A DNA stretch of 50,676 nt from Chara braunii (GCA_003427395.1 BFEA01000016.1:4048513-4099188), one strand, 5' to 3'; counted from the stretch's first letter, positions 1 through 50,676 are shown. Notes: generated by a model from the sequence alone, not told the origin. Translations and numbers: made by a program.

Positions 1-3000
1 GGGAGCAAGATGGCACAACGCAGCTCCCCACGCAAGACTCCAACGCACGTACTCCAAAATGTGCAAGTGAGGAATGAGAATGAAAACAGACAATGGCTAG
101 GGTATACCCCAGCGGACTGACGGGACTGGACTGGACTGGCTGGTACCGACAGAGGTACCGGCCTGGACTGGCCTACCCCAAATATAACACAGGCCTGTGA
201 GAACAGGCCAAGGGGCTCGTCTCACAGGCCATCCCGAGGTCCGCTACAAAACGGGTCCAGCGTCCCTTCCTTTCACTGGTCTATCCTCATCTTCCAAAAT
301 CCCTTGAAGCTCAAAGTAATTTCGTGTGGAAACAAGGCACCATCCTACTTGGTGCTAAAATTCAGTCAAGGAGATCATTGCACTGTTGCTCATCGATATT
401 AAACTACTATTGATTCATGCTCAGTTGCCTAAATCGAAAATATTAGTTTCCACCAGGATTCAAGTAAACGGCTAAGCCGTTAAAAACTGAAACTACTAGT
501 AAGATCAAAGGCCAGGAGCTGGGCAAGAAGAATAAGCTGTAGGGTTACCCTCCCATCATCATTGTCCAATCACACTGTAAAGAGCCTTTGTTGCCTAGAC
601 GGGTTTCCCACCACGCACCCAATTGATACAACTCTAGTTTGCTCTTCACCGGGTCTCTCATTTCGTCCAACCATTGGTGTTCCCGCTGCTTCTTCGTGCT
701 AACTATTCTTATAATGACTACAACCGACTAACGCTCCCACCACTGCCGATGGCACTCACACTGCCCCCGTAGTGCCGCTGTCAGTAATCAAAATGTCACG
801 TGACAGTTCATATTCTTGCTAAGTGGAAGACCTACATTATGTTTCCCCAAAATTTTAACATTGTCAACCTCACAGACTACAACAGTTAAAGTGCGGCTCC
901 CCAACAAACGGGACCAATAAATCTACTCTTTAGAAACCGAGGACCGGGAGTTGGGGAGGAAGAATAACCTGTAGGGATACCCTCTCATCATCACTGTCCA
1001 GAACAATGTAAAGAACCTTTGTTGCCAAGACGGGTTTCTCACCACGCACCCAATGGATACAACTCTAGTTTGGTCTTCACCGGGTCTCTCATATCGTCCA
1101 ACCATTGGTGATCCCCCTGCTCCTTCATGCTGACTACTCTTATAATGACTACAAAGAAAACCAACTTGTCAGAAGGGGAAAATAATTTTAAATACCTAAA
1201 ACAGACAGGGAGACGAACTCGTAAATTTACTCCCATACATCAGGGATAACAATTATCCCTCTCTCTCAATCCTAAAATGCTGCAGCAATACGTGTTTCCA
1301 AACACGAAACACTAAGAGCAACTCCCGCGCCAGAACAGAGACCGTAAGCATTTTACTTCTCAAGGGAATCAAGAGACAACTAAACGATCAAAGAAATGCA
1401 ATACACTAAAATACGACAGAGTAGCCTAGAAAACAACTAAAAACGGAGAATATGTTCTCGACTTTTTAACTGAATATGGCCAAAGATACAACCAGGTTCA
1501 GTGAGAGCTAAAATTCTAGACAACAATGATTTATACCAGTGAACAATCCTACCCTAAAATACGAGCCAAAGAGTCGAGATCGAAATCAAGTCCACAAAAG
1601 GAATCGCATTAGGTGAGAAAAGGAAGGGATTACAAACGGAACATGAAGTAAATGCACATAGGGTGTAAAAGAGACAGAAAAACAGTTTAAATCGAGTACC
1701 TCGACATTGAGTCAATCACTCGACTAGATGTGCAAACGAATGACCTGCTGAAATACCGAAACTAACCTAAATTATGCCTACATGCAAACAAGATGTGTAG
1801 AACTGAAGTCCTTGGACATGCCGAAGCGCTGCCACCACAACCGCACATTCTCCCACTGCGTCCATATGCGCCGCTCTGCCTTCCAAGCTTCTCCTATTGA
1901 CCAAGGCAGTCGAGATGGCGTATCATTGAAGTCCAGTGCACGACCTTTGCATGGTGAGAAAGGAGCCCCCCCTTTCCAGCAAAAGCCTTGAGGGGAGCAC
2001 GGCTCCTCTGGTGTCGAGATCCTATCAGGTATGAAGGTTGCTATGGTATGGAGGTCAGGTGCGGAGCTGTCAGGATGCCTTGGCGTAAGAGTGCAAAGCA
2101 CTCCCTACCCACTGAAGGGCTAGGCTACGCCAAGACACTGTCGCCATAGCTCTCACACAGCTATGGTGCCTGGCACGGTCGGCGCCTCGTGGAAAGGATC
2201 AGTGTTTACGTGCCCCGCCGTTGCATCCTACTCAGTCGCTATCGACGACCGGGTGTCGCTATCGCCTCTTCGTTAGCGCATATTTTCGCGCGGCCCTTCC
2301 CGTAGCTCCCTTTGCATTATGTTTTAAAATAATCTAAAAATGGAAATAGAGTTACCTTTCGGACCCGACATTGGTTGTTGGTTACCACTTGACTTCGTTT
2401 CTCCAGGCTGACCGAATTAGTTGACTATTCTTACTGGTTGGGTGTCATGCTGAGGCAGGATTGAGTGTGAATTCAAGTTTAGAGCACACACCACTATAGC
2501 TCATGAGTGAAGCAATTAGTAGCGAGGAGGAGGAACGATTAGCGGAAGACCTTAGAGTTACCCGCAAAACTGCTCTCAGTCGACCGATCACTTTCCAAGA
2601 GTTAGGTCTAGGAGAGGAAAGGAGGTTGTGGAGGGAAGCCAGGAAGAGGGTGACATTGCGGAGGTTTAGGGCAGCAACAGCCAGCGTCGAGGCCGCAATG
2701 GCTATCGCCTCTACCATGTCGCAGGCCTTGTCCCAGACCTCTTCATTCGGAGTTCGTCAAGGTGTCTCTCAGGGTCCAATTAGTCATTTTGTTGGTTCGC
2801 AAGTTAGCCAGCAGTCTCCTCTCACGCCATCGGATTACGAGATCCTCGAAGCAGAAACTCTTTATGATGAGTTGGAACCGCAGTTGAGAGATGCAGCGGC
2901 AAGGAGAGAGAAGAAAAACTAGACTAGGAACTAGGAGGCAGGAATTAGGAAGACTAGAAGCACTAGACGAGTCAACACTGGACCCTGCAATTCAATCGCT

Positions 3001-3054
3001 GCGTCGCTCGCTTCTTTCCATTGCGGAAACACGGGTTGTCCAACAGGAAGTGCT
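1..3054. mobile_element. Probable LTR-retrotransposon remnant with a broken helical ORF at 2503-3054 (+)
   Basis: Frameshifted ORFs 2503-2922 and 2891- (MSEAISSEEEERLAEDL...LYDELEPQLRDAAARREKK) resemble gag-upstream ORFs by recall; no catalytic motif seen; cut by LINE sequence at ~3055. Confidence 0.4.
513..1153. repeat. Diverged ~210 bp direct repeat (513-724 and ~946-1153)
   Basis: Two visibly alignable blocks, from ggagctgggcaagaagaataa / gggagttggggaggaagaataa through accacgcacccaa to cttataatgactaca. Confidence 0.85.
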
Positions 3055-5165
3055 GATTGATTCTCATGCTACCCTGCTGATGGCTTTGCCATTCTCGCTA
3101 TCCCCCCTCCATAGGAAGGCCGCTGCCTTTCTCCTAAGTAGTCTTAGCGCTCCCTTACTCAAAAGCTAGCAAACCGATTTATACCATAATGCTGCAAAAG
3201 CAACGTGATTGATAACTAGCGCTCGGCCAAAGAGGGAGGTACTATGCTTATTGTTTCAATTACAAAGTTTTTGCATGGCGGGAATATTTATCCATTCGTC
3301 GTTGGGCAACCTATCGCTGTCATGGATACCCCTAGGATCCTTTGCGGAGTATCTAGAGGTAACCATGCTATCTGTGGTGAGTCTGGGGGGCGCCCTCCCT
3401 GGTAATGTATCCACCACCCTTGTGTCTTGCTCCCCCAATTCACTCTCCTCCCTAATTCACTGTCATATCTGAGACCTTCGTAAATTTTTCCATCGGTTTC
3501 TGGATCTCCTTCAAGTTCTTGTGCGTGACCTCTACCATAACAGTGAGATCGTCTGCGAATAGGGAGCAGATAGAGATGACCTCTTCTGGTATGTTTGCAA
3601 TTCAAATTTAAGTAATGTTCTTATGAGCTCGTAGGTTGGTGGCCAACTCTTCCATGATAATAAAAAACAAAAAGGAGGCGATCGGGTCGCCCTGGCGGAT
3701 TGACCGTTCTAGCTTAAGTGGTGGTGCCACGCTCCCCTTGACTTGAATACAAGTGGTCGCGTTCTGGTGAAGGATCCGAACCCATCGCCTAAAACTCGAC
3801 CCGAAGTTCATTTTCTCTAAACTTTTGTCCAGAAAGTTTCACTCGACATGGTTATATACTCTTTCAAAATCAATAAAGATCAAGGCCGCATTCTGACGGG
3901 TGTGTCTGACAAGCTGTAAAACCTCATGCACTAGGAGGATATTTTCCTGAATGTTTCTTTTCTGCAGGCCAATTTGAGACGGGTGGATAATATCCTTCAT
4001 AATCGGAATCATTCGATTGGCTAAGACTTTAGACAACATTTTGTAGACAACCGTGAGAAGTGTTATATGTCGGTAGTTTCGGATATCCATCTTATCCCCT
4101 TTCTTGTAAAGAAGGGTCAACACCCTCTGTCCCACTCTCTCGCCCATTTCCCCTGTTTGCCATACTTGCTGATATTAATCCGTGACATCTTGACTGAGGT
4201 GGTTTCCAACTCTTTGGGGAAACCATCTATTCCTGGGGCTTTGTCCTCTTGCATTTGCATGAGGGCCGTCCATATTTCTTGTTTGGAGAGTAAGGCTTCA
4301 AAAGAATCCCTCTGATTTGGTGACAACGTCTTTTCTATGGGGACTAAAAATTCCTCAATTTGCCTCTTATAAGCGATTTCATCAGAGGTGTCGATGTAAG
4401 AGGAAAATAGATCTTTATAGAAGTCACGAGCGATTTTGGTGCATCTGGCCATGGTTACGGCCGGTTCTGATTCTCTAGCCTCCGGATCATAGAGGGCCTC
4501 AATTTTGGTCCGTTTGACCCGCACATTGGCCCGTCCAAAGAAGTGTGTATCCATGGCTCCTTCCGTTGAGAAGTTTGCTAGTCTCGCCCTCAATTTAGCT
4601 CCCTGCCATCTGTATCGTGCATGGTTCAGAAGTTGCTCCTTCTGTTCCTGTATTTGGATCATTTGTTCCTATCCCTGAAAATTTTCATGAAGATTTCCGT
4701 GGAACTCTCGTTCTGCAACTCTCGTTCTGCAATATCATGCATTAACCGGATTTTCTGATGGTGTTGCCGAGTAGCCAAGCATTTAGAAAATTCGATACAT
4801 TTTCTAGCTTGAAAAAATAATCCATTATTGAACCATGCAATATGGGAGTCGTGAAGCCGCGTTCCTTCTCTCTAGTATTCCCAAAGTTGTCATAAGTACC
4901 CTTGGAAAGACTTCAACCTAAGTAAGGAAGTATTGAGCTTATAATTGCTGGGCCCTTGATCCGACCGTTTACGAAAGGTCCAGATGGCTATGCACATTCG
5001 ATGACCTAGACCCAGGTATGGGCTTGTTGGTAATATAGCGGCCGCTGTCAGCTCGCCCACAAGATCTTTCGAGGCCAAAATAAAGTCAATCTGGGACTTT
5101 GAGAGCCTACCTTGATCGTTATTCCTAATGCTGGTAAAATTTCTCTCTGTGGGGTAGCTATGTCT
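3055..5165 (-). pseudogene. LINE-A ORF2: endonuclease C-terminus and reverse transcriptase, with stops and frameshifts
   Basis: Motifs KAPGIDGFP, LLYKKGD, NYRHITLL, IDFERVYNHV, IRQGDPIA, CSLFADDLT, AAAFLWRG, SQIDFILAS. Confidence 0.95.
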
Positions 5166-6480
5166 CAGAGTTCGAAACCAGGATTTTTATGAATATTTGT
5201 ACCTAACCTTACCACACCCTCGTTGAAAACCAACCACCCATACCCACTGTATACTTGGTCTGTCGGACCTTTACCCATCTCCAACTGCTAAAAAAAAAAC
5301 AAAAAGTATACCCAGACCTACTCTACCTGAACATCTTCAGCATATAATTGGCCATACCTACCCATAAACATTTTTTTTTCAAGACCACCCATGGCCACCT
5401 GAATGCAAACCATTTGTTACCCACCCATACCCCACCCTACCCAATTTTTTTTTTAACTATACCCACCCGTAACCACCCGTGCTTGTCACCTACCCTACCC
5501 TAACCGCCCATAACCGCCACTAGCTGTCCCTAACTGCCCTTAACTGCCCTTAACTGCCCCTAACCGCCCCTTACTGCCCCTAACTGTCCCTAACTGCCCC
5601 TAACTGCCCTAACTGTCCTTAATTGCCCCTAACTTTTTTTTTGTTTTTAACTGCCCCCAATTGTCCTTAACCGGCCCCAACCGTCCCCAACCCCTCGACG
5701 TCACAGGATTGACGTGAGAATTTTTATTATTATTAATATTATTATTATTATTTTTTTAGATGTGGCAACTTATGCAGCTACTGCCGCAACCGTGACAGCA
5801 ATAATTATTATATTTGTTTACTCTGATGATGCTATGGATGCATCTGGTGCTACAGTAGCCAATGCAATCTGTGTAGCATCTGCAAATGCAACAACCCTCG
5901 GTCTGTCGCACATACATACACTCTCACACACACACACACACAAACACACAAATATTACATACACATGGTTACACACATATGAAAATAGTTTGTAAATGTG
6001 AAAAACAAAAAATAAAATAAAATAAAATATGAAATTCACCCTTGCAAAAAAAAATGTTTGCTTAATGGGAAAGAGAGAAATTTGGAATATGAGAAAAGTG
6101 TCACGCTTGAGCAAAAATACAAAGCCTTTAAGGCTACAAGACTCACATCAGGTATACCACGGTTACCCGATGGGAACCTCTACCCGCCCGTACCCACCCC
6201 TTTTTGTTTTTGGCCACCCATACCTGTCCATACCCGTCTATCTTATTTTCTGGCCGCCCATACTCGTTTTTTTTTTTTTAATCCTTACCCCTACCTGCCC
6301 CTACCCATCCATGATCTCCTGAAAGGGCAACTGTACCCGCCATAACAACCACCACCTTTTGGTTGTGCATGCCCATACCCAACTCCCCCTTCGAAAGGGG
6401 TACCCATACCTGCCCGTAACCTGACGGTTACAGTTCGGTACGGTCGGGTACGGGCAACGGTTACCCGTTTGCACTCTCTG
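5166..6480. mobile_element. Non-autonomous hAT-like DNA transposon (~1.3 kb)
   Basis: 8-bp TSD CTATGTCT (5158-5165, 6481-6488); imperfect TIRs CAGAGTTCGAAACC / CAGAGAGTGCAAACG; dense TACCC/ACCCG subterminal motifs; excision restores LINE endonuclease reading RLVDTYRHSYPTERNFT. Confidence 0.88.
5490..5692 (+). repeat. Minisatellite of 10-11 bp CCCTAAC(T/C)GCC-like units
   Basis: ccctaactgcccttaactgcccctaactgccccTaaccgcccc... array inside the hAT-like element. Confidence 0.9.
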
Positions 6481-6488
6481 CTATGTCT

Positions 6489-6960
6489 GTATGTGTCAAC
6501 TAGCCGGAAGGAAAAACATAAATTCCCTATCATTCATTCATCCTCTTCTGCATTATAGCTGGTGGAGGAATAGACCCTCCATCTGTACATCCCTCGATCG
6601 GGTGCCGCGTTGTAATCCCCTGCTAGTACCACTGGGATGTTAGGGGTCGGGACATTCTGAATTTTTTCCAAGAAATCTCTCCTTTCCCGATGGGAGTTAG
6701 GAGGGTAGAGGGAGACGATGCAGATCACCTCCAATTCCAACATACCTAGTACTGACACCCAACGCCCTTCCTCCTCATCCTTTTCCCAATGGAGGACTTC
6801 GAACCGTGACTCCGGGGGGGATCCACATTGCCACCCCCGCTCGCCCCGGTCCTGGGGCATAGGCCTGGTAGTTTTAAAAAGGCCAGACCTGCTTACGTGC
6901 CCTGTGGTGCTCCGACGAATCCGTTAAGTGGGTTTCCTGTATACACACCACGCCCGACCA
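6489..6960 (-). pseudogene. LINE-A ORF2 APE endonuclease, N-terminal part
   Basis: VVCIQETHL, GRWV, SLYPPN, VVLAGDYN. Confidence 0.93.
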
Positions 6961-9399
6961 CAAAGGTTGGCTGGATCAGAAAGAGACTTGTTACTCTGAA
7001 AGGATTGGAGGAAGGGGCACGAGACTTCTTCTTGATCCAGCCAAAATCGACAACAATTTTCACTATACTATGCATGTTTGATTCGGATAAAAGAATTATG
7101 GACACATGGCGAAGTATCCCCTGTGGCCGATCTGAGGTGAGGATTTTCCCCTGGTCACCACCCAGGCAGCCCAAACCAGAGGAGAAAAGAGATCAACTGA
7201 TGTCGGATTTTTATTGGGTGGAATTTCGCCATGTGCCCATCGAAATCCAAGGGGCCTTCGTACAGGAGCTTGCCCAAAAATATGAAATCGTCGATTTTAT
7301 CGACCCCCTTCCCTCGTACATGGCCCCAAGGAATGATTATCTTATGATTGTCTTGGACTTGCCAAAAAAGTACATGTTTGCAATAGACGACGTGATTCTC
7401 TTCCGGGTAGGAGGGAGGGATTACCGGATACACATTGCACACAAAACCCGGCCATGGTGTTTTAAATGTCAGGTGTACAGCCACCTTCCAGCTGACTCAG
7501 ACTGTCCCCATCACCTGGCCAAGTGGGTCAAGACAACGGGGCGACTTCTGTGTGACCCATTTCAGGCTACTCGCTGGAGAACTGTTGACCCGGGGCATGA
7601 AGGCTGGGTGTATGTGGATGAACCCTGGGAGGGTGGAGGAGTAAGGGATGGGAATGGGAGAAAAAGGATGCGGTAAACTGGGCTACTAAACCGTCGGAGC
7701 AATGGACTCCCCCTCAGCCTGCAGAAGTCAGAATGGAACAGGGAATAAATTTTGCTCCCCCATCCACCTCCTTCCCCATCTCACCCCTTTCCCTCCCCCT
7801 CCCTGCAAGGGACTGGGGGGGGACCAGAAGGGATCGGGGGGGGACTGCAAGCAGTGACGGAACCCCGTCCCAGGACTTTATCACCTTGCGGGACATGGAG
7901 AAAATATGGGACTCCCCGCCCCCAAAGAAGACCGCGTGCCCCAAGAACTCACTGAAGGCACAAAACTTACCCGGGAAACGGAACAGTGTTCGGGAGGGGG
8001 AGGTTAATCAGTTCACAACCTTGGAGAAAGGAGAGGGGACGGAGGGGATGGACTTGGTGCTGCAACAGGAGAGGAAGCGGAGAGAAGCGGCAAAATAGAA
8101 CAGTGTACGGCAGGGGACGACCAATCAGTCTACAAACCGGGGGAGAGGGGAGGAGGGGATGGATCTTGTGTTGCGACAGGAGGAACAAAGGAGAGAGGAG
8201 GTTTTTCGACAAAGTAAAGGAGATGAGCAGGGGGGGAAAACAGACAGGGAAGAAGACAAGGGGGAGGGGAGGGACGCGAAGGGGGAACTGGGGCCATGAA
8301 AGGAGGAACATCAGCAACATAATCAGGCAGAGAATGCCACTTCAGGAGTTTTAATTGAAGCAGACCCCTTCTCTCGCGTCTTTGACACCCAACCCATGGA
8401 TTGGGAACCGCCAATCGTGTCCCCGGAGGTGGAAATGACTGATTGTCCTAGAGGACTGGGGCCAGCACGGGGACCAAGATATCGAAACAAAACTGAGAAG
8501 CCTGGCGGACTGGTTGATCAACCGGCTCAAAACCCTGTACCCTCAACAAAGAGAGCAGTTCTGGGATAAGGTCTACGTTCACCTTTTCCCGCTGTTAGAT
8601 GGGAGTCCGACGTTGAAACAAGCACTAGAACATGGCTTACACTGAGACACCAGCTCGCACCAGGCCCTAACTAGAATATGGGGCATCATGCAGGAGAAGT
8701 TCCTCCCTCCGCCAGAATCCGAAACAGAGCAGCCGCAAGCTATGGCACCCCCAAATGTGGTTGAGACTGCTACTGGCTCGGTCCGGGCAGACAACCCTTC
8801 CCCAAGCCCACCCACAAAGTACGAAGGTCAAGGGAAAAGAACCGGTACCAAGGTTGGGACGGAGGTGGAGCAGGCCGAACCATCTCAAAGGTTAAAACTG
8901 CGTCATCGGATAGAGAAAGGGTTGTGCAGCGGGAACCTCACAAAAGGGAGATAAGGTGTTAGTGCTCCCACTCAAAAGGAGAGGAGGGAAGTGGGAACTC
9001 GGCCTCTCACTGGCAGAAACCGAGGACCCTTATACCCCTTCATACGGAGGGGTAACTCTGCAGGGGTGGCATTTGAAGAGGGAGGGAGCACTAAAATTCT
9101 ACAAAGTAAAACATTTTATTTCAGAACATTATGAGCCCGAGGTGACAACAACTATCAACATATCTTTGAAAAACCTTAAGATGGCCTATAAGGATCTGTA
9201 TGTGAGGTTCGAAGACAACAAGGACGCAGGATTGCAGTGGTATACGCACGCTGCCCTCCTGGAAACTCAACAGCTGAAGGTGAAACCCAGTTACATTTGG
9301 TCAATTGATGACATGCTTACCTATATGTGCACAACCTTGCGCAAAAATATCCTTGGGGGGGAAGTGGATTGGGATGCTCAGGATTGGCAAAGATTGTGA
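6958..9399 (+). pseudogene. LINE-A ORF1 central and C-terminal region (inverted segment) with zinc knuckle
   Basis: KVGWIRKRLVTLKG...WCFKCQVYSHLPADSDCPH is near-identical to LINE-C ORF1 (17935-18948); C-terminal domain at 8956-9399. Confidence 0.9.
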
Positions 9400-9444
9400 C
9401 AACAGTGGGGGACAGGAGCTTGAGAAGGGGTGGGCGGGCTTATT

Positions 9445-9594
9445 ATGGATTGGATCGAGGCCTTATACGGGAAAAACAAGGCATGGAGGAAAACACTCCA
9501 GCGTGCTGATCTGGATGTCATGTCCATTAACGTAAATGGCTTGGCGTCTTGCTCCCCGGAAAAAAAGTCAGGCACTATGGGACCTCATGCGGGG
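9445..9594 (+). pseudogene. LINE-A ORF2 start (inverted segment)
   Basis: MDWIEALYGKNKAWRKTLQRADLDVMSINVNGL includes the first APE motif. Confidence 0.85.
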
Positions 9595-11180
9595 CCGATT
9601 TGTAGGCTGCATCATCATAAAATACCCACACGCTTGCATGGTGTGAGTACACTAAGTCTCATTCCTTTAATTTTGTTTCTGGCAAAGCTTTGACGCAATG
9701 TTTCTTCCCTCCCTGACTAATTAGTCTGTCTTCGGGGGAGGCCAGAAATTTAGACATAAAGAATGCCGATGCAGTGGTGAGGTTGTCAAGAGGAATCTCC
9801 AAATCGTCCTCCTGTGTAGCTAATGTGGATTCCTTTTGTACATCTGCCATTTCCTTGAGTAATTCCTTAGGGAAAGGGGAGGCCTGCTCGCGGTTAGGTG
9901 GCTGCAAACTGGAAGCCCCACCGCTTACTGCATGCCTCTCTGCACCGCTCTCTTCCACCACCCTCTCCTGCCTCTCTGCTCCACTATCCTGCACCACCCT
10001 CTCTTTTCCTTTTGAGAGATGCCTGCTACTGGAGTTGTGCCCTATAGCCCTATAATGCAAAAACGGTGTTGCTTGTCCCCTCCCCTTCTGCCGTCTTGCC
10101 TCGCTCTTCAGACTAGCCATCCGACTGTTCGACTCTAATTGGTCCCTCAACGTTCTCGATTTTTGTTGGTTTGCTTGCTTCTTTTTTGGAAATTACTCCA
10201 CGATGGGTTGCAATCCTAGTGAAGGGTTACGTGGGTTTCGTGGATGTAGCAAGGGAAGGGGGGGGATGTCGGGGGGGCGGTGACGAAGAGGGCAGGAAGG
10301 GCGAGCAATGAAAGTTGAAGAGGGCGAGGGGGTTGGGTAATGGAGGTTGATGCGGGGTTGACGCAGGAGGGTTTGCAAGCGGCGGGAGGGCATGCAGACC
10401 TTAGGGCAGGGGGGGAGAAAGAAAGAGTGGCGGAGGGGGTGACGAAGAGACAATCGGGCACACCGGGGTTGACGAGGAGGAAGGGCAGTGGGAAGCTTAA
10501 TGGTTGAATTAGGGATTAGCAAAGCAGGAGGGCGAGCATACAATGGGACAAAGGGGAAGAAAAGGGAGAGGGGTAAAACAGGCACTATCCATGAGAAAAG
10601 AGGGTGACGGGGGAACAAACGAGCACATCGGTACAACTGGAGCTTATCAAACGAGAGGTAAGAACGACGGGGGGGGTAACAAGCCAAAAGTAGGGTGAAG
10701 TAGGAGAAAACAGTAGCGAGCAATAGGATTTCGGACATGGGGGTGCGAGGGGCGGATATGTAAAGGTGGTGCAAAACCTCTTAGTGCCTCTTCTTCCTTC
10801 ACCAAGGGGTTGCAGCCTCCCGGGGCCCTAAGGGAAGAGGCTGCACGTCCCTGTCTTGCTCAATGTCTTCCGAAGCGCGGCGTCCTTAACTCGAATTCCC
10901 AAATCCCCTCTCACCGTCCTTGTCTTGCTCGCTGCCCTTTCTTCGGCCGACTCAAACGACTTCTCGCCCGACTCTCACCTCAGTTACTCCACTTCCTCCT
11001 CCTTTCGTCTCATCCTTTGTTTCCTTCTCACATAGACTTTCAATTCTGGCAGGATCCGAGCTATCCCTTCTATTTCCTATTCTCTTCGCTACCGAACACT
11101 TTGCCTTCCCCGTAGAAGCTTGTAAACTTCCGGTGGGGTTGGAGAGCTTACCCTCCTCAGTACACCAGGACCACTTCGTC
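9595..11180 (-). pseudogene. LINE-A ORF1 N-terminal region
   Basis: LEIPLDNLTTASAFFMSKFLA...SQGGKKH, SLKSEAR and APGGCNPLVKEEEA match LINE-C ORF1 (ASGGYNPPVKEAEA). Confidence 0.8.
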
Positions 11181-11739
11181 ACTTGGGTTCTCCGTTCTAT
11201 CCCACGTGGAAAATATAGCGGCCGCTATGTTTATCCACCTCTTGCCGCCGGAAGGTCCGTCACCAGCTATGGAGGCACCCTTCAATGCAAAACAGCCCGA
11301 CGACGGAATGAAAACCTGAGGGTCGTCGTGATTCCACACGTTGACCGAAAAACGCACTACAAAACGCAGCGAGCCCGTCGCAGCGCTAGCGTGAAGGCGG
11401 TGTCACTACCGATCGAGATACTATTCAACATTCCAAAAAAAAGTGACAAGGCAAACAACAATTTCACATGGCTCTCCTGGGAGGACCTGCTGGATCTTTT
11501 TTTTTTTTTTTTTTTTTTAACACCCCCCCCAGTGTTAGTGGTGCTAATAAGAGCAGACACCACTAGCACTTGGGGATAGGCTCTATCTATTGGTGGGGAG
11601 CATCACCTGCAGGAAAGCGGATCCAGCGTCCCTTATACAGACTGAATTTGGGATACATCATAAAAGATTGTGGAGTGTTCCTACCAGCATTGATTACCCT
11701 GGGATCTAGGAGAGAAGGTTAACAACAGTCGTATTTTTC

Positions 11740-12150
11740 ATCACCACTTCAGCACACCCTTCACCACTTCAGGATGCAGCCTGCCTAAACAGGTGGTTTT
11801 CAGGTCTTCAGACCTTTCACCACTTCTTGACTATTCAGGTCTGAAAATCCTGAATGGTCCTGGAGTGGTGAAAGCTCCGAAGACCCTGAAAACCAACTGT
11901 TTAGGCAGGCTGCATCCTCAAGTGGTGAAGGGTGGTTTTCATGGTCTTCGGACCTTTCACCACTTCAGGACCATTCTGGATTTTCAGACTGCCCAAACTA
12001 TTCACTTGACCACTTCAGGACATCCTTCACCACTTCAGGATGCAACCTTCCTAAACAAATGGTTTTCAGGGTCTTCGGACCTTTCACCACTTCAGAACCA
12101 TTCAGGATTTTCAGACTGCCAAAAACTCTCACTTCAGAATTTTCATTCCT
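11740..12150. repeat. Direct and inverted ~90 bp repeat cluster (palindrome ~11756-11933)
   Basis: acccttcaccacttcaggatgcagcctgcctaaaca... followed by its reverse complement ...tgtttaggcaggctgcatcctcaagtggtgaagggt, then two more direct copies. Confidence 0.9.
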
Positions 12151-12380
12151 GAATTTTCAGCTACCCGATAACCGCTTGTGGACCTCAGATAACTACTACA
12201 GAACAAAATTCTCCATCGTGTTTCCGACAGCCTGCCAACATTGATTGTCCTGTTTCCATGGGATTGGATATGCAGGGGTTTGCAAAGCCCTTCATACCTC
12301 CGATGCTTCCACGTGCTGGTTATTTGCCCACTGCTTCCTTGCTTAGGCTTGTCGGACCTTAGTCTTGCGTGAAGCTATTC

Positions 12381-14203
12381 TCATTTTGCACCATACCATT
12401 GCATGTCGACCATCGCCAGTTGGTGGGGCGGAAATGGGTCGGGGAAATCTGTAGGTGGTTGCAGTAGAATCTCCTGTCCCACCATAGTCCAGTCTCTGAA
12501 GTTGATGGAGTAATCCATTCTGAACTCCTCCTGGTCGCATTCCTTGGCAGGCTTGCCATTCCATCGGACGAGTGCGATCCAGACCCCGTTCTCATTGCCC
12601 AACCAGTCCCTGGAAAACTGTTGAATTGCTTGTGTTATGTCCTTCGATGTATGAAATAACTTAAGTTGGTTTTTTACTTTTTGCCACTGTACTCTGAATT
12701 CTTGTTGGATATATTGTTTTATCATGTCTGTTACCTCTTCCCCGGCTATGCGGACCCCCTCTATTGCATGGATACAACGTTTTTTCCAAAGGGCCCACAT
12801 GACTGCTCTCCTTCCTAACTTGAATATATTGTTTTTGAAGACATTGTCAGTGGGGAAGGACCATGTTTCACATAGTATGGCTCTCCTGTCCCATGGCCAG
12901 TTGGAGCCGGTAGCCAACTTTGACCAGATTTTGTCCCACCATCGCAACGTAAGCACAACCCCCGGACACTGCATAAATATATGCTCTATAGTTTCCGGGA
13001 TTCTGCGGGAAGGGAAGGCGGTGCGGCACGATCTGCACCATGGTAGCGCCCGTCCCTTCTGCTCTAGATATGCACGATCTATCAACTAGTCATTTGTGGG
13101 CAGGCAGCGATGTTCTATCTGCCATTGTAGCGAGGCCATCTTCGCTGGCCTGGACCTTGTGGCAGTAAACCATCGAATGGGGCGGATTGCCTCTGTTCCT
13201 ACATTCAGGTGCGATTTCCATCGGGCCTTCACTGTTTCTTTTATGTTCACTTTTGGTTGCAGCAGGCGATAGGTAGCCTTCACCGTTAAGGTATGTAATT
13301 TTAAGCTCTCCTCCGCCTTGCGTTCTCGCGGGCGGGGCCACTGCCATTCCTCGGGATCAAAGGGGAGTTCCGTCACAAGGATGTCTGGCTGGTATGGAAT
13401 CCACGGATCTTTGTTCCACAGCACCCGGATTCTGAGCAGGTCTGAGTTTCTGCACCATTTAACCACATCCGGAGTGTAGCGGGTGAGCACATTGTCCTTG
13501 CCAATATGGAAGAGACTGGTCAAGGTTTCGTCCGCCCGTACCTCTATCACGTTGCCTACACTCTCCGGGTCGTCCGGGGCTGTTACCCAGTCCCCTTCTA
13601 TCAACTGCAGCCCTTTGCGCAGGATACGGACCCGGTCTAGGGGGATAGCAAAGATCAAGGTTTCGATGTGCTCTTCAATGTTGTGGCAGTACTTTAGTGT
13701 AGTCCTTAGTTGCTGCGCAAATTTCCAGTCCCCCACTCGTGTATCCCATATATCTTTTATTCTGGTTATACCTTTTTTTACCCAGCTATTCCACGAGGTA
13801 CTTGAGCTGCAATACACTCTGCTGTACCGATCTGTTATTCTTCTATTACCGAAAAGGGGTTGTCGCACCACCTCTTCCCACCTGGTTGGTTGGGGATTGT
13901 CGGGTAACGGCAGCTAGCGCCAGGCTTTCACAACCCGGACCCAGAAGTCATCCCTGACGAAATCCGTGCGGGCTGTGTCTCGGCACGGAGTTTGCCCGTT
14001 TCGACGGGATCGTGGCACTGTCCAACAAAGGTCTTTCAGCCAGGTTAGTGGGTTAACTCCCTGCGGTGCCTGTGGGGCAAGTCTAGTAATTTGTTCCAAC
14101 GCAAGGGCCCCCCATGGGAGATTTTGGGTGAAGAGTAATCTCTTGATCCATTAAGTTGTTAAGGCTTTGATCTGGGTTTCTGGGTCCAGGATCCTTAGGC
14201 CCC
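12381..14203 (-). pseudogene. LINE-B ORF2 C-terminal half with zf-RVT-type CCHC
   Basis: ORFs 13914-14099, 13086-13871 and 12381-13085 separated by single stops. Confidence 0.92.
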
Positions 14204-14211
14204 CTGGATCT

Positions 14212-14775
14212 ATCCATCTCCAAAATGCAAACCATGGATGACATCCAACATGCACGCATTCTTGATGGATGACATCCAACATGCACGAATTCTTGGAAGA
14301 AGTGCGTTCACACAACTTCTTGGATCAAAGCAGTTGGGATGACTAAATTTTTGCGTAAAGTGGGGCAGGAGCAAAACTTGAGGGGAAGGGCACAAAAGCA
14401 CAAACAATGAACACAGATACATACGAGGGGTCCAGCCACGCAGAGAGTAAGGTCAACGAGTCCCCCACTCAGCGCCAGCTAAATTGGCAAGTGACCCTGC
14501 CAATGGTCAAACGAACCATTCCAACCACCCCGCGGTCAGGGAATCAATAACCATATGCCAGAATCAAGACTCTATGAAGCAATCCCATTCTTCGCCCCCC
14601 TCAGATGAACGTTCTCTTACCCCCCCGTCACCCTTCACTGTCCTTCCTCACTCAGGGAGAGACGGTTAACGGAGACCCAAAAATTTTCACGATTTTTTCA
14701 GGGTCGTTATAGCGAACATCCCACACCTCTTAAGCCACACTTGCAAGCAGTCCATAGAATGGACACCAAATAAAC

Positions 14776-14858
<83 letters not shown>
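14212..14858 (+). other. Polyadenylated retroposed 3' end: AATAAA followed by A76
   Basis: AATAAA at 14769-14774; poly(A) at 14783-14858; joins 11497 once LINE-B is removed. Confidence 0.6.
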
Positions 14859-14860
<2 letters not shown>

Positions 14861-15099
14861 TCTTCAATGCATTTTTCAGGGTAGAGGGGGTTAACTTGGG
14901 GGCCAAAGTGGGGGTCCCTTTTAACCGATAGTAATACCCAAATAGGCAACAAAGGTTAACAGGGTGGACTGAGATATCTAATCCCTCAACGTCCCTCTTG
15001 ACTCCGGAACATACCCAAATAGGCAACAAAGATCAAGAGGGTGGACTGAGATATCTAATCCCTCCGAGGACGCCTTGGGCACCCGACCCTGCCCCTGCT

Positions 15100-18000
15100 C
15101 CATGCAAGCAGAGGCCATAGCTGGCCATGGGCGGAGGGGTGTGGGTAGCCGGGTCTAAATACGATAGCCGTGGAAGCGACAAGGTGAGGAAGAGGCAACA
15201 ACAGCGACAAGGTGGGAGACGAAGGAGCATGAGGACGTGGTAACACAAGGAGGCAAGGCGTGAATGGGAGAAGCGACGTGGTGGCGAGAGAGAGAGAGAC
15301 GGTTATAGCAGTAACAAGAAAGAAGTAGAGAGGAAGGAGCAGTGTGGGGGATCCACAACGTGGGACCGGCGGCGGCGTTAGAGGGAGCAACGCGAAGACT
15401 CCGGGCACTCGGCAACTCCTTTGGGGCCTCGGGTGGTTATAATCCCCCAGTGAAGGAAGCGGAGGCGTCTCGGAGGTTTGAGCGTCCCAGTCCCCTCCCC
15501 CTTGCTTTTCTCCCTACTCCCCTCCCTCCGTTCTTCTTCATCCTCCCCCCTTGTTTTCCTCCCTACTCCCCTCCCGCCTTTCTTCTCCGTCTTCCATCCT
15601 CCCCTGAGCCGCCCCAACCCTCTTTTGACTGACCCTCTCCATTCTGAATTCTGATCTGATCGCTCTTCGACTGACACCCTCTATATATACTTATCCCGAC
15701 TCGATCCTGCCCCGTCTCCCCCCGTTTCTTCCTGATTCCCCCCCCATCCCGATTCTGCTCCCCGATTCTAACTCGATCCCCCCTCATCTCGCTCTCCCCA
15801 ATTCTGAGCCTCTCCCCCCCCCCCCGTGCGACCCCCCCGGACCAGTCCCCCCCCTTTTTGACTATCCTGATCCCGATCTCGTTCACCCCAGATCCCGACT
15901 CTCCTGTCTCAACTCTTCATCTGGACACGCCCCGCCCCCAGTCACCTCCGTCCCCCCCACCAGTTCTTCCCCCCTCTGACCTCCCTGATCTCGTTCCCGC
16001 TCCCCCCGATCCTCATCCTACGACCTCCGCCGTCCCTCGTACAACCTGATCCCGTCCCGAATCCCTCCCTGTCTCCGATCGTGCTACCCCCGATCCCGAC
16101 TCGCCCTCCCCCATCCCACTTCCCCCCAATCCCGATCCACCCGATCAAGCTACCCCTAATCTTNNNNNNNNNNNNNNNNNNNNNNNNNNNNNNNNNNNNN
16201 NNNNNNNNNNNNNNNNNNNNNNNNNNNNNNNNNNNNNNNNNNNNNNNNNNNNNNNNNNNNNNNNNNNNNNNNNNNNNNNNNNNNNNNNNNNNNNNNNNNN
16301 NNNNNNNNNNNNNNNNNNNNNNNNNNNNNNNNNNNNNNNNNNNNNNNNNNNNNNNNNNNNNNNNNNNNNNNNNNNNNNNNNNNNNNNNNNNNNNNNNNNN
16401 NNNNNNNNNNNNNNNNNNNNNNNNNNNNNNNNNNNNNNNNNNNNNNNNNNNNNNNNNNNNNNNNNNNNNNNNNNNNNNNNNNNNNNNNNNNNNNNNNNNN
16501 NNNNNNNNNNNNNNNNNNNNNNNNNNNNNNNNNNNNNNNNNNNNNNNNNNNNNNNNNNNNNNNNNNNNNNNNNNNNNNNNNNNNNNNNNNNNNNNNNNNN
16601 NNNNNNNNNNNNNNNNNNNNNNNNNNNNNNNNNNNNNNNNNNNNNNNNNNNNNNNNNNNNNNNNNNNNNNNNNNNNNNNNNNNNNNNNNNNNNNNNNNNN
16701 NNNNNNNNNNNNNNNNNNNNNNNNNNNNNNNNNNNNNNNNNNNNNNNNNNNNNNNNNNNNNNNNNNNNNNNNNNNNNNNNNNNNNNNNNNNNNNNNNNNN
16801 NNNNNNNNNNNNNNNNNNNNNNNNNNNNNNNNNNNNNNNNNNNNNNNNNNNNNNNNNNNNNNNNNNNNNNNNNNNNNNNNNNNNNNNNNNNNNNNNNNNN
16901 NNNNNNNNNNNNNNNNNNNNNNNNNNNNNNNNNNNNNNNNNNNNNNNNNNNNNNNNNNNNNNNNNNNNNNNNNNNNNNNNNNNNNNNNNNNNNNNNNNNN
17001 NNNNNNNNNNNNNNNNNNNNNNNNNNNNNNNNNNNNNNNNNNNNNNNNNNNNNNNNNNNNNNNNNTCCCCCCCCCTTCCCCCGTGCAAACCAATCCCACT
17101 TTCTCTGATTCCATTCCTCCTGTCCCCCCCTGTCTGTTCTCCCCTCCCACCTTCCTGTTCCTGATCCCGTTCTCCTCAGATCCCGATCCTCCCATCCTTC
17201 TCCCCTCGACCCCGCCTCCCCTGATCCTGATCTCCGACCCCCCCTAATTTCGACCCTCCCGTCCCTGTTATCCCCCCGGGCACCGTCAGATCCCGACTCC
17301 CCTGGCCCTACCCTGGCCATTCCACTCATCCCCTCCTCCCCGCCATCAGAGGAACATGAACTCAGGATATCAGGGACTCTAGGAATACAGACGAGTACAC
17401 GCACTCTTACACTACAGATAATAGGAAGTCTGGTGCATGCGTGATGGTTTCAATTCCACTTGTAGAATATCGAAAGCTTACATTACAAATATCGAAAGTT
17501 TGGCGCATGCGTGTGGTGGTAAAATTGTCGGTTTCAATCCCACTTGTAGGATATTGAAAGTATCTAACCTGCCTCCATCGCTGAGCACAAAATTGCCACA
17601 CTTTTTCACATATAGGAGTATAGTGAGCTTAAAAAGCGAGGCGAGGAAAGGAAAAGGGCAGCCGTGGTACTATCTGGTATCACGGTGCGATGGGCCACCA
17701 CTCGTTTGATTGGCGGCCCCGGCAAGAGAAGGGGAGGATGGAGGAGGGGGTCATGGCAAAAGCCTCCTCCTCCCAACCCCTTCACACGAGTCACTCAAAC
17801 GACTCACAACCTCCGTCCCAACCCTCCCCCTCTCCGACATAGTTGTTAAGAGAAATGAAGGACTTACAGAAAAAGAAAGAAGCCCAGAGTAGCAGGTCTC
17901 AGGGGTCTACTTGGGCCGATAAGCTCAAGGAAGAATGTATACAAGCCAAACTCTGTCAGTGAAAAGGGATGGTGAGGGGGGAGGAAATCTAGAGATCCCA

Positions 18001-20630
18001 CTGGACAACCTGACCACAGCATCAGCCTTCTTTATGACAAAATTCTTAGCTAATGCGGAAGACAAAATAATCAGTCAAGGGGGAAAAAAGCACAGGGTCA
18101 AAGCCCTTCCGGGTGATGTGATCAAGGAAAGGGATGCGATATACACTCGCCATGCTAGTGCATGGGTGTTTTATGACGCCGCCGCCTATACGACTACCAA
18201 CGATAAGGTAGGATGGATCAGGAAAAAACTCACAACCCTCAAAGGATTTGAAGAGGGCGCACGTGATTTCTTCCTAATCCAGCCTATCTCATCAGCGGTA
18301 GTTACGGTAATCTGCATGTTTGATTCAGACAAGAGGATTATGGACACATGGCGGAGCATACCCTGTGGGTGCTCAGAGGTCCGGATTTCCCCCTGGTCTC
18401 CTCCAAAACAACAACGACCAGAGGAAAAAAGAGACCAGTTAATGTCAGACCATTACTTGGTCGAGTTTCGGCATGTGCCCATTGAAATCCAAGGCGCCTT
18501 CGTGCAAGAATTAGCTCAAAAATATGAGATTGTTGACTTCATCGTCCCCTTTCCCCCCCATGTGGCCCCGCGAGACGATTATCTCATGGTGGCCCTTGAT
18601 CTACCGAAAGGTCACATCTTTACCAGTGATGATGTGATCCTCTTCCGAGTAGGAGGGAGGGACTTCCGTATCCACATAGCCCACAAAACGAGACCCTGGT
18701 GCTTCAAGTGGCAGGCATATGTCCACCTCCTGTCTGAATCTGACTGCCCCCACCACCCGGCAAAAAGAATCAAATCCACAGGTCGCCTGCTACGCGATCC
18801 TTTTAAAGACAACTGGTGGAGAACGGTCGATGCAGGCCACAAAGGATGGGTGTACGTGGATGAGCCACGAGAAGGAGGAGGAGTGAGGGGATGGGAATGG
18901 AAAAAAGGGGAAGTCGTAGATTGGAGCACTAAACCTCCAGATCAATAGACCCCCCCAAACCCGTGGAGGCACACATGGACCGAACCATCGATCCCCCCTC
19001 CAAGGTAACAGGGACTCAGGTCCACCAACCCGTGGAGGCACACATGGATCAAACCGTCGATCCCCTCTCCAAGGAAACAGGGACTCGGGTCCATAGACAA
19101 GAGATCAGGTCTGAAGCAGTGGGGAATGGGCCAGGAACTGAACCCAGACCTCAAAACTTCATCTCCCCATCAGATCTGGGGGAACTATGGCAAACCTCGA
19201 CCCCAAAAAAAAGGGCCCACCTCGGCAAGCATGAAACAATCCAGAGCCAAAGCAAAAAAGGCAGCACCAAAAAATCAGAGAACAGATTTCAGGCTATAGC
19301 AGGCGAGCAGCAGCTCAAGGAAATGGAGCAGAATGAGCCTACCGAGGGGAAGGGGGAAAGCATATCACAAGAAAGAGCAAAAATCCCCACAGAGGGTAAC
19401 TACGAATAAAAGGCAAAGGGGGGAGGGGGAGAGGAAAAAGGGAAGGAAAAGGAAGAGACCATGAAGCAACACGCTCTAGGGGAGGCGGCTGCAGTGGACC
19501 CCCCCGAGAAATCCGGACCACGCAAGAAAGCCCCCCTAATATAGGGGAAACAGCCTCCACCAAGGACCCATTCTTTCAGGCGTTCGGACACCAACCCATG
19601 GATTGGGAATCACCCGGGGGTCTCCCTGAGGAGGAAATGAGGGATAGCACACTGGAGGCTTGGGGATCACAGGGGGAGGAGGACGTCGAGACTAAGTTGA
19701 GGGGCTTGGCGGACTGGCTAATCAGCTAGCTCCAGACATTGTACACAGGCCAACCAAAACCATACTGGGACGAAGCCTATGTACAACTGTTTTCCCTACT
19801 GGACGAGATCCCTTCTCTAAAACATGCCCTGGGGAAAGGCCTATCTCCGGACACGGACTGGTAACAAGTGTTGGACAGAGTCTGGAACATTATACACCAA
19901 AAATTCCAGCCTCCGGTAACGGCAAAGACACCAGATCCATCCGAGGAATCAACAAAGACAGATCAAACTGACAGGCCACCAACTAATCCGGACCACAAAG
20001 ACCACCCCCTTCCCCTCTTCCTGGAGAACACACAACAGACCATGTGCACGGAACAAACTGCACATGGGGAAGATGAGGCTGTCAAGAAAATGGAGGAAAC
20101 AGGGTTCTCCAAACGATCCAAAATATGACATCTCATCGAGAAGGGGCTATACCACAAAAAACTCCCAGTCGGGGACAGAGTGTTGATACTCCCAATCAGA
20201 AGGAAGAATGGTAAATGGGAACTTGGCCTATCACCCGTTGACGCAGGGTACTCATATGCCCCGTCCTACGGGGGGATGACATTGCTCGGATGACACATGA
20301 AAAGGGAGGGGACACTAGGGGTCCATGAGGTCACAAAATTTATCTCAAACCATTATGAACCAGGCGCAATGGCCACCATTAGCGTGTCATCAGAAAACCT
20401 GAAGATGGCATACAAAGATATTTACGTGCGATTCGAGGACAACAAGGAAGCAGGGCTACAATGACTCTTGCACATCTCACTTCTAGACACCCAACAACTG
20501 AAATTTAAACCTAGTAATATTTGGTCGACAGATGACCTGCTCACCTGCGTCTACACCATACTGAGGAAGAACATTCTCAACAAAGGAGTTGATTGAGAAG
20601 CACAAGAATGGTCACCATTCCAATTCAGAT
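15100..20630 (+). pseudogene. LINE-C ORF1: proline-rich N-terminus, conserved central domain with zinc knuckle, C-terminal domain
   Basis: ORF 17935-18948 homologous to LINE-A ORF1 (WCFKWQAYVHLLSESDCPH); many stops; gap at 16164-17065; start approximate. Confidence 0.8.
18955..19095 (+). repeat. ~70 bp tandem duplication in the ORF1 linker
   Basis: aacccgtggaggcacacatgga...ctccaagg.aacagggactc.ggtcca present twice. Confidence 0.9.
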
Positions 20631-20662
20631 AGTGGTAGGGGTAAGGGGACACATGAGTTATA

Positions 20663-23600
20663 ATGGACTGGGTAGAAGTGGTGTATGGTAAGAACAAGAA
20701 GTGGAAACTCACTCTCCAACAAGCAAACTTGGACATTCGGTCAATTAATGTTAACGGTCTAGCTTCCCGCAACCCGGAAAAGAATGATGCATTATGGGAC
20801 CTTATGAGGGGGGTGGGAGGAAGAACATGACCAGACGTAATATGCGTCCAAGAAACACACCTGATGGACATATCGGAACACCACAGGGCACTCAAGCAAG
20901 TTTGGCCTTTTCAAGGATATCAAGCTTTCGCCCCTAGCCCGGGGAGTGCCGGGGTAGCCATATGGATCCCGCCCGAATCACGCTTAGAAGTTCTCAGCTG
21001 GGAGCAGGATAAGGTGGACGGACGATGGGTCAAAGTGCTGGGTATGCTGGAGTTAGAAGTAGTATGCATTGTATCTATCTACGTGCCCAACACCCCCTGT
21101 GAAAGAAGGACCTTCTTTGAGAAAATTGAAAAGATCCCTACCCCAGACATTCTGGTCATCCTAGCAGGTGATTTCAACGCCGCGCCGGACAGATGGCTGG
21201 ACCGGTGGAGAACCTTCCCTACCACTATACACAACATGGAGAAGGACGAAAGGATGCTGGGGGACTTGTGTGCTCCCCTCTCGCTCTTCGATACCTTCAG
21301 GCGTAGCCACCCGACTGAGAAAGCCTTTACATGCTTACGCAACAATAACCCCAACAGACTGTCCAAATTTAGAATCGATCTAATCCTGGCATCGGAAGAT
21401 CTGAGCCGGGGGCTTACCCTGGCGGCAATAATGCCACCTAGCCCGCACCCGGGTCTGGACCACAGGATGTGTATGGCCGCCTGGACCCTTCGAAAGCGTC
21501 CGGATCAGGGGGCCAATTATTATAAGCTTAACACCTCCTTGCTTCAGTCAAAATCCTTCCAGAAGTACCTACAGCAGGTTTGAAATTTTTGAAAGGATCA
21601 TCGCTCCCAACAAGACTCTCAAATAGCATGGCTCAATAACGGTATGTTCTTTTTGGCGAAAAATGTAACGAATATTCTAAACAGATAGCAGCACAGCGTC
21701 ACCAGCAAGAAATCACAATCATGCAAAAACTTATGGAGGCCGAGCAAATACAAATTTCGCAAGGACAGGAATCGACTACTGCCGAATTACAAATTTAAAT
21801 ACTAGACTTGAAAACTCAACTCTTGAAATATGCACAGTACCGATGGCAGGGAACCTAGACAAGGGCAAGACTATCCAGACTGTCAACCGAAGGAGGGATG
21901 AACTCTCACTTCTTCAGCTTAGCAAGGCCACACTTCAAAAGGACAACGATTGAAGCAATCTATAAATCACAAACCAGGGATTCAGACCCAGCCGTGTCCA
22001 CGGTTCGTTGCACCAAGATAACATACGACTTCTACAAAGACCTTTTGCCTCGCACATAGACAAAACCGATGCACGGTACCATGATCGTCAATTAAGCGAA
22101 TTCTTGGAATCCGTAAACAAATCACTGCCACCTGACCAGCATGATTCCTTAGAGGCTTCAATTTCCAGGCAGGAAATCTGGACTGCCCTCCTGCAAGAAG
22201 GAGGAGAAGGCACCGGGGATTGATGGCCTCCCTAATGAATTTTGGGGAACCACATGGGAGTTTCTGAGTCAGGACATCATGAATTTCTATGGGGAAGTGT
22301 GGCGCACGGGCGAGATGGGTGAAAGGGTGGGGCAAGGAGTACTGACCCTCCTGTATAAGAAAGGGGATAAAATGGATATAAGAAACTACCGCCCCATCAC
22401 ACTTCTCACAGCTATATATAAAATGTTAGCCAAAGCCTTAGCCAACAGAATGATCCCGGTAATGGAGAACATCATTCACCCCTCTCAAACCAGCTTTGTG
22501 ACAAACAAGAATATACAAGAGAACATTCTGCTAATCCACGAGGTGCTCCGGTTCACGAAACACTCCCATCAGAACGAGGCGCTGGTCTTTACTTATTTCA
22601 AAAAGGCCTACGATCACGTAGACTGAATATTCTTGGATAAATCTTTGGAAAAAATAAATTTTGGGCCGGATTTCAGACGTTGGGTTTATATTCTGCACCA
22701 GAATGCAACTACCTGCATCCAGGTCAATGGATGCTTGTCACCACCCTTGCGCCTGGAATGCTTGGTCCATCAAGGAGACCCAATCGCTCCCTTTCTTTTT
22801 CTGGTCATCATGGAAGCACTTGCCGCCAACCTTCGAGCAAACAAAAATATTACCAGAATCCGAATCACACATATCCTTGAGGAGGCAATTCCAATATGAT
22901 CCCTCTTCGCGGACGATCTCACAATCTTGGCAGAAGCCACACACAACAATATGAAGGAGATTCAACAAATGATGGAAAAGTTTGCCAAAGTCTCCAACAT
23001 GACAGTCAACTGGGGGAACAAAACTCAAGGATGGTGGATTCACTATCAAGGGGGACGCCCCCCCGAGACACCATGCATCAAATGAATGCCATTAGAAGCT
23101 CCAGTTAGAATTCTAGGGGTTTCCATGACCGTTGAGGGACGCCCACCAAGTAATGACGAATGGATTAGAACCCCAGCACAACAAAAAATTGTCAATTGGA
23201 ACAAAAAACACTCATCTCTCTTTGGTTGTGCCTTAGTAATCAACAACGTGGTCTTTGCATTCTTATGGTACAAATCGATAATGAGGCCGCTAAGTAAAAC
23301 AGCCTGAGAGACCTAAAAGGAAAGGCAGCAACCTTCCTATGGAGGGGGGACGACGAACAGAACAATCTTATCAGCCGTATGGCATGAGATTCGATCATCT
23401 AACCTAAGGTAGGAGGGGGGTTGGGAATAATTGGCCCAGCCACGCAAGTACAGGCACTACGGCTGAAATGGATAAAAAAACTCATTTTTACCCCTCTAAG
23501 CCCGTGGTGCGAATTGGCTCTGGAACACCTGGCCCGACTGGCCCCGGGTTATCCGCTGACATGGCTGGAAGACCGGTTCTGGACAATCCCACGCAAGCTC

Positions 23601-25164
23601 TCCCGAGGAAGGGAAGGGCTGGATGGAGGCGATCAGGTCTGGAATAACTTATGGTCATCCCTGTTGGAAACCTGGCGCAGACTTCCGCTCCCTGATAAAA
23701 TATACCCCGGCCGCTGGGAGGAAGTCTATAGGCAACCTCTATTTGGAAACCAATGGGTGACGAACTCGAATGGATGTGCCATGATTAGCTCATCCTCGCC
23801 CTGGAAAAACTAGGTTAAGAGAGGGGTGCTTAGAGTTGGGGATCTTTGGACAAAGACAGAAGGGACTGGAAAACAGGGGATCGGATGCGAGGAATCTTAC
23901 GTTACTGCCACCACGTGGAGGAACACTTGAACAACCTGATTGAAGTTATCCCGTTGGCCTGGTACCAAACCCTTAAACGAGGCCCCATCTTAAAAGAAGG
24001 TGATTGGGTAGAAAGTACAGAGTCTTCACATAGGATAGGTCTGATACACATGGTTTCCCCCCATTCTGTCATGGTTGAACACTACACAATCACTAGAGCA
24101 GACACCCTCCAAGGTAGCATAGCCCCCTTCGAATGGAAGGAGAGAACTTTTATGTACCGGGTGAGAATCCTAGAAGAGAAAGGACAGAAGGTGGTGTTCC
24201 AGCCTCTCAAACCAATCCAGGATCTGGCCCTGGATCCGACAGATTGGACGTGGGATCCCTCCTAGAGGAGGGGAGGCCTCACAACAAAACGTATCAACAT
24301 CCATCAGTTGTCGGCCAGATCAACCTACAAAATGTTCCGACCTAAAAGAAGGTTGAGAGACATAATAAACGACCGATGGGTCAGGCACCTGAATGCGGAT
24401 CACTCTCTTCTGTCGCCAATCAAATGGTTCCAAGAACAAAAAACAAAACCTATGAAAATCACATCCCTGCAATGGCAGATTGCCTACCGTTGTCTACCAA
24501 CTAATGACTGGCTAACGGATCACACTAACTTAGAACAAAAAGACTTGTTGCTTCCATGGTGCCAATGGTCCCAGAGCCTTTTTCCATTCTACAGGAAGGC
24601 GGAAACCATTGAACATATCTTTATGCAATGCCCGATAGCCCAATTCATATGGAGATGGTGGGATCGCATCTGGAGAAAGATGGAATCTGGAACCCCTTGA
24701 CCCTGGTCTTGGCAGGCCATTGGCCGCAGGCAGAAGCAGCTACAACCTTCGTAAAAAACATGTACAAACTTGGAAGAAGATGCACTTTGGCCATGGAAAA
24801 GGTGAGAGTAGAAGAATCAGAAATCACTGAACAAATTCAGCAGCAGGTACACTTCGAACTCACACAGAGATGGCTAGACAAAAAAGCACAGTTAGACCTC
24901 CTTAAACAGGTAGGAGATGTTAGGAGACGGATCACAACCTTTTGCACAGACTTGGTGGGAGGGGAGAGAGAAGGATGGATTGCGAAAGTAGAATGGAGCG
25001 GAGACAAGGGAAAGGGACAGTGGGATTTTGAAGAGAGGAGAGACTACCGCCTATGTTTTAAAGACTGGACAAACATTGAACCCTCATTCCCACTCCGCCA
25101 CCCCTCGGACTTCCCCGACCCCTTCCCACCCCATGCCCTCTCCCTGGCAGAAATCCTGTCCTGA
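20663..25164 (+). pseudogene. LINE-C ORF2 (APE endonuclease, RT, zf-RVT-type CCHC)
   Basis: SINVNGL, CVQETHL, SIYVPN, AGDFN, RIDLIL, LDHR, LLYKKGD, NYRPITLL, KAYDHV, QGDPIAP, LFADDLT, ETIEHIFMQC, DFPDPFP. Confidence 0.95.
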
Positions 25165-25351
25165 CTAAGGAATTCTGTTAGCCCATCTTCTGCTAACTCA
25201 TACTCAGATAAGAAATGACCCTCCGGAGCCCCCCGGGGAGGTTATTCCTTCTTCTACTGACATACCCAAATTTTTTTCGTTTTTCGTCTTTCCACGCAGC
25301 TTGAACATTCTGGGTCAGTGAGTAAGGGGGCCTAGTTAGGGGTGGGAGGAA

Positions 25352-25897
25352 TCAGTGTGCAGTTGCAGGAATCAAATGGGACTTGGCACGGATTGCCAAG
25401 TAGGCCCGCACGGCCTTTGTAATTTTAGAGGGGGGCACAATTTTTGTTTTTTTTCTGATCCCGTTTTTTTGCCTTCCCATTTTTGTGGTTGAAGGTGTTC
25501 GGTTTTCCGGATGTTTTTTTCTATCTTCGTCTCCACGTTGGACTAGGTGCATCGGTAGGCAGATCTTAGCTCCTCTGACCATAGGGCCTGAGATCCTGAC
25601 GGGTCCCACACGCGGGGGGGGTTTCAGGATCTGAACTGGGACCTCGAAGCTTGTCATTTTTCGATACCTACATATCTGATTGATTTCCGGTCCATATTCG
25701 GAATCAGAAAAATGTTTGACCCAATTGCTGCGGGTGTCGATGGTTCCGTGACAGTTTCCGGGTACCATATGGCCCAGGCAGAAGGCAGGTTCTCTGCTAT
25801 ATACTTCGGACGAAACATTCCATCGGCCTCTCACTTTGAACGTGCATACATACCGTACGAAACGGTTGTTGGGTGAATCTGCGTCGGCGCAGGCCAC
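25352..25897 (-). CDS. Hypothetical 181-aa antisense ORF in the LINE-C 3' region
   Basis: Uninterrupted ORF with non-ATG start and basic C-terminus; no recognised family. Confidence 0.25.
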   Translation of the reverse strand: MACADADSPNNRFVRYVCTFKVRGRWNVSSEVYSREPAFCLGHMVPGNCHGTIDTRSNWVKHFSDSEYGPEINQICRYRKMTSFEVPVQILKPPPRVGPVRISGPMVRGAKICLPMHLVQRGDEDRKKHPENRTPSTTKMGRQKNGIRKKTKIVPPSKITKAVRAYLAIRAKSHLIPATAH

Positions 25898-26854
25898 GGC
25901 TGGCGATGGTAGTCAGGGTTCCGACCATCAGGCTGGAGTACAGCGAGGTCTGCTCTCACCAGACGGGTAGTCATCAAGGCGGAAGTCTGGCGCGGAGCAC
26001 GTTCCTGAAGAAGAGCAGTTTTCGACCTTGTTCGTCTGTGTGTTCTTTGCCTGTGTGTGTTTTTTGCTCGTTCTGCATGTGTACGCTTGTCTGTATGGAT
26101 GATTGCAGGTGCACGGATCGTGAGTTTTCACTGAAGATGACGGTTACTGGGGTTCCTAAGCACGCGATGGCCGATTTTCTGATCGAGACATGGCGTGCCC
26201 TCCGTACTTTGGCGCTCCATGATGTTCGTATCGTAGTACCAGTTAGTCTAAAGGAAGAAAGGNTAGGAGTTGGATGAATATAAAGGAGACTAGGCTATGG
26301 AATGGTCTCCACAGTAGCATCGTGGTATTCGGACTTTGGGAAGGGGATTGTTGTTGCATCCTCCTGAAGAGTCTAATAGCGGGGTAGACGAAAAGCGTCA
26401 AGGAAAGGCCGCTTGACAGGGTTATATCTGTTGAGTTGGCAGTTTTTCAGCGGGATTCTCAGTTTGGATTTGATTCTCGTTGCTTGAGTATGCGTAGCGG
26501 AGCGTGTTGCTGGGTGTATCTGTTTCTCTCCGTTCTCATGCTGGATCGGTCTTGCCGGACCGTTTTTCTTCTCTCTTATCTGGCGCCGACTCCAGGGTGA
26601 AGTGGTTCCCCCTCCTCTCTAAGGCCCTGCTCAGTCAATCCCCTGGATTTCAGGGTAATCAATGCTGGCAGGCCCCCCCGCAACCTTTTTCGGATGTATC
26701 CCAACATTCAATTGTACATGGGATGCTGGACCCTTTTTCCAGCAGGTGATGCCCCCCACCAATAGATGGGACCTCCCCCCAGGTGCTAGCGGTGTCTGCT
26801 CTTATCAGCACCACTAGCAATGGCAGGGGTGTTTAAAAAAAAAAAAAAAAAAAA

Positions 26855-27947
26855 GAGATATCCAATCCCTCAACGTCAATGGGCTGGTCTCGGCATCAAC
26901 TCATAAAAAGGGGGCAATATGGGACACCATTTGCTGCGCAGGCTTGCCAAATGCCATTTGTATACAAGAAACACACTTGACACAGACACAGCCCTGGATC
27001 TGCCACGCTAATTCTTCCACCTTTCCTTCTGCCAAGGATCAGCCCCAGAATAGTATTGTCATCCAACACAGATATTCAGGATGCCAGGTTTTCCCAGAAC
27101 AAGCAGGCGCCCTGGTGCAGGGTGAAGAGGCATCCGCCCACCGCAATCCAACCTCTGCCCAGTCAATCCCCTGAGTCCTTCGGGGCAAGCAATGCTGGCA
27201 GAGAACTGTTCGGACAAATGTACTTGTACGCAAGGGACGCTGGACCCGCTTTCCAGCAGGTGCAGCTCCCCACCAATAGATTGGAGCAACAAGAAAATAT
27301 GCTAGCCAGGCGTGCTCTTATCACCCTTTCTAGCAGAACCTGTCCATATGCCTCTTATTCAGCCCCTGCATGGCCTCCAGCGGCGTTACACTTTCGTAAC
27401 CCCAGTCAACCAGACTGGTACCCATCAACAAGGCAACAATAAGTTGGAAGGGTGATGGGTTTATAGCCTCCTTATTGGAGGAGAATATTTTTGTGGTCAG
27501 TGTTTATGGACCTGATGTCCCCACAGATAGGGTTGGCTTTCTACATAATTTGTGCCCCTAATCACATCAGGAGACTTTTGCATAACATCAAATTCCCAGC
27601 TAGATCAACGATCATACGCAATAAGCACGCAGGACCAAGTAATGTTCCCCTAATCACAGCAGGAGACTTTAACAGAATATCAAATTCCCAGAGAGATCAA
27701 CAAATCATGCGCAATAAGCATGCGGTATCCCCCAGGCAGGATGGATACCTCCACAGCCCATCAACCATGCCAAATCAATTCAAGGCCGAGCTACACCTCA
27801 TTCTTGCCTACAGACAATTGAACCCCTCCAAAAGAGCCTACACATGTATCAAATCCAGGATGAAGCTGACCTGTCCAGTTCCAGAACTGATCTCTTCCAT
27901 AGCTGGACTTTGCTATGCGATCTGCCGCAGTTCAAGATAACATCTTC
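26855..27947 (+). pseudogene. Decayed LINE endonuclease, the target of LINE-C; its 5' part lies at ~14860-15064
   Basis: DIQSLNVNGL, AICIQETHL, ICAPN, ITAGDFN, AYRQLNPSKRAYT. Confidence 0.8.
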
Positions 27948-27962
27948 AACTGGTCCGTGTCT

Positions 27963-28175
27963 CTCGTCTTCGTCTTCTTCTTTTTTTCTTTTTTTTCTTT
28001 TTTTTTCTTTTTAAGAAAGGCGTGTTCTCATTATATGAACAAAGGAGGACTAGAATCCTTCCACATCTCAACCTGGAACGCTGGGCCCGATACCCAGCTT
28101 AGGCTCATACTGGAAAACGGGTCCAGTGTCCCATGCTTTAAAATCCCAACATGCTATTCCAAAACGAAATATAGA
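27963..28175 (-). mobile_element. Short retroposed tail (SINE-like or 5'-truncated LINE)
   Basis: 15-bp TSD AACTGGTCCGT(G/A)TCT (27948-27962, 28176-28190); degenerate poly(T) on +; carries the GGGACACTGGACCCGTTTTCCAG hairpin. Confidence 0.8.
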
Positions 28176-28195
28176 AACTGGTCCGTATCTTAGTT

Positions 28196-28214
28196 GTGTG
28201 TGTGTGTGTGTGTG

Positions 28215-28311
<97 letters not shown>
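28196..28311. repeat. (GT)n(GA)n compound microsatellite at a gap edge
   Basis: Direct inspection. Confidence 0.98.
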
Positions 28312-28901
28312 NNNNNNNNNNNNNNNNNNNNNNNNNNNNNNNNNNNNNNNNNNNNNNNNNNNNNNNNNNNNNNNNNNNNNNNNNNNNNNNNNNNNNNNNN
28401 NNNNNNNNNNNNNNNNNNNNNNNNNNNNNNNNNNNNNNNNNNNNNNNNNNNNNNNNNNNNNNNNNNNNNNNNNNNNNNNNNNNNNNNNNNNNNNNNNNNN
28501 NNNNNNNNNNNNNNNNNNNNNNNNNNNNNNNNNNNNNNNNNNNNNNNNNNNNNNNNNNNNNNNNNNNNNNNNNNNNNNNNNNNNNNNNNNNNNNNNNNNN
28601 NNNNNNNNNNNNNNNNNNNNNNNNNNNNNNNNNNNNNNNNNNNNNNNNNNNNNNNNNNNNNNNNNNNNNNNNNNNNNNNNNNNNNNNNNNNNNNNNNNNN
28701 NNNNNNNNNNNNNNNNNNNNNNNNNNNNNNNNNNNNNNNNNNNNNNNNNNNNNNNNNNNNNNNNNNNNNNNNNNNNNNNNNNNNNNNNNNNNNNNNNNNN
28801 NNNNNNNNNNNNNNNNNNNNNNNNNNNNNNNNNNNNNNNNNNNNNNNNNNNNNNNNNNNNNNNNNNNNNNNNNNNNNNNNNNNNNNNNNNNNNNNNNNNN
28901 N

Positions 28902-29950
28902 CCATCCTACCAGCTGGCCCCCTCACTAGTAGGAGGATTGATATCCAACCTTCTTCTCCCACTCATCTAGGCAAAGTTTCAGGAAACGTCTCAAACCCCC
29001 CCATCCATCCTCTTTACCTTACTCCGGCAAGACTTACTGCAGCAGAGCCACCATCTCTGCTGCTGCTATACCCTATTTCCATCCTACCAGCTAGCCCCTT
29101 CACTGGTAGGACGCTTGATATCCCGCCATCTACTTCCAACACCAACCAGCGTCATTCTGACCGCAGATTTATGAATATAACAGCATCTCGAGACCACCAG
29201 AAGCAACTGAAAGACAATTTTGAAGGTTTGGGTTACCAGGGCCATTACCCGGCTTTGGCAAAGAAAAATTGGAGCCAGATTAAGAATTACTATGACAAAA
29301 TTCAGAAAATACGCAAAACGCTTCAGAAAACCCCATCCATCCTCTTTACCACACTCCGGCAAGACTTACTGCAGCAGAGCCACCATCTCCGCTGCTGCTG
29401 TACCCTATTTCCATCCTACCAACAAGCCCCCTCACTAGTAGGACGCTTGTTATCCCACCATCTACNNNNNNNNNNNNNNNNNNNNNNNNNNNNNNNNNNN
29501 NNNNNNNNNNNNNNNNNNNNNNNNNNNNNNNNNNNNNNNNNNNNNNNNNNNNNNNNNNNNNNNNNNNNNNNNNNNNNNNNNNNNNNNNNNNNNNNNNNNN
29601 NNNNNNNNNNNNNNNNNNNNNNNNNNNNNNNNNNNNNNNNNNNNNNNNNNNNNNNNNNNNNNNNNNNNNNNNNNNNNNNNNNNNNNNNNNNNNNNNNNNN
29701 NNNNNNNNNNNNNNNNNNNNNNNNNNNNNNNNNNNNNNNNGAAACCCCCATCCATCCTCTTACCTCACTCCGGCAAGACTTACCGCAGCAGAGCCACCAT
29801 CTCCGCTGCTGCTGTACCCTATTTCCATCCTACCAGCTAGCCGCCTCACTAGTAGGACGCTTGATATCCCACCATCTACTTCCAACATCAGCCAACGACG
29901 TTCTGGCTTCGAACCACCATAGATCTATGAATATAACCGCATCAGAGAAG
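28902..29950 (+). repeat. Tandem array of a ~120 bp two-hairpin core related to the LINE-D 3' region
   Basis: ccggcaagactta.gcagcagagccaccatctc.gctgc...tcctacca...gtaggacgc at ~29023, ~29354, ~29768, partial at 28902; reverse-complement homologue at ~32095-32215. Confidence 0.85.
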
Positions 29951-30389
29951 CCCACAGTGAGTAGCAAGAACCCCCCAAAATCCTGAAGCAACCTCAAGAC
30001 CACCAGAAGTGACTTACACAAATCAACTTACTCATGAAAAAAAAGATCCAAATGGGATTATCTGGAAGCCGATATAACCGAAAACATGCTGCCCCAATGC
30101 TATCAACAGACTATCCTACGGCTGCCTCAACCCACATATCCAAGACACCAGGCTCTTCCAGGCCTCACACCCCTAACCGCTGGGTTACAGGGCGGCGCGA
30201 CCCACCCCAGCTCCGACTCGCGTCGTCCTAATACCAGCTCGCGGTTAGCCACTGGACTGCCTTCCACCCTCGACAGTTCCCTAGATCTCTCTACCAGGCC
30301 TCTAACCCCCGCATACTCAGGTTACAGGGCAGCGCAACCAAACCCCAGCTCCGACCAGCGTCGTTCTGGCATCGGCCAACCCTAACCTT

Positions 30390-30686
30390 ATGGACATGAT
30401 GGCGTTCCACACATAACAGAAAATAAATTAAAAAATTCAAGACTTCAGTGCAAGCTGGCTTGGGGGGGGAAAGGGGGGAAAGATGGGGAGGGTGGAACGG
30501 ACAGGAAGAAATGGGAAGCAGGGGAGAATTCGTGAGGGGAAAAGGCAAAGCAAGGACTATCGGTTGATCTTCCATGAGTGGACCAAGGTGGACGTCACAA
30601 CTCCAATGAGAACGATGAATGACTTCCCAGACCCCTTCCCTACTCCCTCTAACAGTATGGTAGAAATGGGGTGGTATGGGGGATAA
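30390..30686 (+). pseudogene. LINE ORF2 extreme C-terminal fragment
   Basis: KIQDFSASWLGG...DYRLIFHEWT...DFPDPFPTP...MGWYG, homologous to the LINE-B and LINE-C C-termini. Confidence 0.85.
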
Positions 30687-30988
30687 GGTGGAAGGAGGAG
30701 GACAGAGTGTAGACATGGGGAAAGGAAATTAAACAGACAGCAGGCAGGCACGGGATAAAGGAAGAGAGGAGCATAGGAGGCGCGCAGCGCGGTCGGGAGT
30801 GTTGTGCCCCACCCGCGCAGTCAGACCGAGTAGCGCCAAGCGGTGACATGCGGCGGAGCAGCGCGAAGTCGAATCAAGCTGCGCTGGACTGCAACAAGCG
30901 ACGGTGCGGTGCGGTGCCGGGGGGAGTGGATTCGGGGTGGTGTGAGGTGGAGGTTGAGAGGTTTTGGGTGAATGGATGATGATGGGAA

Positions 30989-31115
30989 GGATGGCGACAA
31001 GGGTGATGCATCGTGCGTAGAGGATGAGTCTACTACGAAGAGGCTGCTTGTGGATGGCGACAAGGGTGATGCATCGTGCGTAGAGGATGAGTCTACTACG
31101 AAGAGGCTGCTTGTG
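30989..31115. repeat. Perfect 63-bp tandem duplication
   Basis: ggatggcgacaagggtgatgcatcgtgcgtagaggatgagtctactacgaagaggctgcttgt present twice. Confidence 0.95.
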
Positions 31116-31684
31116 AAGGGCTGCGAAGGGTATGGGCTGCCAACATCATCATCAGAGCTACGAATGGTGGAGTGTCACGTGTCCAACGAAAGAGTCAAGT
31201 GATGAAGGGCAACGAAGGGCATGGAAGGTTTGTTCCCCCCCGAACTACCAGTGAGGGATTACTGGCAGGTTCGGTGGTTTTGTCTTGCTACGTGGCAAGT
31301 GAGGGGTAAAGTGAAGCACCAGTCCGTTAGTCCTTATTGTTCAGTCTTTTTTTATGGCCGAGAGAGTGGCCACGTGAAGGGTGAGTTGCCTTCGGGCCGA
31401 TAAGGGTGGGGGTGAAGGTTTGGGGGAGACAGACACATCATGATGAGAGGTCAATTTATATGTTTTGATCCATAGTTTTGCTCTCCGTGGCTTGAGTGAC
31501 CTCCGTTTTTTCGTTTTGATCTCGTTTTTTGGGAGGTAGCTTCAAGATAGTAACCCGATTTTGATTTTCAAATGATTGTAAATCCGATTCTTTGATTCTA
31601 ATCTCTGGTTTTTGAATTTAATCTTTTGGATTATCCTATTTGATTTTCTCATGACAGGTAGTTTTAGGTTTTTCAATTCTAATT

Positions 31685-32005
31685 TGATTCAAGACAGCGT
31701 ACTCATGAATGAATTCAAAATTTTGCGAATAATTCTCGATTTGATCCTATCATGTTGATGATCGTAAATCAGAGTTTCGCCTCTGGTCTCGAATAATGTT
31801 TTCTAATTTTTTAGATTCTCAATGAACTCATGAAGAATAATCCACAAACCTGATTCAAGACAGTGGGATCATGAATGATCTCCAAAATTTATTAATAACT
31901 TTTTATTGTTATTTTCATATTGACGATCGTAAATCAGAGCCTCGTCTTTGATCTTGAATAGTGATCTCTAACTTTTTAGAATTGCAATGGTTTCGTGAAT
32001 TTGTT
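31685..32005. repeat. Diverged ~165 bp AT-rich tandem repeat
   Basis: tgattcaagacag...catgaatga...gatcgtaaatcagag...gaata..tttttaga present twice. Confidence 0.8.
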
Positions 32006-32094
32006 GAATCTTGTTTTTCATGATGTTTCGACTCGCCTGAGAATGGTATTCTAGTGTTTTGTTGTTGCACTGGTCGTTGTGATACACTCCTGTT

Positions 32095-35000
32095 TGAGAG
32101 GGGTTAGTAGTGGGAGGGAGGTGACGCGTCCTACTGGCGAGGGGGTCAGTCGGTAGGACTGAAAGAGGGCATAGCAGCAACGGAGATGGTGGCTCCGCTG
32201 TGACAAGTCTTGCCAAAGGGGGGTCAGGGGGAGTGTTCGGTGGTTTGGGGGTGTTGAGCACGGAGGAAGCGGGGCATTTCGAAGCCTGTTTTAGCGTCTT
32301 CCCAGTGTATTGTTATCCTTGTTTGAATTTGTTGTTGTATGGTTTCTGTGAATTCCGACCCTTCCATCCTCACCCCTTCCATTTCATATGTGCATCGGCG
32401 CCTCCACAATGCCCATATCATTGCCCTGCGTCCCAGCTTAAAGATGTTTTGGGTGAAGGCATCCGCTTGTTCCGCATACCATGTTTCTAGTACTAGCGCT
32501 CTTCCCATGGCCAGGGCGTTGTTGTTTCTAGCTGATTCCACCCTGTCGCACCAGCGCCAAAGCCAAATTGCCCCTGGGCAATGCAAAAAGATGTGTTCTA
32601 TTATTTCTGTTTTTTTCCTAGATGGGAATGAACTGGAGCATAGCTTGCACCAAGGCAGAGCCCATCCACTATGTTCCAGGGTCGTCCCGTCTATCAGCCA
32701 TTCGTTAGTCAGTAGACAGCGGTGTCTCATTTGCCATTGGAGGGAGGCCAGTTTTGCAGGTTTCCTTTTGGCTAGCTGGAACCATTTGACACCTCGAAGT
32801 GATACTTTACTGACATTTGAATGCTTCATCCATCTAGCCTCTACCTGGTCTCAAAGGTTAGTTTTGGCGCGGAGCATTCTATACGTTGACTCGACTGTCA
32901 TGTTGTGTAAAGTTTGGCTGCTTCGCTTCCTCCTCCCGCCCGACATTGTCCATGACCACTCTGCCGGGTTGAGAGGTAACTGCGCAACCGGGGTGTGTGG
33001 AAAGAAGGCGACCCATTTATCTCCATCCATAAGCACTCTGGTTCTTGACAGTTCCTCTTTCCGTTAGCAGCGTGTCTCTTCTGTCGTGGGTCTGTGCAAA
33101 GTATTATCCCGACTTATTGTGAAGATGTCCACAATCACTAGCCCTTTTGGGCTGCAGCACACCACATTTCCCATTCCCCCCTTGCTGCCAGGAATCCGCA
33201 CCCAGTCTGATTCCTGTAGAGTGGGTCCTTTCCTTAGAATTTTCCACCAGCTCAGGGGGATCCTCTCAATGACCTCTTCAAGTGCCAACTTCGGTCTGTG
33301 GCTGTATCGTAGCTTTTGCCTAAGCATATCTCTGTCAATCCAGTCCATCCTGGTTAGATCCCATATATCACCTATTCTCAGCACTCCTCTCCTCACCCAC
33401 ACACGCCAAGGGGAGTCCGTACAGCGGAGGACCTGACCCCTGGTGTTGACAATTCTCCTATTGTCGAAGAGTGATTGTCATATTACCTCGTCCCATCTCT
33501 CTGGTTGGCTTTTGTCCGACAAAGGAAGGGTTCTCCATGTTTTCAATAGGGATGGCCAAAAGTGATTGTTCCGCAGGTCATTCCTTGCCTGTTTCCTTGA
33601 CGAGGTCCGCGGTGGGTTCTGGTGGTGAGGGTACTCTCTTGGTATTGGCCAGCCCTTGTTTTCCAGCCATGTTAATGGGTGGATTTCTGCTACTGTTTCG
33701 GGGGCCAGCCTGAAAATTTGTCCTAAGGCTAGCCCTTTCCATGGGGTATCGGGGCGAAACAGGAAGCGTTTAAGCCATTGTAGGGCTAGTGCTTTAGTTT
33801 GAAGCATTGGGTTAAGTATGCCCAGTCCCCCACTGTTTTTTTGTTGGATTATAGAATGCCATGCAACCCTGCCGATCACTTTATGTTTTTCATGGTCGCC
33901 CCTCCATAGGAACGCAGCTATCTGGCGTTGTAGGGGGCGGAGGACTGTTTGTCAAGCGCCCAGATGACTGACCTATACCACAGGGAGGCGAGCACCACAT
34001 TGTTGATCACCAAAGTGCGTCCCATCAACGAGGTGTGTTTGTCCTTCCATTGTGTCAACTTTTCTAAGGACGGTTTGGATATTCATTCATTATTCACTGT
34101 TGGCCTACCGTTCACTGATAGCGGGACTCCGAGCACCCGGATGGGGGCTTCGTTGGGAAGCCATTTAACCTTTGGCTTCTCCGGAGGCCTGACGCCCTGA
34201 TGGTGAATCCACCATCCCAGGGTTTGTTCCCCTAGTTGACTCTCATATCTGAAAGGGCACAATACTTTTCCATCATTTGTTGGACCTCCTCCATCAATGC
34301 ATGAGACACATCCACCATCAGGGTCAGATCGTCAACAAACAGCGAGCATACCGGAACTGCCTCCTCAGGAATTGAGGATATTTGGATTCTCTTGATGTTC
34401 TTGTGTGTCTGCAGATTTGCCACGAGAGCTTCCATCACTATCACAAAAAGGTATGGCGCTATTGGGTCGCCTTGCCTAACGGACCTCTGGAGGGAGATGG
34501 GCGGTGCAAGGTTACCATTGACCATAACTCTGGTTGTAGCGTTTTTGTGCAGGATTTCCACCCAACGCCTGAGGCGCGGTCCAAAATTGAGTTTTCTAAG
34601 CATTTATCAAGGAAAGTCCAAGCAACATGGTCGTATGCTTTTTCAAAATCAATAAAAATGATTGTCGCGTTTTGTTTGGTTTGCCTCGCGAGTTTGATCA
34701 CCTAATTGATAAGGAGGATGTTATCCTGGATGTTCCTGCCTTCAATGAAGCCAGTCTGGTCAGGATGGATGATGTCAGCTATTATCTTGGCCATACGGTT
34801 GGCCAGCGCTTTTGCTACCATCTTATAAGCCACCGTAAGGAGGGTGATGGGTCTATAGTTTCTAAGTTTGGTGCTTGGGTCTATAGTTTCTAATGTTGGT
34901 GCTTTCTCCTTTTTTTATATATAAGCGTCAGTACCCCTTGCCCTACGAATTCTCCCATCTGGCTTGTCTCCCACAGAGCATGATTGTAGTTCATTAAATC

Positions 35001-37310
35001 CTGGGAGATGCTCCCCCACTTTGATTCCCAAAACTCTTTTGGTAGACCATCAATGCCCGGGGTCTTTTCTTCTTCCATGAGCATCAAGGCTGTCCACACC
35101 TCCTCTTTTGTTAGCGGCATCTCCAACTGCTCTTTCTGTTGCGCTGTGAGTGTTCGGGAGAGGGGGATTAGGAACTCGTCTATTTCCTCCAATCTTTGTG
35201 CGTGTGGCCTATCCCCGCATTCCGATGCGAAAAGATTCTGGTAGAAGTCCCTTGCTATTTTTGTACATTCTACCGTTGAGATGTACAGCGGCTGAGTGAC
35301 CCTTATTGAAGATTGGGGTCCTCCAATACTTCTATAGTTATTCGTCTCACCTTTGTCCTTGCCATTGCAAAGAATCTCGCATCCATTGACCCTTCCATCT
35401 TATGTCTGTGAAGTTTTCCTCGGATCATGATGCCTTGCCATCTATGCTCCATGTGGCCGAGGATCTGGGTTCCCAGTGCATGTATTTCATTGGCCAATTC
35501 CGCTTGCCTGTCGGTGTCGTTCATTATCTCGTCTTCTTGTTGTTGAAGGTGTTGTAAGCGATTTTGTAGGTCAATTTCCTCTGTGTGGCGCTATGCCGCA
35601 CGGAGTCTTGAGTATTCATTGCACTTACGACCCAAGGAGGATAGACCGTTGTTGAACCATAGTATGTCATTTTGGATCTGGTCCCTTTGTTTTTGCCAAA
35701 AAGACCAGACGTCCTTCAGGTAGTTTTTAAAGCTGTCGATGACCAAGAAGGATGTATTGAGTTTGTAAAATCCCCTTCCCTGATCCGGTTTCTTCCTGAA
35801 GGTAAAGATGGCAAGGCACATTGCATGATCCAAACCTGGGTGGGGAGTGCGAGGGAATATCTCCACTATTTGTAGGGACCCTTTTATTTATTCAGAGACC
35901 AATATTAGATCAATGCACGACTTTGAGGTGTGCTCCGTTTGGTTCTTACGGTAGCACGTGAACTTGCGGCGGGACAGGTGTCTCAACCGAAATGAATCAA
36001 TGAGACTAAGTGATTGGGACAGGTCTGTGATGATTCGTTCGTCATTCTCCACATATATTGGGCATGATGAGAGGACCTTCCATCTGTCCAACCATCGATC
36101 GGGGGCAGCATTGAAATCCCCTGCCAGGATGATCGGGATTACCCCTGGTAGTTTGGGTTTCAGTTCTTCAAAGAAGTTTTACCACTCTCTGATGTCGTTC
36201 GGGGCGTAGACGTTGAGGATACTTACCACCTCGAGCTCCAGCATAGCGAGCAGATAGATCCACCTACCTTCTTCCTGGTCTGCCGACCAGTTAAGGGGTT
36301 CCACTCTTGATCCTGGGGGGAGCCATATGGCCACCCCGCCGCTGCCCGATCTCTGGGCGTAAGCTCTGTAGGAATGGCACGGCCAGATCTCTTTATGGGC
36401 ATGATTGTACTCTGGGTTGTTTAATAAGTGTGTTTCCTGTAAACATACCACATCGGGCCAATCCCTCCCCTCTACCCCTCTGAGTTGTTCTATAATCGCT
36501 TGCCGCTTAGATTGATTTGCTGAGGCAAGCCTGTTCACATTTCGAGATCGAAGATCAAAATCCGCTGCTCTCTTGGAGAGTTTCCACTATTTGTCCCGAT
36601 TATACAGCGTGTCAATAACATTCATTTTTGTTTCTTTCTTTTCTTTTGGTCTGTCTGCAGAGGCCGTTTAAAGGGATATCCACGGGTCTGTGCACAGCCT
36701 GCCCCCTCTACGCAGGGTTCCATTTAGAATGAGTTTTACTAGGAGTGACATGACTTCCACTGCGGACCATAGATCGCCGGCCTTTGGCCGTATGAGATGA
36801 CAAGCGAGGAGGTTGCTCCTGGTGGGAGTTAATCCTTTATCAGTTGAGTGATATATGATTTTAAAAGAGTGGGGCCTCCTCCTCAAGATGAGAGGGAGAG
36901 GAGGAGGGATGAACGCCCCTTAATTGTGACCTCACCATGTGTCGCTCCTGGTGGAATGGATAATCCTATTCCCAATGTCTTGTCCTTGTATCTGACTGGC
37001 TCCCAGGTCCAGAATCGACATTGTATTTTGAGGCAATTGCGAGTAGAGAGAGAGACTAGTACCATTTTGGCTGTTGTATCCTTGCTCGCTCGCTCTTCTT
37101 CTTCTTTCACGTGTGTCCTGGTCTTCTCCCTCATCATCTATGGTCATCTCCCCATGTATGATACCCTCCTTGCCTGTCCAAGTGATGGCAAAAGAGTTCA
37201 TGGTCTTAAGTTTCGACCCCTATGAGTCAGATTGGTTGTTTTCAGGCTTCTGCTCCATTGATTTGTTGTCTCTCTTCACATTGGTGATGCTTAGATCTTT
37301 ATTGATAGAC
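32095..37310 (-). mobile_element. LINE-D: L1/Tx1-type LINE (ORF1 3' part and full decayed ORF2)
   Basis: WPDVVCLQETHL, NVYAPN, LAGDFN, LDHAM, KTPGIDGLP, IDFEKAYDHV, VRQGDPIAP, LFVDDLT, GGLGIL, WCKLC..IEHIFLHC; no TSD found; boundaries approximate. Confidence 0.92.
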
Positions 37311-37312
37311 AT

Positions 37313-37572
37313 GTGACAATCAGGCTACACAGTCCTAAGCTGGGGAAAATGTACTCCCCCAACTTAAAACAACGAATCATCGCCCAGTCCCCTCATGGCT
37401 ACGGACATCTCATGCTTGCATACACTGTACTCCACAGGGACGCTGGACCCGATTTCCAGCAGGTGCCGCTCGCCGACAATAGATGGAGCCTCCTCGACAG
37501 TGTTAGTGGTGCCTGATCTTATCAGCACCCCTAGCAGCCGTTCGGGAGGGAAAAAAAAAAAAAAAAAAAAAA
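37313..37572 (+). mobile_element. Short retroposed LINE-type 3' tail with poly(A)
   Basis: gggacgctggacccgatttccagcaggtg...ttatcagcacccctagca followed by A22 (37551-37572); homologous to LINE-B and LINE-C tails. Confidence 0.75.
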
Positions 37573-38008
37573 CCTCCGAGCCTCATTTTCCCAAAACTGG
37601 ATTTTGCCTGCCACTGCATGATCGAGCCATTCTGCGGGTCAGGCCTGACTGCGGCAGCCGTGTGTGCGTGACATTTGCACCATAATTTGTTTGACGAATC
37701 GACTGGCAAAACTTTCTTTTTCTCAATTTCCTTTCCTTCTTCAGGGGCAGGTAATCTATGGCTATGTGTGATTTTCAGATTTTTGTGTTGATGGAGATGA
37801 GAGTGAAAAATGGCCAAAGTAGGGACACTTGAAATTTTGCCACCCCTCTCTCGGCCCTCCAACCTCCGGAGCCTTTCTGAGGCCCCGGTTAACCAGAGGG
37901 GGTTCAAACTCTATCGGTGGAGGGTAGCGGCCGTTTACGAAGGCCGTTGAACCGTAATAGGGCTGGAGGCTCCACAGTGTGACCGCTTCCGAAATATTTC
38001 AAGTGTGC

Positions 38009-40498
38009 TGTGACGCCCAACCTCACGCCCAACACGACTTCCTGATCGGAGTGGGTGTGGGCCTAGAAGTGCGAAAAGGGGTGTGCCAAGGATTTTTGGC
38101 AAATTGGGGGTGGAGTCCCAGGTCCGAACTGAGATCTCCTGTGGCAAGGTTCCAAGGGCATAGGTACAATGAGGCTAAGGGACGGGTTACTTTCGGTCTG
38201 ATGGCGGTCGAGGTCGTGCAGCATAAGGCAGATGGCATGCTTGGTGCATTTTGGGCCGTCCGATCCGCCCGTCCCAGTGACGGTGGTTTGGGAGAGGTCC
38301 GTTCGAGAGGGTCGTGATTTCTATGGGTCGGACCTCCTGGTGTGGACACGTGGCGGTTGACGTCCCACGTTATGGTTAGGCTCCGTAATTCCAGAGGCTC
38401 GGCGGTTGCCGCATCGTCTGCAATTTCTGCACGGCGTGTGGGGCCAATACGGGGCTATGGAATTCCACGGTACCACCGTGAGTTGGTGGTATGGGAGGAG
38501 GAGATGAAAGGGAGGGAATTTGGTAGCGATAACGACGAAGCCGGGGGATATGAAATATTGCGTGTTATAAGTAGTCGGGTAGTCGGGGCCCCTCGGGTCG
38601 TTGGTTACAGCGCAGTGAAAGTCCCTGGCACAAAGTCGGTCGTTCTCGGTTAGACAGGGGAATTCTGGATTTCTCAAATTCCCCCGCAGCCTAAGTTGTT
38701 CTCCCTCCCAGTATTCTCGGTACTCTGGGTCCCGCAATTTCTCCCGGTCCACGATGTACGACATTTTATCATTCCGGCGGATTGCTAGCTGCAACGTATT
38801 GGGAACCCTCCGCACGCATCTGATCGTGCTTAGATTGACAAGGGGATTTCCGGGTATGGTGGCGGAAATTCCAACCGGCTCGAATTCTAGCAAAAGAGAA
38901 AATTTCGCACTTATCCCGATATTGGAGGTGCCAAGTTCATCAGTGATCGCGAATCGCCCGCGTGTGGACACATGTAGGCCGCGTTGATCAGATCGCGCTT
39001 ACACGTGCGCACACAAGGTGTTTGATCATACACGGGCCTGTTGGTTGATTTTCGTGCAAAAGTGAGGTTTCAGCCCTACATGCAAAATCGCCACGTGGCA
39101 TAGATAATCACCCAATCATCTAATCGTTCAGTGATCCCGCAACCCAACAACATCTCTGGATTATGCAGAGTGACATCGCATCATGGCCTACTCATACATC
39201 AGACACTGTAAGGACGAGCAAAAAGAAAACAACGAGTAATATAATTCAACCATCCCTTGGGCAGAATCCATCCATTCATCGTACACAAAAAGAAAAAAGA
39301 GAAAGGATCGAGAAACGACAAAAGTGTCAGTCAAAGGCGAAAGCCAGAAAGGATGTCGAATCGAAAAATAAGGGCGGATCGCCCGAAGCCGAGATCAAAA
39401 CTTATATACAAGATTGAGAAAGACAAAGAAAATTGCAATCCCACGTCCATCCATCTCAACTCTCTCCCTCGCTTTCTCTCTCTCCGATGTGGACAGTCCG
39501 TCATTACGCACCAACCCACGAAGTTGTCACCCCGCTTAGTCCTCCTGTGCCCGTCAGGTTCGCCCGCGTGCCACAGTTCGTCGTAGCCTACGCGTCAACC
39601 CCGCACATTCGGCACCAGCCCGTCGGGTCGCCCAACTTGCACTTCAACTCACCTCTTACTTCGCTCGTGAGCCGACCCTCATTGATCGCGCTACCCCGAG
39701 CTTCCAACAACTGTTTAAGAGCGTTATCTAATCGCGCAACCGAAATTTATAGCGTGCATGCATGCGCGAAGAACACGAAATTGCAAGGACCTAGAAAGAG
39801 AGAAGGGGAGGGAGTGCCTACGTTTTGCATGGCCAGATCGCGGTGTGGGGGACGTAGCCACTCTCCACGCATCGATCCGATCATGCAGCCCGCGAGCCAA
39901 CTAGACAGCAAGGAAGAGAGAGGGCAGGAAAGACGAAGCTCAAGAAGAAAGATTCAGTTACAAGGGCGTCCTGCCCAAAATTACAGTTACACGCAAGATT
40001 AAGGGTGCCGACTAATCAGAGCTCCGTTGCAGCCGCAAAAAGAAACGCGCGAGCGAAAAGCACCGCGCGGCAAAAGAAATTCCGAATTCCTAAGTTCCCA
40101 AATTCCTATTTAATGCAAAAATGCAAAAAGAAGTCCGAAATTCCGAGAGCCATCGAGGGCTCGACAAGATTCGAAAAAGAAATTCAAAAAGAAAGAAGCA
40201 AAACTCCCGCGCGATCACCGCGCTGAAAACCCGACAGCAGAACAAGAAAGAAGCGACGTCAACCATTATTAATCGCGCCTCCGTCGGCGCGCCAACCACT
40301 CAATCGACCATCCCGGGACTTGCCCAGCCCTGGCCCCAGCCATCCGAAAGAAGCGATGTAAAAAGAAGAACAAACAAGAACACCGATGCAATTTTCCCGT
40401 TGGATCCCATCTCCCATAATTGGCCCAACTTTCCCAGCTTAGGACCCCTCATTGTCATCGCGCAGAAAATCGAGCGGAACAGGAATTGGTTCGTCATA
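38009..40498 (-). repeat. 3' LTR (~2.5 kb)
   Basis: Aligns with 48932-50374 except for a ~1.07 kb segment (~38778-39843) absent from the other copy. Confidence 0.88.
38321..38971 (-). CDS. Hypothetical 216-aa ORF inside the 3' LTR
   Basis: Open frame; homologous text at 49236-49752 (frameshifted) in the 5' LTR; HTPCRNCRRC motif. Confidence 0.35.
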   Translation of the reverse strand: MSTRGRFAITDELGTSNIGISAKFSLLLEFEPVGISATIPGNPLVNLSTIRCVRRVPNTLQLAIRRNDKMSYIVDREKLRDPEYREYWEGEQLRLRGNLRNPEFPCLTENDRLCARDFHCAVTNDPRGPDYPTTYNTQYFISPGFVVIATKFPPFHLLLPYHQLTVVPWNSIAPYWPHTPCRNCRRCGNRRASGITEPNHNVGRQPPRVHTRRSDP

Positions 40499-41218
40499 TA
40501 TGTGACGCCCAGGGGGTTCCAGTCTTAAGCAAGCTCCTGCTTGCTTAGTCATCACGACACGTGTCGATCTCTCTAATCGATCGACACGTGGAGCTCTCTT
40601 CGTTGCCACTTACCGTACGATAAGAGTTTGGAAGTCATTCAAGGTGGCATACGTAGGCTCTATCCTACACATTCCTCAGGAAGGGCTCTCTTCTTTCGAA
40701 GGAGGAGATTGTTCGTGCCATCGCCGTGACACGTGCCATGCAGCTGCGCATCAGTGACCAAAGGGAAGAGGAAAAGGGAGGCGGTACATGGGGGCATGGG
40801 GAGGGGGGGGGTTGGTTGGGAGCGGGGGTAGGAAGTGTTTCATCCCCGCTACCGTTACTGGAAGCTCTTGGTAGCGGATAATTCGATGGAAGCGAGGGAA
40901 ACGGGTGCCACTGTGGGGAAGAGACGCGAGATAGTCGGGGTAGAGGGTTGCGAAGGTGCGGAAGAGGGCCGTCCGGAACCGATCATGGTTTTCGCACGCG
41001 GTGATAGTCCCTGTGATCGTGCAATAGACCTCGATTATATTGTGGCCCCGCCACGCGACACGAAAGAGAAGGACGTGGAGGCAAAAGACAGGGGTGGCGC
41101 ACCGAGTAGAGGGGTGGGGGTGTACTGTGACAGCGAGGTGGGTAGCGTAGAAGTAACAAAAGGTGTCGGTGGGGACGGGGTTGTAGGGAAAGGAGATCAG
41201 GGTGGTGATCTGAGGTAA

Positions 41219-42720
41219 TCAAGGGGACGACGTGATAACGATCGAGGACGAAGCCCGATGCCCCGCATCGGTACGTGTGTGAACTGGGGGACGGGTGGAG
41301 GGGGAGGGGGATCGGCTTCGTCGTCTCTGTGTCGGTGCGGTCGAAGTCTCAGCAGCAGGGTCCCCACCGTTGATCCTGGGTGGCTCGGGATCTTTGGTCG
41401 GATCGTCTGGGATTGGTAGATCCGCGCCGCTCGCATACTCCAGCGGCTGCTTCCCGACCGCGATTTCTTCTCTCCGCCGCGCTACCACCTCGGGATCTTC
41501 TTCCTGGACCTCCGCGCGGTCCACCTCCTCGCCCATACTCTCCCACTCAGATCCTTCCTCTTCTTCTTCTCCGCTCGGCTCCTCTTCGCTGTGCTCGCTA
41601 TAACTCCCTTCCTCCGAGGTTTCTTCCTCCTCGTCCTCTTCTTCCTCCTCCTCTACCGCTATCGCTTCGTCTTCCGACATCGCCCGGGGCTGGAAGAAGA
41701 GGATGTCGATTATCCCCCGGGGATTCAGGTATTCTAATCGCGACGGATGGCTGCCACCTCCTCCCCGCTCCTCCAAGCAGGCTGACCACTGCAGATACGG
41801 TGTCAACCTTCGCGGGAGGACGTGCGGCACCGGGCTTTCGTCGCACTACGATATGATGTCGAGGGGGAGATCGTCGATTAGCTGCACGAAGGGGACCGAG
41901 AGCTCCCACACAATCAACTGCCGGTGGTCGGGTTCCACTGCTCCGAAAACGAACCCGAGGAGATCCCCTTCCACCTCCGTTCTCCAGGCCTGGATGATTA
42001 GCAGCTCCACACTCTCCCTCGCGGCGCGATACCCACTATCTCGTGTCCACGTCAGCTCCACTTCGACCAGGCACAGAGAGAGAGTGAGGTACCGCTCGCA
42101 CCACACCTCCCGATGTCTCGGCTCGATGAGAGGAACGACGATTGGCTGGATACAGAGAGAAAGTCGGGGATGGAGAGCAAATTGCCAGAAAGTGGGGAAG
42201 AGAGAGGGGAAGGCAAAGGTTGAGAACTGAAACGGGTTCATTGGGGGCGCAGAAAAGAGACAAGCTCTAGGAGTGTTACCGCCGGCTCATGTCGGGACGT
42301 GCGGAGCCCGCCGACGTCGATGCTGTTGGTGATGACGAGGTTGTCGTCGTGCCGCGCAAGCCACCGGCTTTACACCTGCGCTAACTGTTCACCCCACTCC
42401 CTTAGCGAGGTCCGGATGACCGTATGCCTTGTAGGATCCACTGTGCTGATGTCCCCGCTGAAGACGACGATGGTAGACACGTGGCTGATCCCTGGCGCCG
42501 AAAGCCGTCGATAAGCCGATGCCTCGACCAACACGAGTGTCTGGCTATGGGCCGCAAAACGAAACTCTGCCGCTGCGTACACCTCAGTGGTGCTGAAGAA
42601 CTGCACAAATCGGAGAAGATCCGGACTGATCCGTGGATGATGGACTTGGGTGATCGCCGAAATATCGCCACGTGGTGCCAACATGTGCTCGCCAAGAACC
42701 TGCTCGGTGGAAAAACTCAT
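41219..42720 (-). pseudogene. Additional ORF downstream of integrase, broken, with an acidic tract
   Basis: Consecutive sense ORFs 42370-42720, 41846-42241 and 41219-41830; EEEEEEDEEEETSEEGSYSEHSEEE. Confidence 0.6.
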
Positions 42721-42859
42721 GGCGATGGCGGCGGGGACCGAATACCAGAAGGAGAAGGGGACAGAGAAAGAGAAGAGGGCGATAAGCAGGCGTCGTCCTA
42801 TTCCGTACTAGAGGAGGGGGCGGACGAAGGTGGAGATGGAGAGGAAGGGAGAGGCCGCA

Positions 42860-44200
42860 GATAGGACACGTGGCGAGTGATCGGGCGGGCAGATTGGCTG
42901 TCGGAGACCTCAGGCACGAGCCGCACCGTGTTCACTCTGTTCGGACCGAGCTCGACTACGTGAAATCGCCCGAAGAATTGTGGCGCTAGCTTACCCTAGC
43001 GAGCACATTTCCTCACCTGCACGATGTCCCCTAACTTATACTGGGGTCGTGGTCCCGCATTCCCATTTCGGGCCTCGTAGCTACGGACCTGTCAGCCTTG
43101 GGCCAACTCAGTCATTCGTTGACGTTTTCGGGCTAATCGGGGAAGGGACCGCTCCATCAGCTCTAGGTGTCGCTTGGCCTTGTCCAGAACCGTGGCCCTC
43201 GTGGGCCGTCGGTTCAACGAAGATTCGTCTGGGAGGCTCGGTATCGAAACACAAGCCACACTATTGGTCTGTAATTGAAAGGGGCTCAGGCCCGTCGATT
43301 CGTGGGGCGTTCCTCGATGCACCGCCAGGATGTGATCCACGATATCTTGCCAGGGTCTCGGATCCCGTGCCGTAATGTTTCGTCGCAGTGCAGTCTTAAT
43401 CACCCTATTTGCGTTCTCTACCAGCCCATTAGACTGTGACATGTGGGGTGCAGTATTCCGAATGGCGACACCGTGTATGATCAGGTTCCTCAAAACTTCC
43501 CCTCTGAATTCCGCCCCATTATCGGTCAGGATCTCCTCTGTGTCCTGATGCATTCCGAGAAAACAGTTGACGTATCGCGCGATTTCAGCCGCCTGTCGCG
43601 TACGACACGGATATGCCTCGATCCATTTCGAGAAGTGGTCTACACATACCAATAGGATTGAATACTCACAGCTATTAGGTCCAGGGGGCACCACAATATC
43701 GGTAGTATCCATACTAACCCTTTGAAAGGGCCTTTCAACCATCGTCGGCACTATCGATCTCGGCGGCTTAATCGGCGCCTTGTCAGCAGCGCAGACCTGA
43801 CAATTCTGGACGATGAATTTAACATCGTCACGAATATTGGACCAATACCACTCATTTTTGTCGATTGCCGCCTCCGTAATTCAGACGACAAAATGGGCTG
43901 CAGTTTCCTCATGCGCCGTCTTAACCCAGTCATACCTCATGAATGGGTGCGACACTACCATCCAAATCCCACTACCATCCGTCTTCCGTTTTTCTAACCC
44001 ACCCTCGTTCCAGCGATAGTCCCGAGCCCTTTCATTGGCCCTCCTCCGGTCCTCCTTAGTGAAGTCCTGGAGGGGGTTACCTACCAAGGTGGCGATTAAA
44101 GCAATATCCGTCCATACCTCGGCCCTTCTAAATTTTCGGGTCTTTTCTAACCCTTCTGACGTGGCGTCGAGAAATCGAGCCTCGATCGGGATCTTATCGA
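42860..44200 (-). pseudogene. Gypsy integrase (HHCC, DDE core, GPY/F module)
   Basis: AHEETAAHF...YWSNIRDDV..CQVC; RPFQRVSMD; LTDNGAEF; SNGLVENAN; KLAPQFFGRFHV. Confidence 0.93.
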
Positions 44201-44201
44201 C

Positions 44202-44370
44202 CCGACACAAGGGGCACAACCAAGGTTTGTTGCCATTTCGATACTGAATGCAAGAGCCATAGACTCTCGTGACACACTGCCGACAGTCTACCCATTCGAC
44301 ATAACCTTCCCCACTAGGATGCATGGGGACAGAGTAAACGCGTGAAATCGCTTCACAAAAATGACAAAAT
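44202..44370 (-). other. PHD-type zinc finger domain between RNase H and integrase
   Basis: C-HF-C-x23(WVD)-C-RQ-C-VTRV-Y-GS-C-x11(WL)-C-PL-C; C4HC3 spacing, with the His position read as TAT (Tyr). Confidence 0.82.
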
Positions 44371-44436
44371 TTATCTGGTAGAGAAAGAAGGGATGAGGAC
44401 GAGAGGGGAGAGAGAGGAGTTGCAAGATTACCTCCG

Positions 44437-46006
44437 TCACCCACTGCCACGTGCCTGCTTCTTGCCACGTGGGAGAACTGCCACTTGTCCGTATTTGGGT
44501 CCGTTCGTTGATTCCGGTTCCTCCCACGGGATGATTTCTTCGCCTTTAGGTACCTTAGCCGGTCGATGCAGACGTGTCAATCCGTCCGCGTTTCCCTGCC
44601 TCTCCGTCTTCCGATGGATGATATCGAAGTCGTACTCCTGCAGGCGCACTGCCCAACGCCCAATCATACCTGTGTAGTTAGTGAGCCTCTTCAGAGCCAG
44701 CAGCGGCTCGTGATCAGTCACCAGAAGAAACTTATGTCCATAAAGATACGGATGGAAGTGTTGGATTCCCCAGACTACCGCATAGCATGCGCCCTGCGGG
44801 GCCGAATCATTCTTTCGTTCGTCTGGCACCGTTCAAGATGCGTACTCGATGACGTGTTCACGACCGTCGTTCCCCTTCTGCGCTAGGATAGCGGAAATCG
44901 CCTCCGGTTGCCAGTCCGTAATGAGAATGAACTGCTTCGTAGGGTCCGGCCGGATCAAAATAGGTGTTGTAGCCAGGGCATCCTTGAGGGTGGTGAAGGC
45001 CTGTTCGCACTCGACGTCCCAACTGAGAGGCTGGTCCTTTCGTAACAAGTTCGTTAGGGGCCGCGCAATCGCGGCGAACCCCTTGATGAATCGACAATAG
45101 TATGACATCAGTCCCAGAAAAGCTCAAACCTGCGTCAATGACGTGGGAACAGGGGTGTCTTTCACTGCCACGACCTTCCTCGAATCCGGCCGCAGTCCTC
45201 CCCGTATCACCACGTAGCCCAGGAACGAGATCTCCGAGAGAAAAAATTCGCTCTTCTCTAACGCGACCTTGAACCCAGTGTCTCTCAGAGCTCCCATCGT
45301 CCACTCAATGTGTTGCGCGTGTCCGTGATAGGTCTCTGAGTAGACCAGAATGTTGTCCATGTACACGATGACGCAGAAGTTGATCATCCCCTGAGTTAGC
45401 CGCGTCTTGTTGACGAAGTTCTGGAAGGTCACATTCATAGCCAGTTGAAACGTAGCAGGCGCATTACAAATCCCGATCGGGCACCGGACCCACTGCCACG
45501 TGCCTTCAAATAGCACGAAGGCCATTTTCGGTCGATCCTCCTTCTTGACCAGGATATGATGAAAGTCGTGATGAATATCAAATTTACTAAAATAAATAGC
45601 ACACCCAATCGCATCCAGCAAATCATCAATCCGGGGAAGGGGATACACATCTTTGATCGTGATATCATTTAGTTTGCGATAATCGATGCAGATGCAAATC
45701 GACCCATTCTTCTTCGGTACTAACAGTACCGGGAATGACCATGGCCCAGTAGCGGGCTCGATTCATCCGTTAGCTTCGAACTCTCGAATCCGTTGGAGGG
45801 TTGTCTTCCGTTCCACCAGGGAATTTTGTGTAGGGTTTACAGTGGATGGGAGGATGGTTTCCGATTTGAATTTCGTGTTGTATGACTAACGACAGTCCAA
45901 TATCTGTTTTAGTCACGCTAATCGCTCCCTGATATTCTTTTAGAATGTCCGTGATTAGGTGATGGATCTCATCAAGTACGTAGTGGGGTACGTGCAACTC
46001 ATACAA
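44437..46006 (-). pseudogene. pol: Gypsy reverse transcriptase and RNase H
   Basis: YPLPRIDDLLD, CPIGICNAPATFQ, VYMDNIL (YxDD mutated), YYCRFIKGFA, LITDWQ, LVTDHEPL, RWAVRLQEYDF, NADGLTR. Confidence 0.95.
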
Positions 46007-46632
46007 TTGATTCCATATCCGTACATCAGTTTGTTTCGTACTTACCCGCTTAGTGGTTTCAAGCGGGGGTGCGGAAATGAACGAGTTATCTGATCGTCAA
46101 GAGAATACCGTGGCCATCATTTGCGCGTCCTGCTCTCGAATGGCCACGTGTTCCTCCAGGGTTACTCCGTCGCGAATATCCTGCTATGGCACGGGTTTCG
46201 TTGCGATTTTGATCCCGAGTCCGTTATATCCAGTTTCGAGGCGCTCAGGGGGTTCCAAAGAACTGGTTTCCGCTCCTAAGCGTAACAATCGTATTTCTTT
46301 TGCAGGTGGCAAAAGAGATCGGGGGAGGCTCGCGATGTCGCAGAAGTGTCTTTTGTCGTTGTAGCGTGCAAGTTGAGGAGAGATACCTTTGTACAGGGTT
46401 CGAGGGGATTCCAAAGAATCGACCATCCGCGAGATCTGTACGAGAGGTTCTCCCAGAATCATCGCCTGCATTCTCTGCAAGTTCCGACCAATCAGGCTCA
46501 AAGGTTTCGCGTTGGCTCTTTGCGCAGGGTAACAGATGCGCTGCTGCGCCAATTCCAGGATTACTGCATCATCCTCGTCACTGTTGTCCGCATCCTTCGA
46601 TGAGCAATCGTCCGCGGAGTTCTCCCAGGTGA

Positions 46633-47676
46633 TCACACAAAGAGAGTTCCCGCCATTATCTGAGAAACCCGCGGAGCTATGCTAGCGGTAGTTCGAAGGG
46701 TTAGTCTCATAGGTATGCCGTAGGGTTTTCCTCCCGTATTCCGGAGGATGATCGATCGTTTCTCGAAATCCAGATTGGCTCGCAAGGCCATCAAAGCGGG
46801 CAGGCCCAAGAGAACCTCGTAAGTGCTCACGTCTAATACTACGACATCTCCCAGGGCATGCACCTTTCCTAATCGAAAAGTGACGTTGTTCATTCGCCCT
46901 ACTGTCTTACTCTTCTCTTCATCTGCCGAAACGAGCTGATCTTTTTTCGTAAGCATGATCAGATCTTTCCTTCTTTCGGCCCGTTCGACTACCCGTAGTG
47001 AGATGGTTAGGACAGCTGCTCCGGAATCGATGATGGCATTGTACGGGACTCCCCATACTTCGATGTCACATTCTGCGGATTTCCACGGAATCGCCTTAAT
47101 CCGCAGGAAGTGATCATCTTTCAGGATCAATCCTAAGCGTATCGGGTCTGACGTGTCAGTGACGGGTTCGTCTTGTGCTGGACTCTTTCCTTTCGTATTT
47201 GTTGTTCGAGCAAGGGCGAATCGCTTTCGATTCGCCTTGCAGTGTTGCAGCATGCGTTCGTTGGCTTGTTCTGATATCGACAATAGATGACCGATTGGGA
47301 GAGGGATTCGATGATCTAATGCCCGAACAATGTTCAAGACATCGATTTCCCCGGTGACAAAAGTGAGTCCTCCCGTCTCCATTTCCCATGGAGACGGTCG
47401 CCACTCCGCCACTTCCCTCTGTTCGGGTGCGGGCCTAATCGTTCCGATCATTCCCAGAACTGGGTAGCCAAGGTTTACGTACTGGTCCAATGGGATAAGT
47501 TCAGCGGCTTCTTCCGTTGTAGCCAACGTGCATCCGCCTCCTTCCATCTCTTCCATTAGCGCCCCTACTCGCCCCGGCCCGTTAGCAATCGGGGTTGCTG
47601 CTACCGGTGCGGCCCCGACTCGTGGTTGCGGGGTCGATGGGGGCAATCTCGGGCTATGTGCCCTTGTTGATGGCAC
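46633..47676 (-). pseudogene. Gypsy aspartic protease region
   Basis: AIIDSGAAVLTIS and EVLLGLPAL. Confidence 0.9.
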
Positions 47677-48774
47677 GTGTCACAAACGTTCAGGTTACCA
47701 ACGGCTCCTCCGAGAGCGGGTGCTGGGGCCGACCCTTGTTGCATCGGGGCGGCTCGTATCGCTATCGGTCGCATTAATCGCATCATTGCCTCTATTCGGG
47801 CATTGTGCTCCCGCTGTTCTTTCTTGCTTTCCTGGATCAGATTGACTAGTGTCTTGGTCAGTTCTAATAAGGCGGNCATCATTGCCTCTATTCGGGCATT
47901 GTGCTCCCGCTGTTCTTTCTTGCTTTCCTGGATCAGATTGACTAGTGTCTTGGTCAGTTCTAATAAGGCGGTTGATTCATTCCATCGTACGGGGTTTTTC
48001 CGCCGGTGGTGGGGGCGCGGTCATCACAGGGATCGGCATGCTCGGGATCATACTCGGGGCTGGTCGTTTGGGGGTGATTTCTTCCAGATAGGTGACCACG
48101 CCAGACACAAACCCCATATTTTCAAACTTATTTTGTAATGCCGCCAACTCAGCTTTGACTCTCGCCAGTTCGGACGAGTCTCCTTCCCTGGGATAATCCT
48201 CTCCCTCCAGGAAACTCAAGGCGAACTTTCGTTCCATTTTTTCGGCGGCCGCCATGATTTGTTGCAGCGTGTGATTGATGGGGGAGAATTGTTTCCGCAA
48301 TTTCGCCCTCATTGCTCAGCTGCGAAGTCCATCAATAAATAGGTCCCTTCCTACCTGTTCGCCTCGCTCAGTCTTTACAAACATTCGATAAAATCGATTT
48401 CGGTACTCGGTGACGGACTCGAGGGGGTTTTGAACTCGATCTTTAATCATGAAAAGGGCCTGTTCAGGGTGGATGTAATCGAATTGGTTCAGAAAATCTC
48501 GCTCGAATGTCGGAAGATCAACCCATACATAGGTGCTAAACCAATGATGAGCGTCCCCCCCCAACCGAGCGGGAATGTTTATTTGTGCTTCGTTGTCTTC
48601 GTACTGCTGAGCTCGGAGCGTAGCCAGCCATGATCCAACAAGGTGGTGAGCAGGATCGAACAGGTAAAGATCAGGTCGAGTCACAGGTACCCGCGCTCGA
48701 GGTATGGGTTGATTAGGATTTAGCTGTTGATTGGGGTTTTGTTGTGGGTTCGGGTTCTGTTGATTGGCGTTCAT
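47601..48774 (-). pseudogene. gag: Gypsy gag (capsid and CCHC knuckle)
   Basis: LGGDAHHWF...FERDFLNQF...QNPLESVTEYRNRF...FIDGL; CDTCHQQGHIARDC. Confidence 0.9.
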
Positions 48775-48920
48775 GTTGGTTGCCCGTCGAGCCGAAGACC
48801 GGCTTCTTGTAACGACGGGGTCGCGTCGATGCGCGTTCCGGGGTCGAGGTCGCCCCCTGTTAGCCAGATCGCTTCGATCTCAGTTATCGTCCTACGAATC
48901 CTATAATCCTGCCACGTGTC

Positions 48921-48933
48921 GGTTCCGATATCA
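48921..48933 (-). promoter_or_regulatory. Degenerate initiator tRNA-Met primer binding site
   Basis: TGATATCGGAACC versus canonical TGGTATCAGAGCC (3 mismatches), immediately after the 5' LTR. Confidence 0.55.
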
Positions 48934-50374
48934 ACCTCATGCCCGGCGCGACTTCCTGATCGGAGTGGGATGTGGGCCTGGAAGTGCGAAAAGGGGTGTG
49001 CCAAGGATTTTTGGGAAATTGGGGGTGGAGTCCCAGGTCAGAACTGAGATCTCCTGTGGCAAGGATCCAGGGGCATAGGTGCAATGAGGCTAAGGGACGG
49101 GTTACTTTCGGTCTGATGGTGCTCGAGGTCGTGCAGCATAAGGCAGATGGCATGCGCGGTGCATCTTGGGTCGTCCGATCCGCCTATTCCAGTGACGGCG
49201 GTTCGGGAGAGGTTCGTTTGTGAGGGTCGCGATTTCTATGGGTCGGACCTCCGGGTGTGGACACGTGGCGGTTGATGTCGCGCGTTATGGTTAGGCTCCG
49301 TAATTCCTGAGACTCGGCGGTTGCCGCACCGTCTGCAATTTATGCACGGTGTGTGGGGCCAATACGGGGCTATTCCTTGGTACCACCGTGAGTTGGTGGT
49401 ATGGGAGGAGGAGATGGAAGGGAGGGAAATTGGTAGCGATAATGACGAAGCCGGAGGATATGAAATATTGCGTGTTATTAGTAGTCGGGAAGTCGGGGCC
49501 CCTCGGGTCATTGGTTACGGCGCGGTGAAAGTCCCTGGCACACAGTCGGTCGTTCTGGGTTAGACAGGGGAATTCCGGATTTCTCAAATCCCCCCGCAGC
49601 CTAAGCTGTTCTCCCTCCCAGTATTCTCGGTACTTTGGGTCCTGCAATTTCTCCCGGTCCGCGATGTACGACATCTGGTCATTCCGGTGTGGGGGGCATA
49701 GCCACTCTCCACGCATCGATCCGATCATGCAGCCCGCGAGCCAACTAGACACAACAAGGAAGAGAGAGGGCGGGAAAGACGAAGCTCAAGAAGAAAGATA
49801 CAGTTACAAGGGCGCCCTGCCCAAAATTACAGTTACTCACAAGATTAAGGGCGCCGACTAATCAGAGCTCCGTTGCAGCCGCAAAAAGAAACGCGCGAGC
49901 AAAAAGCACCGCGCGGCCAAAGAAATTCCGAATTCCTAAATTCCCAAATTCCTATTTAACACAAAAATGCAAAAAGAGCTTTAATAAAGCACAAATCCTG
50001 AAAAGAAAGTCCAAAATTCCGAGAGCCATCGAGGGCCCGACAAGATTCGAAAAAAAAAATAAAAAAGAAAGAAGCAAAACTCCCGCGCGATCACCGCGCC
50101 GAAAACCCGACAACAGAACAAGAAAGAAGCGACGTCAACCATTGTTAATCGCGCCTCCGTCGGCGCACCAGCCACTCAATCGACCATCCCGGGACTTGCC
50201 CAGCCCTGGCCCCAGCCATCCGAAAGAAGCGACATAAAAAGAAGAACAAACAAGGACACCGATGCAATTTTCCCGTTGGATCCCATCTCCAATAATTGGC
50301 CCAACCTTACCAGCTTAGGACCCCTCATTGTCATCGCGTAGAAAATCACGCGGAACAGGAATTGGTTCGTCACA
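48932..50374 (-). repeat. 5' LTR (~1.44 kb, shorter copy)
   Basis: Direct repeat of 38017-40498; begins TGTGACGAACC on minus. Confidence 0.88.
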
Positions 50375-50419
50375 GTGCCACCGACTTTCGTCCTTCCTGG
50401 AATGGGTGTGGGCCTGCTG

Positions 50420-50420
<1 letters not shown>

Positions 50421-50467
<47 letters not shown>
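50421..50467. repeat. (TG)n microsatellite
   Basis: Direct inspection. Confidence 0.97.
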
Positions 50468-50468
<1 letters not shown>

Positions 50469-50651
50469 GTCCGGCTCATATGATAGGTGCAGCCAAGCGG
50501 CCACCTTACACACCAGGCTAGTGCTCGGGAAATTCTTCCCCAAGGAGTGCAGGGTTTCCCTTCCTTTTACCATGAATACCGCTGAGCCTCTTTTCCAATG
50601 CACCTTTTTGCTTGGCCCATCGGTACTGGCGGTCTAACCACGAGACCATAC

Positions 50652-50676
50652 TTTTTTTTTTTTTTTTAACCCAGGG
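50652..50676 (-). mobile_element. Probable poly(A) tail of another retroposon running out of the window
   Basis: T16 followed by aacccaggg, similar to the LINE-B tail junction (Tn-aacacccc). Confidence 0.45.

Follow-up and report, generated by a model that had tools for sequence, protein, structure and literature searches.

The analyzed stretch of DNA, referred to here as the window, comprises 50,676 nucleotides of the Chara braunii genome (GCA_003427395.1 BFEA01000016.1:4048513-4099188). Between approximately 38.0 and 50.4 kb, its minus strand holds a degraded copy of a Ty3/Gypsy LTR retrotransposon of roughly 12.5 kb, the translation of which shows several stops and frame changes (Table 1). 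When positions 48501 to 50676 were compared with the whole window by blastn, a pair of direct LTRs was found, ~90 to 92% identical and enclosing gag and a pol region with Pfam matches in the order protease (PR), reverse transcriptase (RT), RNase H (RH), and integrase (IN), the arrangement of Ty3/Gypsy elements (Metaviridae). The LTRs align in two blocks (48932-49687 with 38018-38777, 91.9% identity; 49685-50372 with 39841-40496, 89.7% identity), between which the start-to-start spacing shifts from ~10,910 to ~9,876. The stretch present in the 3' LTR only would correspond either to a later insertion into that LTR or to a deletion from the 5' LTR. Within gag, at 47780 to 47976, ~32 codons are duplicated exactly on either side of a lone N at 47876, which looks like an artifact of an assembly join rather than biology.

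The RNase H frame is interrupted by one stop (44835-44833) and closes at a TGA at 44439-44437. Gypsy integrases carry an N-terminal extension before their HHCC finger, and the linker preceding the integrase of the window (first HHCC His codon at 43949) was aligned by hhalign with the region that precedes the integrase in other Gypsy polyproteins. Beyond the catalytic core, the GPY/F segment is conserved in five of the related loci described below (L002, L005, L006, L008, and L009). It is followed by ~1.6 kb, highly acidic in part, in which no Pfam family was matched (41222-42807) and for which tblastn revealed identities of 48 to 70% (42373-42807) and 35 to 55% (41222-41845) in L003, L006, L008, and L009; this region may represent an extra ORF of the window family.

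The feature of main interest, a cysteine-rich segment of 56 residues, lies between RNase H and the HHCC finger of the integrase, ~85 residues upstream of the latter, with its first codon at 44369-44367 and its last at 44204-44202. A previous sequence-only reading of the window had proposed that this segment has the C4HC3 ligand spacing of a PHD finger, and when 44468-43881 was translated on the minus strand, the peptide that it quoted was recovered exactly, at 44369-44202. The interval given for it, 44202-44370, does contain the segment but is one base too long and had been reported without a strand. The spacing in the window is C-x2-C-x23-C-x2-C-x4-[Y]-x2-C-x11-C-x2-C, with a tyrosine at the position of the histidine ligand. 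The finger is indeed in the same frame as the integrase, as had been claimed; the sole interruption is a TGA (43883-43881) that splits the HHCC finger between its His and its Cys pair. Relative to the RNase H frame, the finger is offset by +1.

Table 1. Features of the Ty3/Gypsy copy in the window and ORF junctions at related loci (window positions unless a locus is named)
Feature	Position	Strand	Evidence or remark
5' LTR	48932..50372 (approximate ends)	-	blastn blocks versus 3' LTR
gag, capsid-like part	48319..48879	-	Pfam Retrotrans_gag, 27.0 bits, E 5.3e-6
gag CCHC zinc knuckle, frame differs from capsid part	47643..47684	-	C-x2-C-x4-H-x4-C in translation
Aspartic protease region	46636..47679	-	Pfam RVP_2, 23.0 bits (cut-off 20.3); Asp_protease_2, 25.6 bits
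Reverse transcriptase	45127..45762	-	Pfam RVT_1, 101.3 bits, E 8e-29
RNase H and tail	44440..45123	-	Pfam RT_RNaseH_2, 61.1 bits; RT_RNaseH, 55.0 bits
~13 extra bases versus L008	44452..44464	-	Placement alignment dependent; short motif repeated there
Divergent PHD-type (C4HC3) zinc finger (putative), Tyr at His ligand	44202..44369	-	Translation, ligand conservation, hhalign
Ligands 1 and 2, Cys	44366-44364; 44357-44355	-	Translation
Trp of W-x2-C	44294-44292	-	Three residues before third Cys
Ligands 3 and 4, Cys	44285-44283; 44276-44274	-	Translation
His-position codon TAT (Tyr)	44261-44259	-	Translation; minority state in family
Cys after His position	44252-44250	-	Translation
Trp of W-x-C-x2-C	44222-44220	-	Two residues before seventh ligand
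Last two Cys	44216-44214; 44207-44205	-	Translation
Linker/integrase N-terminal extension, through both HHCC His	43884..44201	-	Open frame of the finger
In-frame TGA within HHCC	43881..43883	-	Minority state in family
Integrase, C-x2-C of HHCC (43802-43791) and DDE catalytic core	43095..43880	-	Pfam rve, 42.6 bits; Integrase_H2C2, 23.7 bits
Integrase C-terminal GPY/F (SH3-like) module	42801..42995	-	Weak Pfam SH3_Tf2-1 match, 12.7 bits
Post-integrase region, acidic stretch at 41845-41222	41222..42807	-	tblastn conservation among family copies
3' LTR	38018..40496	-	Same blastn; ~1.06 kb (about 38778-39840) missing from 5' LTR
RH-stop/PHD-integrase junctions, metagenomic	L001:2490-2580; L010:1790-1880		ORF reading
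RH-stop/PHD-integrase junctions, Chara family 2	L002:11381-11540; L004:9134-9290; L005:6985-7140		

Decay of the window copy and state of its family

When 1.84 billion representative proteins were scanned with HMMER, a 231-residue piece of the window copy yielded 15 matches, nearly all of them Chara braunii gene models (GCA_003427395.1), among which were all close relatives of the window element; another match, P0012, came from a JGI metagenome contig. Most of the Chara gene models leave out the finger in the manner of an intron, and ten loci (L001 to L010) were therefore read directly at the DNA level. Three lineages were found: the window family (L003, L006, L007, L008, and L009; protein identity of 67 to 88%), a second Chara family (L002, L004, and L005; 42% identity to the window over the piece), and a metagenomic lineage (L001 and L010, encoding P0012 and P0016; ~26 to 30% identity). 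A metagenome scan with the finger-to-HHCC alignment produced a single further locus, L007, a Chara-like copy. As for the gene models themselves, P0006, P0043, P0045, P0003, and P0004 (at L004, L008, L009, L005, and L002) turn the finger, or most of it, into an intron, and the model at L008 does so although the frame there is open throughout. Due to this annotation, PHD-bearing elements of this kind are under-counted in surveys of protein databases or Pfam matches.

The sister copy at L008 contains an uninterrupted frame of 944 codons (L008:5025-7856), which runs from RT through RH, the finger, and IN into GPY/F and encodes all seven Cys and the His; L009 and L007 retain all eight finger ligands as well. 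Both features that the sequence-only reading had asked of a family consensus, a restored His and a frame continuous with RH and IN, are thus present in a single copy, and the working form of the family would encode pol as one frame, PR-RT-RH-[zinc finger]-IN. To place the window copy among its relatives, contigs of a genomic run were positioned on 43500-45000 at ≥85% likeness, and three RNA runs were compared. At 44261, a plus-strand G instead of A (TAT>CAT, His) accounted for 561.1 of 586.3 genomic depth units from other copies (~96%) and for both of the two RNA reads, and His occupies the ligand position in L008, L009, L007, and L003. With His as the majority state of the family, the TAT codon represents a decayed CAT, one C>T change away, just as had been suggested. 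Similarly, A>G at plus-strand position 43883 (TGA>CGA, Arg) was seen in 2449 of 2749.3 genomic depth units (~89%) and in 18 of 20 RNA reads, and Arg replaces the stop in L003 and L008. The window copy is, in other words, alone or in a minority in having Tyr for His and a stop ahead of the integrase core.

The +1 offset between RNase H and the PHD-integrase part of the window copy results from the ~13 extra bases at 44452-44464, which adjoin a repeated CACGTGGCA motif. From the conserved YGQV codons to the first Cys of the finger, the window measures 124 nt, L008 (in frame) 111 nt, L003 and L006 131 nt, and L007 135 nt; the RH-to-finger linker is an indel hotspot in this family. Two other explanations of the offset were rejected. 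First, removal of a 70-nt GT...AG stretch that includes a pyrimidine tract would bring RH and the finger into one frame, but no splice joints around the junction were present in the three RNA runs, and L008 is in frame without splicing, which led us to drop the intron; loose read ends at 44456-44458 turned out to be merely diverged homologous sequence. Second, programmed +1 frameshifting had been suspected because the window, L001, L002, L004, and L005 all share a +1 offset, but it was discarded for the window family, whose sister copies have offsets of 0, +1, and +2, with an offset of 0 in the intact L008. RNA mapping to 43500-45000 stemmed from one of three oligo-dT runs (X6; 278 reads), in which the two strands were about equally represented and the depth profile mirrored that of the DNA run, which suggests that these reads represent genomic DNA carry-over or sample-specific bidirectional transcription.

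The window copy, then, is an ordinary decayed repeat copy, and its finger is dead: Tyr has taken the place of the His ligand, and the finger is cut off from RNase H by a 13-base insertion and from the integrase core by a stop. In so broken a copy, with Tyr for His, an offset RH frame, and a stop before IN, a series of Cys codons might be the chance product of a decayed frame, or else a functionless, copy-specific insertion. We attach practically no probability to that idea. The segment is by no means confined to this copy, as three lineages carry it, and all ligands are conserved among them: the second Chara family (42% identity) and P0012 and P0016 (~30% identity) retain each of the seven Cys, the His, and the two Trp. 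Moreover, L008 provides an intact long ORF through the finger, and the comparison of substitution rates that had been proposed as a check, applied to P0012 and P0016, gave a pN for the finger (0.24) far below pS (0.74), the synonymous sites between these two intact metagenomic copies being near saturation (pS about 0.7). Given a pN of 0.09 in the integrase core, these values show a finger that is constrained and yet changes faster than the enzyme.

Identity of the finger and its attachment to the integrase

The ligand order of the PHD family (PF00628), Cys4-His-Cys3 with PHD spacing, was found in L008, L009, L002, L004, P0012, and P0016, and W-x-C-x2-C is invariant in every aligned member. Comparison with PHD profiles, on the other hand, gave a divided answer. 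The Pfam PHD gathering threshold of 24 bits was reached by no Chara-type or metagenomic finger (10.0 to 10.7 bits for the window, 15.8 for L002, and 16.8 for L004), and the finger of P0012 matched only PHD_2 in Pfam, at 9.6 bits. In hhalign, however, Chara-type fingers aligned with canonical PHDs of transposons at 77% probability (E 2e-5), and when the alignment was extended through the linker to the two HHCC His, the probability with related Gypsy PHD modules rose to 97.1% (E 4.9e-11), with the ligand columns in register. Profile matches in the PDB were enriched for PHDs (PHF7, ZMYND11, BRD1, ING, and WSTF) but were not significant (E 0.02 to 0.04), and PHD proteins headed or recurred among these weak matches, among those in Pfam, and among the language-model neighbors of the finger.

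A different kind of zinc finger was considered as well: a RING variant, for which C4HC3 is likewise the ligand order, a DNA-binding finger like the 4xCXXC type of CDCA7/R1, or a plain treble clef, with a function other than histone reading, possibly DNA binding, recruitment of a ubiquitin ligase, or service as an extra multimerization or structural domain of the integrase. The best Pfam match of the window copy is in fact zf-4CXXC_R1 (PF10497; cut-off, 22.7 bits), at 22.9 bits for the domain alone and 21.2 bits for the 231-residue piece, and weak matches to FYVE_2, RING, zinc-ribbon, and C1 families were seen, while PHD never exceeded its threshold. Two AlphaFold2 models on shallow alignments (5 to 6 sequences) had pLDDT values of 53.5 and 54.9, and a Foldseek search of the PDB with the first of these low-confidence models gave no match with E ≤ 0.001. 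The zf-4CXXC_R1 score, though, drops to 12.2 bits in the intact finger of L002 and disappears in L004, L003, and P0012, and since the score did not persist across family members, a CDCA7/R1-type identity was set aside. The order C-x2-C ... C-x2-C-x4/5-H-x2-C ... W-x-C-x2-C is that of PHD fingers; RING-CH fingers differ from it by a C-x-C at ligands 3 and 4. In addition, the alignment puts the Chara-type finger in register with the canonical PHDs that occupy this position in related polyproteins. For these reasons, we regard another kind of finger as unlikely.

Some traits are nevertheless atypical for a PHD, namely, a first loop that spans 22 to 23 residues in Chara and a last loop of just 10 to 11 residues. 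No aromatic residue is present between the fourth Cys and the His of the Chara-type finger; PHD fingers of the H3K4me3 type (ING2 and BPTF) have a cage Trp there. On the basis of ligand order and profile alignments, we conclude that the segment is probably a C4HC3 cross-brace zinc finger of the PHD type that has diverged strongly.

That the finger belongs to the integrase, as the sequence-only reading had it, is indicated by the position of ORF boundaries in the two other lineages. In L001 and L010, heavily diverged copies in which both ORFs are intact, the RT-RH ORF ends in GAG-TGA, and the finger and integrase are encoded together by an ORF of 519 and 523 residues, respectively, in the +1 frame, with an AUG that begins 2 to 24 nt past the RT-RH stop; all five indels around this junction between L001 and L010 are multiples of three. 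In the second Chara family, a TGA is likewise followed by a +1 finger-integrase frame in all three copies (Table 1). The boundary separates the RH tail precisely from the finger, which supports assigning the latter to the N terminus of the integrase. Judging from these reading frames, the integrase in L001, L010, and the second Chara family may be a product of recoding, through programmed +1 frameshifting or through termination-reinitiation. We know of no described Ty3/Gypsy pol with a separate +1 PHD-integrase ORF.

Origin of the finger and related elements

Among the relatives retrieved by a search with the RT-to-IN stretch from a Chara polyprotein were P0104, P0109, P0141, P0142, and P0154 (ENA/Logan assemblies), which share with the Chara elements the domain order, the insertion point of the finger, the 97% hhalign match, and a common RT-RH group. 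Their fingers are canonical: P0104, P0109, P0141, and P0154 score 34 to 44 bits on Pfam PHD between RH and Integrase_H2C2, in contrast to the subthreshold Chara type, and P0142 has PF00628 among its precomputed domains along with a matching C4HC3 pattern between RH and IN. The last loop in these canonical-PHD Gypsy polyproteins has the usual 16 residues, as opposed to 10 to 11 in the Chara type, where it is the first loop that is long. Among the Gypsy polyproteins compared, the distance from the end of RH to HHCC was typically 75 to 125 residues without a finger and 187 to 307 residues with one. Two of the relatives encode a further domain between protease and RT (P0104:743-862 and P0141:363-468), matching Pfam Dam (N6-adenine DNA methyltransferase) at 30 to 42 bits.

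The sequence-only reading had proposed that the lineage of the window element captured a host PHD finger independently of other retrotransposons. Because of its divergence, the finger was indeed recovered among 1.84 billion representative proteins from only Chara and one metagenomic lineage, as such a capture might lead one to expect. However, when 76 rows were placed on an RT-RH tree (quick IQ-TREE search), the nine that have a PHD between RH and IN all fell into one 11-row group (SH-aLRT, 86%), and the presence of the finger required 2 changes on the tree, compared to a mean of 8.7 after shuffling, with none of 500 shuffles as low. The phylogeny of PHD-bearing and PHD-lacking elements, itself suggested as a check, thus speaks against independent capture, as do the shared insertion point, the similar distance to HHCC, and the ligand columns in register with the canonical PHDs, together with a published RH-PHD-INT element in Chlamydomonas (PMC9940879). 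The other two rows of the group, P0122 and P0131, are the nearest relatives without a PHD, and their position inside it would allow for more than one gain; their RH-IN linkers measure 168 to 187 residues and hold no Cys-rich segment in the stretch that was read, and a loss of the finger in P0122 and P0131 is plausible. All in all, we consider a separate capture in the Chara lineage very improbable. The sequence data favor, with moderate support, inheritance of the finger within a Gypsy clade that has canonical PHDs at the same place rather than its capture by the window element.

The same literature bears on a second claim, that of an undescribed system, which does not stand. Gypsy-7a_cRei of Chlamydomonas reinhardtii has already been drawn as GAG-PROT-RT-RH-PHD-INT, and the authors raised targeted insertion as a possibility, insertions into intergenic sequence having been 2.6 times more frequent than expectation (Craig et al. 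2022, Plant Cell, PMC9940879). Like the Chara element, it is a green-lineage Ty3/Gypsy element with a PHD between RH and INT; its host, though, is a chlorophyte, whereas Chara is a charophyte, and the annotation of its finger is that of a plant homeodomain finger, while that of Chara stays below the Pfam threshold, the two having been compared by description. PHD is a common accessory domain of Chlamydomonas transposons (PMC8557442), and fusions of PHD to transposons have been catalogued across eukaryotes by Grau-Bove et al., who found PHD and Chromo to be the readers most often fused to transposons and mentioned Chara for Chromo fusions only (10.1101/2021.11.30.470311). While we found no description of a PHD-bearing Gypsy family of Chara in the literature, the element is a further case of a design already published for green-algal Gypsy elements.

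PHD fingers also occur as accessory domains in other settings. The Gypsy element P0094 of Haematococcus lacustris is, like that of Chara, a green-algal, PHD-bearing one (Pfam PHD, 41 bits). Its PHD, however, is C-terminal, after IN-SH3-Chromo, rather than N-terminal of IN, and it falls elsewhere on the RT-RH tree, which shows that PHDs have joined Gypsy integrases in more than one position. P0094 also combines both types of reader, Chromo and PHD, on one integrase. REM1 is said to be a PHD-bearing transposon (Perez-Alegre et al., 2005, reportedly), and CR1 LINEs with a PHD are reported to have been described by Kapitonov and Jurka in 2003. Chlamys PLEs carry a PHD, too (PMC8557442). All three share the accessory domain with the Chara element but represent other element classes or, presumably, other finger positions.

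A possible chromatin tether in place of a chromodomain

As the sequence-only reading had noted, no chromodomain follows the GPY/F module. Pfam searches gave no Chromo match in the window pieces or in the open stretches from the integrase to the 3' LTR, nor in P0012 or P0016, and the frame of L008 ends ~20 residues past GPY/F. The window element therefore lacks the chromodomain at the integrase C terminus by which chromoviruses are recognized. We propose that, in this lineage, the PHD-type finger does the job of the missing chromodomain: it would stay on the integrase after protease cleavage and anchor the integration complex on chromatin, in all likelihood via the histone H3 tail. For the canonical fingers of the sister lineages, the nearest solved structures are the PHDs of KMT2D, CHD4, KDM5, KAT6A, BAZ2, PHF21A, UHRF1, and AIRE (E 1e-20 to 1e-12). 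Many PHDs of this group read the unmodified N terminus of H3. A parallel exists in the chromoviruses MAGGY and Tf1, in which, reportedly (Gao et al. 2008), a domain of the chromatin-reader type is likewise fused to the integrase and presumed to act as a chromatin tether. There, the reader is a C-terminal chromodomain, whereas in Chara it would be an N-terminal PHD-type finger; and while targeting has been shown for chromodomains, histone reading and integration targeting by the Chara finger are something we infer by analogy.

Overall, we think it likely that the window holds a decayed copy of a Chara Ty3/Gypsy element whose integrase carried, as an N-terminal appendage, a diverged PHD-type finger that was inherited within its clade and would act as a chromatin tether. 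The Chara-type finger has neither the usual last loop nor the cage Trp of H3K4me3 readers, and given this divergence from the canonical PHDs of the sister lineages, it may read a different chromatin feature. The fuller proposal, in which a recoded, separate +1 integrase ORF in two lineages goes together with a Chara-type finger that reads a different chromatin feature, is rather doubtful, and we put it forward only tentatively.

Through the present findings, the RH-PHD-IN design of Gypsy elements reaches beyond the chlorophytes to a streptophyte alga, a near relative of land plants. The findings also show that PHD-type fingers of transposons can diverge so far that domain databases no longer detect them. 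As the gene models of Chara mostly splice out the finger, surveys of reader/transposon fusions that depend on protein predictions and Pfam will overlook this abundant family. Many chromodomain-carrying Gypsy elements have been reported in Chara braunii (10.1101/2021.11.30.470311), and if the finger does steer integration, their coexistence with the family described here would provide a natural comparison of targeting within one genome. Should the Chara-type finger indeed read a chromatin feature different from that recognized by its canonical relatives, it would confer a new integration-targeting specificity.
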